The notes under the pieces were generated by a model. It was given only the letters and a program-made list of their open reading frames with translations, was not told the origin of the DNA and made no database searches. From Promethearchaeota archaeon (lineage in GTDB: Archaea; Asgardarchaeota; Lokiarchaeia; Sigyniarchaeales; SOKP01), in assembly GCA_048939015.1 (NCBI GenBank), contig JBHLPW010000007.1:1-64000 (forward strand): a stretch of DNA of 64,000 nucleotides, in the 5' to 3' direction. Below are positions 1-64,000 of this stretch, one piece after another. Made by a program: the position numbers and the translations under genes. Position 1 is the first letter of the stretch. Each line of letters opens with the position of its first letter.

Positions 1-1086
1 AATAGATTGGATATTGACTTTTACACGCACAATTTTTTTCATATTTTTAAAGGCACACCAATTTATGATAATTATATGAAGTTTGGCTATGAAGTTAGTC
101 ATATGGGTGAGAAAAACAAGGTGCATATACAAAACAATTTTCCTTTTGATATATATAAGGTACCAATGCACCCCAAATGCGCTAGAATAGAAATAAACGA
201 GATAGCTGATTATAATAGTCTAAAAATTTTATCATTATTTACCACAAGAACAAATGAGAAAAGCTTTTTTAATAACCTTATTCTTATTTCTGATGTCATT
301 AAGCCTTCACTTGTAAAATGGATGCAAAAAAATTTAGCTCTAAATGGAGTGATTGTACAAGTATATTCGAATAAAAAGAATTTTCTTGAATTTCATAAGA
401 AAAACAAACAAACCTTATATAATGAGTATTCACCAACATTAAATTATGAATCATATTATTTGGAACACCATAATAATACTTCTCTTTTAAAACCTGGAAG
501 AATTGCTTTATTTAATCAACAGATTGGTTTAAATTTAACTTTAAAAAATACAAATCAAGTCTTAGAAGATCATTCCAAAGGTTATGATGATGTTCATTAT
601 TCAATTGGAATAGATAATACTCCATTCGACACTAAAGCACTTTATAAACATTTAATTAAACTTTCAAATAGAAAAGATATTTATAATTACCTCTTCAATA
701 TTAATCCTTTACCTCAATTCCAACAATTATGTCGTTGGACGAAGAATCAAGCAAATTGTTTAACGTTAGAATCTGTTATTATCGGAAATGATGATTCTAT
801 TAGAATCTGTTGGAATTCAGATCCTATTGCACAACTTGGAAGTTCTTTTAGTGATATAAAACTACGTTTAGAACATCTAAAAGAAAAAAGTGTTGAAAAA
901 AGACAATGTTTTAATTGCAGAGAAGAAGAAAAATGTGTTAAATGTATATTTCCATATCCTTTATCCATCAGACAGTATTGCGAGTATAAAAAGAGTTGTG
1001 AAACAACTGAAGCTTCTGAATATATTAATAGATTTAATGTGTTAAAAGATTTTTTATTCAAACCACTAAATCCTTTTGAGTGGTAA
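1..1086 (+). CDS. 5'-truncated protein with C-terminal SPASM-like Cys cluster (probably a radical SAM family C-terminus)
   Basis: Frame is open from base 1. C-terminal C...IGNDDSIRIC...CFNCREEEKCVKC...YC resembles a SPASM Fe-S domain. The rSAM CxxxCxxC motif is not in the window. Confidence 0.5.
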   Translation, partial: NRLDIDFYTHNFFHIFKGTPIYDNYMKFGYEVSHMGEKNKVHIQNNFPFDIYKVPMHPKCARIEINEIADYNSLKILSLFTTRTNEKSFFNNLILISDVIKPSLVKWMQKNLALNGVIVQVYSNKKNFLEFHKKNKQTLYNEYSPTLNYESYYLEHHNNTSLLKPGRIALFNQQIGLNLTLKNTNQVLEDHSKGYDDVHYSIGIDNTPFDTKALYKHLIKLSNRKDIYNYLFNINPLPQFQQLCRWTKNQANCLTLESVIIGNDDSIRICWNSDPIAQLGSSFSDIKLRLEHLKEKSVEKRQCFNCREEEKCVKCIFPYPLSIRQYCEYKKSCETTEASEYINRFNVLKDFLFKPLNPFEW

Positions 1087-1211
1087 ATTAATTAAATAGA
1101 AAAGAGAGCTTTTAGTAAGTCTTTTAAGCATAATTTTCTTTTTTTTAATGGAAAGTCCTATCGAAAAGTAGTTACCTCCAATATTTCAAATCAAAAACGG
1201 AGAAATATCTT

Positions 1212-3278
1212 TTGCTTGAGTCAACATCTAGAGAATTATGGAACATAGAGCATTTGATACAACAAGCTAAATTTGAAAAAGCGCTTGAACTAATTGGAAT
1301 GCTTGAGACGAGTGAGACTAGTTCTCCTAAAGATCAATTATCCCTATATATTTTGAAAGGAAGAATATTTTGTTATAAAGAACAATATAAGCAAGCTGTA
1401 AAAGTTGGGGAAGAAGCTTATCATTTAAGTCAAAAACTAGGTTCTATACCTCATTCTATTGAATCACTCCTTATCACAGCTTATACCGCCTATCTTGGTA
1501 ATATAGAGCAAGCTTATAATAAAGTTGAAGAAGCTGAAAAATTTATAAAATTAGTTTCCAAAGATGCTGATGGAGATGTTTCAAAATTCGAAGCAGATTT
1601 ATTAATCATAAAAATGGTTGTTTATCACAATAGAGCTGATCATACTAAAGCATCTCAGTTAGCAAACGAATGGTTATCTTTACGAGCGAATACAGGCGAA
1701 AAACTTGAGCTTTCCCGCGTTTATAACTTATTAGTAGATATAAACTTGCTGCTAAACAACCCTAATACCGCTTTAGATTACGCACTTAAGAGTTTGAAAT
1801 TACAAAAAGAATTAGAAAATCCAATAGGAATCGCTACAAGCTTTAATTTAGTTGGAACTTGCTATTTTCGTAAGGGTGATTTTGATCAAGCTTTAAAATT
1901 TTGTAAGCAAAGCTTAATTTCAAAAGAAATTAGTATTTCAACCAAAATATTAGCATTACATCTTTTAGGTGCAATATATAAAGAGAAAGGTTATATAGAT
2001 AGAACTTTGAGATATTATAGCCGTGCAGCAAAACTTGCTGAAGAAGAGGAATATATAGAAGATTTTATAGAAAATACAGTGGGAATTGGTGCTACTTATA
2101 GAATGAAAAGAAATTTTGATCGAGCGGTAAAATATCTCAAACAAAGTTTAACTCTTTCTGAAAAATTTAATAATTCATATGGAATGAGTTCCTCACTTTT
2201 CTATTTGATTCTCATATATTTAGATAAGGATTATCTTGAAAAAGCTCATTCATACATGGAACAACTGGAAGAATTCGCAAAAAATCATGAAAGCAATGTA
2301 TTTAACCAATTAAATATGATAGCAAAAGCTCTCGTCTTGAAAAGAGGTGGAAGAATAAGAAATATTACTGAAGCTGAAGACTTATTAATAGAAATCGTAA
2401 AAGATGAATACGCTATTCCTCAATTATCCCTTCTAGCAATAGTCAATCTCTGCGATCTATATTTAGAAGAACTAGCTATTACAAACAATATTGAAATTTT
2501 GGAAGATATATATCCTCTCATCTCTAGAATATTTAAAATAGCGGAAAAACAAAACTCATATTTATGGTTAACTGAGACCAAATTATTACAGGCTAAAATG
2601 GCATTAATTAGAATGGATATCGAGGAAGCAGAACTTTCATTAACACAAGCACAACAAATTGCAGAATTGCATGGACTTGATTTATTAGCTATAAAAATTT
2701 CTCTCGATCATGACAATCTTCTAGAACAATTAAATGAGTGGAATAATCTTAAAAACACAAATGCTCCAATATCAGAACGGATAAAACTTGCTTCCTTTGA
2801 AGGGGTTATAAATCGTATGAAGGGAAAAAGTGCCATAGAAACTACTAAATTAACTCATGAAGCACCGATATTACTTTTAATTATTGCAGAAGGCGGACTT
2901 CCCCTTTTTTCAAATCCATTTTTAGAGGATTGGCAATTTGAAGATGATTTAATAAGTGGATTTCTAACAGCTTTTAATACTTTTACCGGAGAACTCTTTG
3001 AAAAAAAACTTGACAGGGCTAAATTTGGTGAATATACTATTCTTATGCACCCTGCGGGCTCATTCTCAATATGTTATTTATTCAAGGGTCAAACTTATCT
3101 TGCTAAACGAAAATTAGCCCAATTCGTTGAAGAGATACAAAAAACGACCCCCATCTGGAAATCTATGAATGACTTTTATAAAAATAATAGGATACTTGAA
3201 TTATCAGAACATCCTTTACTTGAAACTCTAATAAATCAAATTTTCTTAGATAAAATACCTGATTATATGGTTGAATAA
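1212..3278 (+). CDS. TPR-repeat protein with C-terminal longin-like domain
   Basis: Many TPR helices (e.g. IATSFNLVGTCYFRKGDFDQALKF). C-terminal PILLLIIAEGGLPLFS...LISGFLTAF...YTILM...SICYLF pattern fits a longin/sensor fold. TTG start. Confidence 0.75.
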   Translation: MLESTSRELWNIEHLIQQAKFEKALELIGMLETSETSSPKDQLSLYILKGRIFCYKEQYKQAVKVGEEAYHLSQKLGSIPHSIESLLITAYTAYLGNIEQAYNKVEEAEKFIKLVSKDADGDVSKFEADLLIIKMVVYHNRADHTKASQLANEWLSLRANTGEKLELSRVYNLLVDINLLLNNPNTALDYALKSLKLQKELENPIGIATSFNLVGTCYFRKGDFDQALKFCKQSLISKEISISTKILALHLLGAIYKEKGYIDRTLRYYSRAAKLAEEEEYIEDFIENTVGIGATYRMKRNFDRAVKYLKQSLTLSEKFNNSYGMSSSLFYLILIYLDKDYLEKAHSYMEQLEEFAKNHESNVFNQLNMIAKALVLKRGGRIRNITEAEDLLIEIVKDEYAIPQLSLLAIVNLCDLYLEELAITNNIEILEDIYPLISRIFKIAEKQNSYLWLTETKLLQAKMALIRMDIEEAELSLTQAQQIAELHGLDLLAIKISLDHDNLLEQLNEWNNLKNTNAPISERIKLASFEGVINRMKGKSAIETTKLTHEAPILLLIIAEGGLPLFSNPFLEDWQFEDDLISGFLTAFNTFTGELFEKKLDRAKFGEYTILMHPAGSFSICYLFKGQTYLAKRKLAQFVEEIQKTTPIWKSMNDFYKNNRILELSEHPLLETLINQIFLDKIPDYMVE

Positions 3279-3302
3279 ACAAAATTTCCTAAAAATAATG
3301 TC

Positions 3303-5225
3303 TCAGAATTCAGCTTCCAGTTGTTCTATCTCTGCAAGGAATAGAGTAGCAATTGTGCTCCATTTAGTTTTTGTTTCTTGATCAATTGAGGATTCCTCTG
3401 TGGCTTTTAATCCTTTTTGGAAATATTCTTTCGCTAAATCATAATTTTCTAATTCTTTATAACAGATTCCTAGTTTAATATAAGTTTGGTACACGTACCA
3501 ATCATTACTGCTTATTTCTATGGATTTTTCAAATTCTTTAATAGCACTCTTATAATCAGTGAAGTACATCAGAATCTCTCCGTAAGTATCGAGGTAAGAA
3601 GCGTTATCTGGCTCTGATTTTATGAGATTTTGGATAATAGTTAAGGAATCTTTCTTCCGATTTAGATATTGTAACCAGAAAGCCTTATAGTTAAGGAGAT
3701 CCTTACTATTTGGATATTTTTCAAGTAAAGTCTCGATGATTTCTAGCCCTGTTTCAACTTTCTTCATTTCTTTAAGAACATATGCTCTCTTTATTTGGAT
3801 ATTTATTTCTTCCTTAGGAAATTTATTGAGCATATCATCTAGAACCATTAAGCCCTCCCGATATTCACCAATATCAATAAGAATTCTGCTTTTTGAATAA
3901 TATAAGTTAGTATTCTTAGGATGAATTTTAATCGCTTTGTCAATTTCCATAAGAGTATTCCTTGCCTCACTTGGTTTAACTGGATAATTAATTTCAACTA
4001 GATCAAAAAATTTCTGTTGGATCTCATGCCAAATCAAACCTTCTAATTTATCATACGTATCGAGTAATTTCCTCTCTCTTTCAATTTTATAAGCTAAATA
4101 GTTGATGTAATCGGGTAAAAAATCTCTTAATGATTCTCTAAAGCCATTATCAAAAAGATTACCACAAATTTCATCCAAAATAGCTGTTACTGTGCTTTCC
4201 ATTGTTAAAGGGGAAGTGCTTCCTGGAGTCTCTTCATATAAATTATTTAAATATGAATATCTAGTTATATGATTTTCAACAACAGCATTAAGCATTCTCT
4301 CAATTTTATCATTTACTTGAAAATAATAAAGCTTCTCCCCACCTACATTTAATTTGAAAAATTTTATGGGAAAGATGCTTTCTTCTACAATTCTAAGAAT
4401 AACAAAATTCAGCTTAACGATATTTATATCATACTTTTTAGAAAATTCTTCAGGAGATATAAATTGAGGAAATTGATTCGGATGATTTATAGAAAGATAT
4501 AGCAGGATTTTATCATACTCCTCTTCATCATCTAAAGTAGATTCAACTTTTTCATATGGTAATTTTAATTTATTATTTAAAAACCTGAATTTAATGTTAT
4601 CATCTTTTATTTTATATTGCTTAAAAAAGCTAATTGTCTTTTTAGTGATATCTTTAATCCGTTTACCCTCTTCTTCTAAGAGTGATTGTCGGTCTAAATC
4701 ATACAACCTTAATATATTCGAATATTCAGTCTTCCCTAATCTTGTTATCCTATATTCTTTATCCTCCTTTTTAACAAACTCATTATCCATTAATGAATTT
4801 AAATTCTTAGAGAGAGAAGATTGATTTATTGAAAGAGGTGGTTCAAGAAAATCTGACCATTTACAATAGTTATTGTTATATAACATCCACAAAATCCAGT
4901 GATCGTAGTTCCTTCTTCTTAATATTGCATCTGGTGGATAGCTTAATTTTCGTTTTTTCTGCCTTGCTTCAGACAATTCATAATATCTGTCCTTGCCTCT
5001 CGTAGTGATTTTATATTCGTTAAATGCGCTTTTTTCAATATAACTCTTATCTTTAAGTTTGTTTAAGTAAATTGATAAGGTTGAATGTTTAACTTTTTCT
5101 TTCAGATTTGCCCAAGAGCAAACTTCATTATTATTCAATATCCATAGTATAATAAATTCGTAATTAGGCTTCCCAAAAATAGGTTTTATTATTTCCTCAG
5201 GAGGATAATTACATGTAGTAACCAT
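3303..5225 (-). CDS. Tandem winged-HTH protein with C-terminal TPRs (putative transcription regulator)
   Basis: Two internal repeats NY(E/D)xxILW(I/M)LxNN..C.W....S(T/S)LS..L..L......YxITxxG. TPRs at the C-terminus (ASYLDTYGEILMY). GAGGTG SD upstream. Confidence 0.75.
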   Translation of the reverse strand: MVTTCNYPPEEIIKPIFGKPNYEFIILWILNNNEVCSWANLKEKVKHSTLSIYLNKLKDKSYIEKSAFNEYKITTRGKDRYYELSEARQKKRKLSYPPDAILRRRNYDHWILWMLYNNNYCKWSDFLEPPLSINQSSLSKNLNSLMDNEFVKKEDKEYRITRLGKTEYSNILRLYDLDRQSLLEEEGKRIKDITKKTISFFKQYKIKDDNIKFRFLNNKLKLPYEKVESTLDDEEEYDKILLYLSINHPNQFPQFISPEEFSKKYDINIVKLNFVILRIVEESIFPIKFFKLNVGGEKLYYFQVNDKIERMLNAVVENHITRYSYLNNLYEETPGSTSPLTMESTVTAILDEICGNLFDNGFRESLRDFLPDYINYLAYKIERERKLLDTYDKLEGLIWHEIQQKFFDLVEINYPVKPSEARNTLMEIDKAIKIHPKNTNLYYSKSRILIDIGEYREGLMVLDDMLNKFPKEEINIQIKRAYVLKEMKKVETGLEIIETLLEKYPNSKDLLNYKAFWLQYLNRKKDSLTIIQNLIKSEPDNASYLDTYGEILMYFTDYKSAIKEFEKSIEISSNDWYVYQTYIKLGICYKELENYDLAKEYFQKGLKATEESSIDQETKTKWSTIATLFLAEIEQLEAEF

Positions 5226-5490
5226 AAATAGGACACCTCATTGATCTTTCTTTATAATAGAAAATATTTCTGGAGTCTATTTATGCTTTACGGTCCATAG
5301 TCAGTCCAAGACTCTATTTAGACTTCATCAAGTCAGACAAATAATGCAATTTAGATCGATAAAAATTTTCCAATGCTAGTCATATGTTTTTAAATTAATT
5401 TATTGACGAATAAGGATAACTTTTATATCTTTCTAAATCTAATCTTACATTATATATTATTCTCGATTTTTTTTTCTACAAAGCGCTCGT

Positions 5491-6036
5491 ATGAATGAAT
5501 CAGCATCAAAATTTAGATTTAAAATTACCGTTATAGGGGATGGCCAGGTCGGAAAAACTTCCCTAATTAGAAAATTTACTGAGGGGTCCTTTCAGAAAGA
5601 GTATATCAAGACAATCGGTGCTCAATTTTCAATATATGATAAAAAAATAAACAATGATAAAATCAGATTATTGTTTTGGGATATTGCTGGTCAAGATAAT
5701 TTTAATTTTGCACGACCTTCTTTTTTTAAAAATAGTAACGCTGCTATAATAGTATATAGTCTTGAAGAAAATAGTTTAGGTAAGGAGAGCTACAATCATA
5801 TTACAGATTGGTATAATGATATCATAAAATTCTGCGGAGATGTTCCTATTGTTCTATTCGCCAATAAAGTTGATTTGATAGATGGAAATAAATTGGATAA
5901 AAATAGACTCCAAAAAATAGTCAATGAATGCAACTTCTTTGGGTATTTTATAACATCAGCAAAAACAGGTAATGGCGTTATTGAAGCGTTTAATGCTATT
6001 ATTAATGAATTATATCATAAATTCAAGAGTCTTTAG
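5491..6036 (+). CDS. Ras-superfamily (Rab-like) small GTPase, paralog 1
   Basis: G1 GDGQVGKT, G2 TIG, G3 WDIAGQ, G4 NKVD, G5 TSAK. No C-terminal Cys prenylation motif. Confidence 0.95.
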   Translation: MNESASKFRFKITVIGDGQVGKTSLIRKFTEGSFQKEYIKTIGAQFSIYDKKINNDKIRLLFWDIAGQDNFNFARPSFFKNSNAAIIVYSLEENSLGKESYNHITDWYNDIIKFCGDVPIVLFANKVDLIDGNKLDKNRLQKIVNECNFFGYFITSAKTGNGVIEAFNAIINELYHKFKSL

Positions 6037-6182
6037 GATTATGTAGCGTTCTTACTTAAAAATCCAAAAATAGTCCAAGATTTCGTATAAAGTTTCATAC
6101 TGTAACCTATATATGAAATATAGATAATATAAAACATGGAGGTAAGGGCGGAATCACCAGCAGGGAGAGAATTATAGCAAAT

Positions 6183-6236
6183 AGTAGACGGAGAGCTCGT
6201 TTGTCAAAATTGGACAACTCGAGCTCTCTACTTTTT
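6183..6236 (+). terminator. GC-rich hairpin followed by T-tract (terminator-like, or 3' end of a small RNA)
   Basis: GAGAGCTCG (6191-6199) / CGAGCTCTC (6220-6228), TTGTC/GACAA, AGTA/TACT, then TTTTT. Confidence 0.55.
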
Positions 6237-6362
6237 GTATATTATAGAGTCAATCAAATTTTGTGTTGAAATTTGTTAAAACCAAAAAAAACTTTTATAT
6301 TTATAAAAAACTAATCTTATTTTAAGCAAACATCCCAAATTATATTCTAAGGAGATAAACAA

Positions 6363-6914
6363 ATGTCTAATTCAGGCTCAAAATTCAGATTCAAAATCAC
6401 CCTAGTTGGCGATGGACGTGTAGGAAAAACAACATTAATCCAAAAATTTACAAAGGGAGAATTTGTTGAGGAATATATCAAAACAATTGGAGCTCAATTC
6501 TCAATATATGATACGGAAATAGAAGGTGATAAAATTAAATTGATGTTCTGGGATATTGCAGGTCAAGATGATTTTAATTTTGCTCGACCCTCTTTTTTTA
6601 AAAATAGTAATGCTGCTATAATAGTATATAGTCTTGAAGAAAATAGTATGGGTGAGGATAGCTACAATCACATCTCGGATTGGAACGACGATATTAAACA
6701 CTTTTGTGGGGATATTCCTGTTGTTGTATTTGCAAATAAAGTTGATTTAGTGGATGAGAATGATTTAAATAAATCTAAACTTCAAGATTTGGTTGATGCT
6801 AATAATTTACTAGGGTACTATATCACATCTGCCAAAACTGGTCAAGGAGTTATTGATGCTTTTAATGCAATTATTAGTGATATTTATTATGCTCTCAAGG
6901 CACTCTCTTCATAA
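6363..6914 (+). CDS. Ras-superfamily (Rab-like) small GTPase, paralog 2 (tandem duplicate)
   Basis: GDGRVGKT, WDIAGQ, NKVD, TSAK. Highly similar to 5491-6036. AAGGAG SD. Confidence 0.95.
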   Translation: MSNSGSKFRFKITLVGDGRVGKTTLIQKFTKGEFVEEYIKTIGAQFSIYDTEIEGDKIKLMFWDIAGQDDFNFARPSFFKNSNAAIIVYSLEENSMGEDSYNHISDWNDDIKHFCGDIPVVVFANKVDLVDENDLNKSKLQDLVDANNLLGYYITSAKTGQGVIDAFNAIISDIYYALKALSS

Positions 6915-7051
6915 TTACCAAGAAGAAGTCTGTAATGACTTTTATTCTATGAAAAAAAAAATTCTGTTTTTATAACTAAGGAGTTTAATTTATAACGAAT
7001 TTTCTATTACTAATATTGTATTTACTTTAAATATAAAGTGTTTATTAAGAG

Positions 7052-8590
7052 TTGATTAAAATTCGCACATATGAACAATATGTTGAAGATCTTAAAAAAA
7101 TGAAACCGAATATCTATATCGGTGATGAAAAGGTTGGTAGGAATGATCCTCGACTCCAAGGAGGAATGCACATTATAAAAGAAACTTTTGACCATGTTAA
7201 TGAACCAGAATATGAAGACTTATGTACTGCTACATCACATTTAACTGGTAAAAAAATCAATCGTTTCTGTCATATACACCAGAGTGAAGAAGATCTTTTA
7301 AATAAACAGAAAATGACACGAGTTCTATGCCATCGTGTTGGAGGGTGTATTCAGAGATGTATGGGTATTGATGCAATGAATGCACTCTCAGTCATTACAT
7401 ATGAATTGGACCAAGCTTTAGGAACAGACCATTATAAAAGATTTTTGAAATATCTAGAGTATTTTCAAGAAAAGGATATAGTAGCTAGCTGTGCTCAAAC
7501 TGATACTAAAGGAGATCGTTTAAAGAGACCACATCAACAAGAAGACCTTGATCAATATTTAAGAGTCATTGAAACAAGAGAAGATGGTATTATTGTTAGA
7601 GGATGTAAAATTAATATTACTAATACTCCTTACGCTGATGAGTTTATTGTTGTTCCATGCAGGTATATGGGTCCTGAAGATAAAGATTATGCTGTAGCAT
7701 TTGCGTTACCAGCTGACTGGGATGGTGTTAAATTGCTGACAAGACCCGCGTATTATAGAAAAAGCGAACATATGGATGCAGTGGGATTACACTTTGGGGA
7801 TGCCGAAACATTCATTATTTTTGATGATGTATTTGTTCCCAATGAAAGAGTTTTTCTAAATGGTAATGGTGATCCCCGACAAACTCCATATGCGGGATTT
7901 TTAGCTCTAATGTTTGCTCACTATCATCGTCATTCATATACAGGTTGTAAACCTGCAGTATCGGAAATTATTGCTTCTGCATCTGCCTTAGTTGCAGAAT
8001 ATAATGGCATTGAAAAAGCTTCTCATGTTCAAGATAAATTATCTCATATTATAGGAATTGCTGAACTGGTTTTTGCAGCAGGTGAATCAAGTGCAAAACA
8101 CTCAGAAAAAAGTCCTTCGGGTACACAGATTCCAGACGAGGTCTTGACTAATGCTGGTCGTAGACTTGCAGGAGAGAATATATATGAAGAGTATAAAATT
8201 TTGGCAGATTTATCTGGAGGATTAATAGCTACATTACCTTATGAAGGAACTTTCTTCTCTGAGGAGGTTGGAGATTTGGCTATGAAATATCTTAAGAGAA
8301 ATCCTAGAGTTAAACCCGAAAACATTTATCGTTGTTTTCGTGGTATTGAAAGTATGGTCGTCTCCGATTTAGCAGGGGTAATGCAGGTTGCTGGGTTACA
8401 CGGTGGTGGAAGCCCACAAATGGAAACTATTACTATGATGATGCGTTATGATACAGAAAGACTTAAAGATATATCTAAATACCTCTTTGGGATCAAATCA
8501 AAATTAAAAAAGTACGAACGACCTACCGTTACACCACGTAAAATGCTTGAGAAATTTAGAGTTGCTCTGCAACGGAAAAATAAGGAATAG
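7052..8590 (+). CDS. abfD: 4-hydroxybutyryl-CoA dehydratase / vinylacetyl-CoA isomerase (HpaB/AbfD family)
   Basis: Fe-S ligand motifs CIQRCMGIDA and HYHRHSYTGCK; QTDTKGDR; C-terminal LHGGGSPQ. Confidence 0.8.
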   Translation: MIKIRTYEQYVEDLKKMKPNIYIGDEKVGRNDPRLQGGMHIIKETFDHVNEPEYEDLCTATSHLTGKKINRFCHIHQSEEDLLNKQKMTRVLCHRVGGCIQRCMGIDAMNALSVITYELDQALGTDHYKRFLKYLEYFQEKDIVASCAQTDTKGDRLKRPHQQEDLDQYLRVIETREDGIIVRGCKINITNTPYADEFIVVPCRYMGPEDKDYAVAFALPADWDGVKLLTRPAYYRKSEHMDAVGLHFGDAETFIIFDDVFVPNERVFLNGNGDPRQTPYAGFLALMFAHYHRHSYTGCKPAVSEIIASASALVAEYNGIEKASHVQDKLSHIIGIAELVFAAGESSAKHSEKSPSGTQIPDEVLTNAGRRLAGENIYEEYKILADLSGGLIATLPYEGTFFSEEVGDLAMKYLKRNPRVKPENIYRCFRGIESMVVSDLAGVMQVAGLHGGGSPQMETITMMMRYDTERLKDISKYLFGIKSKLKKYERPTVTPRKMLEKFRVALQRKNKE

Positions 8591-8748
8591 ATTTACTTTT
8601 TTATTTTTATTTATTTTTAATATTAAGAGAACCTTACTTTTCAACAAATTTTTATTCTTATAATCTCAATATGTTGATTTAAGTGAAAATCTTGACAATA
8701 GATCAACTATAAACTGAATTTTTTAAATTTAAATAGATTAAACTCAGT

Positions 8749-9315
8749 ATGTATATGGCTAAATTAGATCAGAGATTTTCTCCATATCAGATGCCTTGTG
8801 CGATAATTGGGACAATCATAAATGAAAAACCAAATTTTATGATATGTACATGGGTAAGTCGAGTAAATAGGAATCCTCCTCTCTGGATAGCTTCTATTAA
8901 CAAGAAACATTTTACTATAATTGGAATCAAAGAAAGTAATTTATTTAGCATTAATTTTCCATCAGCAGATTTAATAGATAAAGTAGATTATATAGGACTC
9001 ACTTCAGGAAGAGATATAGATAAATCTACGTTATTTGAGATATCTTATGGAGATTTAAATGTTCCATTGATCAAGGAGTGTCCAATATCTATTGAACTAA
9101 AAGTCAAAAAGCTAATTGAACTATCTGATCATTATATAGTTTTAGGAAGAGCTATAAATTCTTATATTGAGGAAAAATATCAAACAAATGGAGTTCCCGA
9201 TATAAAGAAGATGAACCCCGTTATATATACTGGCGTTGAAAGAAATCCAACTTATTGGTTGTTAGGTAAGAAATTAGGAGATGCTTTTAAGTTAGGAAAG
9301 GAGTATAAAAATTAA
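8749..9315 (+). CDS. Flavin reductase / flavoredoxin family protein
   Basis: PNFM..TW, FSINFP, GLTSGRDIDK, PLIKECP..IE, H..VLG. Confidence 0.9.
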   Translation: MYMAKLDQRFSPYQMPCAIIGTIINEKPNFMICTWVSRVNRNPPLWIASINKKHFTIIGIKESNLFSINFPSADLIDKVDYIGLTSGRDIDKSTLFEISYGDLNVPLIKECPISIELKVKKLIELSDHYIVLGRAINSYIEEKYQTNGVPDIKKMNPVIYTGVERNPTYWLLGKKLGDAFKLGKEYKN

Positions 9316-9334
9316 TGATATGACAATTATTTAC

Positions 9335-10300
9335 TCATATTATACATAAAACAAACATTTGTGTTTCTGATAGGCTCTCAATTCCAATATCTTTATTTTC
9401 AGAAATAAATTTGCTTATTGAGATACCATTTTCGAAGATTTCAGTAAATTTATCATGAAATATTTGATAAATGTTTTTATTCCGAGATATATATGTGCCT
9501 ATTAAAATGTTTGTGGGGTCGAAGCTTGGTTGGATTATTTCAGTATCAGTAAGAGAAAAATTACTAAATGCTTCATCCGTGACATGAATCTCTATTTTTT
9601 TAAATTCCATCTTATATGGTTCTACATGATTTGTGAGAAGCTCGAATTCTTTACTCATTAAGAGATCTTTTGCAACTTCAGAATTAAAAATAACCTTTAC
9701 ATCTATATTCATAAGATTGCCCTTAATTCTATTCATTCCAGCGCTCATTAACATCTTTGCTTCTTCTGGAAGACTTCTAAATCGATCTTCATGGATCATT
9801 GAGTTTAATGGATTATCATATCTAATCCCAATTGCAATTCTACATTCACTTTGAGCTAGGAAATGATGGTATGATTCATCAAAGTTGGTTACATCATAAT
9901 TAATAAATTCTACAGGTTCTTGAACAGTTTGTTCTTCCAGTTTATATTTTGTAGTAAAATCTTCGAGAGCAGATTCACATTTATCTCTTTTTTCATTGAA
10001 TTGATTTCGAAGAGTTTCAATTCTCTTTTGAATTAGATTTTGCCACAGTGTTAGTGTTGGCGTTGCTGCTAAGTGTATTTTCATGGGTCTATCAAAAATT
10101 TGAACTAAACCTAACTCACTTAAAACTGAGCAGACTTTATAACCCCTTTTTAAAGAGAGACCAAATTGATTGCACACTTCTTTTAGATTTTCTATCCTTT
10201 TATTCAATAGGAGATAATGGTATATTCTTTCAATACCTTTTTCTATGATACCAATTGAATCAAACAATTGGCTAAGAGGCAATAATTCGGTATCTTCCAT
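9335..10300 (-). CDS. TrmB-like transcription regulator
   Basis: N-terminal wHTH (RIYHYLL...GYKVCSVLSELGLV), coiled coil, and an effector-domain-like C-terminus. Confidence 0.7.
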   Translation of the reverse strand: MEDTELLPLSQLFDSIGIIEKGIERIYHYLLLNKRIENLKEVCNQFGLSLKRGYKVCSVLSELGLVQIFDRPMKIHLAATPTLTLWQNLIQKRIETLRNQFNEKRDKCESALEDFTTKYKLEEQTVQEPVEFINYDVTNFDESYHHFLAQSECRIAIGIRYDNPLNSMIHEDRFRSLPEEAKMLMSAGMNRIKGNLMNIDVKVIFNSEVAKDLLMSKEFELLTNHVEPYKMEFKKIEIHVTDEAFSNFSLTDTEIIQPSFDPTNILIGTYISRNKNIYQIFHDKFTEIFENGISISKFISENKDIGIESLSETQMFVLCII

Positions 10301-10304
10301 TAAA

Positions 10305-10841
10305 TCACCTATTACCAGTTCGGTCTAATGTGAGTTCTGTAAGAACTTTAAAGGCGTCATCTACATTGACATTTTCTTTAGCAGATATTTCTACAAAGCT
10401 AGCCATATCATTTTTTTCAGCAATTTGAATACCATATTCTCTTTGTACTTTACGTTGGGTTTTTTCAAGATCCAATTTTGAGCCTACCAACATAATCGGA
10501 ATTGGTCCACCCTTTGCCCTAACTATCGTAATCCATTCCGAAATGTTATCTAGCGTAGCAGGTCTAGTAATATCATAAAGTAAGAATGCCGCATTTGCAC
10601 CTAAACAATATGTAGGTAATAAAAATCGGAAACGTTCTTCTCCTCCAACGTCCCATAACTGTAATTTAATTAGTTTATCATTTAATTCAATTGTTTTAAC
10701 ATGGAAATCAACACCAATTGTTAATCTTTCACTTGGATTAAATATATTATAACAATACCGTTTTGTGAAAGAGGTTTTACCAACTGAGGCATCACCAAGC
10801 AATAAGATCTTAAATGTATAATCATAACTCGCCATTTTCAT
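10305..10841 (-). CDS. Rab-like small GTPase
   Basis: GDASVGKT, TIGVDF, KLQLWDVGGEERFR, LLYDIT, SKLD, ISAK. Start may be the ATG at 10835. Confidence 0.95.
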   Translation of the reverse strand: MKMASYDYTFKILLLGDASVGKTSFTKRYCYNIFNPSERLTIGVDFHVKTIELNDKLIKLQLWDVGGEERFRFLLPTYCLGANAAFLLYDITRPATLDNISEWITIVRAKGGPIPIMLVGSKLDLEKTQRKVQREYGIQIAEKNDMASFVEISAKENVNVDDAFKVLTELTLDRTGNR

Positions 10842-11115
10842 TAAACCTTAAAGTATTAGGTAATTAAATCAATTTAAGTATTTATATTATTATACCTCTA
10901 ACGTTATTACTTTAATGAATTTCATTATTTTTAAATATACTTTGATTTTTTTTTTGTTTTAGTTTAAAGCACATACATATTCTGATACTTCGTTTTATAG
11001 TTAAATTTAGCTCTTTTACGGTTTTTAAATACATCTCAAAATAATTAAACTTAAAACTTTACGGGTTATTATTTAATAGGAGTTAAAAATACCAACATTA
11101 TATCAATGAAATTAA

Positions 11116-12150
11116 ATGAAAGCAGAAGATATTATTTTAGGGTTATTCTATGCTGATGAGGATAATTTAGTGTTTGATAATATTAAGTTCTCCGAAAACT
11201 TTAGTGATATGCAAATTAATGATATAAAGATGCTTTCTTTTAGATTTCTCGGTCCAGTTTTTTTAACAGCAGCTAGTGGGTTAGGGAATAATTGGAAAAT
11301 CGAATTTATTGAAGCCTCACTTTCCTTACATGAGGAAAAAATTGATGAAGTTGATATTCTTCAATCGTTTTTTACACTCAATTCTTCAATTGAAACACAA
11401 TATGGGACAACAAATCTCTTTGCATTAATTAGTACTCCATATACGGAAGATACAAAACTAATTTATGATGAAATATCAAAATACATTCATCCTAGTATCA
11501 TTCAGGGTAAAATTGTAAATGAAAATCTTGTAGGAAGCCGATTTGATTTTACAAGGTTTATTGATAGTGAATTGGAGAGAGGTATTAATTTAATAGAATA
11601 TTCTCTAGGGGCTTCCCGAAAATCGTATTGGGAAAAAGAGCAAAGATACTACTGCATTGGATTAATTGAACGAAAAATGGGAGAAGATTTTAGCATTTCA
11701 AACCTTTACACTGTTGATAAGGATGATCCTCTGAGAAAAGAATTTCTAGAATATATCCCTTCTTATTATGTTATTGCAATTTTACCAAATTATTATGAAA
11801 ATCGTATAAGTGAAACATTAGAAGTATATAACAAAAAAGGTATTCATCCAAATATTAGAAGGATAAAATTAAAGTATGGTGAAAAAAAAGTTTTTTATTT
11901 AGAAGAATATATGATTGAAAGTGGAGTTACAAAAAGTTACGGAGTTATTCTAATTCAGCCATATGGAGAGATTGAAGAAAACAAAAAAATATCATTTTAT
12001 AAGAAAAATCTAAGACTTTTATTGGATGGAAACAAAGATCTAAAACAAACTCTTAATATATTAAATCCACACATCTTATCTGAGAGGTGGGGGGCTATTT
12101 CAGCTGAGGATCTCGAGAAGATAGGTTCAATTCTTGATAAACGAGACTAA
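11116..12150 (+). CDS. Hypothetical protein, possibly two tandem longin/uDENN-like domains
   Basis: 344-aa ORF. The hydrophobicity pattern suggests bb-a-bbb-aa twice (inference only). Confidence 0.5.
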   Translation: MKAEDIILGLFYADEDNLVFDNIKFSENFSDMQINDIKMLSFRFLGPVFLTAASGLGNNWKIEFIEASLSLHEEKIDEVDILQSFFTLNSSIETQYGTTNLFALISTPYTEDTKLIYDEISKYIHPSIIQGKIVNENLVGSRFDFTRFIDSELERGINLIEYSLGASRKSYWEKEQRYYCIGLIERKMGEDFSISNLYTVDKDDPLRKEFLEYIPSYYVIAILPNYYENRISETLEVYNKKGIHPNIRRIKLKYGEKKVFYLEEYMIESGVTKSYGVILIQPYGEIEENKKISFYKKNLRLLLDGNKDLKQTLNILNPHILSERWGAISAEDLEKIGSILDKRD

Positions 12151-12179
12151 CTACAATTAAAAGAGTAAAACTAAAAACA

Positions 12180-13211
12180 ATGGAAAGTATAAGCGTTGAG
12201 GAAATTTATAAAATTGATAAGGATAAGTTACTAAGGTATTATGAAAGAATCCGAAATCAGCTTAAAAATTCGGATCCGACTCAAATCATTACAAAATTTT
12301 TAACTAATCAATCAATAGGTACTAATCAGACAGAAGTCAATGAAACATTGCTTTACTTTAAAAATTTGCTAGCAGAAGGTAAAGAACTTTTAGATTTAGC
12401 TTTTGAATGGATCAGAGCCCATAAAATTCGATTAGAATATAAGAAATATTTAAGTAGAGCTCAATATCCAAAAGATTTTATAAGTTTAGCAGTGGATGAT
12501 TGTATTTTCCAATTTTTTCTTGAATATGATAAATACATAAGAAATTTGCTTCGAAAGGATACTAAAGAACATAATTTTAGTGCTCTATATGAAATTTTCT
12601 TCAGTCCTTATGAAGCAAAAACTCTTGATATTAAGGATATTTTGGAACGGCATATTGATAACGTACCTACGCATTTTGATGGAACAGAGAAGATTAATAC
12701 AAATATTATAATTTTACGTTCTGGATTATCAAATATCATATCTAAAGATTACGAGAATGTTATATCTGCAAGAAAAGAAGAAAAGGTCCAAAAAGAACTT
12801 AAATTTAAGAAAAAAACTACATATGAAGAAAAATCAGATAGTGGCTTTAAGGGTTTACTTATAGAAAGGATGATTAAAACTTTTTGTATTAGTAAAAAGG
12901 AAATTAATGATAAAGAAATAGAAAATGCAGTATCACAATTTTTATCATCATACTTTAAATTTGGAACACTTTATAATTTTGACGGATTTAAAGATTTATT
13001 GGTGTACAATTTAGCAGAAGATATTTATTCTGGATTAACAGAAAAGCTTAAACAAACTAATTCTTTAGAAAGTATCAAGTATTTGGTTTTAAATGTTATA
13101 ACAATCTTTAGTAAAACAGTTAAATCAAATACACTTGATGGTATGGCCTGGAAAAATGATTTAATACCTTTTCTTAAAGAATTTATTATTAAGTTTATCA
13201 ACAACTTATAA
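12180..13211 (+). CDS. Hypothetical helical protein
   Basis: 343-aa ORF 29 bp after the previous gene; no recognised motif. Confidence 0.7.
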   Translation: MESISVEEIYKIDKDKLLRYYERIRNQLKNSDPTQIITKFLTNQSIGTNQTEVNETLLYFKNLLAEGKELLDLAFEWIRAHKIRLEYKKYLSRAQYPKDFISLAVDDCIFQFFLEYDKYIRNLLRKDTKEHNFSALYEIFFSPYEAKTLDIKDILERHIDNVPTHFDGTEKINTNIIILRSGLSNIISKDYENVISARKEEKVQKELKFKKKTTYEEKSDSGFKGLLIERMIKTFCISKKEINDKEIENAVSQFLSSYFKFGTLYNFDGFKDLLVYNLAEDIYSGLTEKLKQTNSLESIKYLVLNVITIFSKTVKSNTLDGMAWKNDLIPFLKEFIIKFINNL

Positions 13212-13243
13212 AAAAACAAAAATTCGATTTAGAAAAAGTTTTT

Positions 13244-13816
13244 TTATCCCCCTTTAAATAATTCTTTCATTTTTTCTCTAATTACTGGATTTAATTCCTT
13301 TCCAATATAACATTTTATTTCTTTATAAACAAGTGGATTCTTTAAAAGATTTTTATGCTTATTTAGAAATCTTATTACTGACCAACGAACTGAATCATCT
13401 GGATCATTTAATAATGGTAAAATAAAATTTAGGTAACTAATATCTCCAGTTTGAGCAATTTTCATTACAGTTCTGGCTCTAGTAATGAAATCCGGATGAT
13501 ATAACTGAGGTACTAAAACATGCTTAAGAGTGTTATTTTTGACAAAATCTAATATAAAATTGAAAGTATCGACTTTACAATTATGGATTTCATTGTTCTC
13601 TTCGATGTAAGAGTTAAGTACAGGTTCTATTTTCTTTCCAAGTTTTAAAAGACTTTCAAAGGATATAAAAAAGTTTTCGGATAAATCAGATGTATCTAAT
13701 TTTAAATTATCGATTAATATCCTAATAATTTTGTCGTTAACTTTCGAGATTTCTATAAAATCCCAATTTATATTATCATCTTCTTCCCAGAGTTTATTAT
13801 CCCTAAAATAACTCAC
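13244..13816 (-). CDS. HEAT-repeat protein
   Basis: LPLLNDPDDSVRWSVIRFL and LYHPDFITRARTV HEAT-like units. Confidence 0.7.
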   Translation of the reverse strand: MSYFRDNKLWEEDDNINWDFIEISKVNDKIIRILIDNLKLDTSDLSENFFISFESLLKLGKKIEPVLNSYIEENNEIHNCKVDTFNFILDFVKNNTLKHVLVPQLYHPDFITRARTVMKIAQTGDISYLNFILPLLNDPDDSVRWSVIRFLNKHKNLLKNPLVYKEIKCYIGKELNPVIREKMKELFKGG

Positions 13817-14093
13817 TAAATCGACCTTAAATTTTTAAAAGTTATAATTTAATAAAAATAGGATTCGTCTTTTAATTGGTTTATTATTAAAATAAAAATA
13901 AAAAATCAATTAATACTAATATATCTCACAGTTTAATAATAAGCTAATAAAAAATTAACTTGTTAATAATTATAAGATATACAAAAATGATAAAGACTTA
14001 ATCTATCTTAGTAAGAGTATTTTTTTAAAACAATTGAAAAAACTTTTTAATAATAATTCTAAATCTTTATATCCCTATTTAACAAGAGATTAT

Positions 14094-14954
14094 TCATAAT
14101 TTCAGTAAGTTTGATACATTATTATAAAAAATATCCTGTTTTTCTTCAGTTGTAATTCGTGGTAAGGATATGATTTTTTCAATTTCAATAGGCAATGTTG
14201 ATGTTGTAGGTGAATCAGAACCAAATATTATTCTAGTATGCCCCACCGTTTTGATTAAATTATATATCCCTAAAGAAGGAGAACAACTAGTCTCAAAATA
14301 TAAATTTTTAAATTTCTTCAAAATTATGCCTGTTCGCATCGCATATTCCATACAAAAAGCTGCATGACCAATTATAATTCTTAAATCTGGAAATTTTTTA
14401 GCTAATTTTCCTATATCTTGTGGCTCAGAACCATCATGAAATTCAGTTTTTGGATGGGAATGGATGAAAAGTATTATATCTTTATTAAAATCTTGCATAA
14501 ATGTAGCTAATTTAAAAATACCTTCGGGAAATTTGAAAAAATTAAAACTACCATGCACTTTAACACCTACAAATCCCTTTTTAAAATGTTCTTCTAAAAT
14601 TCTATAATTCTCCTCTTCTTCCTCTAGACTTAGATTAGGATTGAACCAGAAAAACTTATAGAACCTTTCAGGGGCTTTTTTTGCTATATCTATTACATCT
14701 TGATGAGATAACTGTCCTTTCGGGAATAAAGTTTGGATTTCATCTAAATATTTAGAGAAATTAATTTCCTCCTTAGAATCAGAGGCATATTCTTTTTGTT
14801 TACTATGATATTTTACTCTATTTATAGTTGTGATTATTGCCTTTTCTACATTGTAATGATCCATATATTCTATTACATCTTTATAAGGTGCAAGAAAAAC
14901 TCCATAGGTATGAGCATGAGAATCAAAAATTTTAAAGTCTTGTGCAGAGGACAT
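14094..14954 (-). CDS. Amidohydrolase_2 family metal-dependent hydrolase
   Basis: DSHAH, GVKVH, IIIGHA, YFETS, IIFGSDSP, IFYNN. Confidence 0.9.
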   Translation of the reverse strand: MSSAQDFKIFDSHAHTYGVFLAPYKDVIEYMDHYNVEKAIITTINRVKYHSKQKEYASDSKEEINFSKYLDEIQTLFPKGQLSHQDVIDIAKKAPERFYKFFWFNPNLSLEEEEENYRILEEHFKKGFVGVKVHGSFNFFKFPEGIFKLATFMQDFNKDIILFIHSHPKTEFHDGSEPQDIGKLAKKFPDLRIIIGHAAFCMEYAMRTGIILKKFKNLYFETSCSPSLGIYNLIKTVGHTRIIFGSDSPTTSTLPIEIEKIISLPRITTEEKQDIFYNNVSNLLKL

Positions 14955-15033
14955 AATAATACATCTAATTTTGCAATTTTACCTAATTGATTGAAATATT
15001 ACCTAGAATTTCTTTAAAAAAAGAATAAAAAAC

Positions 15034-15303
15034 TTATAAATCTTTAATTTTTTCTAGAATGCTAGCGTGATTTTTTTCCCAGTATTTATCGACAGCTTTC
15101 CTTACTGCTCTTTTAGCTACTTTTCTTACAACAGTTCTTTTCATGGCCGCTCCAAGAACATTCATAATTTTTTCTACCATTAATCTTTTAATTATTCCTT
15201 CTATTGATTCGCTTTTTGCAGCTTTATGAAGCCATTTCTCAAATATTTTGTCAGCATTTTTTTGAATTTTTTCTCTTAGGTCTGATGGGACTTCTTCTTC
15301 CAT
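15034..15303 (-). CDS. Small basic helical hypothetical protein
   Basis: 89-aa ORF with a GTGAG SD-like site; no motif. Confidence 0.65.
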   Translation of the reverse strand: MEEEVPSDLREKIQKNADKIFEKWLHKAAKSESIEGIIKRLMVEKIMNVLGAAMKRTVVRKVAKRAVRKAVDKYWEKNHASILEKIKDL

Positions 15304-15389
15304 TTATAACTCACTTTAAAATTTTATATAAATGATAATAATTTAATCATTTAAAATTATAGAAAATGAAAAAGAAGAAAAAGACTAAA

Positions 15390-16253
15390 TCATGAATGAT
15401 TTTTTATAAAAGTGCCATTTTGATATTCATTAAATGCGATACTTAATTCTTCTTGTGTATTCATAACAATTGGTCCACGCCACGCTACAGGTTCTTTTAG
15501 TGGTTTCCCAGATATGAGTAAGAAACGAACTCCTTCTTTTTCTGTACTAATTTTTATCGCATCTCCATCTTTATAAATTACAAGAGTCTCTTTACCTACC
15601 AATTCAACTTTTTTATCATCGAAATATCCCTTACCATCAATCGTATAAGCAATAGCATTGTATCCTTCTTTAATTGTATAGATAAACTCCGAATTTGGAC
15701 TGACAGTAACGTCTAGATATTCAGGATCAGTAATTATATCTTGTACAGGTCCTTTAACGCTATTGATTTCACCTGAGATTACTTTTACTTTAACTCTTTC
15801 ATCATTCATTGAGATTTCTGGGATTTGAGAACTTTTTATATCTCGATATCTAGGGTTCATCATTTTATGTGAAGCTGGTAAATTTGCCCAAAGTTGAAAA
15901 CCCCAGAGTAATGAATCATTCTTATCTTTTTTAGGCATTTCTTGATGTATAATCCCCGATCCTGCTGTCATCCATTGAACATCACCTGCTTCTATAACAC
16001 CACCATTACCTAGACTATCCCCATGCTCAATTTTTCCGTGTAATACATAAGTAATTGTTTCTATACCACGATGAGGATGCCATGGAAACCCTGCAATATA
16101 ATCCCTAGGATCATCTGAATGAAAGTCATCAAGGAGTAGAAATGGATCGAGTGAGTCTTCAACATATCCAAATGCTCGTTTTAAACGAACTCCTGCACCT
16201 TCCATGGTTGGCCTACTTTTTAAGGTTAATTTAACCTTCCTAATTTTCTCCAT
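15390..16253 (-). CDS. Pirin family protein
   Basis: EGAGVRLKR, DPFLLLD, HPHRGIETITY, WMTAGSGIIHQE, GPIVMNT. Likely start MEKIRK at 16253 (the ORF extends to 16340). Confidence 0.95.
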   Translation of the reverse strand: MEKIRKVKLTLKSRPTMEGAGVRLKRAFGYVEDSLDPFLLLDDFHSDDPRDYIAGFPWHPHRGIETITYVLHGKIEHGDSLGNGGVIEAGDVQWMTAGSGIIHQEMPKKDKNDSLLWGFQLWANLPASHKMMNPRYRDIKSSQIPEISMNDERVKVKVISGEINSVKGPVQDIITDPEYLDVTVSPNSEFIYTIKEGYNAIAYTIDGKGYFDDKKVELVGKETLVIYKDGDAIKISTEKEGVRFLLISGKPLKEPVAWRGPIVMNTQEELSIAFNEYQNGTFIKNHS

Positions 16254-16388
16254 AATATTTAACACTTCGGTCACACAGTTATTTCTTTGCCTTATAAAAA
16301 TTAAATCCATATTGAAATATGTAAATAAATCATAAATCATAACCGTTTAATAAAAGAACTTAATTTATGATACAAATTAATCTATTCT

Positions 16389-17576
16389 ATGTTAAATCAT
16401 AGATTAATAAATGCCCCTAAAAAGCCTAAAAAGTTTGTACAAGCAGCAATTGACTTTTTAAATAGACATGCGAAAAATAAAAAAGTTTTTTGTGCTTTAT
16501 CTGGCGGTATTGATAGTTCTGCAACATATCTTTTACTAAAAGAAGCTAAAATCAATACTATTCCTGTGTTTATCGATCATGGCTTAATGAGAATTATTAA
16601 TGGTATTGAAGAAAGAGAGTACATTAAAAAAATATTTCCAGATGTAAGAGTGTTAGATATTAGGAAAGATTTTTTACCCAAGATATATGGTGAAGGGGAT
16701 GCTGAGAATAAACGAAAACTCTTTAAAACAGCATATTCTGAAATTATAAGTAAAGTAATTCGTGAAGAAAACTGTGACCTATTAGCAGATGGAACTATAC
16801 TCCCAGATATTGAAGAAAGTTTTGGAGTGAAAATTACTGATTTGAAGGAAACAATGAGTCTTGAGGAAGAATCAGAATTGATGGAAAAACACTTGGAAGG
16901 GTTTGTAAAAAGTCAGCATAATGTTGAGATTGAGTATGATGTAGACGCCACTCTTCAGCCTGTTGCTAGCCTTACTAAACACGAAGTCCGTGAACTCCTT
17001 AAGTATTTTAAAATGCCACAGGAGCTTATTTACAGAAAAGCATTTCCGGGACCAGCACTTTCAGCAAGAATCATAGGACCTGTTACAGAGGAAAACCTTA
17101 ATTTTGAGAAGAAAGTCCATGATCTTATTGAATCTTCAGTTGAAAAGTATTATCAAGACATTTATGGAAAGATGATGATTATTAACAAGGATGGTGAACA
17201 GGAGCCATTTCAAGTTTTTGCTGCTATAAGTGAAGACGTGGTACACAAAAAGGTTACTGGACTTGTTGATGGAAAAAGAATTTATGAAAGACCATTATGT
17301 GAAAAAGGAGAATGGGATTTTAAAAAATTAATTAAAAAAGCTTCTGAATTAGAAGGATATGCTAGAATCCTCTATGAGTTAGGTGGGAAAGTTGAAGGGA
17401 AATATGATGTCATAATCAGATCTATTAACAGTAAAGATGCAAGAACAGCAAGAGTTACAAATTTACCAATCGAATTTTTAAATAAGTTGAAAGAGGATTT
17501 ATTAAGTATAGCAGAAACTAAAAATCTGTATTTTGATGTTACTCCAAAACCGCCTGCTACTATTGAATATGTATAA
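16389..17576 (+). CDS. guaAB: GMP synthase subunit B (ATP pyrophosphatase subunit)
   Basis: PP-loop ALSGGIDSS, GTILPDIEES, KSQHNV, FPGPALSARI, DVTPKPPATIE. No glutaminase domain (archaeal split form). Confidence 0.85.
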   Translation: MLNHRLINAPKKPKKFVQAAIDFLNRHAKNKKVFCALSGGIDSSATYLLLKEAKINTIPVFIDHGLMRIINGIEEREYIKKIFPDVRVLDIRKDFLPKIYGEGDAENKRKLFKTAYSEIISKVIREENCDLLADGTILPDIEESFGVKITDLKETMSLEEESELMEKHLEGFVKSQHNVEIEYDVDATLQPVASLTKHEVRELLKYFKMPQELIYRKAFPGPALSARIIGPVTEENLNFEKKVHDLIESSVEKYYQDIYGKMMIINKDGEQEPFQVFAAISEDVVHKKVTGLVDGKRIYERPLCEKGEWDFKKLIKKASELEGYARILYELGGKVEGKYDVIIRSINSKDARTARVTNLPIEFLNKLKEDLLSIAETKNLYFDVTPKPPATIEYV

Positions 17577-17582
17577 TTTTTT

Positions 17583-19187
17583 TTATACTCCACCTTTTTG
17601 TTCTTTATATAAAGTAAACCATTTAAAAATTCTATGAAAAACATTTGATTTAACTTCTTGTAAATTTGCATAATTTACACCAATTATTTCAAATCTTTTA
17701 AGAAAAATACTTAACCGTTTTTGAAAAGAGTTAAAATTTTTTTTGATTTTTGGAGTCCATCCAATTTCAGCGAAAGATATCAAACGTGGAAAAGTCTGCC
17801 ATTCTAAACGTTTGATAGTAGGGATGTATTCTGACCATAAAAGAGCTTCTAAACCTAAAACTTTTTTATTATGTTTTTCTTCTAACTTTTTTGGAATTGG
17901 ATCATAACTATAGGCTAGTTTAAGTGGAGTAAATTTATAAGAATGGTCTAAATAAACATACTTAAAATCAGACATTATCGCTTCTCCACCTTTTCTTAGA
18001 TACTCAAGAACTTCATCTTTTCCTCGAAACCAGTATTGACAAATAGGGTCTCCTTTTAAATTTTTATTTAAAGCATCATTCCAAATAATAACTTTTTGCC
18101 TATAGGCGTTCAAGAAAGATATTATTCGGTTTGTAAAATAAGGTTGAAGTTCTTTTACATGAGTTAATCCTTCCTTTTTTAATCTTGATTGACAATCCGG
18201 ACATTCTTTCCATCTAGTTTTAAGTACTTCATCACCTCCTATATGAATGATATTCGTAGGAAAAAGATCTGTTATTTCTTTAAGGACATTTTGAAAAAAT
18301 TCAAATACCTCTTCTTTTCCTATACATAATACATCCCTATGAATACCCCAATGTATAGAGACTCTAAAGGGATAACCTTTACAACTTAAATTGGGATAGG
18401 ATGCTAAAACAGCTCTAGTATGACCTGGTAAATCAATTTCAGGTATTATTTGAATAAATCTATCATTAGCATATTCTATAATGTCTCTAATATCTTCTTG
18501 AGAATAATATCCTGAATGGGGAATTCCATTACCCTTTTTGCTAAAAAGTCCACCAACTACCGTTTCTTCCCTTTTAGAACCAATTTCGATAAGTTTAGGA
18601 TACTTTTTTATTTCAATTCTCCACCCTTGATCATCTGTTAAATGCCAATGAAATTTATTCAATTTTAATAGACTCATTAAATCAAGTAATCTTTTTACAA
18701 CTTCTTTTCCATGAAAGTAGCGAGCTTCATCAAGCATATATCCACGCCAAGTAAATTGTGGAAAATCCATCAAATCTAGACAAGGAATCTGCCAATCTGT
18801 ATCTTCAACTTTAACATTGTTCTCAATTTTGGGAGGAAGAAGCTGTCGAAGCGTTTGAATACCATAAAAAATACCAGCGGGAAATGGAGCACTAATAATA
18901 ATATCTTTTGGAGTTACTTGAATATTATAACCTTCTAAACCTAATTTCTTTTTATTATCGGTTAATTTTAGATTTATTGAATTACCATTTTTATTTTTTT
19001 CTTTAAAATCTTTCACATTTAGATTGAAACCTGTGGCAGGGAGTAAAAAATCCTTAAGATATTTACTTAGATTAAGTAGTTCTTGATCCGAGTAAATATT
19101 TGTGTTCTCTGATAATATAAAGTTCCCAGAATCAATATTTATTAAAACAGGTTCAGGAATTATGTTAATATTTTGAATGCTACTCAC
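17583..19187 (-). CDS. Beta-N-acetylhexosaminidase (GH20)
   Basis: RGYMLDEARYF, HWHLTDDQGWR, PEIDLPGH, catalytic HIGGDE, LWSE. No signal peptide. GTG start inferred (ORF extends to 19220). Confidence 0.95.
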   Translation of the reverse strand: MSSIQNINIIPEPVLINIDSGNFILSENTNIYSDQELLNLSKYLKDFLLPATGFNLNVKDFKEKNKNGNSINLKLTDNKKKLGLEGYNIQVTPKDIIISAPFPAGIFYGIQTLRQLLPPKIENNVKVEDTDWQIPCLDLMDFPQFTWRGYMLDEARYFHGKEVVKRLLDLMSLLKLNKFHWHLTDDQGWRIEIKKYPKLIEIGSKREETVVGGLFSKKGNGIPHSGYYSQEDIRDIIEYANDRFIQIIPEIDLPGHTRAVLASYPNLSCKGYPFRVSIHWGIHRDVLCIGKEEVFEFFQNVLKEITDLFPTNIIHIGGDEVLKTRWKECPDCQSRLKKEGLTHVKELQPYFTNRIISFLNAYRQKVIIWNDALNKNLKGDPICQYWFRGKDEVLEYLRKGGEAIMSDFKYVYLDHSYKFTPLKLAYSYDPIPKKLEEKHNKKVLGLEALLWSEYIPTIKRLEWQTFPRLISFAEIGWTPKIKKNFNSFQKRLSIFLKRFEIIGVNYANLQEVKSNVFHRIFKWFTLYKEQKGGV

Positions 19188-19283
19188 TCTATTAGCGAAT
19201 CCTTTAAAATTAAAAAACAAAAATGATTATTAAAATTAATTAGAAATAGAAGAAATATATAAAATGACTTTTCTGTTAATATA

Positions 19284-21209
19284 ATGAAGTTAAAAATCAA
19301 AAATGAATGGTTTTTAGATGAAGAAGGGCGTAAAATACTTCTTAGAGGAGTGAACTTAGGAGGAAGTAGTAAAGTTCCATATAATCCGAATGGAGCAACA
19401 CATACAAAAACAGATTTTAGTAATCATACAGACGTTTCATTTGTTGGACGTCCATTTCCTTTAAAAGAAGCAGATGAACATTTTTCACGATTAAAACATT
19501 GGGGTTTTAATTGTCTTAGATTTTTGGTAACCTGGGAAGCAATTGAACATAGCAGACCAGGACAATATGATAATGAGTATTTAGAATATCTCGAGGAGGT
19601 ATTAAAGGTTGCTGAAAGTTATAAGTTTTATACCTTCATAGATCCTCATCAAGATGTTTGGAGTAGGATGTCAGGAGGAGATGGTGCTCCCGGTTGGACT
19701 TTTGAAAAGGTTGGTTTAGATTTCACAAAGTTTGATGAAACAGGAGCAGCATTAGTAATGCAATATAGATATAATCCTGAAGATCCTTATTCTTATCCTC
19801 ATCTACATTGGATTTCAAACTCTTTAAGACTTGCTAATGGAACAATGTGGACAGTATTTTTTGGAGGAAGAGATTTTGCTCCATCATGTGAAATTAACGG
19901 AATCAATGCTCAAGATTACTTACAAAATCACTTTTTCCAAGCGGTCAAGCAAGTAGCACTCAAATTAAAAGGAAATCCATACATCATTGGATTCAATTCA
20001 TTAAATGAGCCATATGAAGGATGGATTGGGCATTTAATAGATGGGAGTGATGTCGAAGGATTTTCAGAAGCTTTAGGTTATGCTTTCAAACCTATAGATG
20101 CAATGTTAACAGGAGCCGGATATCCCAGAGAGATTCCATATCGAGAAATAAAACGGTTTGGTATAAAAGTAACTAGAAAGGATCTAATTAACCAGAAGGG
20201 AATTTCATGTTGGCTTGATGGATATAAAGATATTTGGAAAGAAGAAGGTGTTTGGGGATTAAACGATGATGGTGAACCTATAATTCTTAAAAATGACTAT
20301 TTTAAATACAAAGATGGAAATAATATAGATTTTTTTAAGGATTACTTAGCTTTATTTTTCAAAAAATATACAGAAATTATTAGAAAAGTACTTCCTGATA
20401 GTATCATCTTTTTCGAAGGTCCTGCAGAAAAATTAAAGACATCAGAAAAATTAGAATTTACAGTTCCAACAAATGTAGTGAATGCGGGGCATTGGTATGA
20501 CGATGCCACTTTAGGTACAAGAAGACCCATGATAAAAGCAAACTTTAACACCTATACTAATAAACCCGTGGTGGGTAAGAAAAATGTAAGAGAAATGTTC
20601 ATATCTCATTTAGGGTATATTAAGAATATCTCTAGTAAAATTCATAGTGGTATTCCTACTTTAATTGGGGAGTTTGGATTAGTTTATAATCTTAATAACG
20701 GCGAGGCATATAAAAAGTTCAAGGAAGAACCAGATAACGCATGGGAAAATCATATAAAATTACTTACTATGTATTATGATGCTCTAGATGCGAATCTACT
20801 CCATTCCACTCAGTGGAATTATACTTCAGATAATACAAATAAATGGGGTGATCTATGGAATCTTGAAGATCTTTCAATATTTAGTAGGGATCAACAATTA
20901 AAGCCTGATGATATTAATAGTGGCGGAAGAGCAATTGAAGGATTCTGTCGTCCACACTATATTCACTGTTCCGGAACACCATTAAGAATGGAGTTTATTT
21001 ATAAGGAAAAAACATTTAACTTCGATTATGAAGCAGATTCTTCACTAGAAGCACCCACTATCATTTATGTACCTCAAATCCAATATCCAAATGGATTCAA
21101 AATCGAGGTTTCTGAAGGAAATATTGATAAAAATGAAAAGGAACAATTAGTCTTCATTAGAACTAAGAAAGATGGAGTCCATAATATAAAAATTGGTCAA
21201 ATTCATTAA
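19284..21209 (+). CDS. GH5 glycoside hydrolase, endoglycoceramidase / steryl-beta-glucosidase-like
   Basis: LRGVNLGGSSKVP, FVGRPFP, DPHQDVWSR..GGDGAPGW, NEP acid/base, GEFG nucleophile, WNLEDLSIFS, GGRA. Confidence 0.9.
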   Translation: MKLKIKNEWFLDEEGRKILLRGVNLGGSSKVPYNPNGATHTKTDFSNHTDVSFVGRPFPLKEADEHFSRLKHWGFNCLRFLVTWEAIEHSRPGQYDNEYLEYLEEVLKVAESYKFYTFIDPHQDVWSRMSGGDGAPGWTFEKVGLDFTKFDETGAALVMQYRYNPEDPYSYPHLHWISNSLRLANGTMWTVFFGGRDFAPSCEINGINAQDYLQNHFFQAVKQVALKLKGNPYIIGFNSLNEPYEGWIGHLIDGSDVEGFSEALGYAFKPIDAMLTGAGYPREIPYREIKRFGIKVTRKDLINQKGISCWLDGYKDIWKEEGVWGLNDDGEPIILKNDYFKYKDGNNIDFFKDYLALFFKKYTEIIRKVLPDSIIFFEGPAEKLKTSEKLEFTVPTNVVNAGHWYDDATLGTRRPMIKANFNTYTNKPVVGKKNVREMFISHLGYIKNISSKIHSGIPTLIGEFGLVYNLNNGEAYKKFKEEPDNAWENHIKLLTMYYDALDANLLHSTQWNYTSDNTNKWGDLWNLEDLSIFSRDQQLKPDDINSGGRAIEGFCRPHYIHCSGTPLRMEFIYKEKTFNFDYEADSSLEAPTIIYVPQIQYPNGFKIEVSEGNIDKNEKEQLVFIRTKKDGVHNIKIGQIH

Positions 21210-21334
21210 AGTCAATTTAGTACTTTTATTTCTATATAGGTTTAAATAAAAAGCATAAATAATTCAAGATATAATTATATTTTATTATAAAAAACTCATT
21301 AGTTTTAGATTAAAATCTATAAAGAGGGTTTATA

Positions 21335-22372
21335 ATGACAACTAAGGTTGTTACATTTGGAGAAATAATGCTTAGACTGTCCCCTCCTAATTTCAAGCGA
21401 TTTATCCAAGCTCACTCGTTTGACTTGATTTATGGTGGCGGTGAAGCTAATGTTGCTGTTTCATTAGCTAATTATGGGATTCCTGTTGATTATATAACTA
21501 AATTACCTAATAATGAAATTGGTGACGCGTGTATTCAATTCCTAAGACAGTTTGGTATAAATACAAACAATATTGTTAGAGGTGGAAATAGATTAGGTAT
21601 ATATTTTCTCGAAATGGGCTCGTCTGTTCGACCAAGTAAAGTAATTTATGATAGAGCATATTCTGCAATATCTGAAGCTGACTCTGAAGATTTTGATTGG
21701 GATAAAATTTTTGATGGTGCTTCTTGGTTTCACTGGACAGGAATTACACCAGCGATTTCACAAAATTTAGCAAATATCTGTCATGATGCTGTAAAAGTAG
21801 CAAAAGAGAAAAAGCTTACAATATCGTGTGACTTAAATTATCGTAGCAAATTATGGAAATATGGAAAATCAGCAAATGAAGTGATGTCAGAATTAGTAAA
21901 ATATTCTGACATTGCTATTGGAAACGAAGAAGATGCGGATAAGGTTCTGGATATTAAAGCCCCTGATACAGACGTGACTTCAGGAGATCTTAAAGCTGAG
22001 AATTATAGATATGTAGTTGAAGAAATAGTGAAACTGTATCCAAATCTAAAAAATGTAGCAATTACATTGAGAGGCTCATTTTCTGCTAGCCATAATACAT
22101 GGTCGGCCGTTCTTTATGATGGAAATAATATGTATATTGGTCCGCAATATGAAATAACCCCTATTGTTGATAGAGTAGGTGGAGGAGATTCATTTATGGG
22201 AGGTTTAATCTATGGTCTTATAAAATATAAACATGATCTCCAAACGGCACTTAACTTTGCTGTAGCTGCTTCCTGTCTGAAACATACTATTTTAGGTGAT
22301 TTCAATTTAGTTTCTGTTGATGAAGTTCTAAAATTAATGGGTGGAGATATTTCTGGACGGGTTTCGAGATAA
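21335..22372 (+). CDS. kdgK: 2-keto-3-deoxygluconate kinase (PfkB family)
   Basis: FGEIMLRL, GGGEANVA, YDR..SA, DLNYR..LW, DRVGGGDSF. Confidence 0.9.
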   Translation: MTTKVVTFGEIMLRLSPPNFKRFIQAHSFDLIYGGGEANVAVSLANYGIPVDYITKLPNNEIGDACIQFLRQFGINTNNIVRGGNRLGIYFLEMGSSVRPSKVIYDRAYSAISEADSEDFDWDKIFDGASWFHWTGITPAISQNLANICHDAVKVAKEKKLTISCDLNYRSKLWKYGKSANEVMSELVKYSDIAIGNEEDADKVLDIKAPDTDVTSGDLKAENYRYVVEEIVKLYPNLKNVAITLRGSFSASHNTWSAVLYDGNNMYIGPQYEITPIVDRVGGGDSFMGGLIYGLIKYKHDLQTALNFAVAASCLKHTILGDFNLVSVDEVLKLMGGDISGRVSR

Positions 22373-22396
22373 TTTGTTCAGGAGGTTGATATAACA

Positions 22397-23200
22397 ATGA
22401 AAGATTATTCGAAAATAATAATTACTGCAACAACAGCAAATTCTTGGATTTATCCTGAAATTAAAAATTGGGCTCAAAATACTAATCAATTAATAAATGA
22501 TGTAGTAGAATGTTATGAAGCTGGTGCTGCAGTAGCCCATGTTCATCTCCCTCGTGGAGAAGAAATTGAAACTGTTAAAAGAATCCGAGAAAAATGTGAC
22601 ATCATAATTCAAGCGGGTATGTCAAGCGAATCAATCCCAAATAGAGAGGGCGATTTTAAGGCAAAACCAGAAATGATGTCAGTCATGTTAACCCATCATG
22701 CAGAACACTTTACTCAATTAACGGTCGATGTCTTACATCCTCTAAACGAACTAGAGGAATATTGCAGAGAATGTAAGAAGTTTAATATAAAACCTGAATG
22801 GGAAGTTTGGCATCAAGGCTCATATTGGAATCTAAATTATTTGATTGATAAAGGTTTGTTAGATTGGACACAACCTCATATATTAACTCTGTTTTTTAAT
22901 TGGCCAGGCGGAACATGGTCTTCCCCTCATTATAATGAGTATATTAATAGAAGACAAAACATGCCGACTAATAGTGTTCATACAGTTAGTGTAATGGGTG
23001 AAGAGCAAATGAAATTATTGGTTTTTGTTCTTACACATGGTGGAAATATAAGGGTTGGCACTGAAGATTACCCTTTTATCAAAAAAGGAGTACCTGCGAA
23101 AAATAATGCTGAAATTGTAAAAAACTATATTGATATTTGTGGTCATGTGAGTCGTGAAGTCGCAGATCCTTCTGAAGCAAGAAAAATTTTGGGACTCTAA
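22397..23200 (+). CDS. Beta-keto acid cleavage enzyme (BKACE / 3-keto-5-aminohexanoate cleavage family)
   Basis: AGAAVAHVH metal motif, KPEWE, GGNIRVGTED, NAEIV, REVADPSEARKILGL. Confidence 0.85.
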   Translation: MKDYSKIIITATTANSWIYPEIKNWAQNTNQLINDVVECYEAGAAVAHVHLPRGEEIETVKRIREKCDIIIQAGMSSESIPNREGDFKAKPEMMSVMLTHHAEHFTQLTVDVLHPLNELEEYCRECKKFNIKPEWEVWHQGSYWNLNYLIDKGLLDWTQPHILTLFFNWPGGTWSSPHYNEYINRRQNMPTNSVHTVSVMGEEQMKLLVFVLTHGGNIRVGTEDYPFIKKGVPAKNNAEIVKNYIDICGHVSREVADPSEARKILGL

Positions 23201-23204
23201 AATA

Positions 23205-24335
23205 ATGACTTTTAAACAAGAAATACTTAATACATTTTCAAAAAAAAAATCTCATCAAATTGTCTTCAGTCCACGACTATACTATTGGTATTTCGGAAAT
23301 AAAATATATTCAAGGTTAAAAAAAAATTACTCGGTAGGTGTACCTCCTCAATATTATGGCAAATCTCAATTAGATATATATAAAGAGCTTAATGTAAGTC
23401 CTCGTTATGCTGAAGAAACTCTTTATTTACCACTCTATAGCACAAGATTTTCTGCTGGTTCCCAGATTAAGGTTCAGACCGAACATGGAACAAAGGAGGG
23501 AGAAACCATTACAATCCATAAAACACCTCATGGAACGCTAAAATATAAAGAATCTATTGGTGGTGGATTAGGTGGTCATAAAACAGAATATCCAATAAAG
23601 AGTTTGGATGATATTAATATTATGAGATATATAATGGAAAACACCAATTTTTCATTCTTAAAAGAAAATTATAAAATAGCTGACAAACAGTTTGATGATA
23701 TCTGTGTCACAAGTACTTATTTGATGAAATCACCATATCAAAAATTAGTCACAGAGTTAATGGGTTTTACAAGAACAATATTATATCTGAAGAAATATCC
23801 CTCTCAAATAGAGAATTTCATGGTATTTCTAGAAGATTGGGATAATGAGATGTATAAACAGATTTCTGATTCACCTTTAGAAATTGTTAATTTTGGCGAG
23901 AATCTTGATTCAAATTTAAGTCCTCCGCATTATTTTGAGAAGTATTTAGTGCCTTATTATGAAAAACGAGTAAAGCAGCTTCATCAAGCGGGAAAATATT
24001 GTCATATCCATATTGATGGGAGTCTTAAGGATTTTCTTCCATATTTAGAACTTTTAAATTTTGATGGATTTGAAGCCTTAACAGCAAAACCTCAAGGTGA
24101 TGTTACCTTAGAGGAAATCAAAGATGCTATTGGTAATAAAATATTTTTAGATGGACTACCTTCCATCTTATTTTTACAAGAATATAGTTGGGATTATCTC
24201 GAAAAATATACACAAAAGGTGCTAAATTTATTTGCACCTAATCTGATTTTAGGCGTTTCTGATGAACTTTCTCCGAATGGGAATATCCAAAAAATAATAA
24301 AAATATCTGAAATTGTTAACGTTTTTAATAACTAA
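23205..24335 (+). CDS. Uroporphyrinogen decarboxylase-like (URO-D/MtaA superfamily) protein
   Basis: TPHGTL, EYPIKS..D, SP.YFEKY..PYY, HIHIDG, ILGVSDE. ATG at 23205 directly follows the BKACE stop. Confidence 0.75.
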   Translation: MTFKQEILNTFSKKKSHQIVFSPRLYYWYFGNKIYSRLKKNYSVGVPPQYYGKSQLDIYKELNVSPRYAEETLYLPLYSTRFSAGSQIKVQTEHGTKEGETITIHKTPHGTLKYKESIGGGLGGHKTEYPIKSLDDINIMRYIMENTNFSFLKENYKIADKQFDDICVTSTYLMKSPYQKLVTELMGFTRTILYLKKYPSQIENFMVFLEDWDNEMYKQISDSPLEIVNFGENLDSNLSPPHYFEKYLVPYYEKRVKQLHQAGKYCHIHIDGSLKDFLPYLELLNFDGFEALTAKPQGDVTLEEIKDAIGNKIFLDGLPSILFLQEYSWDYLEKYTQKVLNLFAPNLILGVSDELSPNGNIQKIIKISEIVNVFNN

Positions 24336-24429
24336 ATTTTATACTGGAATTATCTCTTTCCATCAAAGTTTTATGAAATAAAATTCAATTTTATAGTATT
24401 AGTTAATTCCAATTTTTAAAATTGATATA

Positions 24430-25179
24430 ATGAAATTAAAAGGAAAAGTTGCTGTAATAACGGGAGCGGGAGCAGGTATTGGTAAAGCAACTGCTTTTCT
24501 TTTCGCTAAGGAAGGAGCTAAAATATGTTGTAATTCAATTACACAATCTGCATTAAGAGTTAGTGAAGAAATTAATAAGATGGGTGGTGAATCTATATTT
24601 ATTCAAGCAGATGTTTCCATCGAAGAAGAAGTAAAGAGAATTATTGATAAAACTATTGAAAAATTTGGAAGAATTGACATTCTATTTAACAATGCAGGTA
24701 TAGTACTTGGAGGTGCTGTTGATACAATATCCACAGAGGATTTTGACAGAACAATGGCAGTGAATGTTCGCAGTATTTATTTGGTATCTAAATATGCTCT
24801 TCCTTTTCTACGAAAAACACACGGTGTAATTATAAATAATGCTTCCTCAGTAGCATTTAAAGGAGTGAAAGATAGAGCTGCATATACAGCTTCTAAAGGG
24901 GCTGTCTTATCTATGACTAGGGCTATGGCTATGGATTATTTAGAAGATAAAATCCGAGTTAATGCGATATGTCCTGGTACTACGGATACTCCTTCATTAG
25001 CCGATAGGATTAAAAATCGAGGAGGAAATTATGAAGAGGTAAGAAACCAATATATTACTCGTCAAAGAATTGGCAGACTCGGGACTCCTGAAGAGATAGC
25101 AGAAGGAGTATTATTCCTTACATTGAATGGATTTTGTACTGGCGTCAGTCTTCTTGTTGATGGAGGCATGACAATGTAG
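24430..25179 (+). CDS. SDR oxidoreductase, resembling 2-keto-3-deoxy-L-fuconate dehydrogenase / BDH2
   Basis: TGAGAGIG, NNAG, YTASK, NAICPGTTDTPSL. Confidence 0.85.
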   Translation: MKLKGKVAVITGAGAGIGKATAFLFAKEGAKICCNSITQSALRVSEEINKMGGESIFIQADVSIEEEVKRIIDKTIEKFGRIDILFNNAGIVLGGAVDTISTEDFDRTMAVNVRSIYLVSKYALPFLRKTHGVIINNASSVAFKGVKDRAAYTASKGAVLSMTRAMAMDYLEDKIRVNAICPGTTDTPSLADRIKNRGGNYEEVRNQYITRQRIGRLGTPEEIAEGVLFLTLNGFCTGVSLLVDGGMTM

Positions 25180-25209
25180 TCTCATATTATTATTAAAAAC
25201 TTATTTTAT

Positions 25210-26364
25210 ATGGAAACCATCATGGATTATGTAAAATTTGGCATTATTGGATGTGGAAATGCAAGTGGTTATCACACATTAGGGATTAAAAAAGATCCAA
25301 AACCTAATATTAAATTTGTTGCAGCCTATGATATAAATGAACGAAATTTAAATCGTGTTTCTAGGAGAAATAAACTAACACCCTATACAGATTTAGATAA
25401 GTTTCTTCAGAGTGATATTGATGCAGTTTTATTACTAATTCCGCATTTTTTACATGCTGATTTGACTGAGAAGATAGCTGAAGCAGGTAAGCATGTATTA
25501 TGTGAGAAACCAATGGCTTGTACTTTAGAAGAATGCGATAGAATGATTGAAGCAACTAAAAAAGCGGGTGTAAATTTTATGATTGCTGAAAATCATCGAT
25601 TTTTACCTGCTCATCAATATATCAAACAACTTCTTGACAAAGATTTTATAGGAGATATTTTTTTAGCTCGAACGTATGAAGGTGCTTATTGCGAATCTCA
25701 AGAATTTCTAGATCCTAATTTTTGGCATTTCACTTTTAATAAAGGTGGGGGTGGTGTTGTAATGGATCAAGGTGTACATAAATTCGCAATGTTAAATTGG
25801 TTTTTGGGTGAGGTTGATTCTGCTCAATGTTGGTGCTCAAAAACATTAGACAGTCCTCCTAACAAAGGAGAGGATACTGCTATTATTCTTCTACGCTATA
25901 AATCAGGAGCTATCGTAAGTGTAAGTTTATCTTCCACAACGGTACATCCCTTAAATAATAGCACGGAGCTGCAAGGAACAAAAGGTACAATTTATGAAGA
26001 CCATTCCTGGGAAAACCCACTTAAAATATTTTCATCTCATTCTGAAGCAGAAAAAAAAGGTGAATTTTATAGTCCAACTGCACCTATTGAACATGGACCT
26101 TATCCACAATATTATACAATATCCGCTCGTTATGAAGATCGTTATTTTGCTGAATGCATCTTGAACGATAGAGAACCTGAATTCACACCTGAACAGGCTA
26201 AAGAAGCAGTTGTAGTGGTACTTCTTTCTTATCTTTCTGCAAAGAGAGGAAAGATTACAACTATGGAAGAATTTAGAAGTTACGTAAAAAATGAAGGAAC
26301 TTATAAAATTCTAGAAGATTTTTTACCAGTAATACAAAATAATTATAAAAATTTAAATTGGTAA
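25210..26364 (+). CDS. Gfo/Idh/MocA family oxidoreductase
   Basis: GIIGCG, GKHVLCEKP, GGGVVMDQGVH. Confidence 0.92.
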   Translation: METIMDYVKFGIIGCGNASGYHTLGIKKDPKPNIKFVAAYDINERNLNRVSRRNKLTPYTDLDKFLQSDIDAVLLLIPHFLHADLTEKIAEAGKHVLCEKPMACTLEECDRMIEATKKAGVNFMIAENHRFLPAHQYIKQLLDKDFIGDIFLARTYEGAYCESQEFLDPNFWHFTFNKGGGGVVMDQGVHKFAMLNWFLGEVDSAQCWCSKTLDSPPNKGEDTAIILLRYKSGAIVSVSLSSTTVHPLNNSTELQGTKGTIYEDHSWENPLKIFSSHSEAEKKGEFYSPTAPIEHGPYPQYYTISARYEDRYFAECILNDREPEFTPEQAKEAVVVVLLSYLSAKRGKITTMEEFRSYVKNEGTYKILEDFLPVIQNNYKNLNW

Positions 26365-26391
26365 AAATGTAATACTTAAAATATAAGGGGA

Positions 26392-27087
26392 TTGAAATTG
26401 GTAAAACATATTGGAATTATTGGTTGTAGTGCCGAAGGAGCTGCCTTATGTTATAAAACAATTTGTATAGAAGCACAAGAAAAATTGTTTAAATATAGGC
26501 ATCCTGAAATAACGATGCACACTCCTCCTTTAGCTGATTATATGCAACATATATGGAATGGTAATTGGGAAGGAGTAGCAGAATTAATGCTCAAATCAGC
26601 GAAAATTGTAGCAAACGCTGGAGCGGACTTTGGAATTTGTCCGGATAATACTTTACATCAAGCTTACGATTTGATGATATCTAAATCTCCTATCCCTTTT
26701 CTGCATATTGCAGAAGTGGTGGGAGATGAAGCTAAAAAGCAAAAATTTAAGCATTTAGGAATTCTAGGAACAAAATATCTTATGAATTCTCCTGTTTATC
26801 CAGATGCTCTTAAAAAATTTAGAATAACTTCCGAGATTCCAGAAGTTCCTGATCAAGACAAAGTCGATAAAATTATTTTTGAAGAATTGGTAAATGGAAT
26901 ATTTTTAGAAGAATCAAGAAAATTCATCAATAAAATTATTCAAAAACTAGCGAAAAATGGATGTAATGCTGTTGTTCTTGGATGTACAGAAATTCCTCTA
27001 CTTGTAGATCCTAATGATTGTCCTTTATCTACTTTAGATTCTACTAGATTGCTAGCTAGAGCAGCTATTAAATATGCTTTAGAATGA
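26392..27087 (+). CDS. Aspartate/glutamate racemase family amino acid racemase
   Basis: CPDNTLH, PFLHIA, LGILGT, VLGCTEIPL, LDST. Confidence 0.88.
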   Translation: MKLVKHIGIIGCSAEGAALCYKTICIEAQEKLFKYRHPEITMHTPPLADYMQHIWNGNWEGVAELMLKSAKIVANAGADFGICPDNTLHQAYDLMISKSPIPFLHIAEVVGDEAKKQKFKHLGILGTKYLMNSPVYPDALKKFRITSEIPEVPDQDKVDKIIFEELVNGIFLEESRKFINKIIQKLAKNGCNAVVLGCTEIPLLVDPNDCPLSTLDSTRLLARAAIKYALE

Positions 27088-27120
27088 TACTTAAAAGATA
27101 GAAAAAGAAATTAATTAAAT

Positions 27121-27897
27121 TTATTGAGTAGTCCATCCACCATCAATTCTAAGATCGGCTCCGGTCATATAAGAGGATTCTTCAGTTGCTAGAAATAGAA
27201 TTCCTGTAGCAATCTCTTCAGGTGTAGCCCACCGCCCTAGAACACCTTCTGATTCAAACTCTTTCTTAACCTCTTCATAAGTAATGCCTCTGTCTCTCGC
27301 CTGCTTTGCAACATCACTCTGTAGCATTGGAGTATCAGTAGCTCCAGGACTTACACTATTTACACGGACATTGTAGGGAGCTAAATCTAATGCTAATGCT
27401 CTAGTATACCCTAATACTCCTGCTTTTGTAGAACAGTAATTTGCATGAGCAGTTTGCCCTATATGAGCCGCAACAGAAGCTAAAGTAATAATTGAACCTG
27501 ATTTCTGTTTTTTAAAATATGGAATTGCGAATTTACACGTGTGATGAGTTCCTTTAAGATTTACATTTATAAGAAGATCATAATCATCATCTGGAAAAGT
27601 CTCAACAGGTCCAACTCGTACTATACCTGCATTAACAATTAAAATATCGATTCTCCCATATTTTTCAATAGTTAAATCAATCATATTCTTAACTTCATTA
27701 GGATTTCTAACATCAACTTTCATAATTGATGTTCTATCTTTTCCATCTTCAATCAAGCCAAGAGTTTCTTCAAGACCTTCTTCATTTATGTCTGAAAGAA
27801 TTTGTATTGCACCCTCTTTTGCAAATAGTATAGCAGTTGATCTTCCAATTCCAGAGGCAGCTCCAGTTAACACTACAATCTTATCTTTTACTCTAAT
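27121..27897 (-). CDS. SDR oxidoreductase (probable non-canonical ATT start)
   Basis: TGAASGIG, NAG, YCSTK, PGATDT, DGG. The beta-1 strand RVKDKIVVL lies upstream of the GTG at 27873. Confidence 0.85.
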   Translation of the reverse strand: MRVKDKIVVLTGAASGIGRSTAILFAKEGAIQILSDINEEGLEETLGLIEDGKDRTSIMKVDVRNPNEVKNMIDLTIEKYGRIDILIVNAGIVRVGPVETFPDDDYDLLINVNLKGTHHTCKFAIPYFKKQKSGSIITLASVAAHIGQTAHANYCSTKAGVLGYTRALALDLAPYNVRVNSVSPGATDTPMLQSDVAKQARDRGITYEEVKKEFESEGVLGRWATPEEIATGILFLATEESSYMTGADLRIDGGWTTQ

Positions 27898-28007
27898 GTT
27901 TATACACCTCTATTTTACTAAAATTGTATTATTAAATTAATTTTACTGAGAATTTTCAATATAGACAGATTCAAAATTTATATAAAATTTTCTTGTTTTT
28001 CTTAATT

Positions 28008-29147
28008 ATGAATTCTGTAAAATATGGATTAGTAGGAATTGGCAACACCATCAATTCAGCTTGGCCTTATCATTTTGTTGGATGCAAAGATAATCCAAAA
28101 ATAGAATTTTTATCTGTATTTGATATTAATCAAAAGAAAGCATCAAAATTAGCAAAAATCTTCAAACTAAAGACTTTTAATTCTTATGAGGATCTTCTTG
28201 AAAGTGATATTGATGCTGTTCTTGTATTGGTTCCACATCATGCTCATGAAGAGGTAGTAATTAAAGCTGCAAAAGCAGGAAAGCATGTTTTATGTGAAAA
28301 ACCTATGGCGACGACCCTTGAAGGCTGTGACCGAATGATTAATGCGACTAAGAAAGCCGGAGTTAAATTTATGATTGCAGAAAATCATCGTTTTTTACCT
28401 GCTCATCAAAAAATCCATGATTTCATAAACCAAGGAACGATAGGGAAAGTTTTTATGTTAAGATCTTACGAAGGAGTTCCAGAAGTTCATAATGTTAATA
28501 ACCCCGATTCTTGGAAGGCACATCCTTTAAAAGCAGGAGGGGGGGCATTAATGGATATGGGAGTTCATAAATTTGCTACTTTTAATTGGATCTTAAACGA
28601 TAGAGTTGATTCTGCATACTGTTGGCTAACAAAACAATTAACAAACTTACCAGAAAAAGCTGAAGATAATGCATTTATTCTTTTGAAATACCAATCTGGT
28701 GTTATTGTAGAATGTGTTTTAAGTTTTACAGTTAATGCTCCCTCATCAAACCAATTAGAGGTTTATGGAACAGAAGGAACTTTAATAGAAAATCATGATT
28801 GGGAAAAACCAATTAAAATTTATACACCTCAAAAGTTAAATGCGGATAAAGTAAAAGGATGGTATTACCCTCTAATTAACCATGGTCCTTTTCCAACATA
28901 TTATCACATATCAATGGGTAATGAGGATTCCTATTTTACAGATTGTATTTTAGAAGACAAAGAACCTGAATTCACTCCAGAACAAGCTAAAGAAGCTGTT
29001 GCTACGGTTCTTTTAGCATATTTGTCAGCTCTTAATGGTAGAACTACATCAATTGATGAATTAGTGGATATTTATAAGACAAAAGGAACCAAATTCATAC
29101 ATGAAAATTTAATGAAGGCTGTTCAAAATAATTATATATTAGATTAA
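28008..29147 (+). CDS. Gfo/Idh/MocA family oxidoreductase (paralog of 25210-26364)
   Basis: GKHVLCEKP, MIAENHRFLPAH, GGGALMDMGVHKF, EPEFTPEQAKEAV shared with the paralog. Confidence 0.92.
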   Translation: MNSVKYGLVGIGNTINSAWPYHFVGCKDNPKIEFLSVFDINQKKASKLAKIFKLKTFNSYEDLLESDIDAVLVLVPHHAHEEVVIKAAKAGKHVLCEKPMATTLEGCDRMINATKKAGVKFMIAENHRFLPAHQKIHDFINQGTIGKVFMLRSYEGVPEVHNVNNPDSWKAHPLKAGGGALMDMGVHKFATFNWILNDRVDSAYCWLTKQLTNLPEKAEDNAFILLKYQSGVIVECVLSFTVNAPSSNQLEVYGTEGTLIENHDWEKPIKIYTPQKLNADKVKGWYYPLINHGPFPTYYHISMGNEDSYFTDCILEDKEPEFTPEQAKEAVATVLLAYLSALNGRTTSIDELVDIYKTKGTKFIHENLMKAVQNNYILD

Positions 29148-29213
29148 ATCAAAATTGTAAATAATTTTATCTATTAGGATTAGATTGTAATCATAAAAAT
29201 AAAAGGGAAATAC

Positions 29214-30338
29214 TTATTTAACAAATATCTCCTTATCTAAACTTGAGAGTCTTTCACAACCAGAACTAGTTATTCTATAACAGTCTTCAATTCCAACTAA
29301 GCCTTGACCTCTTACATTTTGCCAAGCTTCTACATCTAATACCATATTTTCTTTAATAGAGCCATTATAGGTATGTCCTGGACCAAAAATATGTGTTTCT
29401 TCAGTTTCTAAGCCTATACTATGACCAATTATCATACAACGACCTTTCCCTATTTGTTTATAATATTTGAATGCATCTTCGTATAGTTTTTTTGGATTAA
29501 CTCCAGGTTTAAGGTTATCTAAACAAAATTCTTGGACTTTAATCATATTTTCCATTGCTTGTATGCCTTTTTCAGGAGCTTGTCCAACAACAGCATCTCT
29601 ACTTACGTCTGAAACATAACCCTTCCATACAGCACCATAATCAAATCGTATCATATCACCACGGTGCACAATTGTACCTACACCGGGTGCTTCAGGATCA
29701 GAATCTCCAATGTTCATAGTCAAATGGTCCCAACCTTCTGCTCCCTCATTAACAATAGTAACTCTCGCAATTTTAAGCAATTCATTATCAGTAATTCCTT
29801 CTTTCACCGCTTCAATGCAATTAAGAATGGCTTTTTCAGCAATTTGAGTTGACTTTTTAATTCTTTTTATCTCTTCTTCCGATTTAATCAAGCGCATTTC
29901 TAAGAATACATTATCTCCATCGACAAAAGAAGCAGCTGGGAACTCTCTTCGTAGGAATTCAGATTGATATCTAGGCATAAGAGTTTCAAGACCAATTTTT
30001 CCACTTTCCAAGCCTAAAACTTTGAGTTTATCTTTTAATAAGTTCAAACCTCCTTTAGGAGAGCCAACACGTTCATAATCCTTAACCCATGAAAATTTTT
30101 CGATACTATCATACAAAATCCAAATAAATAAGGTAACCTCTCCATAGTTGTTTATTATTGAAAAACTGGGATATTGATTATAAAGAACAAATAATATTGG
30201 ATTAGGGGCAACATGAAGAGTAGGAATCCCAGTTGTGTAAAAAACATTAACTGGTGTAGTGGAAATTAATGCATCAAGTTCAAATTGTTCAAGAAGATCA
30301 ATTGCACTTTTCTTATTATATCCTATCGGTTCTACCAT
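29214..30338 (-). CDS. Xaa-Pro peptidase family (M24) protein
   Basis: RLIKSEEEI, DYG...GYVSDVSR, GHSIGL, VE, GIED. Confidence 0.9.
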   Translation of the reverse strand: MVEPIGYNKKSAIDLLEQFELDALISTTPVNVFYTTGIPTLHVAPNPILFVLYNQYPSFSIINNYGEVTLFIWILYDSIEKFSWVKDYERVGSPKGGLNLLKDKLKVLGLESGKIGLETLMPRYQSEFLRREFPAASFVDGDNVFLEMRLIKSEEEIKRIKKSTQIAEKAILNCIEAVKEGITDNELLKIARVTIVNEGAEGWDHLTMNIGDSDPEAPGVGTIVHRGDMIRFDYGAVWKGYVSDVSRDAVVGQAPEKGIQAMENMIKVQEFCLDNLKPGVNPKKLYEDAFKYYKQIGKGRCMIIGHSIGLETEETHIFGPGHTYNGSIKENMVLDVEAWQNVRGQGLVGIEDCYRITSSGCERLSSLDKEIFVK

Positions 30339-30358
30339 TTAATTTTCACTTAAAATTT

Positions 30359-30700
30359 TTAATCATAATCCATAAAGATTTCCAATCTTTCCAAATCAGA
30401 CATAGTTCCTTTTGGCTTAAGTGTTCCATCCATAAACGCTTCCATTGGATCAACATCTCCAGTTGATATACCAAGAAATAGATCAGACTCAACCTCTAAG
30501 CTCATTTCAGCATTTTCATTGAATCCATCTTCTACTTTTGCCTTTTTATCTTGGAAAATTAACATTACCTTATAATCGATATCAGGAAAGATAAATTGCA
30601 TAGTTTTTTCAAAATCTTCAAACTCTTCAGCAATTTCTGGGTCATCAAGTTTTTTTGCCCATTTTTCTAAGGCTTCTTTTAATTCTTCAGCTGTAGCCAT
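30359..30700 (-). CDS. SCP2 sterol/lipid-binding domain protein
   Basis: DPMEAFMDGTLKPKG...L SCP2 signature. Confidence 0.88.
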   Translation of the reverse strand: MATAEELKEALEKWAKKLDDPEIAEEFEDFEKTMQFIFPDIDYKVMLIFQDKKAKVEDGFNENAEMSLEVESDLFLGISTGDVDPMEAFMDGTLKPKGTMSDLERLEIFMDYD

Positions 30701-30745
30701 AAATTTTCACCTTACAAAAATTTAATTAAACTTTGTTTTATAACA

Positions 30746-31546
30746 TTATTTTTTTCCTCTTTTCTCCTTTGGCTTTAGCACAATATCCTGGGGGTATTTA
30801 GCTTTTGTCCAAGGCAGACTTGAAAAAAAATGGGTAAAAATACGAACTATTAGTGTTGGTCTATTCTTTTGTAAATTACATTTTTTAAAGTAGACACGTC
30901 GATACGGTTCAGCATATTTCCAACCTTGGAGTTTTCTTCCCGCAAACCTACTAAATGGTCGATATGGTAAGATAGTATATCTTAATAACCATTGTTGTGT
31001 TCTATGACAACTAATCAATTTATAAGTTAAATTTTTAATATCTCTTTTCTTAAATCCAAAAAAGAAATTTGGATGTAAGGAGGTATAGAAATAAAGAATT
31101 GGTGTAAAATTAATCAGTTTCTTATATATGACGTAGAATAGTGCTTTTCCAGTGTTTATGTGATCCATATGATAATACCAAGAATAAATTGCTTCTGGAG
31201 CGATTATTACGTCTGGTTTTTCTTTATTGAGATAGTCAGTGATTGTATTTACAAATTCAGTATTAAATGGTACAAATCCATCAATATAACCAAAAAAATC
31301 TATCTTTTCGGAATGAATCCCATGAATTTTCACTGCTTTCAATAATTCTCTTGTTCTAATCTTTGCTAAAAAAATTCCCTTAAATTTGTCATATTGAGGA
31401 CCTGGAAGTCCAAATTCTCCTCTTGTCATTGAAGCAATCCGAATATCATAATTCTTTTTGCTCTTAGTGGCAAGATAATGCATTAAATGACCACATTTAT
31501 GTTCTAAATCATCAGGATGTGCTTGAAAGAATACAATTTTTACCAT
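30746..31546 (-). CDS. PIG-L/LmbE family N-acetyl deacetylase
   Basis: AHPDDLE, TRGE.G, RTRE, HMDH, HRTQ. Confidence 0.9.
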   Translation of the reverse strand: MVKIVFFQAHPDDLEHKCGHLMHYLATKSKKNYDIRIASMTRGEFGLPGPQYDKFKGIFLAKIRTRELLKAVKIHGIHSEKIDFFGYIDGFVPFNTEFVNTITDYLNKEKPDVIIAPEAIYSWYYHMDHINTGKALFYVIYKKLINFTPILYFYTSLHPNFFFGFKKRDIKNLTYKLISCHRTQQWLLRYTILPYRPFSRFAGRKLQGWKYAEPYRRVYFKKCNLQKNRPTLIVRIFTHFFSSLPWTKAKYPQDIVLKPKEKRGKK

Positions 31547-31560
31547 ATTTTCTCAGAAAA

Positions 31561-32451
31561 CTATTTAATTTCTTCCATTTGGGCAGTTCTTTTGCCTAAT
31601 AAAAAAGAACTTGTTCCAATCAAAAAAATACCAACGATTAGAAATATAATGGAAATAATACTTGAAGGAATCAATAAAAATATTAGAAAATATATGAAAA
31701 TTGGGATAATAAGTGTAGGAACGTTTTGGATCGGAACCAAATTGCTTGCTTGGCCGACTTTATAGGCTAATTGAATTGTTGCTAAACCAAAAACGTTAGT
31801 GGAGATTAGAATTATACCCGTTATTATGAACATAATTAACTCAACTAAATTAAACCCTCCTCCAAAACCACCAGTAATTAGTCCCATAAATTGGCTTGTC
31901 CATAAATTAGACAAAGAAAACATGAATCCAGATAAAATAGCTAATAGAATTCCTCGTAATTTCTCAATTTTTTTTTGGAAAATATGACAAGCAAGAGATA
32001 ATAAAATAATTATAATTGTAAATACAATAGTACGAATTAAAAGCCCAATTTCTAACACATTTGTCTCAATTATATCAATTGATAATCCACTCATACTTAG
32101 CAAAAAAGTCCCTGTTATCATTAATAATATACCGATTATCTCTTCGGTTTTCAACTTTTCTCCTACAATTTTTACTGAACCTAAAGCTAAAACTATTAAT
32201 CCAAAAGCCATAAGTCCAGGAATAAGTGCTGGACCAATAAATGCTTGAGCTGTTAAAAAGAAAATAGAGCTAACTCCAAAACTTAAAATTACTCCCAACA
32301 ACCAAGTAGGTCTTTTAACTAGACTTCGCATAAATTCAGATTCTTTGGATACTTCATTAACTGCTTTTTTTTGAAAAACGGATCCTAATTGTGTAGTTGA
32401 TCCAGCTAAAAGAGCTAAAAAAACACCTAACCAATAGAAATTAGCAGCCAT
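31561..32451 (-). CDS. DMT-superfamily (NIPA-like) membrane transporter
   Basis: About 9 TM helices; G.VFQK.A, PTWLLG, GEKL..EEIIG. Confidence 0.75.
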   Translation of the reverse strand: MAANFYWLGVFLALLAGSTTQLGSVFQKKAVNEVSKESEFMRSLVKRPTWLLGVILSFGVSSIFFLTAQAFIGPALIPGLMAFGLIVLALGSVKIVGEKLKTEEIIGILLMITGTFLLSMSGLSIDIIETNVLEIGLLIRTIVFTIIIILLSLACHIFQKKIEKLRGILLAILSGFMFSLSNLWTSQFMGLITGGFGGGFNLVELIMFIITGIILISTNVFGLATIQLAYKVGQASNLVPIQNVPTLIIPIFIYFLIFLLIPSSIISIIFLIVGIFLIGTSSFLLGKRTAQMEEIK

Positions 32452-32590
32452 TTTTATTTATGATTGTCTTCCTATCAAAAATCAAATTGAATGTTTTATT
32501 TTATGTTTTTAAGATATAAAAAATTATAAGTTTTCAATTCCTCTTTAAAAAACCTATAATTTAATTAATAATGAGATTATCAGAAAGATT

Positions 32591-34087
32591 ATGATGTCGA
32601 ATAAAATAAAAATTGAAGTAGTTTTTATTGGAAAACCACAATGGGAGGCAGGATGGCCCTATTTAGGTTATGACAATCAAAAATTAATAAATGAAATTAA
32701 AGAACAGTTATTAAAGAAGTTTCCAAATGTAGCTTTTAATTGGGGAACTATGATTACAACATACGATAAGCCTTTGGTCGATAATATTAAGGAAAATATA
32801 CTGGATTCAAATGGAATAATCATCTTTACGATTGGTCATTATGGAGATCCCGGGATTGTCCAAGCAGGCATTGAATTTATCGAATCTAATAAACCTGTTA
32901 TCCTTGCCAATTATATTTATGGAGGAGATCATACTTTTACTAAAATATATTCAAATATTAAGAACAAAAAGTATCAAGTATTTCCAATATCTTCACAAAA
33001 GATTGAAGAATTTGTTAAACCAATTGAAACGTTAATTAATTTGCTACGTTTAAAAGGAATGAGAGTCTTGGTTTATGCTAGTGATGTAATAAAAATGAAT
33101 TGGGATGTAATTTTAGGATTATTCAATCCAGAACGTAAAAGAATAAGAAAGGATCATCCAGAATTTCTTGAACAAATTGGAAAAATGAGTGGTGATCAAG
33201 ATTTTGAATTTTATACAGATACGGCTGGTAAGGATCAAGCACATCAATGGAGAATGGATGAAACAAAATATAGAGAAATTTTGAAAGAGATATTTGGTAT
33301 AGAAATGATAAGAGAAGATCCAAATGAGATATTAGACTATTATTCGAATATAAATGAAGAGGACGCTAAAATTGTTGCTGATAAATGGATTAACAATGCA
33401 TTAAAAGTAGAACCTTCTGAAAAGACAATTCTGAATTCTGCAAAATTATATATCACTTTTAAAAAAATATTGGAAGACAGAGATGTTGATTTTTTTACTC
33501 CTGATTGTGGAACATTCTTATTGACGGGAATATTACCTGCTTATCCTTGTATGGCTTTTTTCGAATTAAGTAATGAAGGGAAATATGGTATTTGTGAATC
33601 TGATATGGATTCAACTGTTAGTTTCCTTTTTGGGCTCTATTTAACCAATCGTCATGGATTTGTATCTAACCACACTTTTGATTTAGTAAATGAACAAATT
33701 ACTTATATGCACTGTGTTGCGCCAAATAAACTTTATGGGGTTAATGGCCCATCAACGCCTTATGAAATTTTATTTCATGGTGAAACACACTTATTAGGTG
33801 CTTCCCCTTGTGTTAAATTTCCAATCGGTGAAGAGGTTACTACTATAAAAATAAGTGTTTTTAATAGAAAAATATCAATTAGACAAGGAACAATTATTGA
33901 CAATGTGGTGGATGATAAAGGATGCGTATCAAAAATGTTAGTAAAAAGTAATGTTGAAAAAATTATGAAAAATTATGATTGGGATACTTTTGGATGGCAT
34001 CGTGTTACTTTTATTGGAGATTGGAAGGAGACTTTCATAACTGGAGCTAAAATTTTAGGTTTAGAGATTATTGAAGAAGATCAGTAA
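32591..34087 (+). CDS. L-fucose/arabinose isomerase-like protein
   Basis: PCMAF..L...GICESD, HC.AP, C-terminal GWHRV..IGD, typical of the FucI/AraA fold. Confidence 0.7.
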   Translation: MMSNKIKIEVVFIGKPQWEAGWPYLGYDNQKLINEIKEQLLKKFPNVAFNWGTMITTYDKPLVDNIKENILDSNGIIIFTIGHYGDPGIVQAGIEFIESNKPVILANYIYGGDHTFTKIYSNIKNKKYQVFPISSQKIEEFVKPIETLINLLRLKGMRVLVYASDVIKMNWDVILGLFNPERKRIRKDHPEFLEQIGKMSGDQDFEFYTDTAGKDQAHQWRMDETKYREILKEIFGIEMIREDPNEILDYYSNINEEDAKIVADKWINNALKVEPSEKTILNSAKLYITFKKILEDRDVDFFTPDCGTFLLTGILPAYPCMAFFELSNEGKYGICESDMDSTVSFLFGLYLTNRHGFVSNHTFDLVNEQITYMHCVAPNKLYGVNGPSTPYEILFHGETHLLGASPCVKFPIGEEVTTIKISVFNRKISIRQGTIIDNVVDDKGCVSKMLVKSNVEKIMKNYDWDTFGWHRVTFIGDWKETFITGAKILGLEIIEEDQ

Positions 34088-34194
34088 TTTTGCTAGAAAA
34101 AGAGTAATTTGAGTAATTTAGAAATTTTTATATCATCTTTAAATAAACTTAGAATAAAATTAAATTGTATCTAAAAAAAAAGTTGATAACAATT

Positions 34195-35571
34195 ATGAAT
34201 GAAACTGAAAGGGGAAAAAAGGATAAAGTACATTCACGTAAGGGTCGTCTTTTATATTCTTTAGGAGCTGTGCCATCAGCACTCCCATATAATATGATTT
34301 CTGCTTCATTTGTATTTTTTTATGTTACAGCTCAATCTGGACCGCATCTTAGTCTGGCTCTTTCAGGTTGGGTGTGGGCAATATATGGAATTTGGAATGC
34401 GATAAATGATCCTCTAATCGGATTTTACATGGATAAGAAGATAACAAAATGGGGGCGACGTATTCCATACATAGTAGTTGGAACGATTCCTTTCACAATC
34501 GGATTTATGCTTCTTTGGTGGGTACCTTATTCAAGTTCCGAGCAAATTTTTATATTTCTACACGCCTTACTTATGCTATTCATCTTCGATCTTGGATTTA
34601 CACTGAGTATGACGGGATGGTCGGCTCTATATACCGAGATGTATGAAGAAGAAGGAGAAAGGGCGACAGTTGTTGCTATAAAAGATACAATTGCTTTCAT
34701 TTCATCCTTTATCGGTATCTTGATTCCCCCAATGATTGCAGATGCAATAGGATGGGAATTTGCTGGAATATTAATAGGAATTTTTATCCCTATAACAATG
34801 CTACTTTCATTACTTGGATCAAAAGAAAGGGAAGAATATCAAATTGATGAGCCATTACCAATATTAGGTGCTATCAAAGAGACATTTAAAAATAAACCTT
34901 TTCTTATAGTCACTTTAACTTATACATTGCTTGACTTTTGTTTTGGATTAACTATAATGGTTATTCCATTATATGCTAAATTTATTCTGCAAGTAGATGA
35001 TGCTTTTGTAGGTTTTGCTGCTGCTGGAGTTGCAATCGGAATACTCATAAGTGTACCTTTTTGGAGGTCTATATATGCTAAGAGAGGTCCAAAATACGGA
35101 TTATTACTTGCAATGATCATTTTTTCTTTAGGGATATGGCCACTATTTCTTATAAATGATTTTCTTATACTATTCATTGTTACTATTTTTCCAGGCTTCG
35201 GAGCTGCTGGTATGCTTATGACTGAACCCGCTATAAGTGCAGCAATAGATTATGATGAATTAAGAATAAATAAAAGAAGAGAAGCATCATACAATGGTAT
35301 TTTAACATTAATTGCAAGATTATCATTAGTTTTTTCTGGAATAACATTAATTATCGTTGGATGGCTAACAGGTTTTGATTCAAACGCAGAAACACAAACA
35401 CAAACAGCCCTAATTGGTTTAAGAGCTTTAGTAGGATTTGTTCCTCTTCTTGGTGGACTCCTAGGAATTCTGGTGTTCAGCTTCTTCCCTATTAATCATG
35501 AAGCTTTCACTAAACAACAACAAGAATTGATAAATTTGCATAAAGAGAGAATAGAGAGATTAGAAAAGTAG
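34195..35571 (+). CDS. MFS glycoside-pentoside-hexuronide (MelB-like) transporter
   Basis: WNAINDPLIG, KWGRRIPYI, DYDE...RREA.Y.G; 12 TM helices. Confidence 0.9.
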   Translation: MNETERGKKDKVHSRKGRLLYSLGAVPSALPYNMISASFVFFYVTAQSGPHLSLALSGWVWAIYGIWNAINDPLIGFYMDKKITKWGRRIPYIVVGTIPFTIGFMLLWWVPYSSSEQIFIFLHALLMLFIFDLGFTLSMTGWSALYTEMYEEEGERATVVAIKDTIAFISSFIGILIPPMIADAIGWEFAGILIGIFIPITMLLSLLGSKEREEYQIDEPLPILGAIKETFKNKPFLIVTLTYTLLDFCFGLTIMVIPLYAKFILQVDDAFVGFAAAGVAIGILISVPFWRSIYAKRGPKYGLLLAMIIFSLGIWPLFLINDFLILFIVTIFPGFGAAGMLMTEPAISAAIDYDELRINKRREASYNGILTLIARLSLVFSGITLIIVGWLTGFDSNAETQTQTALIGLRALVGFVPLLGGLLGILVFSFFPINHEAFTKQQQELINLHKERIERLEK

Positions 35572-35646
35572 AAGATCTAATTTCTCTTATTAATTTTTTT
35601 TTTATACGATTTTTCACAATAAAAACAAAATGAGAAAGACAATATT

Positions 35647-36480
35647 ATGGAATGCGATCTTGAAGATATAAAAATTTATTATGAAATTTATGGTGAAGGA
35701 CTTCCCGTTTTAATGATTCATGGATGGACTGTAGATCATCGAATAATGAAGGGATGTATGGAACCCATCTTTAGGACTAGACCCAATTATGAAAGAATTT
35801 ATTTCGATTTACCAGGGATGGGAATGTCTAAAAGTAAAGACTGGATTATGAATTCTGATGATTTCCTCAAAATCACAAATGACTTTATAGAAAAGGTTAT
35901 TCCAGATCGAAATTTTATCGTTGTAAGTGAATCTTATGGTGGTTATTTAGCAAGAGGATTAATTAAGAAAAAATACAATTTAATTAATGGGATCTTATTT
36001 TTGGTTCCTGTTATCATTGCAAGTTTTGATAATAGAGTATTACCAGAACCAACTATTTTAGTAAAAGATTCAAATTTATTATCCACTTTAAATCCTTTTG
36101 AATTAGAGAGTGTCAAAAATATAGCAACAATTATTAACCAAAAGACCTGGAAAAGAGGAAAAGAAGAAGGTTTATCTGCTGTAAAAATTGCTAATTTAAA
36201 ATTCTTAAATAAAATCCAAAAAAAAGGATATGAATTCTCATTTGATGTGGACAACTCATATGAAAGCTTTGACAAACCTACATTATTCTTTTTAGGACGA
36301 CAAGATTCGAATGTAGGATATCGAGACGCCTGGAAAATAATTGAAAAATTTCCTAGAGCTACATTTGCTGTTTTAGATAAAGCAGGACATATCGCACAGA
36401 TTGAACAAGAAGATTTATTCAACGTACTAGTTAATGATTGGTTAGATCGTGTAGAAGATTATAATCCTTTTAATAAATAA
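35647..36480 (+). CDS. Alpha/beta fold hydrolase
   Basis: IHGW, DLPGMG, ESYGG nucleophile elbow, GRQD, AGH. Confidence 0.9.
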   Translation: MECDLEDIKIYYEIYGEGLPVLMIHGWTVDHRIMKGCMEPIFRTRPNYERIYFDLPGMGMSKSKDWIMNSDDFLKITNDFIEKVIPDRNFIVVSESYGGYLARGLIKKKYNLINGILFLVPVIIASFDNRVLPEPTILVKDSNLLSTLNPFELESVKNIATIINQKTWKRGKEEGLSAVKIANLKFLNKIQKKGYEFSFDVDNSYESFDKPTLFFLGRQDSNVGYRDAWKIIEKFPRATFAVLDKAGHIAQIEQEDLFNVLVNDWLDRVEDYNPFNK

Positions 36481-36509
36481 AGAATAAATTTGCATTTAAA
36501 TTATTGTTA

Positions 36510-37568
36510 TCAATTTAATTCTTTTGGCTCTTCTCTTGGTAATCTTTCATTTACAGGTAAAATGGGCTCAAACTTCCTATGGGGTTCTGTTTGATACCAG
36601 TAAGCAGTAGATGACCAGTCATCTGAACGTTGATTAGCATGTCCGTGTTCTATTTTTACTTTTATGTTCTTATGGAAATATATCGGGTCTTCTATATGAT
36701 ATCTGTAATAAGAAATCTTACCACTCCAGTTTTTTCCACCTGGCAACGTAATTCCATAATATGGGGAACAATAATAATCATAAGGGCACCATGCTGTGCA
36801 GAAATAATCTTCTGTTCCAGTTCCATAAAGTATAATTTCACCATCATCGATTTCTATATAATCATCTCCCTCACCAGGCCAATTGTGTTTGGAATATTCA
36901 TTAAGATTGTGAATGTCTAAATGGCATCCTACATAATGACCCTCACCTTTGGCTTCCAAAAGAACATAATCTTCCTCATGAGTCTTATTTCTTTTAACAA
37001 AATCCTCAGCTTTATTCAAGCTATAATCCATTCCTTTACAAGGATTTTCACGTTTCCAAAAAACATGAAATCTCCCTAAATCAGAATCCAGTTCTAAATA
37101 TTCTTCATAATCAATATAATAATAGAAAACTAAAGTAGTATTACATTCATTCTCAATTTCAATTCTTGCACTTTTAGAAAAAGGCATTGCCCAGAAACTA
37201 TTAAATCCTTTACCTTCCGCAGGACTCATAGAAAGAGGTAAACTCCAATAGTTTACAGATTTGGCGTGACCAACTCCAAAGAAATCTCCTATAGGGCATT
37301 CTACTGAAGGATTTATTTCACCGTCCCACCACATTCGAATTATTATTTTCCTTAAATAATAAGGATCAGGATCAGCAGTTCCCAAAGTTACCCAAATATG
37401 TTTTATAATTCCAGAACCTTGAATATTGCATAATTCAAATTTAGCATTTTTATCGATGATTATAGTATCATGGTTTGTGCCACGTTTATTGTAACTGGAA
37501 ATCCTCTTTCTTTTTATATTCTTTTTAATTTTTGTTAGATTCATTAAAGAACTAAATCCATATTCCAA
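36510..37568 (-). CDS. DUF2961 / GH172 glycoside hydrolase (alpha-D-arabinofuranosidase-like)
   Basis: HIWVT, WDGE.PSVECPIGDFFG, MPF, GEGDD, GTGTEDYF, YRYHIEDPI.F, EHG, SSTAYWYQ. Confidence 0.9.
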   Translation of the reverse strand: MEYGFSSLMNLTKIKKNIKRKRISSYNKRGTNHDTIIIDKNAKFELCNIQGSGIIKHIWVTLGTADPDPYYLRKIIIRMWWDGEINPSVECPIGDFFGVGHAKSVNYWSLPLSMSPAEGKGFNSFWAMPFSKSARIEIENECNTTLVFYYYIDYEEYLELDSDLGRFHVFWKRENPCKGMDYSLNKAEDFVKRNKTHEEDYVLLEAKGEGHYVGCHLDIHNLNEYSKHNWPGEGDDYIEIDDGEIILYGTGTEDYFCTAWCPYDYYCSPYYGITLPGGKNWSGKISYYRYHIEDPIYFHKNIKVKIEHGHANQRSDDWSSTAYWYQTEPHRKFEPILPVNERLPREEPKELN

Positions 37569-37656
37569 ATATATCCCCCAAATTGAGTTGTTAAAAAAAT
37601 AAATATTAGAAGGAAATTAAACATTTGTTATCCTAAATTAATACAAATATTCAATT

Positions 37657-39189
37657 TTATGGAGGAGTATAAGCCGCAATCTTCTGAAGTTCCTTGTCTT
37701 TAAGAAATTCGGTTGTAGATACTTTCTTGATTAGTTTTCCATCATCAAGAACAATTACTTCTTTTGAATACTTAGCTATAACCCGAGGATCATGTGTCAC
37801 TATAATTATAGTACGGTTTCTCTTGTGAAGATCCTGTAATATTTTCATAAATTCTTCAATCATACGATAATCTTGTCCAGTAGTAGGTTCATCAATTATT
37901 AGAATATCTGGTTCTAAAACTAACACTGATGCTAATGCTAATCGTTGTCGCACTCCTTTACTTAAATAAAAAGTTGATTTGTACATTTCTTCAAACTTTT
38001 TTAAATCTAAAAGCTCAGTAATTTCATTATATCGACGTTCTATTTCATGTTCATGAAATTTAAGATTTTTTAATCCAAATTCGATTTCTTCTCGAATAGT
38101 ATTTTTAAATAGTTGATGATCTGGATTTTGATAACAATAACCAATAATTTGGGAAATATTTGTTATAGTATAATCTTCTATAGACTTGTTTTTTAATTGA
38201 ACCTCACCTTGTTGCGGTTTTAAAAGACCATTAAAATGTTTTATTAAGGTAGTTTTACCAGAACCATTTTTTCCTATAAGTGCTATAAAATCATTGGAGA
38301 AAATTTTTAAATTTATATTTTTTAGGGCTCTTATTTGATTTGGATAAGAAAAACTTAGGTTGGAAACATTTATGATAGGTTCACTTTTTTTTATTACAGG
38401 AGTGCTTTCAATTTTTTGATCTGGGGTTGTATAATAATTCTCACTGGTTGGATAATAAATACCAAGTTCATTTAATAAGGATACATGATGAGGTAGTTGA
38501 GATGTATTTGTATCTAACTTTATCTCTCCATCACCAATGAGAATAACCCGATTACAGAATTCCATTATTTTTTTTGTATCATGGCTTACTAATACAATGG
38601 TTAAATCAAATTCTCTCCTTATTGATTCTAACAATTCGAAGATTTCACGCTTTCCTTGTGGGTCAAGATCAGAAGTAGGTTCATCCAAAATAAGAATTTC
38701 AGGTCTCATAGCCATAATTGAAGCTATTGCAACTCGTTGCTTTTGACCTCCTGAGAGTTCTTCTGGAGATTTTTCTTCATAACCTTCTAATCCAACTAGC
38801 TCAAGAGCCCATTTAATTCGATTTTTAATTTCGTTCTTATCCAAATTTAGAGTTTCTAAGCCAATAGCAATCTCATCTTCAACAGTCATCATTATAAATT
38901 GGGTTTCTGGATCTTGGAAGATTAGACCAACACGTACTCCTAATTCATGCATTTTAGCGGTCCTAGTATTAGTGCCAAAAATTTCAATAGTTCCCTTTAT
39001 CCATCCTCGAGTTCTTAAAGGTATTAAGCCATTAATACACGAACATAAGGTCGATTTACCCGCGCCAGTAGGACCCATAATTCCAAGAAATTCACCTTGT
39101 TTGACTGAAAAATTAATTCTTTTAAGTATTAAATCTTTAGATGATTTATATTTCCATGAAAAATCTTTAAATTCTATAACCGTGCTCAA
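37657..39189 (-). CDS. ecfA: ECF transporter ATPase (fused EcfA-EcfA')
   Basis: Two ABC domains: GPTGAGKST / FQDPETQ / LSGGQKQR / DEPT and GKNGSGKTT / QNPDHQ / DEPT. Confidence 0.9.
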   Translation of the reverse strand: MSTVIEFKDFSWKYKSSKDLILKRINFSVKQGEFLGIMGPTGAGKSTLCSCINGLIPLRTRGWIKGTIEIFGTNTRTAKMHELGVRVGLIFQDPETQFIMMTVEDEIAIGLETLNLDKNEIKNRIKWALELVGLEGYEEKSPEELSGGQKQRVAIASIMAMRPEILILDEPTSDLDPQGKREIFELLESIRREFDLTIVLVSHDTKKIMEFCNRVILIGDGEIKLDTNTSQLPHHVSLLNELGIYYPTSENYYTTPDQKIESTPVIKKSEPIINVSNLSFSYPNQIRALKNINLKIFSNDFIALIGKNGSGKTTLIKHFNGLLKPQQGEVQLKNKSIEDYTITNISQIIGYCYQNPDHQLFKNTIREEIEFGLKNLKFHEHEIERRYNEITELLDLKKFEEMYKSTFYLSKGVRQRLALASVLVLEPDILIIDEPTTGQDYRMIEEFMKILQDLHKRNRTIIIVTHDPRVIAKYSKEVIVLDDGKLIKKVSTTEFLKDKELQKIAAYTPP

Positions 39190-39195
39190 GTATAC

Positions 39196-40086
39196 TCACA
39201 TAAATAATCCAATAATTAAGAAAACGAAACTTTCCTTAATAATACTTAAGTAAATCGAATATAATAAGAGTGAGATTAATAAAAAGATAATTAGAAAGTC
39301 TTTTTTTTTCATTGGAAAGTAATGATATATTGTTCTTTTTTTTGATCTCATTGGGATACCTCTTGCTTCAATAGATGAAGACATTTCTTCTGTTCTTTTA
39401 AACATTAAAACAAATAGAGCTGCAAAAATTGAAATGAAATTTTTAATTTTCTTAATTATTGACACTTTCTCAAATTCAACGCCTCGTGTCATCATAGCTT
39501 CTTTTACTGTAGAATATTCATGCTGAAACATAGAGATCCCTCTAAATGTCATACTTATCATTAAACAAACCGAATATGGGACTTTGATTGATCTAAGACC
39601 ATGAATTAAATCTCTATCTGATATTCCAACAAACATGAATAACATCAAAAAAAACATAATTATTGATCTTAATGATATATTTGAGGCATAATAGAGTGTT
39701 CTTTCAGTAATTAAAATATGCCATATTACTTCATCTTTTATAAGAACAACATCGAATTTTAAAAAAGTGATTTGTCCTGGTTTATAGCTAAAAAAACACC
39801 ATGAAATAAAGATCGTTACATTAGCTAATAGAAAGAACACAATTAGTTTTTTAAAGCCTTTAGAAAATACAGGTATTTTAGTTAACTTAATTAGAATTAC
39901 ATCAAATAGTAATAAGATAAATAAATCAAAAACATTATGTAAAACTAACGCGACAATACTTAAGATAAAAACCATTAAAATCTTAGTAATGGGATGTATT
40001 CTTGCCATAATGGAATTTGAGGGAATATAAGAAAAAAAAGTTTTTGACAAAGTTGATATATTTTTCACCTCATCTATGAAAACCAT
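39196..40086 (-). CDS. ecfT: ECF transporter transmembrane component T
   Basis: HPITK plus two xRG motifs (MTRG, EARG). Confidence 0.9.
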   Translation of the reverse strand: MVFIDEVKNISTLSKTFFSYIPSNSIMARIHPITKILMVFILSIVALVLHNVFDLFILLLFDVILIKLTKIPVFSKGFKKLIVFFLLANVTIFISWCFFSYKPGQITFLKFDVVLIKDEVIWHILITERTLYYASNISLRSIIMFFLMLFMFVGISDRDLIHGLRSIKVPYSVCLMISMTFRGISMFQHEYSTVKEAMMTRGVEFEKVSIIKKIKNFISIFAALFVLMFKRTEEMSSSIEARGIPMRSKKRTIYHYFPMKKKDFLIIFLLISLLLYSIYLSIIKESFVFLIIGLFM

Positions 40087-40838
40087 TTCTCGACAAAAAT
40101 TGAAGTTTCCTTAATTTTTCCGGTTAAAGTTACCATTAAAGGAGTTGCTATTGCCGATAAAACTATTAAATCACCTGCGAACCACCCAATTAAACCAACC
40201 CAGAAGCTTTCTGGAGGAGCATAACCTGCCCAGATTGGAACCGCTACTCCAATTAATGCAGATCCAATTGCGGCACAAAAAATTCCAAAGATTATATACA
40301 CCAACCAAGATTTTGATCGATTCAAGGCATACATACCAATTATTAAAATGATCGATATCACAACGCTAATTATCCAGATAATTTGCCAAATTTGACTATC
40401 TAACAGAGGAGTAGCAATTCCCGCTAGAACAAGATTTATTACTAAGACTCCTAATAAAATATATAATTCTTTAGAACGTTTCAATTCTGCACCTAAATCT
40501 ACATCTGCTTTAAACGCCCTAAAAGCAACGAGAGGAATAAAACCTTCAACAAAATCAGCTATAGACCAAAGAAAACTCCAAACACCAAATGGTGTACTTA
40601 CGAAACCTAGAATTACACATGAAAAATAACCCGCTATAGAGCCCCACATTCCTAACCATAGACTTAGAGGTACGTAAATTGCTGCTGCAATATATAAACC
40701 GGAAACTCCTGGAAATGCACCAACAGGGGCAGCGATAACCGCCCAGATTGCTAATACAGCTGCAACACCCGTAGCTAAAGCAGTCACAACTATATGTCTC
40801 CAATTTACTCCAATCTTTACTTCTTCCATATCACTCAT
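40074..40838 (-). CDS. Putative ECF substrate-binding S component
   Basis: Highly hydrophobic, multi-TM protein; first gene of the S-T-A operon and overlaps ecfT. Confidence 0.7.
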   Translation of the reverse strand: MSDMEEVKIGVNWRHIVVTALATGVAAVLAIWAVIAAPVGAFPGVSGLYIAAAIYVPLSLWLGMWGSIAGYFSCVILGFVSTPFGVWSFLWSIADFVEGFIPLVAFRAFKADVDLGAELKRSKELYILLGVLVINLVLAGIATPLLDSQIWQIIWIISVVISIILIIGMYALNRSKSWLVYIIFGIFCAAIGSALIGVAVPIWAGYAPPESFWVGLIGWFAGDLIVLSAIATPLMVTLTGKIKETSIFVEKWFS

Positions 40839-40937
40839 TTTTCATTACCATTTGAACTTATTTTAAACTTTGTTGATAAAATTTGTTAGAATTACATGTG
40901 AAGATTAAACACTTTATTATTTAAAGTTTAATAACCA

Positions 40938-41009
40938 GTGATTATTACCGAATTACTATATAAAGTTTTTTTAAATGAAATCTCTTCAGGTTTAAAAGGT
41001 AACTATCAC
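40938..41009. promoter_or_regulatory. Pair of GTRAYNRTYAC pseudo-palindromic operators flanking the ECF operon TATA box
   Basis: GTGATTATTAC (40938-40948) and GTAACTATCAC (40999-41009). Minus-strand CTTTATATAG at 40956-40965 lies between them. Confidence 0.5.
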
Positions 41010-41033
41010 TTTATGGTTTTAGAAGAATAATTA

Positions 41034-41450
41034 TTATTCTCCTTGAATTTGCACATATACTCTTCGATTTCTTGGACCATCAAATTCCGCAAACATTATT
41101 CCCTGCCACGTACCAAGCATCAGTCGATTATTATGAATTATCACCTCAACCGAATGCCCTGTTAGTGAACATTTTATATGAGAGTCAGAATTGCCCTCAC
41201 CATGCTTATACGAATATCCCAGTCCGCCACCTTTGGGAATCAATTTGTTTAGATAATTGCTAATATCTCTTTTTACTGAAGGATCTGCATTTTCATTTAT
41301 CGTAACACCTGCGGTTGTATGTGGGATAAATACTCGACAAACACCCTCTTTTACATTGCTTTTTCTAACTATATTGTTGATCTCATTTGTAATATCCATA
41401 ATGACCTCCCTATCTGGAGTTTTGACTCTAAATTCATTAAATTCAATCAT
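41034..41450 (-). CDS. yjbQ: YjbQ / UPF0047 family protein
   Basis: [29 protein letters not shown]...EFDGPR.R. Confidence 0.92.
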
Positions 41451-41494
41451 ATTATCACCAAAGAATACTTAATTTACAAAATAAAAAAATATAT

Positions 41495-42262
41495 TTAATT
41501 GTTGAAAGAACCATGTTTCCCTTTACCTTGAGAAAATGCTTTGCTCCCTTCCAAGTATTCTCCACTCGCAATAGTTTTTAATCCCAATTCAAACTCATTC
41601 GCCATAGCATCTACTAAATTCATGCCAAACTGCTGATAAGAAGATAATCTATCATTTCTCATACAGGTTTGGGGAAAATTAGCGATATCTCTCGCCAACT
41701 TTTCAGCTTCTTCTCTTGATCGTCCATTAGGGACTACTCGATTTGCTAAACCCCAAGAGAGAGCTTCATTTGCAGTCACAGGCCTTCCGGTAAGAATCAT
41801 GTCCAAAGCTCTACTTAAACCTATTAATCTTGGAAGTCTAATAGTGCCTCCATCGATAAGAGGAACCCCAAAACGTCTGCAAAATACCCCAAATATTGCA
41901 TTTTCTTCAATTACTCTCAAATCGCACCATATTGCAAGTTCAAGACCACCTGCTACTGCGTATCCTGCTACAGCTGCAATTACTGGCTTTGATAAAATCA
42001 TCCTTGAAGGACCCATAGGCCCATCCCCTTCCGCATTTATTCGATTCTCTTCCCCAGCAACAATTGCTCTCAAATTTGCTCCAGAGCAAAAAGTCCCATT
42101 AGTACCCCATAATACAGCAACTAGAGCACCATCATCTTTTTCAAATTCTCTGAAGGCATCAGCTAATTCTTTTGCCGTTGGTCCATCTACTGCATTTTTC
42201 ACTTCAGGATTATCAATGATAATTGTATAAATTGGATAGTTTTTTTCTACTTTAATTGACAT
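41495..42262 (-). CDS. Enoyl-CoA hydratase/isomerase (crotonase) family protein
   Basis: FCSGANL, KPVIAAV.GYAVAGGLELA.WCDLR, CRRFGVPLIDGG, LTGR. Confidence 0.93.
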   Translation of the reverse strand: MSIKVEKNYPIYTIIIDNPEVKNAVDGPTAKELADAFREFEKDDGALVAVLWGTNGTFCSGANLRAIVAGEENRINAEGDGPMGPSRMILSKPVIAAVAGYAVAGGLELAIWCDLRVIEENAIFGVFCRRFGVPLIDGGTIRLPRLIGLSRALDMILTGRPVTANEALSWGLANRVVPNGRSREEAEKLARDIANFPQTCMRNDRLSSYQQFGMNLVDAMANEFELGLKTIASGEYLEGSKAFSQGKGKHGSFNN

Positions 42263-42380
42263 AAAAAAGGATAATACTAGAAATTTTAAAATTCTAGCTA
42301 ATTATAATCCAAATTTATAAATACTTAGATGAAAAATAAATAATTTATAATTAAAACAATATATTTATACTGAATTTATA

Positions 42381-42770
42381 ATGCCTGAAAAAATTACTGG
42401 AGAAAGTTTTAAACCAAAAGCCCTTAAAGAAGCTGAGGAATATTTTAAAAATGTACATATGGCTCAAGAACAACATGTAATATTTAATGATTTAGTAAAA
42501 ATTGTTTTGAAATATATACATATGGATGAATTAGCTGCAAAAGGTATTGGTTGGCGATCAGTCAGTAGATGGCAGTTAAAGCATAAAAGAGATCTTTTTG
42601 GATTGGTAAATGAAACACCAGAAGAGAGAATTAAGTCTGTCGATCAATTATTTGAGATAGTCAAGGAAGAATTAATTAAAATTTTAGAAGATCCTAGTGA
42701 GAAATCTTTGGTTAATAAAGCAATAGGAGATATGATGGAATTTTACAAAAAAGAATATGCTTATCGGTAA
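42381..42770 (+). CDS. Hypothetical protein
   Basis: 129-aa helical ORF; no motif. Confidence 0.65.
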   Translation: MPEKITGESFKPKALKEAEEYFKNVHMAQEQHVIFNDLVKIVLKYIHMDELAAKGIGWRSVSRWQLKHKRDLFGLVNETPEERIKSVDQLFEIVKEELIKILEDPSEKSLVNKAIGDMMEFYKKEYAYR

Positions 42771-42865
42771 CTAAAATCGATAAAAATTGATTTATCATTT
42801 TAACTTTATTAAATTGTAGTACTTTTTTTAATAAAACGGATTAAATCAAATATTACTCCCGCTTT

Positions 42866-42893
42866 AATTTTGAATGATCGTTCATTCAAAATT
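42866..42893. promoter_or_regulatory. Perfect 12-bp-arm palindrome; TetR/FadR-like operator
   Basis: AATTTTGAATGA-TCGT-TCATTCAAAATT. Degenerate copy TGAATAGATGTTCATTTA at 43048-43065. Confidence 0.65.
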
Positions 42894-43105
42894 TTAAAAT
42901 AATTTAAAAAAATTCTGTAACCTTTTAAGCTCGCTAATAAAACTCATATTAAAAATAAGATTTATAATAATATTGGCGAGAGGATTAAACTTATATAGGA
43001 TGCTGAGAATTCAACCTAATATCTATTAAATTAAATATCTATTGGATTGAATAGATGTTCATTTAGTAAAAATTGAATAAAATTGAATAAAAATGGTCAG
43101 AGGAT

Positions 43106-44131
43106 ATGGTTATAAAAACTAACATAACTGAAATGCTAGGGATTAAGCATCCTATAGTAGCTGCTCCTATGGGACCCTTCTACACAACAAAACTAACTAT
43201 TGCTGTGTCAGAAGCAGGTGGTTTAGGGGTTCTAAGTCATGTAACATTAAGTGAAGGAGTAACTGTCAACCAGTTGAAAGAAAGTATGAAAACTGTTGTT
43301 GAGTACACTGATAAGCCTTTTGGACTAAATATTAGAACAGCAGCATTACAACCTGATGCAATTAAACTATGTAGGCAAATTCCAAGATTTATTTTGGATA
43401 ATCCAAAAATCAAAGACCAATGTACTTATTTAATAACAAGTGCAGGATCACCGAAAATTTTATATAACAAATACTTTAAGGCTCTAAAACAAAGTTCAAA
43501 TATCAAGAATTTTCATGTAGTACCTTCATTAAAACTAGCGAAAAAAGTAATAAATATTGGTGTTGATGGAATTGTTGCAACTGGACATGAAGGTGGAGGG
43601 CACCAATCCTATGAGAATGCAAGTACATTGATTCTTTTACAGCAATTAAAACAAGAATTTCCAGAAATTCCTATGATTGCTTGTGGTGGCTATGCAACTG
43701 GAGAAGGATTAGCTTCTGCCTTAGCTATGGGTGCTGGGGCAATTGCAATGGGAACAAGACTTATTGCCTCAAAAGAATGCGATTTTCATGAAAATTATAA
43801 AAATGAGGTTAAAAATGCCAATGTATCCGATACAAAAATGATAACAGGTGTTTTTGGACCTGCTAGAGTATTGAATAATAATTATGCAGAAACTGCGACT
43901 ACTGTTTTGAATAAAACAGAAAAGAGAGCTGAAGAAACTTCGATATCTATAATAAGAGATAGTGTAATAAAATTAGAAAAAGCATATAAGGGAGATATTG
44001 AAAATGGTATCATTCTCTTAGGACAAAGTTGTGGGTTAGTAGAGGAAATTGAAAGTGTATCAGATATTATTAATTCAATAGTCAAAAGTGCTGAAAAATG
44101 TTTAAAGAATGCATATTGTATGGTAAATTAA
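43106..44131 (+). CDS. Nitronate monooxygenase / FabK-like flavin oxidoreductase
   Basis: PIVAAPM, AVSEAGGLG, KPFGLN, G.EGGGH, IACGG, GA.A..MGTR, GQ..GL. Confidence 0.9.
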   Translation: MVIKTNITEMLGIKHPIVAAPMGPFYTTKLTIAVSEAGGLGVLSHVTLSEGVTVNQLKESMKTVVEYTDKPFGLNIRTAALQPDAIKLCRQIPRFILDNPKIKDQCTYLITSAGSPKILYNKYFKALKQSSNIKNFHVVPSLKLAKKVINIGVDGIVATGHEGGGHQSYENASTLILLQQLKQEFPEIPMIACGGYATGEGLASALAMGAGAIAMGTRLIASKECDFHENYKNEVKNANVSDTKMITGVFGPARVLNNNYAETATTVLNKTEKRAEETSISIIRDSVIKLEKAYKGDIENGIILLGQSCGLVEEIESVSDIINSIVKSAEKCLKNAYCMVN

Positions 44132-44156
44132 GTTAAGATATTAGGGAATTTTAATA

Positions 44157-44396
44157 ATGACTGAAACAGAAATTAGTTCTATATTTGAAATAACTGATAT
44201 CGCAGAAATAAATAGTTTGAGCTTAAATGAGTATGGAACTTCTATAAATAATTATTTTGGTGATAAACAAAACTCAGACCTTTACAAGCGATATTATGAA
44301 TGGTTTGATCACTCTAAATTTGAAAAAATTAATACTACTTTCTTGAAGGAATTTAATAAATCATTTCAAGATTTTTTTCAAAAATTTGAAATTTAA
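44157..44396 (+). CDS. Small hypothetical protein
   Basis: 79-aa ORF 25 bp after the FabK-like gene, filling the gap to a convergent gene. Confidence 0.5.
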   Translation: MTETEISSIFEITDIAEINSLSLNEYGTSINNYFGDKQNSDLYKRYYEWFDHSKFEKINTTFLKEFNKSFQDFFQKFEI

Positions 44397-44425
44397 TTAG
44401 ATAAAACAGAAAATTAAGAAAAAAG

Positions 44426-45703
44426 TTATTTAAAATTTATTATCTTTTCCTTAAGTTTGTTTATTTCATTAAGATATATATTTGAAGCAATAAATGATTG
44501 TTCGCTTTCTTCTTTTTTCTCTAAAATCTCAACTTTTAATTTAAAAGCGTTTAAAAGAATTTCTGAATCAACATTTTCAGTTGCATTAATAAGTACGTCA
44601 ATTATATGAAGGGCAAACTGCAATTTTTCTTTCTCAAATAGCTTTTTAGCTCGTAGATAATAATTCTTAGCATCGGAAATTTTTAAGAATTCGTTAGCAA
44701 TTTCACAATTTTTCGCTGGAAAAAGATCTGTGGGGTTTCCGGTATCATACCATCCATGATATAATCTATAAACGGCATGAATCGCAAACCTATAGCAACC
44801 ATACACTTGTGCTAAGATTTCGTGATTAAATTTATCGGGAAATATTTCAAGCATTTCATGATATATCTGTTCAAACCATTTGCCTTGATTTAATCGTTTT
44901 ACAACTTCATCATGAACAAAATTTAAAACTTCGGCTGTTATTGAAAGAATTTCTTTTATTTTTGCTTTACCTTCAATGAGGGGACCTTGACCAGGAACTA
45001 AATACTCTGGTTCTTTTTCAATCATTTTTTCTAATGCTTGAGCCCAATCTTTAGGGTATCTTTGAACTTTATATGGATTTCCTACATTTGGGAAAACAGA
45101 AATTATGAAATCTCCCGTGAAAAGAACCTTCTCTTCAGGAACAAACATCCAAATTTGATCATCAGTTTCTCCTTTATTATGGTATAATTCAAAAGTGTAT
45201 TCTCCCAATTTGAAGGTATAATTTTCATTTCCATGAAGTAGTATTGTGGGATTAAGAGTCTCTTTAGCAGAGTCATATTGTTTATTTTTACCTAATACAG
45301 AACCGAATTGTTGATCATGAAGCCAATTCAAATATTTGTCTAACATCCGATATTTTTCAAAACGAACAATTAAGTTCTCATGGGCAATTATTTGGGGTAT
45401 CTCCCAGCCTTTGTCTTTAATTTCTTCAATGAAAGGTAAGTATCCAAAACAATGATCAAAATGTCCATGAGAATATATTATGTATTTAATGGGCTTATCA
45501 GTGATCTCCCTTAGTGCTTTAAAAACTTTTGGACCATTTAATTTTGAGGATATATCGAATAAAACTAAACCTTCACTTGTTTCAATAACTCCCATGTTTG
45601 AAAAAGCACTAATTTTATGGAATTTGCCATTAGCAAAAGCTTTAGGAGGATATAAACCAAAAAGTAACTTCCTCTGTTCTTCTGTCATTTTCATACTAAT
45701 CAC
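44426..45703 (-). CDS. MBL-fold hydrolase, alkyl-sulfatase-like
   Basis: SHGHFDH, GETDD, GDF, PNVGNP.K.QR, GWYD.GNP..L dimerisation segment. Confidence 0.85.
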   Translation of the reverse strand: MISMKMTEEQRKLLFGLYPPKAFANGKFHKISAFSNMGVIETSEGLVLFDISSKLNGPKVFKALREITDKPIKYIIYSHGHFDHCFGYLPFIEEIKDKGWEIPQIIAHENLIVRFEKYRMLDKYLNWLHDQQFGSVLGKNKQYDSAKETLNPTILLHGNENYTFKLGEYTFELYHNKGETDDQIWMFVPEEKVLFTGDFIISVFPNVGNPYKVQRYPKDWAQALEKMIEKEPEYLVPGQGPLIEGKAKIKEILSITAEVLNFVHDEVVKRLNQGKWFEQIYHEMLEIFPDKFNHEILAQVYGCYRFAIHAVYRLYHGWYDTGNPTDLFPAKNCEIANEFLKISDAKNYYLRAKKLFEKEKLQFALHIIDVLINATENVDSEILLNAFKLKVEILEKKEESEQSFIASNIYLNEINKLKEKIINFK

Positions 45704-45768
45704 TCATATTCAGTTTAACGACTATTAGTTTTTTTGAATTTTAGAAGATTTAACCGAAAAATCTTAAC

Positions 45769-46878
45769 TCAATTAATAAATTCAAGGCAAAACTTAATTG
45801 CTGGAATTATATGATATGCAATCCCTAAAATATGTGGACTTAAGCTTATCTTAGGAGTATCATAAAGCTCATATTGATGTGGTATTTTGAATTCATTTAG
45901 AGTTTCATGAATTTGTTTTGTTGCAATTGCTGAACCCATTTCATCATTTTGAGCACAATTAATCATTAGATGAACTTCTTTTAATGCTTCTGGACATTTT
46001 TTAATCAAATTATTTATATTATACCTCATCCAATTATTTAGCGAATCCTGGTTTAAATTTTTTATTTTCCCGTTTTCATCACGCTTAATTGAGGGTAATA
46101 AAGGATTATCTTTTGAAAAAATGAGGTCACATGTATCTAAGATGTCTGCCCATGTTTTCTTACCCATTGTTTTTGAGATTTTCTCACCAAAAAGAAACTT
46201 GTTTAAAGGCACAATAAGCTGCCAATCTATTAATTCAGGAACTAAATTCCCCGGACTTAAAGCGACAACTGCAGTAAACTTTTCGGGGTAAGAAAGACAT
46301 AACCTCAATGCTCCAGCACCCCCCATAGAACCGCCTAAAATGGTACGATGCTCTTTATCAGGAATCGTCCTGTAAGAGGAATCTACATATTCCAAAATGT
46401 CCTGAGCAATATAATCCATATAATTTCCTGAGAAGGGAGAATTAATATAAAAACTTCCTTTTGTTGCGGGCTCGCCACGTAAATTTTTAGTATTGTTGAT
46501 ATTAAAAATATGGAGACTTGCATCCGGTTGAACCAATATGAACGGTTTCAATTCTCCACTTTCAATTAATTCATCTAACTTCTCATAAGTAATCAAATTA
46601 TCAATATCAATTTTGTCTAATACTTTTTTTGGAATGCGATCCAATGGGATAACTCTATCATTCTCATTAATAGATGTGATTGTCCAATTATGGTTATTTC
46701 CACCATATCCATGTAAAAAATAAAGTACTGGATATCTTGAATCTCTTGATTCAAAATAATTTGGGGGTAAATAAATGCGCAAATCGCGATTTACTGGGCT
46801 ATTAAGTGGATTGTCTTCTAAACTTTTTGCTCGAATATTATCGATAATATATCTTCTATTTTGCTGTTCATTGAACAT
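45769..46878 (-). CDS. Putative esterase (enterochelin-esterase-like alpha/beta hydrolase)
   Basis: IYLPPNY, YPVLYFLHG, GGSMGGAGA. Confidence 0.85.
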   Translation of the reverse strand: MFNEQQNRRYIIDNIRAKSLEDNPLNSPVNRDLRIYLPPNYFESRDSRYPVLYFLHGYGGNNHNWTITSINENDRVIPLDRIPKKVLDKIDIDNLITYEKLDELIESGELKPFILVQPDASLHIFNINNTKNLRGEPATKGSFYINSPFSGNYMDYIAQDILEYVDSSYRTIPDKEHRTILGGSMGGAGALRLCLSYPEKFTAVVALSPGNLVPELIDWQLIVPLNKFLFGEKISKTMGKKTWADILDTCDLIFSKDNPLLPSIKRDENGKIKNLNQDSLNNWMRYNINNLIKKCPEALKEVHLMINCAQNDEMGSAIATKQIHETLNEFKIPHQYELYDTPKISLSPHILGIAYHIIPAIKFCLEFIN

Positions 46879-46933
46879 GAGAAATCATTATTTTATTAAT
46901 CCAATTACAATAATCTCAAAATAAAATGTTAAT

Positions 46934-48376
46934 TTATAATCCAAGTTCCTTTAATTTTTCTGTATTTTTAAGCGCATCTTCTTTCCTTATAGTGTACATC
47001 AGAGTGAATACAATCATTCCTATGAGCATTATAAAGAATGGAATTAAACTAATTTGAATCAGTAATCCTGTATATCCCGACCATGTAATAAGCTCGTTGG
47101 ACTTAAAACCAGTAAAGAGCGATACTATTGCAAAAATTAAGGTTTGGAGTGCATAGGAATAAGCTGTAAAAATCCTTAAGATTCCATAATAAGTACCTTC
47201 TTCTCGTTTACCCGATTTAACAACCGCATTATCAATTGCTTCAGCACCTATATAAATTCCACTAACAATTACACCACCATAACTCAGCCCTCCAAAGACA
47301 CAAAATACATTCAAGAAAGCAACTGGTAATATAACTATAGAGAATAGCAATAGGAAAAACAAACTAAATAAAATTAAACTTAAAATTCCACTCTTTCTAG
47401 CTCCATACTTCTTTACTAAGGGTATAAAAAGTAAAGATCCCACAAAAGTCATTATTAGAACGATTAATTGTGGAAGTATCGCCTTAAATGAATCTATTTC
47501 ATAACGAAGTCCGTCATATAAGAAAAAGGGTATTCCGTTTAAAAAGCAGATTCCAGCGATTGAGTATAATGTGAACATAATAACATAGGCCATCCAATTT
47601 TTATCTGTAAAAATTCTAATAAGACTTTCTTTAATTGCAGAAAAACTTTTCCTTGCTTGATCTAATTGCACTCTGAATGCACGAATCTCTTTATTTTCAT
47701 AAGCCCCATAAGAGAATGGAATTAACATTATGTAAAATATAATTGTACCTATTATTGCAGTGCCTAAATATGCATTGGGATCATCCTTTCCACCCAATTT
47801 TCCTAATATTATTGGAATAAGAATTGCAGGGATTATAATTTGGTAAATGATACTTATAATCTGACTTGCTCTTATACTCTTACTGCGCTCATTTTGAGTT
47901 CTGAATAAGTCTGGAAACAGAGCAGATTGATTTATCTCAGCTGTCGTTCCAAAAGTCTCAAAAATGCACATCATTACTGTTATCCAGACAATTGAAAGCA
48001 CTATATTACCTGGATCATTTAAGACAACAGATATTTGGATAAAACAAAAAATCAAGAATATTGGCTGAAAAATTCGACCTAAAACTATCCAAGGAAATCT
48101 TTTTCCATATTTTTCAGTAAATCTAGTTGAGCGATCAGCAAAATAACCTAATATTGGGTCGTTAAATGCATCAACTGTCGAATATATAAGATATATCATG
48201 AAAATAGTAATCTGAGGAATTAATATAATATGGGCAGCAAAGTATTGTATTCTACCCCACAAGTTTGTCATGATTAATCCAACAGGTCCTCCCACTGCCC
48301 ATGCCCAATATTTTACTTCCTTATGAGGAGTTCTAAATAGTAAATTTGTATCGTTCATCTCGTCAGATTGTGCCAT
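46934..48376 (-). CDS. MFS GPH-family transporter
   Basis: DAFNDPILG, KYGKRFPWI, LFPDLF..ER, ID...SGKREEG.Y.G. Confidence 0.88.
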   Translation of the reverse strand: MAQSDEMNDTNLLFRTPHKEVKYWAWAVGGPVGLIMTNLWGRIQYFAAHIILIPQITIFMIYLIYSTVDAFNDPILGYFADRSTRFTEKYGKRFPWIVLGRIFQPIFLIFCFIQISVVLNDPGNIVLSIVWITVMMCIFETFGTTAEINQSALFPDLFRTQNERSKSIRASQIISIIYQIIIPAILIPIILGKLGGKDDPNAYLGTAIIGTIIFYIMLIPFSYGAYENKEIRAFRVQLDQARKSFSAIKESLIRIFTDKNWMAYVIMFTLYSIAGICFLNGIPFFLYDGLRYEIDSFKAILPQLIVLIMTFVGSLLFIPLVKKYGARKSGILSLILFSLFFLLLFSIVILPVAFLNVFCVFGGLSYGGVIVSGIYIGAEAIDNAVVKSGKREEGTYYGILRIFTAYSYALQTLIFAIVSLFTGFKSNELITWSGYTGLLIQISLIPFFIMLIGMIVFTLMYTIRKEDALKNTEKLKELGL

Positions 48377-48580
48377 TTTTAATCATTTTTAAAAAGTATT
48401 TAGGTTTAATAAATAACATTTAACTAAACATATATAAAAAGAATTCTAAGTTTTAACTAAATTTAATTTATAATTAGATCCAAATTTATATAGTGAAATT
48501 CCTTTCTCAATCGAATTTCTGGTAAAATTTGGGACTATGATAGTTAGTTCAAACTTTAAAAAATAAGAGATTTAAGAAAT

Positions 48581-49669
48581 TTATTTTTGATTTTTTAAAT
48601 ATTCATGCATCTCGACTAAAGTACTTGTTCTTATTAGAGCAGCTTTAAGAAATTGGAATCCTATATCGTAAGTTGATCCATCTCCTCCAATATGAATAAG
48701 ATATGGCACTTTTCCTTCAAATAAGCCTTTTGCTTTACGTATTTTATAGGCTGTGCTTATCGCATCTGCCACCGTTGCACCAGACTCGAATAAATGATGA
48801 ACCCAGGGAACGCGCCAAGAACTTACATTATCCTTTGAGGTTGAAACCTCTGAACATGATGTATTATTTACATAGATTATATTGTCACCCGCAACTTTAG
48901 TTGCAGCTGTAGCCATTTGATTCAATACCATCCCTGCTCCACATCCAGGGCATAATCCATGACCGGGATGCAAGTGATTTTGTGGTTCTAATTCTTTTCG
49001 ATTGATACGATAAATATCGACAGGTTTCTCTGCTCCAAATTGTTCAATCAATCCTTTTAATTTTCGATTTCTTTGTTCTGTATAATATATTATTTCATCA
49101 ATTTCCTTTTCCATGAATTTTGGTTTAAATAGGTGTCTAAAACGTCCCATTGATTTCAAATATTCAACAAATTTATCTTTATCAATATCTAATCCTCTAT
49201 AATATGAGAAAGTAGGAACTCCATCCTTTACTCGAATTGTATATAATGGCCAATAGCCACAATCAGTTGCTAATTTAGAAATATTAACCGAATCTTCTGC
49301 CGCATGTCTCCAGCCTCTCATACAATCAGAATAGGATTGAAGAAAAGAAGAACCATTTGTTTTTAAGGCTTCCATAACTTTTCCCATAAAATCATTTGGA
49401 TAAGCAGGATTCAATGTTGCTAAAAAAAGTGAATTTGAACCGTAAAAAGCAAAAGGAGTAACCAAATCTTGTTTCACTCCAACTTTTCCAGGTATTTTTT
49501 CTCCAGCGGGTCCAGTTGTAGTAGATGCATGAGGTGGCGTTCCACCACTTTCTTGTATACCAGTATTCATAAATGCCTCATTATCATAATTGAAGAACAA
49601 TACATTAGATTTTCCTTCTTTTGAAAGTAAATCCGCCATTTTTATTATATTCCTTTCTGGTTGTGACAT
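48581..49669 (-). CDS. porB: Pyruvate/2-oxoacid:ferredoxin oxidoreductase beta subunit, circularly permuted
   Basis: All PorB motifs are present, but the canonical C-half (YDNEAFMNTGIQ...SDCMRGW...GRFRHL) precedes the canonical N-half (GHGLCPGCG...NTSC...FE...GGDGSTYDIGFQ). Confidence 0.9.
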   Translation of the reverse strand: MSQPERNIIKMADLLSKEGKSNVLFFNYDNEAFMNTGIQESGGTPPHASTTTGPAGEKIPGKVGVKQDLVTPFAFYGSNSLFLATLNPAYPNDFMGKVMEALKTNGSSFLQSYSDCMRGWRHAAEDSVNISKLATDCGYWPLYTIRVKDGVPTFSYYRGLDIDKDKFVEYLKSMGRFRHLFKPKFMEKEIDEIIYYTEQRNRKLKGLIEQFGAEKPVDIYRINRKELEPQNHLHPGHGLCPGCGAGMVLNQMATAATKVAGDNIIYVNNTSCSEVSTSKDNVSSWRVPWVHHLFESGATVADAISTAYKIRKAKGLFEGKVPYLIHIGGDGSTYDIGFQFLKAALIRTSTLVEMHEYLKNQK

Positions 49670-49670
49670 C

Positions 49671-50900
49671 TTACCTATCTACCCCCAAAATTTTATCTTT
49701 TGATTCTCTTACTCCGAGATAAGAATAGAGTGGTCCCTTCATATCTGTTACAGATTCCATTTTCTTTTTTGCAACATCGAACTCATCCCTCGTAACATCT
49801 CGACCCCCTAAACCTACAATAAAACTTCTGAAGATTGTTCCAAGAGGATAGAGAGCTGAAGCAACTGTCATTGCAAATGGTGGTAAAAGACCATTTAAAG
49901 AATCTGATTTTTCAAATAGAATAAGTTTCTCGATATTATGTTCCTGTATTATTCTTTGTAATTCCTCATAAGGAAATGGCCTATAAGCGCGTATTTTAAT
50001 TAAACCCACATCTTTATTTTTTGTCATCCAACTGATTATATTTCCACACATTGATCCCATTGTAAGAAATGCAGTTTTTGAAGAATTATCAAGATTATAA
50101 GTTTCAATCAAATTGTATTGTCGACTAGTTGAGTTAGCAAATTCTTTAAAACAATTTTTCATTATTCCCAAGACAGGTTTTTTATCTTCTTCTAATCTTC
50201 TTCGACCTTCCATGAAATAATCTGGAGTCACAATTCCGCCCCAAGTTCCTGGATTTTTAGGATTAATATGATGTCTTGGCTTCTTTGGCGTTAACTTTCG
50301 AACTATCTCATCGGGAATGAGTGTTAAGTTCTGTACTGAGTGAGAAATTATGAATCCATCATGTACAAACATTGTTGGAAAGAGTGAGTCTTCTGAAATC
50401 ATAACTGATAATATTGCGGCATCATAAGTCTCTTGTACATTCTCAGAAACGATACAGTTCCACCCTAATTCAGAGTTAGTCTGTACATATTCCCAGCTAT
50501 TCCAGATTGATAAATTAGGAGAATTAAAAGCTCTGGCTGAAATCATCATTGTCAGTGGTACACGCCATCCTACTGCCATTGGTAATGCTTCAGTCATTAG
50601 TAAATAACCTTGTGACGCGGTAGCTGTAAATGTTCTAGCACCAGCAGCACATGCAGCTGTTGAGTAACTTATTGCTGCTAATTCAGATTCAACATTTATA
50701 AATGCTGCTTTTAACCGTCCATGATGAACTACATCAGACAATCCTTCAACTGATTGGGTCTGAGGAGTTATCGGGAATGCACATATAACATCTGGATCAG
50801 TCTGTGTTACGCCCCCTGCTACAGCATAATTTCCAATCATTGTTGTTTCGATTGGTTCTTTAATTTCCTTGAAAAAAATACGCATTGGTTCTACACTCAT
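49671..50900 (-). CDS. porA: Pyruvate/2-oxoacid:ferredoxin oxidoreductase alpha subunit
   Basis: GNYAVA, FPITPQT, ESE..A, RTFTATASQG, DGF..SH, YRPFP, GLGGRD. Confidence 0.92.
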   Translation of the reverse strand: MSVEPMRIFFKEIKEPIETTMIGNYAVAGGVTQTDPDVICAFPITPQTQSVEGLSDVVHHGRLKAAFINVESELAAISYSTAACAAGARTFTATASQGYLLMTEALPMAVGWRVPLTMMISARAFNSPNLSIWNSWEYVQTNSELGWNCIVSENVQETYDAAILSVMISEDSLFPTMFVHDGFIISHSVQNLTLIPDEIVRKLTPKKPRHHINPKNPGTWGGIVTPDYFMEGRRRLEEDKKPVLGIMKNCFKEFANSTSRQYNLIETYNLDNSSKTAFLTMGSMCGNIISWMTKNKDVGLIKIRAYRPFPYEELQRIIQEHNIEKLILFEKSDSLNGLLPPFAMTVASALYPLGTIFRSFIVGLGGRDVTRDEFDVAKKKMESVTDMKGPLYSYLGVRESKDKILGVDR

Positions 50901-50903
50901 TAA

Positions 50904-51902
50904 TTATTCACCTCCTTCCTCCTCAGGTACCGCACAAGATGCAGGTCCTTGTTTTAATTGTTTACTTATAGCTTCAACAGGACAAATATTTAAACAATTT
51001 AGACATGATTTACAATGAAAATTGTCTATTCCCTCCATATGCCATAATCCGTCCTCACCTTTCGCTCGAATTATTGCAAAATCTGGACAAATATACCAGC
51101 ATTGAGCGCAATCGGTACATTTTTCTCTATCCCATATAACTTCCCATTCGCCCCATGTTCCCGTTTGAACCTGAGAACTGCCATAAGGAATAACATCCTC
51201 GTCGCAATACCATACTCCTGCTTTGTCCATTTCTTTAAAGCCGGGCAGTCCAGGTTTAACTTGTTGCCAAGGCACTTTTGTATCTATTGAAAAATCAATA
51301 TCAATTCCAAGATCATATACACATGTTTCTTCTATGGCTTGTTTTATAGCCTCAATGTTTTTTCCTGCAATTGCTCCTTTAAATCTCCTCATAATAGCAT
51401 CAGATAACTCATCCAATGTAAAGATATGTGAAACTCTAATTAATGCACCCAATATTATTGTATTTGTTATATTCCTCCCCAATACTTCCATAGCTATTCG
51501 TGTCGCATCAATTGTAGCTACATTTATGTCCTTTCTTCCTACAATTTCTTGTAAAGATACTTGATCCATAACTGTATTCACAATCAGCCATCCTCCTTTA
51601 GGCATACCAGCGGTAACATTAATTTCTCCTAAAAGAGACGGATCTAATACAGAAACAAAGTGAGGTCCATAAACTTGTTCATTATTTCGTACTAAATCTT
51701 CATTTGATGAAAGTCTGACATAACTTTCAGTTGGAGAACCCATTCTTTCAGCACCAAAGAGAGGTTGACAAACACCATAACCATAAAAAGCTTCTACACA
51801 TAAATTCGAAGCGGTAACTCCACCTTGTCCCCCTCTTGCATGAAATCGAAGGTTAACTACATCATTTTTTAATACTTCTTTAATTTGTTCTGGAGTTAAC
51901 AT
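50904..51902 (-). CDS. porG: Fused 2-oxoacid:ferredoxin oxidoreductase gamma-delta subunit
   Basis: RFHARGGQGGVTA, FGAERMG, NTIILGA, then TGTW and 2x[4Fe-4S] motifs CTDCAQCWYICP and CKSCLNCLNICP. Confidence 0.9.
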   Translation of the reverse strand: MLTPEQIKEVLKNDVVNLRFHARGGQGGVTASNLCVEAFYGYGVCQPLFGAERMGSPTESYVRLSSNEDLVRNNEQVYGPHFVSVLDPSLLGEINVTAGMPKGGWLIVNTVMDQVSLQEIVGRKDINVATIDATRIAMEVLGRNITNTIILGALIRVSHIFTLDELSDAIMRRFKGAIAGKNIEAIKQAIEETCVYDLGIDIDFSIDTKVPWQQVKPGLPGFKEMDKAGVWYCDEDVIPYGSSQVQTGTWGEWEVIWDREKCTDCAQCWYICPDFAIIRAKGEDGLWHMEGIDNFHCKSCLNCLNICPVEAISKQLKQGPASCAVPEEEGGE

Positions 51903-52044
51903 TTTAAGTAATTTTTTCCTTTTTTCTAAATAATTAAATTCGATAAAATAAATCTTAGGACAAAATTTAAGTTATGTATAATCTTTCTTAAAACTTTCCT
52001 AGAATTGCTTTATAAAAAATAGCTGTAAAGAGAAAAAACTGGTT

Positions 52045-53292
52045 TTACTCATATTCCTTATCAAGCTTTTTTACGACATCAATACATAACAGGAGAATAT
52101 TCTTTAATCCTTCTTTTGAAACTAAATCCATTGTATCATTCTTAGTATGTACAAATTTTAAACCTGGCTGAGAACCAAGCCAACAAGCTTCAAAACCTTC
52201 ATTAACAATAGGCATATAATCAGACCAAGCGCCTGTGGGAGCATAGACATCTTTTAATTTTATTCTTAATTGTTCACTACTATCTACAAATAAGTTATTT
52301 AACTTCTTGGAAGAAACTTTTCGTGGAATTCCATATGAGGTTATTAATCTAATGAGTTCATTCCCTCCGATTAAATCGAGGTTAATAAAATAAGTTGAAT
52401 TTTTATCAAATTCCTTTTCAAATTTTTTTATAAAATGAATGGCTCCTCCTAAGTTTAATTCTTCAGAACTAGTAGATAAAAATAGTAAATCAATATTGTC
52501 GATTTGATTCAATTTATAATATCTTGCAAGTTCTACCAATACACCTACCGCAGCAGCATTATCATATGCTCCAGGAGAATTATTCCCAGTTTTGTTAAAA
52601 TAATTAACTGCTCCAATTATCGCAATAGTTATACTCGCATCCAATAAGATATTGTTTAAGATGGGAATGTAAATGTTAAAAATCAGCATTAGGAGACTAA
52701 AAATTAAATAGGTTATCATTAATATTAGAGAACCAAAAACAGAGATAAGAAAAATGATTATTCGGGTTAAGGATGAAAATGATTGAGATTTAGAATCCCA
52801 GTGTCCCATAAATACAACTGTAGCACATGAATTAGAACTTTTTAAGCGTGTAAAAATGTTTTCTGTCTCATAGTTGTTTGCTTCATTTTTAAATAATTTA
52901 ATTTTGGATGAGACAGATATACCGAGTGCTTTATATGATATATAAATTGCTAAAATGGATAAAACAAGAGTTAAATAAAGATTAATATATGTTGACAAAG
53001 CCAACAAAACCAAAACTGAACCCGTAAATACAAAAATAAGTCTTACTATAATCCATTTATAAAAGGAAGTCTTAAATTTATCTCGAGAGATAGCATTATA
53101 CCCTGCTTTCTTAAATTCATCAACTACAATCTCGCTAGCTTTTCTTTCTCCCTCTGTTCCTATTAATCTAGGGAAAGCAAGTCTTTCTGTGATACGATAT
53201 GCATTTTCGATATTAGGGTTCTCATCAGAAATGATATTATCTAATTTTTTTGATCCTAATTCTTTTGCGTTCATTTTTGACTCAATAACCAT
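52045..53292 (-). CDS. M28 family metallopeptidase with transmembrane insertions
   Basis: GHWDS, GAYDNAAAV, EE..L.G, INLD, SDY, HT..D, with two hydrophobic TM hairpins inserted. Confidence 0.85.
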   Translation of the reverse strand: MVIESKMNAKELGSKKLDNIISDENPNIENAYRITERLAFPRLIGTEGERKASEIVVDEFKKAGYNAISRDKFKTSFYKWIIVRLIFVFTGSVLVLLALSTYINLYLTLVLSILAIYISYKALGISVSSKIKLFKNEANNYETENIFTRLKSSNSCATVVFMGHWDSKSQSFSSLTRIIIFLISVFGSLILMITYLIFSLLMLIFNIYIPILNNILLDASITIAIIGAVNYFNKTGNNSPGAYDNAAAVGVLVELARYYKLNQIDNIDLLFLSTSSEELNLGGAIHFIKKFEKEFDKNSTYFINLDLIGGNELIRLITSYGIPRKVSSKKLNNLFVDSSEQLRIKLKDVYAPTGAWSDYMPIVNEGFEACWLGSQPGLKFVHTKNDTMDLVSKEGLKNILLLCIDVVKKLDKEYE

Positions 53293-53294
53293 AT

Positions 53295-54224
53295 CTATTT
53301 GTTTACGATAAAATATTTAAACCACTCGATTGGAAGGGTGCCTTTCACTTGTTTTAAAAAATCTCTGCTACTTAGCACACCTAAATCTGATATAAAACCA
53401 GAAATATATTCTGCAGGGGTGATATCAAAGTAGTAATTATGAACCTCTAAAAATCTATTTGTTAACTCCTTATTATACACTTCTTTTATCGGTTTTTCTG
53501 TGATTAAAATACTCTGGCCAAAATGGCTCTTAAGATTATACTTATATGAATTACACACCACATATACATCTACTTTTTTACTTTTAGCTAATACTGCTAA
53601 AGGAAATGTACCGATTTTGTTGACGATGGAACCATCTACTAAAATACTGTCAACGCCTACTAAAACCAAGTCAATTTCATCTATAAATGTGCCAATGGCA
53701 GCATCAATGATTAAATGAGTTTTAAAATATGGAGATAAAATTTCTGCGACTTTCTGTCCTTCAAGAAGTGGTCTAGATTCTAACACATAAATTTCAAAAT
53801 TGAAATCTGTGTTTTCCAATAAGAGATTGATAATTGTTGAGCTATAGGATATCAACATGATTTTCAGTGGAACTTTTTTATTTATTTCCAAAAAATTATG
53901 AAAAATCGACTTTAATGACTTTCTTCTTTTCTCTCTATCAATATCAAACTGATTCAATCTTTCTTCAATTCTATTTTTATTAAAAATCTCTAAGTCGTGT
54001 ATCAGATATCCTATTGTATTAATTAAAGGAGCCATACTTGGACGAGCATTAAATATTTGTTTCGATAAAATCATTATTTCTTCTTTAACATCTTTATATG
54101 GATCTTTTATTAAACTAAGTTGAAATGTAATTATTTTAAGAGCATTATCAATAAATTCATTAGCTCCAGAGGTATTGTCCTCTCTTAATTCCCCAAGCAA
54201 ATTTTGAAAATTTTGGATATTCAA
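53295..54224 (-). CDS. eIF-2B alpha/beta/delta family protein (aIF-2B-like)
   Basis: D..SGA, RPSMA, ESRP..EG, LVGVDS, NKIGT, FDITP. Confidence 0.88.
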   Translation of the reverse strand: MNIQNFQNLLGELREDNTSGANEFIDNALKIITFQLSLIKDPYKDVKEEIMILSKQIFNARPSMAPLINTIGYLIHDLEIFNKNRIEERLNQFDIDREKRRKSLKSIFHNFLEINKKVPLKIMLISYSSTIINLLLENTDFNFEIYVLESRPLLEGQKVAEILSPYFKTHLIIDAAIGTFIDEIDLVLVGVDSILVDGSIVNKIGTFPLAVLAKSKKVDVYVVCNSYKYNLKSHFGQSILITEKPIKEVYNKELTNRFLEVHNYYFDITPAEYISGFISDLGVLSSRDFLKQVKGTLPIEWFKYFIVNK

Positions 54225-54475
54225 TCTGATTTAATTAAATTATTTTTTGAATTATTGCCTATTTATATGGGATTAATCAACCATTATTTAAAAATTGTAT
54301 CTTTATAATCATAAAATATCAATTTCCTTAACGATCGAGAATAAAACAAGAATTTGAATCAGTTATAATTTACCCACATAAAATTTCTGAAGGAAGATTA
54401 ATACATGAACAATTTTAGAAAAATTTAAAAAAAAAAATTAAATTTTGTTTAAATATCTATTTTTCCTATTTACTT

Positions 54476-56722
54476 CTAGTGGTGATGCCAAAAATGATGC
54501 CAATTTCTAGGATGTGCATTGAAATAATACCAAGCTCCAAATGCATGTTCATATCCCGGTTGGTTAGCAGCCACCATTACAATTGTAGTTTCCCATCGTT
54601 TACCCTTTAAAGTCATAAAGTAATTAGTACCTTCTTGAGTTTCATCACTGAGCCACATAGGAGTTATATAATCCCATGTCCAAAATGGAGTGCCATCCTT
54701 CTTATAATAGGTTGTAGAAGTAATGAATGATACCTTGAAATCATTCCATATGAATCCATCACTCACTTCCCAACCAGCATTTACAACCCAACCATCTGAA
54801 CCGCTCTCAACATCATCAAAGAAACCAATTTCAGTGATTTCAATATCATCAATGTACCAACCTATTTCATTATAGGCTCCATCAGTCCAATATGTAAAGT
54901 ACAACTCGATAGTACGTCCTTCGAATGCTGTTAAATCCATTATCTCTTGATACCAGCCAGGACTAAAACCTGTAAAAGCGTTCCAATTATTTGAAGCATT
55001 GTAGGCATATGGTTCTACATCATCAGGACAATTGATATTATCTTGATCATATAGAAGTATGTCTGTTGTTAATAATCCTGGAAGTGTATACCATGTATCA
55101 GATAAAACATCGTGAATCTCTACATAACCATAGTCCCAATCGGTTTCAATTTCGTAGTAAGTCTGGAACGTTAAAGTAGCTCCCCCTTCAGGAATGGTAA
55201 ATGTCTGACCAAACCTAAACCATGACCATGTTGATCCATCAGAATACCACTCATATGTTCCACTATATGGATATACAGCACCAGCAAAATCATCGCCATC
55301 AAAGCCTATATCAAAGAAGCGTGGTGTATTTGTAAATTCTACATAACTTGCAGTGTAAGGTAATCCACGACCGACTAATATATATTCACCTTCATATGGA
55401 TATTTATCTACAAACCATTCAAAATAACCGGTATCTGGATACCAACTATCCCACAGTTCCATTACATAAGGTATACTTAACCCTTCTGAGTTTTCGGAAG
55501 GAATATCTAATTCAAAATAACCATATCTTCCACAATCTAGTGATGGATCATCAAGATAGTTAGCAATACACCAGTCTTGAAAGATTTGGTCAAATGATCT
55601 TTTGATACCCATGGCATTAAGTGCATTTACCCAACCTTCAATTCCATTCGCCTGATCTTCAACTAGATAAGTTAATAATTCTGCTCCACCATAATGTTCA
55701 TACATATAGAATGTCCATAGGAATGATGCTCCATAATCAGCTAAATAGCCTTCCCAGAGAGTTAATGGAGTATCCCAGAACCATAGTAAATACTCAGAGA
55801 TATGTCCTGGTGAGAATCCATATCCACAAAGCCATTCAGCTAAAGTTGCGCAACCTTCATCAACCCAAGAAAGTTCATCAAAATCTCTGTCATAATGAAT
55901 AAGGTGTTGAAATTCATGGGCAAAAGTTCCTTCATATTCCCAAGCTTTTATACTGAGATAATTGTAATCAAAACCATTATAAGGATCCACCATTGGAGGA
56001 GTTTCACCTTGTCTTCTCCACCACTGGTAAGTATCCATGTGGAAGGCATTCACACCTGCATCAGCAATTCGAGACCAGAAATATCCTTCAATAAATCCGG
56101 TAGGACTGTCACCAAAGTAAAAAAATTCATCTTTAACGTTGAATACCATTATCTGAACTGTACCATCGCCATATGGACCTGGTCGTTCCGCAGGATCATT
56201 ATTATACATACCAAAGTATTCCACATCAGTATCATGAATGTTAGAGTCGAACTCATTTAGGACTTCTAATAGATCCGCTCCAGTAATGTAATCTACATAA
56301 CCTTCTGGTAAATAATAACCACCTGGATAACCTTCATCTGGTAAACCAGTATCAGTCCATGGATAACTAAAAAACCATACATCATCAGGACTATAACCAG
56401 GATCTCCATTATCAACATACCAATCATATAATGGATCTAATGCGACCCATATATTCCCATTGGTACCATTAAAGATATTTTCAAAATAGAGCCATTCTAA
56501 ACCTCCAGTATAATCGTTAATGGTAGGATAATGCCATGGACTATTTGGAGGTTCAATTTCATCTTCTAGTGTTAGAATATTAGTATATTTGCTATCATAG
56601 ATAGGTTCTATATCAAAAGGAGTTGTAGGTTCAACACTTCCAGTCGCAAAATTTATAACTGAAAAAGTGGTAATACTTAAAAAGGCGAAGACTACTAGTA
56701 TGGTGATAAGTTTTTTTCTCAT
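54476..56722 (-). CDS. Secreted zinc metalloprotease (M30 / immune-inhibitor-A-like) with His/Trp-rich C-terminus
   Basis: Signal peptide; AHEFQHLIH...WVDEG; InhA-like C-terminal domain (YEIETDWDYGYVE, FTYWTDG, GWYIDDI); ends NWHHFWHHH. Confidence 0.85.
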   Translation of the reverse strand: MRKKLITILVVFAFLSITTFSVINFATGSVEPTTPFDIEPIYDSKYTNILTLEDEIEPPNSPWHYPTINDYTGGLEWLYFENIFNGTNGNIWVALDPLYDWYVDNGDPGYSPDDVWFFSYPWTDTGLPDEGYPGGYYLPEGYVDYITGADLLEVLNEFDSNIHDTDVEYFGMYNNDPAERPGPYGDGTVQIMVFNVKDEFFYFGDSPTGFIEGYFWSRIADAGVNAFHMDTYQWWRRQGETPPMVDPYNGFDYNYLSIKAWEYEGTFAHEFQHLIHYDRDFDELSWVDEGCATLAEWLCGYGFSPGHISEYLLWFWDTPLTLWEGYLADYGASFLWTFYMYEHYGGAELLTYLVEDQANGIEGWVNALNAMGIKRSFDQIFQDWCIANYLDDPSLDCGRYGYFELDIPSENSEGLSIPYVMELWDSWYPDTGYFEWFVDKYPYEGEYILVGRGLPYTASYVEFTNTPRFFDIGFDGDDFAGAVYPYSGTYEWYSDGSTWSWFRFGQTFTIPEGGATLTFQTYYEIETDWDYGYVEIHDVLSDTWYTLPGLLTTDILLYDQDNINCPDDVEPYAYNASNNWNAFTGFSPGWYQEIMDLTAFEGRTIELYFTYWTDGAYNEIGWYIDDIEITEIGFFDDVESGSDGWVVNAGWEVSDGFIWNDFKVSFITSTTYYKKDGTPFWTWDYITPMWLSDETQEGTNYFMTLKGKRWETTIVMVAANQPGYEHAFGAWYYFNAHPRNWHHFWHHH

Positions 56723-56770
56723 TAATTTATCATCTCATTTTTTTTTTTTATTAAATTTTCAAATCTTTTC

Positions 56771-56897
56771 TTTTCCAATTTTGCTGTTCAAATATCTAAA
56801 ATCTTATAGTTTTGAAGATATTACGAACATCGCCAAAAAGTCATAAAATTTCTGTATATGGTTTACACCCTACAAAATTCTAGACATTTTCAGTGAG
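56771..56897 (-). ncRNA. Candidate structured 5' leader, copy 1 (two hairpins; GUAA tetraloop)
   Basis: Homologous to 58976-59106 with pairing retained despite substitutions; lies downstream of a TATA box at 56916-56924. Confidence 0.55.
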
Positions 56898-56949
56898 ATT
56901 TATTATATCGTGTTCTATATAAAGTTTTTTTTTTCATTTTACAAAATTG
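56771..56949 (-). repeat. Duplicated promoter + leader block, copy 1
   Basis: Shares GAACAT(C/G)GCCAAAAAGTCATAAAATTTCT, TTTACAC, GACATTT, TATATAAA and CAAAATTG with copy 2 at an offset of about 2210 bp. Confidence 0.85.
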
Positions 56950-57444
56950 AAAAGTAGATTCGAGATTTTCTATACTACTTTTTTTACATAAATGTAAAGT
57001 TTCAAAAGATAAAATAGACAAACTTGTCACTTATATTAGACAAGTTGACATTTATGTATTGAAAATTCTTAAATTAGTTTTTGACAAAAATGAAAAATGC
57101 GAATGGGAGCGTATACCCATTTCTTTGAACATATTACTAAATAATTGGTTTCAAAATGATGCAAAAAATTAATGACAAATATGTTCCTATAGATTAAATT
57201 CATTTGATCTTTCTCTCTATTGCCCTTTTTTACTCCTTAAAAATGAGTCCAATTATAAGGGTTATATATGTCTTTTTCAAACACAATACAATAAATCAAG
57301 ATCAAAACTCTTTGTTTTAGTAATTAATAATGTCAAAAATTTAGGACTCTTATCATTATAGAGTAAATAATTTTAAAATACTAACAGTAGTCCTATCTTT
57401 ATTCAAAATAAAAAAAAAAAAGATTAATTAAATTTATACATATT

Positions 57445-58935
57445 TTAACATCTGCAGTGTGGTCCATGGTGATGGTGATGCCAATGCCAATAATGCCAAT
57501 AAAGGTAGGCAAACATCATGGCTCTGTCTGCTCGTAGGAAACCCGCTCCAAAATCATCGTCCTCCCATACAAATTCCCATGGATAATATGAAAATCCCCA
57601 ATAATAACTTGATAAATAGTCATAAATTGGATCATAAACATACGCGAGATTGTAATCTTCTTCACCAGGATAGCTGTCGAAATCCATGGGAAGGGTTGAA
57701 GCAGCAGCTTTCAAGATTGTTTCCATTTGCCATTGATTTAAATATGGAAATCTTTGTAATATTAAGGCAGCTATACCAGATACATGAGGACATGCTTGAC
57801 TTGTACCCCATACATAGTAATATCCAAAATAATCCTCAAAATCGGCAAATTCTGGTTTGTAAGGTCCCACAATACACGCTCCAGGGGTACAGACATCAAG
57901 TTCTTGTTCACCCAATGGATGATCAAAAATTGGTCGGGAACTAAAATCCTCAAGATAAACTTGCCACTCATTACCCCAAACATCAGTATTATGTAAATTT
58001 TCAGGAACATCATTTAACCAAAATTCTCTATTAGACCAACCGATAGCTTCTCCTGTACTACTTGAATAATCGTGATCTACAACAGGAACCCATTGTTCTG
58101 TCCAACCAGCAGCACCTACGGATATTACTTCAGGATATGCTCCTGGCCAACCCATCCCATCTTCACCTGAATTACCTGCTGATGCTATAACAATTACTCC
58201 TTCGCTTATAGCATAATCTATTGCATCTTTTATTATTGGTGCTGGTTCCGGCCCTCCTAAACTCATACTTATAATAACAGGACCATGTAAGTAATGTGCT
58301 ATATCCGCAATATAATTAATACCCGCAGCAACCATTGGATCAGTACCACCTGAAAGAAATTGATAATCTTCAGGAGCATCTGGCACATACCAATTATCAA
58401 GTACCAATACAGGAATTATTTTAACGTTTGGCGCTACTCCTCTAACCCAGAATTTCCCTGCTGAACCATCATAAAGATATCCAGTAATAGTACTTGTTAC
58501 ATGAGTTCCATGACCATCTCCTTTCCAATCATCAACTTCAAAACCTCTTTCTATAAGAGGTCCAAAAGTGTAATCTTCTGCTATTGGATCCCATCCAACT
58601 TCATGTGTAAAACCTTTTCCAAGTTTCCATTTAATATTTCCCTGAGGTAAAATATCTCGCCAATTACTCAATAACCCTGTATCTAATACAGCAATATAAA
58701 CACCAGTTCCTTTTGACCATACTTTATCAGCATCTACCATGTCAACTGAAAAAGGAACCTTCCCTCTACCGCTACCAAAATTTGTTCCAACTCCACAATA
58801 AGGAGATTGCATTTCTGCTTTTAAAAAACCAGTATTATTTCCTATTGATGTCTTTGATGCAAATACAACAGGAATGAAAGCAGGTATCATTGAAAATAGG
58901 AGTATTCCAATGAGGATATAAGTTCTTTTTTTCAC
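57445..58935 (-). CDS. Secreted S8 subtilisin-like serine protease with His/Trp-rich C-terminus
   Basis: Signal peptide; VLDTG, HGTHV, ASAGNSG, GTSQACPHV; ends YWHYWHWHHHHHGPHCRC. Confidence 0.92.
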   Translation of the reverse strand: MKKRTYILIGILLFSMIPAFIPVVFASKTSIGNNTGFLKAEMQSPYCGVGTNFGSGRGKVPFSVDMVDADKVWSKGTGVYIAVLDTGLLSNWRDILPQGNIKWKLGKGFTHEVGWDPIAEDYTFGPLIERGFEVDDWKGDGHGTHVTSTITGYLYDGSAGKFWVRGVAPNVKIIPVLVLDNWYVPDAPEDYQFLSGGTDPMVAAGINYIADIAHYLHGPVIISMSLGGPEPAPIIKDAIDYAISEGVIVIASAGNSGEDGMGWPGAYPEVISVGAAGWTEQWVPVVDHDYSSSTGEAIGWSNREFWLNDVPENLHNTDVWGNEWQVYLEDFSSRPIFDHPLGEQELDVCTPGACIVGPYKPEFADFEDYFGYYYVWGTSQACPHVSGIAALILQRFPYLNQWQMETILKAAASTLPMDFDSYPGEEDYNLAYVYDPIYDYLSSYYWGFSYYPWEFVWEDDDFGAGFLRADRAMMFAYLYWHYWHWHHHHHGPHCRC

Positions 58936-58975
58936 TTTTTATCAACTCTCTTTTTTGTAAATTTTTTACATTTTC

Positions 58976-59106
58976 TTTCCAATAATAGCAGTTCTTTCTA
59001 ATCCCAAAAATCTAATATTTTTTGAAGATTTTAAGAACATGGCCAAAAAGTCATAAAATTTCTTCAAGTGATTTACACACTATGAAATTATTGACATTTC
59101 TGTGAG
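58976..59106 (-). ncRNA. Candidate structured 5' leader, copy 2
   Basis: Same two-hairpin architecture as copy 1; TATA box at 59126-59134. Confidence 0.55.
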
Positions 59107-59158
59107 TACATATTATACCCTTTTGTATATAAATCTTTTTTTCATTTTTACAAAATTG
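58976..59158 (-). repeat. Duplicated promoter + leader block, copy 2
   Basis: See copy 1 at 56771-56949. Confidence 0.85.
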
Positions 59159-59295
59159 GTGAGAAGCTATAAGATCTAATCAACACTCTTTCCATTATAC
59201 TAATGAAAAACGGAGTTTTAGGTAAATCACAATTTACTTTCAAGTAAAAATGATTAATCTCAAAAATTTTATTAATAGCAATATTTTAATTATCA

Positions 59296-60729
59296 ATGCC
59301 TTACATAGCGTCTCAAGAATTAAATATTAAAGACATTTCCTTTATTAATAGTATAAAATCTATTGCTGTAATTGGACCATCTAAAAAGCGAGAATATTTC
59401 TTTTTAAAAAATCATGCAGGGTATTTTAAAGGTCCAGTGTATGCAGTACACCCCTCTGTTAAAGAAATCCCAGATTTTAAAAATGAAAATATTTTTCCAT
59501 CTTTAGAGGAAGTCCCAGGAGAGGTTGATTTTGCTTTTATCGCAGTACCACCATCTCAAATTTTAAAAACTATCGATTCCTGTGTAAGGAAAAAAGTAAA
59601 ATTAGTTACGGTTTTTACTTCTGAATTCTCTGATTCGGGGACAAAAGAAGGTATTGCTTTAGAAAAGGAATTATTAAAGAGGGCTCAAAATAAAGTAAGA
59701 ATCTTAGGACCAAATGGATTGGGAATCTATTATCCTAAATTAGGTATTGCTTGGCGACCAGGTTTTCCGACCAAACCTGGAAATATTGGTTTTATTGCCC
59801 AATCAGGGGGGATATGTAATATTGCCATATATGGTGCCGAAGCATTAGGTATTAATTTTTCTAAAGTATTTTCATTTGGAAATGGCACAGATATTGATTT
59901 TGTTGATTTGCTTTATTTTTTAAGCAATGATCCAGAAACAGACATTATTTTATGTTATCTCGAAGGTATTAAAGAAGGAAGAATTGATGATTTGAAGAAA
60001 GTTCTTGAACAAAACAAAAAACCGACTGTTGTATTAAAAGGAGGACAATCGCATACAGGCTCTATTGCAGCCCAAACTCATACTGCTTCAATTTCAGGCG
60101 ATAATCGTCTTTGGAAGGCTCTTTTTAGGCAATTTAACATTATTGATGTTGATTCATTGGAGCAATTACTTTACACTGCTCGTTTAATTGACTTTTACGG
60201 AGTTTTTGAGTTAAATAATTTAGCAGTTTTTAGTATTAGTGGTGGTTATGGTGTGATTTTAGTAGATCTACTTGAGAAAGCAGGAATGAAAATACCCCCA
60301 TTCAGTCCTGAAATCAGAGAAAAATTAAAATCCAAATTTTTTTTACCAGGTACAAGTTCAAATAATCCTTTAGATTTAGCAGCACAATTTTTCTTTGTAA
60401 TTTCTGTATATGAAATTATTGACATTGCTTTATCAGATAAGAAGATAGATGGTTTAGTTTTAGACATGTCCAGTTTTTATTTAACTCCTGTTCTTAAATC
60501 AAGAGATAATCAAGATTTTGAAGCTTATATGATCAAGAGCCTAATTCTGGGACATAAACATAAGAAACCATTAATCCCTATAATCCAACGTTTGAATAAT
60601 CCTGAAGAAAGAGAAAAAATTTCAAAAAAGTTAATTGAAAAGAAAGTTCCTGTATTTGGAGATCCTCTTGAATTTATACCACTACTATCTAAGATTTCTA
60701 ATTATAAAAGAAGTAAGAAACAGTATTAA
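59296..60729 (+). CDS. Acyl-CoA synthetase (NDP-forming) alpha-type subunit
   Basis: SIAVIG, RILGPN.LG, AQSGG, YLEG, LKGG, phospho-His AQTHTAS, SGG.G, NPLD. Confidence 0.88.
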   Translation: MPYIASQELNIKDISFINSIKSIAVIGPSKKREYFFLKNHAGYFKGPVYAVHPSVKEIPDFKNENIFPSLEEVPGEVDFAFIAVPPSQILKTIDSCVRKKVKLVTVFTSEFSDSGTKEGIALEKELLKRAQNKVRILGPNGLGIYYPKLGIAWRPGFPTKPGNIGFIAQSGGICNIAIYGAEALGINFSKVFSFGNGTDIDFVDLLYFLSNDPETDIILCYLEGIKEGRIDDLKKVLEQNKKPTVVLKGGQSHTGSIAAQTHTASISGDNRLWKALFRQFNIIDVDSLEQLLYTARLIDFYGVFELNNLAVFSISGGYGVILVDLLEKAGMKIPPFSPEIREKLKSKFFLPGTSSNNPLDLAAQFFFVISVYEIIDIALSDKKIDGLVLDMSSFYLTPVLKSRDNQDFEAYMIKSLILGHKHKKPLIPIIQRLNNPEEREKISKKLIEKKVPVFGDPLEFIPLLSKISNYKRSKKQY

Positions 60730-60812
60730 TCATTTTTTAAATCTATATACTGTTTTTACATAATTAGAATTGCCGGTTGAGGGTTAATTGCTATTCAAAT
60801 CGTGATATTTGT

Positions 60813-63185
60813 CTATTTTAAAGCTAGTTTACTTACTTGAGAGACTATATCAGCAAATCTTTTACCTTCTGCTGCAGAAATCCATTCAATGATAAATCTT
60901 TCATCAGAAATATTATTTTTTTTCATCCAACTTCTAATTCTTTTTTCTCGCTTTATCGCAAAATCATTTCCAGAAATATAATGACAATCTTGTGGATGAC
61001 ATCCAGTCAACATTACAGCTCCAGCTCCATGGTTAAAACAATGTTTAATAAAGGAAATCTTTACTCGTCCTGAACACATAGTTCTAACAATTCTGGTATT
61101 AGTTGGATACTGGACACGACTTGTTCCTGCTAAGTCTGCACCTGCATATGAACACCAGTTGCAAGCAAAGATTAATACTTTTTCAGAAGGATTATCGCGA
61201 AGAGCTATATCAATCTGTCTAAGGATCATTGCGTCTGTAAAATTAGTCATAGTTATTGCATCTGTGGGACAATCTGCTGCACAGGTACCACAACCCTTAC
61301 ATAAAACAGGAACAATTCGTGCTGGGGTTTTCTTTTCTCGATCAACACTGATTGCACCGTAAGGACAACGAGATTCACAAGTTCCACAACTTGTACATTT
61401 ATTTGTATCTACAAAGGCATATAATGGTTCTACATGGAATTCATCTTCAAAAAGCAAATTTCCACAACGACCTGCTGCAGCACTAGCTTGAGTAACTGTT
61501 TCTCTGATATCTTTTGGTGATTCAGCACCACCAGCAATAAAAATACCATCAGTTGGAGTATCCACTGGACGAAGTTTAGGATGAGCTTCAATATAAAATC
61601 CTTTTGGATCCTTAGCAATAGGAAAAGGAATAGATTCAGATGAACCTTCTACTCCTATAGAAAGGACTACTAAGTCAAATTCTTCAGTTAAAATTGTCCC
61701 TGTGCTTATATTTTCAACAGTTACATTGAGATTTTTGGTTATAGGATTCTCTTTAATTTGACCTGGCCGTCCACGTATAAAAAGAACACCCTCTTCTCTT
61801 GAACGTGAATATAATTCTTCAAATCCTTTCCCAAAAGCCCTAATATCAATAAAAAATATTGTAACCTCAACGTCAGGCCAGTGTTCTTTAATCAAAAGAC
61901 TGTCTTTTATACTTTCCATACAACAAAAATTAGAACAATATGGATTAAATCGTTTATCACGAGATCCTACACAATTAATAAAAGCAACTTTTTTTGGCTT
62001 CCTAAGATCACTAGGACGTACGAGTTCTCCATTTGTTGGTCCTGAAGCATTGATTAACCTTTCAAACTCAAAAGTCGTTATTACATTTGTATAATTACCC
62101 CACCCATATTCTGGGAGTTTAGAGGCATCAAAAAGTTCAAAACCCACAGCGATTATTATCGCTCCAACTTGATATTTAAAAATTTTTTCAGAATCCTCAT
62201 AATTTATGGCTTCTTTTTCACATTCAGGAACACATTTTCCACATGCTAAAGGTGAAAGGCCTAAACAGGCTTTCTCATCAATTATATAGCAAGCTGGTAC
62301 TGCTTGAGGATATGGGATATATATTGCTTTCCTCCAACCTAAATTGCCAGAATATTCATCAACAACGTTTTCAGGGCAGATTGAGACGCAATCTCCACAT
62401 GCTGTACATAGATTTTCGTCTACATATCGTGGATATTTTTTGATTGTTACCTCAAAATTACCAATATATCCAGATATGCTTGTAACTTCTGCACAAGAAA
62501 TTAAATTAATATTATCATGGATACCTACATCTGCCATTTTGGGACCTAAAATACAAATTGAACAATCCATTGTTGGAAAAGTCTTATCTATGAGAGCCAT
62601 CTTTCCCCCAATAGTGGGTGATTTTTCAACAAGAATAACTTCATACTCATCAGCTAAATCTAAAGCAGCTTGAATCCCTGCTACACCTCCACCAATTATT
62701 AAGACTCTTTTTGTAATAGGAACAACGATATCATCAATTGCTTCTAATAATTCCGCTTTAGCAATAGCCATTTCAAGAATTTCTTTTGCTTTTTTGGTTG
62801 CTTCTTCTTTTTCTGAGAGATGTACCCAACTACACTGTTCTCGTATATTAGCAACTTCTACTAGTGAAGGATTTATTCCAACTCGTCTTAACAGCTTTTT
62901 CCATGTTGGTCCATGCAACCTAGGGGAACATGCTGCAACAACTATCTTCTCTATGCCTTGCTCTTTTATTGCGGTTTCAATTTCTACTTGCCCAGGATCC
63001 GAACAAGTATATGTATTGACTTGAACTAATTTAACTCTTGTATCTTCTTCAATTTCCTTAGCTATTTGATCAATATCAACTGTTCCACCAATATTTTTTC
63101 CGCATTTGCATAGAAATACTCCGATATTAGGTTCAATTTCAGGTTTGTTATCACTTTCAGTCATACTTTCAATCACTTTCTTCAT
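60813..63185 (-). CDS. hdrA: HdrA-MvhD fusion (heterodisulfide reductase A-like flavoprotein plus hydrogenase delta domain)
   Basis: C.CG.NI, AACSPR.H, NIREQCSWVH, GGGVAG, KTFPTMDCSICI, CVGSRD, CSNFCC, ferredoxin motifs. C-terminal CNWCSYAGAD, MCSGR, GCHPQDCHY, WISAAEG (MvhD). Confidence 0.93.
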   Translation of the reverse strand: MKKVIESMTESDNKPEIEPNIGVFLCKCGKNIGGTVDIDQIAKEIEEDTRVKLVQVNTYTCSDPGQVEIETAIKEQGIEKIVVAACSPRLHGPTWKKLLRRVGINPSLVEVANIREQCSWVHLSEKEEATKKAKEILEMAIAKAELLEAIDDIVVPITKRVLIIGGGVAGIQAALDLADEYEVILVEKSPTIGGKMALIDKTFPTMDCSICILGPKMADVGIHDNINLISCAEVTSISGYIGNFEVTIKKYPRYVDENLCTACGDCVSICPENVVDEYSGNLGWRKAIYIPYPQAVPACYIIDEKACLGLSPLACGKCVPECEKEAINYEDSEKIFKYQVGAIIIAVGFELFDASKLPEYGWGNYTNVITTFEFERLINASGPTNGELVRPSDLRKPKKVAFINCVGSRDKRFNPYCSNFCCMESIKDSLLIKEHWPDVEVTIFFIDIRAFGKGFEELYSRSREEGVLFIRGRPGQIKENPITKNLNVTVENISTGTILTEEFDLVVLSIGVEGSSESIPFPIAKDPKGFYIEAHPKLRPVDTPTDGIFIAGGAESPKDIRETVTQASAAAGRCGNLLFEDEFHVEPLYAFVDTNKCTSCGTCESRCPYGAISVDREKKTPARIVPVLCKGCGTCAADCPTDAITMTNFTDAMILRQIDIALRDNPSEKVLIFACNWCSYAGADLAGTSRVQYPTNTRIVRTMCSGRVKISFIKHCFNHGAGAVMLTGCHPQDCHYISGNDFAIKREKRIRSWMKKNNISDERFIIEWISAAEGKRFADIVSQVSKLALK

Positions 63186-63999
63186 TTTCTCTTAAAATTT
63201 TCTTACTTTGGGCATTTGTTCGAACTTGTTCTATTTTTTTGCTGAATCCTTCCCGTTCCTCTTCAACGAATTCTCCGCATATAATAATCCCTTTCTTGAA
63301 ATCAAAAGTTGCTTGATGAGGGGGCCAATCAAGTTTAATTCTAATTTGCTTTTTTAACCAATCTAGCATCTCAACAGCATCACCTAATTTATTTTTAGCT
63401 CCATATTGAACGAAACAAGGAGCAAGAACTTCTATAAAACTGAATCCTTGATTGTCTAGACATTTAAAAATACTTTTTTGTAATCTAAGAGTGTCGTATC
63501 CCGGCCATCTAGCAACATATGTTGCTCCCGCAGCAGCAGCAAGACTTACCAAATTGAAGGGTGGTTCTACATTTCCATATGGAGTTGTTGCAGTAATATC
63601 GCCAATCTGACTTGTAGGGGCTACTTGACCTCCAGTCATGCCATATATATTGTTATTTATACAAAGTACAGTTAATTCTACATTTCTTCTAGCAGCGTGA
63701 ATAAAATGATTGCCACCAATAGCGAAAAGGTCTCCATCTCCTGATAAGACTATAACTTTTAATTTAGGATTTGCTAATTTTATACCTGTTGCAAAAGGTA
63801 TAGCTCTTCCATGTGTAGTATGGAAAGCAGGGGCTTTAAAGCAGCCACTAGATCGACCAGTACATCCTATACCAGATACAATAGCATAATCCTTAGATGT
63901 AAGTCCACTTTCTTTTAAACAGTTTGTAATGGAAGTAATTACAGTTCCAATTAAACAACCAGGACAAAAAATAAATCTGTTTAAATTTAACATATCCAT
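63169..63999 (-). CDS. korB: 2-oxoacid:ferredoxin oxidoreductase beta subunit (KorB-type, canonical order)
   Basis: FCPGC, SGIGC, HGRA, GDGD...NNNIYGMTGGQ, APC. The start is at the window edge. Confidence 0.92.
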   Translation of the reverse strand: MDMLNLNRFIFCPGCLIGTVITSITNCLKESGLTSKDYAIVSGIGCTGRSSGCFKAPAFHTTHGRAIPFATGIKLANPKLKVIVLSGDGDLFAIGGNHFIHAARRNVELTVLCINNNIYGMTGGQVAPTSQIGDITATTPYGNVEPPFNLVSLAAAAGATYVARWPGYDTLRLQKSIFKCLDNQGFSFIEVLAPCFVQYGAKNKLGDAVEMLDWLKKQIRIKLDWPPHQATFDFKKGIIICGEFVEEEREGFSKKIEQVRTNAQSKKILRENEESD

Positions 64000-64000
64000 T

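Follow-up and report, generated by a model that had tools for sequence, protein, structure and literature searches.

Domain VI is the presumed invariant core of the 2-oxoacid:ferredoxin oxidoreductases (OFORs); enzymes that use thiamine diphosphate (ThDP) bear the GDG...N motif as their signature. This beta-alpha-beta motif carries GDG at the C-terminal end of its first strand and the Mg-binding Asp or Asn at that of its second; the intervening helix returns between the strands, so that the loop leading from the helix to the second strand lies at the far edge of the sheet. Natural circular permutants occur in DNA methyltransferases, glucanases, and transaldolase-like enzymes, with duplication followed by deletion as the usual proposed route; to our knowledge, none is known within a ThDP-binding domain or the OFOR family. 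The standard OFOR mechanism comprises ylide addition, decarboxylation, formation of an HE-ThDP radical, acylation of CoA, and the exit of electrons through three clusters, and most four-subunit PFORs share the gamma-delta-alpha-beta gene order that is also found at the locus reported here (PMC13768988). A November 2026 review of PFOR diversity is concerned only with whole-domain fusions and re-orderings, and leaves permutation, Asgard, and Loki unmentioned. A literature search by title and abstract, outside subscription papers, returned no relevant paper describing a PorB permutation, which is apparently unpublished; circular permutation itself is a known phenomenon, seen in many other protein families.

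Among the closest described systems, PorB of M. acetivorans (chain C of 9bt4; profile NF008819) is homologous to both halves of the protein reported here and shares its CxxC, Cys, and Cys ligands, GDG, and YDNE...NTG, but in the present protein the halves are swapped, a 24-aa linker joins them, and new extensions of 21 and 15 aa form the termini. Relative to the four-subunit archaeal PFOR, the system also differs in its fused gamma and delta subunits, its identity of about 40%, and a score below the equivalog cut-off. The oxalate oxidoreductase (OOR) of Moorella thermoacetica has the same three-subunit layout with a gamma-delta fusion, and its beta subunit (5c4i, 5exd, and 5exe; NF045792) has the same fold (VIA Z 10, rmsd 3.4, 167 aligned). 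However, OOR beta is collinear, the alpha subunit of the present system carries PITP rather than the OOR Arg, and oxalate use is without support. Domain VI of the single-chain PFORs (D. africanus, 1b0p and 2c3y; M. thermoacetica, 6cin) likewise has the same fold (VIA Z 11.8, rmsd 3.0, 167 aligned), with the cluster cysteines in register, but it is contiguous in all described PFORs.

The window (the whole stretch of DNA analysed, 64,000 nucleotides) comes from a Lokiarchaeia genome and holds, on the minus strand at 48581-49669, one unbroken ORF of 362 aa, whereas the plus strand over the same interval has many stops. The features of this ORF and of its operon partners are as follows.

50904..51902, minus strand: porG-porD (gamma-delta) fusion, 332 aa, with two 4Fe-4S motifs
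49671..50900, minus strand: porA, alpha subunit, 409 aa, with FPITP (T45), E73, and R123
48581..49669, minus strand: permuted porB, circularly permuted OFOR beta subunit, 362 aa (ORF; PDB and HMM matches)
49607..49669, minus strand: new N-terminal extension, aa 1-21, with strand 6-10 and helix 11-16 in the model; probable second canonical N-terminal segment; dN/dS 0.21
49058..49606, minus strand: canonical C-terminal half, now leading, aa 22-204, with the last strand of the ThDP motif, YDNE, NTG, and Cys116
49559..49588, minus strand: Y28-D29-N30-E31...N35-T36-G37, second half of the ThDP/Mg motif and substrate-contacting Asn; aligns with the NTG of D. africanus PFOR
49322..49324, minus strand: Cys116, fourth ligand of the proximal [4Fe-4S] cluster; aligns with the cysteine of PFOR YATC; invariant in 201/201
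48986..49057, minus strand: linker, aa 205-228, from the old C-terminus to the old N-terminus; dN/dS 0.09
48629..48985, minus strand: canonical N-terminal half, now trailing, aa 229-347, with CxxC, NTSC, the alpha-binding helix, and the GDG strand and helix
48941..48952, minus strand: Cys240-x-x-Cys243, cluster ligands 1 and 2; invariant in 201/201
48854-48856, minus strand: Cys272, cluster ligand 3; invariant in 201/201
48677..48685, minus strand: G329-D330-G331, first half of the ThDP/Mg motif; invariant in 201/201
48581..48628, minus strand: new C-terminal extension, aa 348-362, and stop; predicted helix 352-359 and predicted PorA contact; dN/dS 0.07

The original prediction, made from the letters of the DNA alone, was that this ORF encodes a natural circular permutant of PorB, and the residues on which it relied all lie where it placed them: Y28-D29-N30, C116 (SDCMRGW), C240/C243, C272, and GGDGS from G328. 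In phmmer comparisons with the PDB, aa 23-193 correspond to residues 119-282 of 9bt4_C (E 8e-27) and aa 228-347 to residues 5-115 (E 8e-18), matches that cover both parts of the beta domain, and the swap is also seen against OOR beta (5c4i_C). Separate alignment of the halves to a PorB HMM (NCBIfam NF008819), for which swapped coordinates had been expected, gave exactly these: aa 19-198 match profile positions 117-290 (E 9e-37, 127 bits) and aa 224-351 match positions 5-121 (E 3e-25, 89 bits), the two jointly spanning 5-121 and 117-290 of a 300-position profile. No Pfam family was matched by the permuted protein or by either half. KorB at 63169-63999, put forward as a canonical internal control, is indeed collinear and matches Pfam TPP_enzyme_C (E 6e-33). 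The elements are cyclically re-ordered within a single chain, and the order recurs in independent genomes; the claim of a natural circular permutation stands on these grounds, and the protein is confirmed as an OFOR beta subunit of the PorB type in which the halves have changed places.

In canonical homologues (n = 109), the positions equivalent to aa 347 and aa 22 are just two residues apart, which places the break in the 'GH' loop (ER-GH-D) leading from the GDG helix to the strand that precedes YDNE, and this two-residue loop is the only sequence unaccounted for at the break. The permuted protein lacks a contiguous GDG-x~25-N motif and an N-terminal CxxC, the motif being divided between the chain ends. 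The further claim that the break opens within the ThDP-binding motif is accurate for the sequence motif but not for the site, since the cut falls in the loop between the helix and the last strand. That loop sits across the sheet from the diphosphate and Mg contacts, so the cofactor site itself would be spared, as both knowledge of the fold and the secondary structure of the model suggest. The chain would fold as an ordinary PFOR domain VI with its old termini bridged by the linker, the N-terminal strand (aa 21-29) packing against the GDG strand and its helix near the C-terminus (aa 323-350), such that D330 and the YDNE segment would jointly bind Mg and ThDP, and C240, C243, and C272 would hold the proximal [4Fe-4S] cluster jointly with C116. 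An AF2 monomer model, computed without cofactor, forms a single domain (pTM 0.85) in which the ThDP loop at 31-64 has a pLDDT below 50, and its best PDB matches are all PFOR or OOR; Foldseek and VIA are sequential aligners that each take in one half only (TM 0.40), and the reunited site lies outside their reach.

Across the sampled Lokiarchaeia, including Helarchaeales, the swapped order is present in about four-fifths of genomes (130/161) and in all seven sampled families, compared with 1/239 other genomes of the phylum. This survey of other Asgard genomes, one of the checks named with the prediction, bears out the idea of a lineage marker: the permutation is a class-wide trait of one origin rather than a peculiarity of the window genome. 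Exact look-ups located the gene in the single-contig genomes of two cultured strains, Ca. Lokiarchaeum ossiferum (NEF87_002873, UYP46588.1) and Promethearchaeum syntrophicum MK-D1 (DSAG12_00808, QEE14985.1), as well as in Ca. Harpocratesius repetitus (MCF2138868.1) and among Helarchaeota proteins, in all of which NCBI labels it 'hypothetical protein'; the single-contig carriers include G006, G032, G033, G038, and G171. The window MAG has 6.5% contamination, which might raise the suspicion that its two halves were mis-joined in a chimeric assembly. However, a match spanning the same junction (51-94% identity) occurs in 129 of the 130 carrier genomes, single-contig and cultured ones among them, and the locus has no repeat elsewhere in the window genome. 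With some 130 independent assemblies sharing the junction, misassembly is excluded, and the chance of an artefact is negligible.

The sole carrier outside the class (G115, from another Asgard class) was considered as a case of horizontal transfer and rejected: its copy is 81% identical to the query and sits on a 2.8 kb contig in a bin with 8% contamination. That bin also holds a second Loki-like porA on a separate contig besides its own canonical porA copies, and its two Loki-type por contigs (G115:C23, L032; G115:C29) are most likely contamination or misbinning. Some NCBI records labelled Thor-, Hod-, Hermod-, or Odinarchaeota carry the permuted gene at 79-87% identity, but those that could be matched by coordinates fall in the query's own family, and the labels are probably loose. 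In a search of 1.84 billion cluster representatives, the best 150 of 1336 representative matches include two in swapped order, both of the same permuted family, and no independent permutant outside Lokiarchaeia. An apparent fusion of alpha with permuted beta in G262 was traced to a scaffold N-gap, and frameshifting is the apparent cause of the split forms P0333/P0334 and P0122, with porA broken as well in L182.

For tree building, the permuted halves were returned to canonical order and long-branch and redundant rows were left out, giving 63 rows. The permuted sequences form one clade under LG+C20 (support 100/100), which each half alone also recovers (SH-aLRT 100); the clade has a long stem, and the tree supports no particular sister group. 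Altiarchaeales PorB appeared as a candidate donor or sister with a support of 89 in a quick tree, an affinity that was gone under LG+C20. Identity to the nearest canonical Asgard copies is 36% for alpha and 40-41% for the beta halves, whereas those copies are 50-57% identical among themselves. Since alpha is as diverged as beta, the entire operon constitutes a distinct lineage, and the alpha and beta-half identities give no sign of a beta-specific rate acceleration. The permutation appears to have happened once, on the Lokiarchaeia stem.

The permuted porB belongs to an operon whose order, porG-D, porA, and porB, is nearly always kept in the class. In the window, porA ends at 49671, leaving a single base before the porB start codon, precisely the 1-bp spacing that had been noted, and porA lies immediately upstream in 96/109 locus rows (some loci counted twice), with 9 others at locus edges. 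Gamma and delta are fused in all complete class operons examined, giving a three-subunit layout comparable to that of OOR. T45 (in PITP), E73, and R123 of alpha are invariant in 24 sequences, and we take them to be the PFOR substrate Thr, the ThDP-activating Glu, and the substrate Arg, respectively. About 20% of class genomes are without the operon. Of ten class genomes in which the permuted porB is absent, nine are missing the orthologue of its porA as well, and the remaining one has a porA that stops at a contig edge; no canonical beta was found paired with this type of alpha. The window genome also encodes two canonical PorB-like paralogues in Por-like operons as well as KorB, and essentiality of the permuted gene is therefore not implied.

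Some loci depart from this arrangement. In one single-contig genome (G033, 63% complete; L045:4564-5613) the permuted porB is without an adjacent porA and the operon is dispersed. In a second genome, G001 (G001:C172, L048:1630-3120), a canonical beta of 496 aa with an N-terminal extension of about 190 aa lies directly upstream of the Loki porG-D/porA; it was considered as a permutation intermediate and rejected as a separate paralogue on the tree. The same genome carries a stray 116-aa C-terminal piece of the permuted porB (G001:C42, L049:2050-2400), 87% identical to the query and some 2.5 kb downstream of the full-length copy; either part of the gene was duplicated recently or the piece is an artefact of binning.

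Several lines of evidence point to function. In 201 full-length permuted sequences, 13 cofactor residues are invariant (C116, C240, C243, C272, G329-D330-G331, Y28-D29-N30-E31, N35, and T36), and the four cysteines, said to be retained, do align with those of PFOR and OOR. Against 16 close relatives, in pairs that all share the query and are hence non-independent, dN/dS stands at 0.048 and 0.055 in the two halves, at 0.09 in the linker and 0.07 in the new C-terminus, and reaches 0.21 in the new N-terminus. A predicted complex of alpha with the permuted beta, another of the checks named, reached an ipSAE of 0.86 against 0.01 for the best control, with run agreement of at least 95% and partner pLDDT of at least 89, a mark attained by 58/80 solved complexes and 2/110 mismatched pairs; the new C-terminal helix lies within the modelled alpha interface. 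This score lends support to the pairing but, for so textbook a pair, may reflect resemblance to solved structures rather than binding. In MK-D1, DSAG12_00808-00810 are listed as PFOR with DSAG12_00808 as beta (EC 1.2.7.1; Imachi et al. Table S4, PMC7015854), oxidative 2-oxoacid degradation being one of two routes to ATP from amino acids in that organism, and the swapped order goes unmentioned there (PMC7015854). The reported RPKM values are 286 for the permuted porB, 372 for alpha, and 314 for gamma-delta, with flanking hypothetical genes at 150-204 (PMC7015854); as the values are compressed and many genes fall at 150-350, they show transcription and not high expression.

The idea that the gene looks functional holds, given its invariant cofactor residues, purifying selection, operon position, and transcription in MK-D1. 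We put the probability at roughly 0.85 that the product is a functional, naturally permuted domain VI beta subunit of a pyruvate-type 2-oxoacid:ferredoxin oxidoreductase and thus part of an active OFOR. The enzyme would consist of the permuted beta, alpha, and the gamma-delta fusion, all products of one operon. Its substrates would be pyruvate, small aliphatic 2-oxoacids arising in the fermentation of amino acids, or both, which it would decarboxylate oxidatively by the standard OFOR mechanism to give acyl-CoA, CO2, and reduced ferredoxin; the chemistry is probably ordinary and unchanged.

As to origin, a single event of tandem porB duplication followed by trimming is the somewhat favored account. 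The gene would have been duplicated in tandem and its two copies fused in frame. The first copy would then have lost most of its first half by an internal deletion, retaining only the start with the leading ~15 residues, while the second would have acquired a stop just past the GDG helix. The end of the linker (INRKELEPQNHL) is the true canonical N-terminal segment, and the consensus of the new N-terminus, NIIDxxDLLxRxE, resembles canonical PorB N-termini (xLKELxKEELL). In a first profile test the N-extension ranked third in the protein, narrowly outscored by the linker's genuine copy and by a spurious match at aa 22-33; in a wider test it scored roughly as well as the linker copy and exceeded almost all of ~693 background windows, a modest signal (P ~0.02-0.05 after correction) against a background that excluded the aa 22-33 window. 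Structural alignments, given by their end points only, begin where the domain canonically starts, with model residue 8-10 lying over residue 3 of OOR beta and over 791-794 of PFOR. An alternative view of the N-extension as a remnant of the GDG helix found no support in the profile tests. No C-terminal duplication remnant was detected by profile (z 1.7), and no tandem intermediate was found among longer proteins (top 8000 candidates) or among the best 150 representatives.

A different origin, in which the permutation was made or fixed by breaking the DNA target of a homing intein in canonical porB, is highly unlikely. Canonical relatives, the Asgard family f13 among them, do carry LAGLIDADG inteins at three ThDP-motif sites (after GDG[GA], before CYDNE, and between YMN and TG); the CYDNE site is 5-6 codons away from the break, its +1 Cys is replaced by Asn, Gly, or Ser in 200/201 permuted sequences, and no permuted copy with an intein was found. 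However, the break falls between two of these sites and coincides with none, the other two retain their +1 residues (Ser332 and Thr36), and intein motifs are absent by eye from the extensions. One substitution would be a far simpler block on splicing, and the link on the tree to the intein-bearing Altiarchaeales PorB (89) was lost under the mixture model. As an observation in its own right, the canonical PorB inteins, many with LAGLIDADG domains, have carriers that include Altiarchaeales and Asgard f13 and lie between GDG[GA] and S/T, between YV and CYDNE, and between YMN and TG (P0125, P0133, P0142, P0152, P0153, and P0271-P0279; L131:4136-6694 and L132:5001-7562; L149, L152, L154, and L155), with two inteins in P0142; a search for PorB inteins by title and abstract, outside subscription papers, returned nothing relevant.

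The activity of the permuted enzyme can likewise be read in other ways. That the split motif has left a conserved but catalytically altered protein, with a structural or regulatory role or non-redox ThDP chemistry, is very unlikely: the residue before YDNE, usually Cys or hydrophobic, is now Asn27 in 191/201 sequences and the permuted clade has its long stem branch, but the cluster, Mg, and ThDP residues are all invariant, alpha has diverged equally with no acceleration peculiar to beta, and gamma-delta, which serves CoA and electron transfer, is retained in the operon. The identity of the substrate is a closer matter. Pyruvate is the main substrate with moderate likelihood; the archaeal pyruvate synthase is the best HMM for alpha and beta both, EC 1.2.7.1 was assigned by Imachi et al. 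(PMC7015854), and alpha carries PITP (Thr) and not the OOR Arg. It is possible, if distinctly less probable, that 'pyruvate' is wrong and that an active enzyme prefers 2-oxobutyrate, 2-ketoisovalerate, or other branched chains, or works mainly as a synthase: the C-half scores are near-equal for PorB (127 bits) and VorB (120 bits), Prokka calls the MK-D1 copy VorB, the operon is long-stemmed at 36% (alpha) and 40-41% (beta halves) identity to the nearest canonical Asgard copies, and the window genome has two further Por-like operons. Both subunits miss the NCBIfam equivalog cut-offs (PorB 213 < 405 bits; PorA 301 < 550), so the substrate is not fixed by them, and the PorB shortfall is beyond permutation alone, the lineage itself being divergent.

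On balance, it is somewhat more likely than not that no natural circular permutation within a ThDP-binding domain was known before this one, and that the locus encodes an active OFOR in which both ends of the chain contribute to the cofactor motif and the proximal cluster. In this reading, a single duplication and deletion left the old N-terminus in two copies, and the result is a rare genomic change uniting Helarchaeales with other Lokiarchaeia. Because an old lineage has fixed the permutant, the ThDP motif probably need not be contiguous, and the break points to a position where a cut is tolerated and PFOR, an enzyme of interest for CO2 fixation, could be split or tagged. The permutation also offers a hard-to-reverse, alignment-independent marker of Lokiarchaeia and a check on bin contamination. 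As the protein falls below Pfam and NCBIfam cut-offs and goes by 'hypothetical protein' in the NCBI records of both cultured strains, this PFOR can be overlooked in metabolic reconstructions that depend on PorB. The enzyme is directly testable in MK-D1 and L. ossiferum.

Elsewhere in the window, an HdrA-MvhD fusion of 790 aa (60813-63185, minus strand) lies immediately downstream of korB (63169-63999), with a 17-base overlap. Two adjacent secreted-looking proteases with His-rich tails (HWHHFWHHH; HWHWHHHHHGPHCRC) are encoded at 54476-56722 and 57445-58935, both on the minus strand, the pair consisting of an InhA-like MAM-domain protein with an HEFQH motif and an S8 subtilase.

Follow-up and report, generated by a model that had tools for sequence, protein, structure and literature searches.

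The locus described here raises the question of why two unrelated secreted proteases, encoded by neighbouring genes of an Asgard archaeon, are preceded by nearly the same stretch of DNA, and of what a transcript of that stretch would do. The window that we analysed is the whole 64,000-nucleotide stretch (positions 1 to 64,000 of contig JBHLPW010000007.1, forward strand) of a Promethearchaeota archaeon whose genome is 4.86 Mb in length and 29.8% GC. An earlier note on this DNA had proposed that the two genes share a structured, uncatalogued 5' leader, perhaps a riboswitch, that coordinates extracellular proteolysis. The features of the two copies are as follows (type A is defined below).

56931 to 56953, no strand assigned: imperfect DNA palindrome of copy 1, TTTTCA-N-TTT-N3-AAA-N-TGAAAA, read from the sequence, 5' of the BRE and TATA box and untranscribed; kept in most type A copies; probable activator site
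56916 to 56923, minus strand: TATA box TTTATATA of copy 1, preceded by an A-rich BRE
56833 to 56893, minus strand: predicted hairpin P1 of copy 1, 1 nt past the start site A56894 predicted from TATA spacing, with a GUC/GAC core and an AAAA/UUUU basal helix
56785 to 56829, minus strand: predicted hairpin P2 of copy 1
56723 to 56784, minus strand: A-rich spacer of copy 1, no conserved fold, Shine-Dalgarno-like GAGAUGA at 56736-56730
54476 to 56722, minus strand: open reading frame for a secreted M6/immune-inhibitor-A-like (InhA) metalloprotease, 748 aa, PF20773 E 2e-18, signal-peptide-like N-terminus, His/Trp-rich tail
59139 to 59158, no strand assigned: degenerate counterpart of the upstream palindrome, copy 2
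59126 to 59133, minus strand: TATA box TTTATATA of copy 2
59044 to 59102, minus strand: predicted hairpin P1 of copy 2, with A59103 as its expected start site
58991 to 59038, minus strand: predicted hairpin P2 of copy 2
58936 to 58990, minus strand: A-rich spacer of copy 2, Shine-Dalgarno-like GAGUUGA at 58948-58942
57445 to 58935, minus strand: secreted S8 subtilase, 496 aa, GTG start, PF00082 E 9e-31, signal-peptide-like N-terminus, His/Trp-rich tail

BLASTN aligns 56726-56949 with 58938-59158 at 75.9% identity over 232 columns (E 3e-33), a duplicated unit of ~230 bp and ~76% identity that is longer than the ~180 bp first claimed for it. The similarity begins ~25 nt 5' of the TATA box, which both copies possess, and fades past the first 4-5 codons, beyond which the proteins belong to different families (PF20773 vs PF00082); the homology, the TATA boxes and the lack of relationship between the genes had all been read correctly. 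A third copy was absent from the 4.86 Mb genome by nhmmer and covariance-model search, and no related loci were recovered with the window subtilase as query. Elsewhere in the genome, the remaining M6 paralogue and subtilases are without the leader, so that the proposed coordination of extracellular proteolysis is overstated, although the link to proteases stands.

Both window proteases carry His/Trp/Cys-rich C-terminal tails (54476-54505; 57445-57500), and such tails, some of them long HHW repeats, close most but not all of the complete leader-bearing M6 proteins. In the stretch separating the subtilase from the M6 promoter is an imperfect 28-nt inverted repeat rich in TGTCA/TGACA words (56985-57058), which may contain further factor-binding sites. 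A possible terminator, a lone GC-rich hairpin with a T-rich run behind it, is present on the minus strand of the inter-protease gap (57102-57121). A sigma-70 promoter scan is uninformative for an archaeon.

The two window copies belong to a larger family of leaders. Type A, to which they are assigned, was recovered by DNA and covariance-model searches from 18 of 54 genus genomes, with more copies on metagenome contigs; type B, recognised by reading upstream of M6 homologues, occurs in 17 genus genomes, one of which also has type A, and the two types together are found in 34 of the 54. P1 is ~18 nt shorter and P2 longer in type B than in type A (P1 measures ~60 nt in A and ~42 nt in B, as against ~38 nt in the sister genus), and intermediates between the types exist (L084, L097, L112). 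Among the 46 A and B copies examined, the downstream gene is an M6/InhA-like metalloprotease in 42, a subtilase in three (of two kinds) and a gene remnant in one, an association that agrees with the earlier note in tying the leader to secreted proteases. The remnant (L029:6490-6800) consists of a decayed signal-peptide sequence behind an intact promoter and two-hairpin leader, with no protease gene; the IF-2B-family gene comes after it. In the sister genus and two other genera, M6 genes have leaders of little sequence similarity and the same plan, a few of them with a single hairpin. Many of these diverged leaders retain an AAGUC/GACUU core with arms 5-6 nt apart, 20 of the 22 that have a detectable TATA box fold at z <= -2, and three are weak model matches positioned exactly 5' of M6 genes.

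Outside the family (f1) in which these genera lie, neither model found the element in samples of the order and class, and the M6 homologues of two complete genomes of a second family (f2) and of two Bathyarchaeia have no such two-hairpin leader. Other M6 paralogues, including one in this genome, have a short leader of ~40 nt. A group of these (G000:C102 upstream of 39320; L036, L038, L040-L046) have a GGGGAAA-TTATACC promoter in common, along with a small ACCACAC/GGGTGT hairpin by which the ribosome site may be covered. Rfam 15 gave no match for the window copies or for ten diverse homologues (best E 1.9 and 0.92, far below gathering), in keeping with the earlier note, which recognised no known RNA family, and searches of the literature turned up no report, SECIS apart, of a conserved structured leader from Asgard archaea. 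The structured leader is real, uncatalogued and, among the genomes searched, confined to one Asgard family.

The leader is laid out as follows: the TATA box, then ~30 nt, then the long hairpin P1 at the predicted 5' end, then P2, an A-rich stretch and a Shine-Dalgarno-like (SD-like) site, for a predicted length of ~135-180 nt. The consensus of 24 aligned type A copies is a fold of two hairpins, in which P1 starts at nucleotide 2 of the predicted transcript and closes with UUUUUGG. The UUUUUG that had been described as a linker joining P1 and P2 is instead the 3' strand of the P1 basal helix, paired with the 5'-terminal ACUGAAAA, and all 24 sequences retain the basal-helix pairs 7-66 to 10-63. 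Likewise, the GUAA tetraloop that had been singled out as capping P1 varies across homologues. The helices named in the earlier note can form, but P1 is longer than stated, copy 1 alone has a different minimum-energy fold (-30.1 kcal/mol, against -25.8 kcal/mol for P1+P2), and copy 2 by itself is only weakly above chance in its folding (z -1.4). In 30 leaders that differ greatly in sequence, pairing begins at a median of 30 nt (range 27-38) 3' of the TATA box, a measure whose lower end is bounded by folding windows that began at +27 and in which the start site is the predicted one. The SD-like site lies ~35-55 nt past P2 with a pairing probability of 0.06-0.9, and no conserved partner for it was seen in the hairpins. 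An RNA thermometer was rejected since the SD lies outside the hairpins, as was an upstream open reading frame, the available frames being of 2 and 5 codons and unconserved.

One might suppose that all of this is neutral baggage of duplicated promoters and that AT-rich DNA folds by chance, and the weak formal covariation described below, like the persistence of one copy before a deleted gene, could be read in that way. We nonetheless regard this as quite improbable. The mean folding z of the 24 type A copies is -3.3 on the mRNA strand vs -1.7 on the antisense strand, as compared to a mean of -0.14 (~-0.1) for background upstream windows of this genome, 1.8% of which reach -3.3 or lower; of its other long-leader promoters, 3/151 reach z -3. 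The two-hairpin layout has, moreover, outlasted near-total loss of sequence similarity across genera, and shape is retained while sequence turns over, across types as well as genera. The earlier proposal of a conserved structured 5' leader on the mRNA strand is upheld by these folding scores, by the gene association and by the lack of an Rfam match.

The RNA structure is probably under selection, and formal proof of this is thin. In a home-made, R-scape-like, tree-based test, whose power is low because most core pairs have undergone 0-3 substitutions, 1/40 pairs was significant in type A (a C-G/U-A pair in P2; E 0.002 within the proposed structure but 0.33 when all pairs are counted); type B had none. 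RNAalifold recovered the core of P1 alone on one alignment (A1) and no consensus on another (A3). Other comparisons are more favourable. Among changes in the stems, G-U outnumbers A-C by 124 vs 32 cells, a count biased by the choice of the structure on the mRNA strand; counted as events, G-U vs A-C is 36 vs 22 in stems and 28 vs 45 at unpaired sites (Fisher p 0.009). In P1 of the sister genus, double-sided changes exceed those in all 500 shuffles and in all slid controls, GUC/GAC has become GCC/GGC in two copies, and large length changes preserve the stems.

The same observations bear on whether the inverted repeats act as DNA, in the form of repressor sites 3' of the start or of cruciforms, with the RNA fold as a by-product. 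Archaeal repressors often bind palindromes near the start, the stem positions are mostly invariant, and the antisense strand also folds somewhat. Across variants, however, the GTC and GAC arms lie anywhere from 5 to 41 nt apart, a range that a dimeric protein would not tolerate and that argues against a DNA operator; the stems also contain asymmetric bulges, and the G-U bias belongs to the mRNA strand. An explanation at the DNA level alone is for us decidedly unlikely.

Unrelated genes appear to share the leader because promoter and leader have been duplicated or exchanged together as a cassette. A quickly built M6 protein tree, with no bootstrap, requires at least 7 changes each for types A and B, forced by well-supported branches, while the genomes themselves are nearly all-A or all-B. 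Related subtilases that are 49% identical carry a type A leader here and a type B leader in another genome (G076). The pattern suggests that neighbouring protease genes have exchanged the cassette repeatedly and that subtilases acquired it on two or more occasions. A mobile element was rejected, as copies are always promoter-anchored at protease genes. Just 5' of the BRE, both copies have a palindrome with a TTTTGT(C/A)AAA core (56931-56953; 59139-59158), and a similar core precedes short-leader M6 promoters (e.g., L038, L046, L049), which suggests, from the motifs themselves, that one transcription factor may serve the long- and short-leader promoter classes. A genome-wide regulon was rejected: the palindrome with TATA box occurs essentially at this locus only.

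How, then, might the RNA act? A conserved, structured and uncatalogued leader before one functional class of genes is what one would expect of a new class of ligand-binding riboswitch, and in this it resembles the riboswitches and cis-regulatory leaders in Rfam. It departs from them in having no Rfam match, no conserved unpaired core and no expression platform. The invariant columns sit in stems or at the start site; the loops, ~4 to >20 nt long (stem lengths are equally variable), differ or are deleted between types, and no conserved loop motif was found among the variants. The RNA is built of two simple hairpins and has no multi-way junction, no alternative fold was found to be conserved across variants, the SD-like site shows no conserved pairing with the hairpins, and the element is restricted to one family among the genomes searched. 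The riboswitch suggested in the earlier note must for these reasons be considered very unlikely indeed.

A regulated leader of another kind would be a protein-bound, pausing or attenuation site at which a factor responsive to peptides or amino acids would either let transcription or translation proceed or stop it. With its GUC-loop-GAC stem and the UUUU(U) behind it, the leader looks like an intrinsic terminator; the U-run that adjoins the GAC core does not vary in type A and is found again in most of the diverged leaders. U-tracts are sites of aCPSF1 action (PMC8716108), copy 1 is able to adopt a fold that frees its U-run, and proteases are a natural target of feedback control. Against this, the consensus fold pairs the U-run with the 5' A-run; the P1-less fold that would free it is less stable by a median of 6.5 kcal/mol and is favoured in 1/46 copies, namely window copy 1; some homologues have no U-run (L224); and no conserved loop or bulge sequence was found that a protein might recognise. 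We consider such regulation a tentative possibility. In its most specific form, P1 with its GUC/GAC-UUUU core would be a promoter-proximal attenuation or protein-binding switch that couples protease output to peptide supply via aCPSF1/FttA and has spread between protease families by cassette exchange, a conjecture that we find rather doubtful. If it were true, no cis-regulatory RNA control other than SECIS would have been described from Asgard archaea before it.

The best reading, by analogy with bacterial systems and at about even confidence, is that of an ompA/aprE-like protective 5' leader carried on a promoter cassette. Two back-to-back hairpins that begin at most a few nucleotides from where transcription is predicted to start, with an open A-rich stretch and the ribosome-binding site behind them, would act through shape and not through a ligand. 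If the consensus fold, in which U-tracts are buried in stems, also forms in vivo, the paired 5' end and buried U-runs may shield the protease mRNA from beta-CASP nucleases, averting both 5'-to-3' decay and cleavage of untranslated U-rich RNA by aCPSF1/FttA, with a long-lived mRNA for a secreted enzyme as the outcome. Loops that are not conserved, together with the median loss of stability in the P1-less fold, fit such a leader and not an aptamer. Regulation would probably occur at the DNA level, via the palindrome 5' of the TATA box, and the promoter-leader unit would have been duplicated along with M6 genes, swapped between paralogues and acquired at least twice by subtilase genes.

The E. 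coli ompA leader has two stem-loops and then a single-stranded ribosome-binding segment. This leader and the 5' stem-loop of the B. subtilis aprE subtilisin message are precedents for mRNA stabilisers (original papers cited in PMC7509114 and PMC3997798). As in those messages for exported proteins, the Asgard leader would place a stem-loop at the predicted extreme 5' end, and it leaves the ribosome-binding site outside the hairpins; shape rather than sequence matters in the bacterial cases, and the Asgard leader keeps shape and frees sequence. It differs in that no sequence relationship is expected, the host has no RNase J, the element is longer and moves among paralogues, and its stabilising role is a proposed one. 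Among archaea, long 5' UTRs stabilise the mtaA and mtaC mRNAs of Methanosarcina mazei (PMC5378194), which share with our case a long leader and have raised mRNA stability as a feature; they belong to another phylum and other genes and are cold-linked, and the consulted part of that paper describes no two-hairpin family. The lokiarchaeal, eukaryote-like SECIS is a structured non-coding RNA of the same lineage, and AUGA occurs in copies 1 and 2. In the leader, however, the AU of AUGAC, the two positions before GAC, varies freely; the leader is 5' and promoter-anchored, neither window protease ORF has an in-frame UGA or other in-frame stop, and no Rfam SECIS model matches, so a SECIS identity was rejected.

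The protective reading must find its nuclease elsewhere than in these bacterial precedents. For aRNase J, the nuclease classically blocked by 5' hairpins, this genome gave no match over cut-off. The enzyme is absent from Asgard archaea (PMC10946056), and the model therefore needs another beta-CASP enzyme. One candidate aCPSF2-like 5'-to-3' exonuclease is a 435-aa beta-CASP protein (L125:730-2037; G000:C107) that belongs to the CPSF73/aCPSF group and is KH-less; aCPSF2 has this activity in Sulfolobus (PMC3792030), and the genome's longer beta-CASP protein is probably aCPSF1. Further points count against protection: other M6 paralogues cope with short leaders, the phylogeny-aware covariation is weak, and P2 together with the fairly constant GUC/GAC-UUUU core would exceed the needs of a passive 5' block.

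With more than 60 natural variants, the element is easy to define, and it provides both an example of regulatory cassettes swapped among protease genes and a concrete substrate for studying the protection of mRNA 5' ends in a lineage without RNase J. The genes that it precedes serve extracellular protein degradation, which is likely to be a main food route of these sediment archaea.
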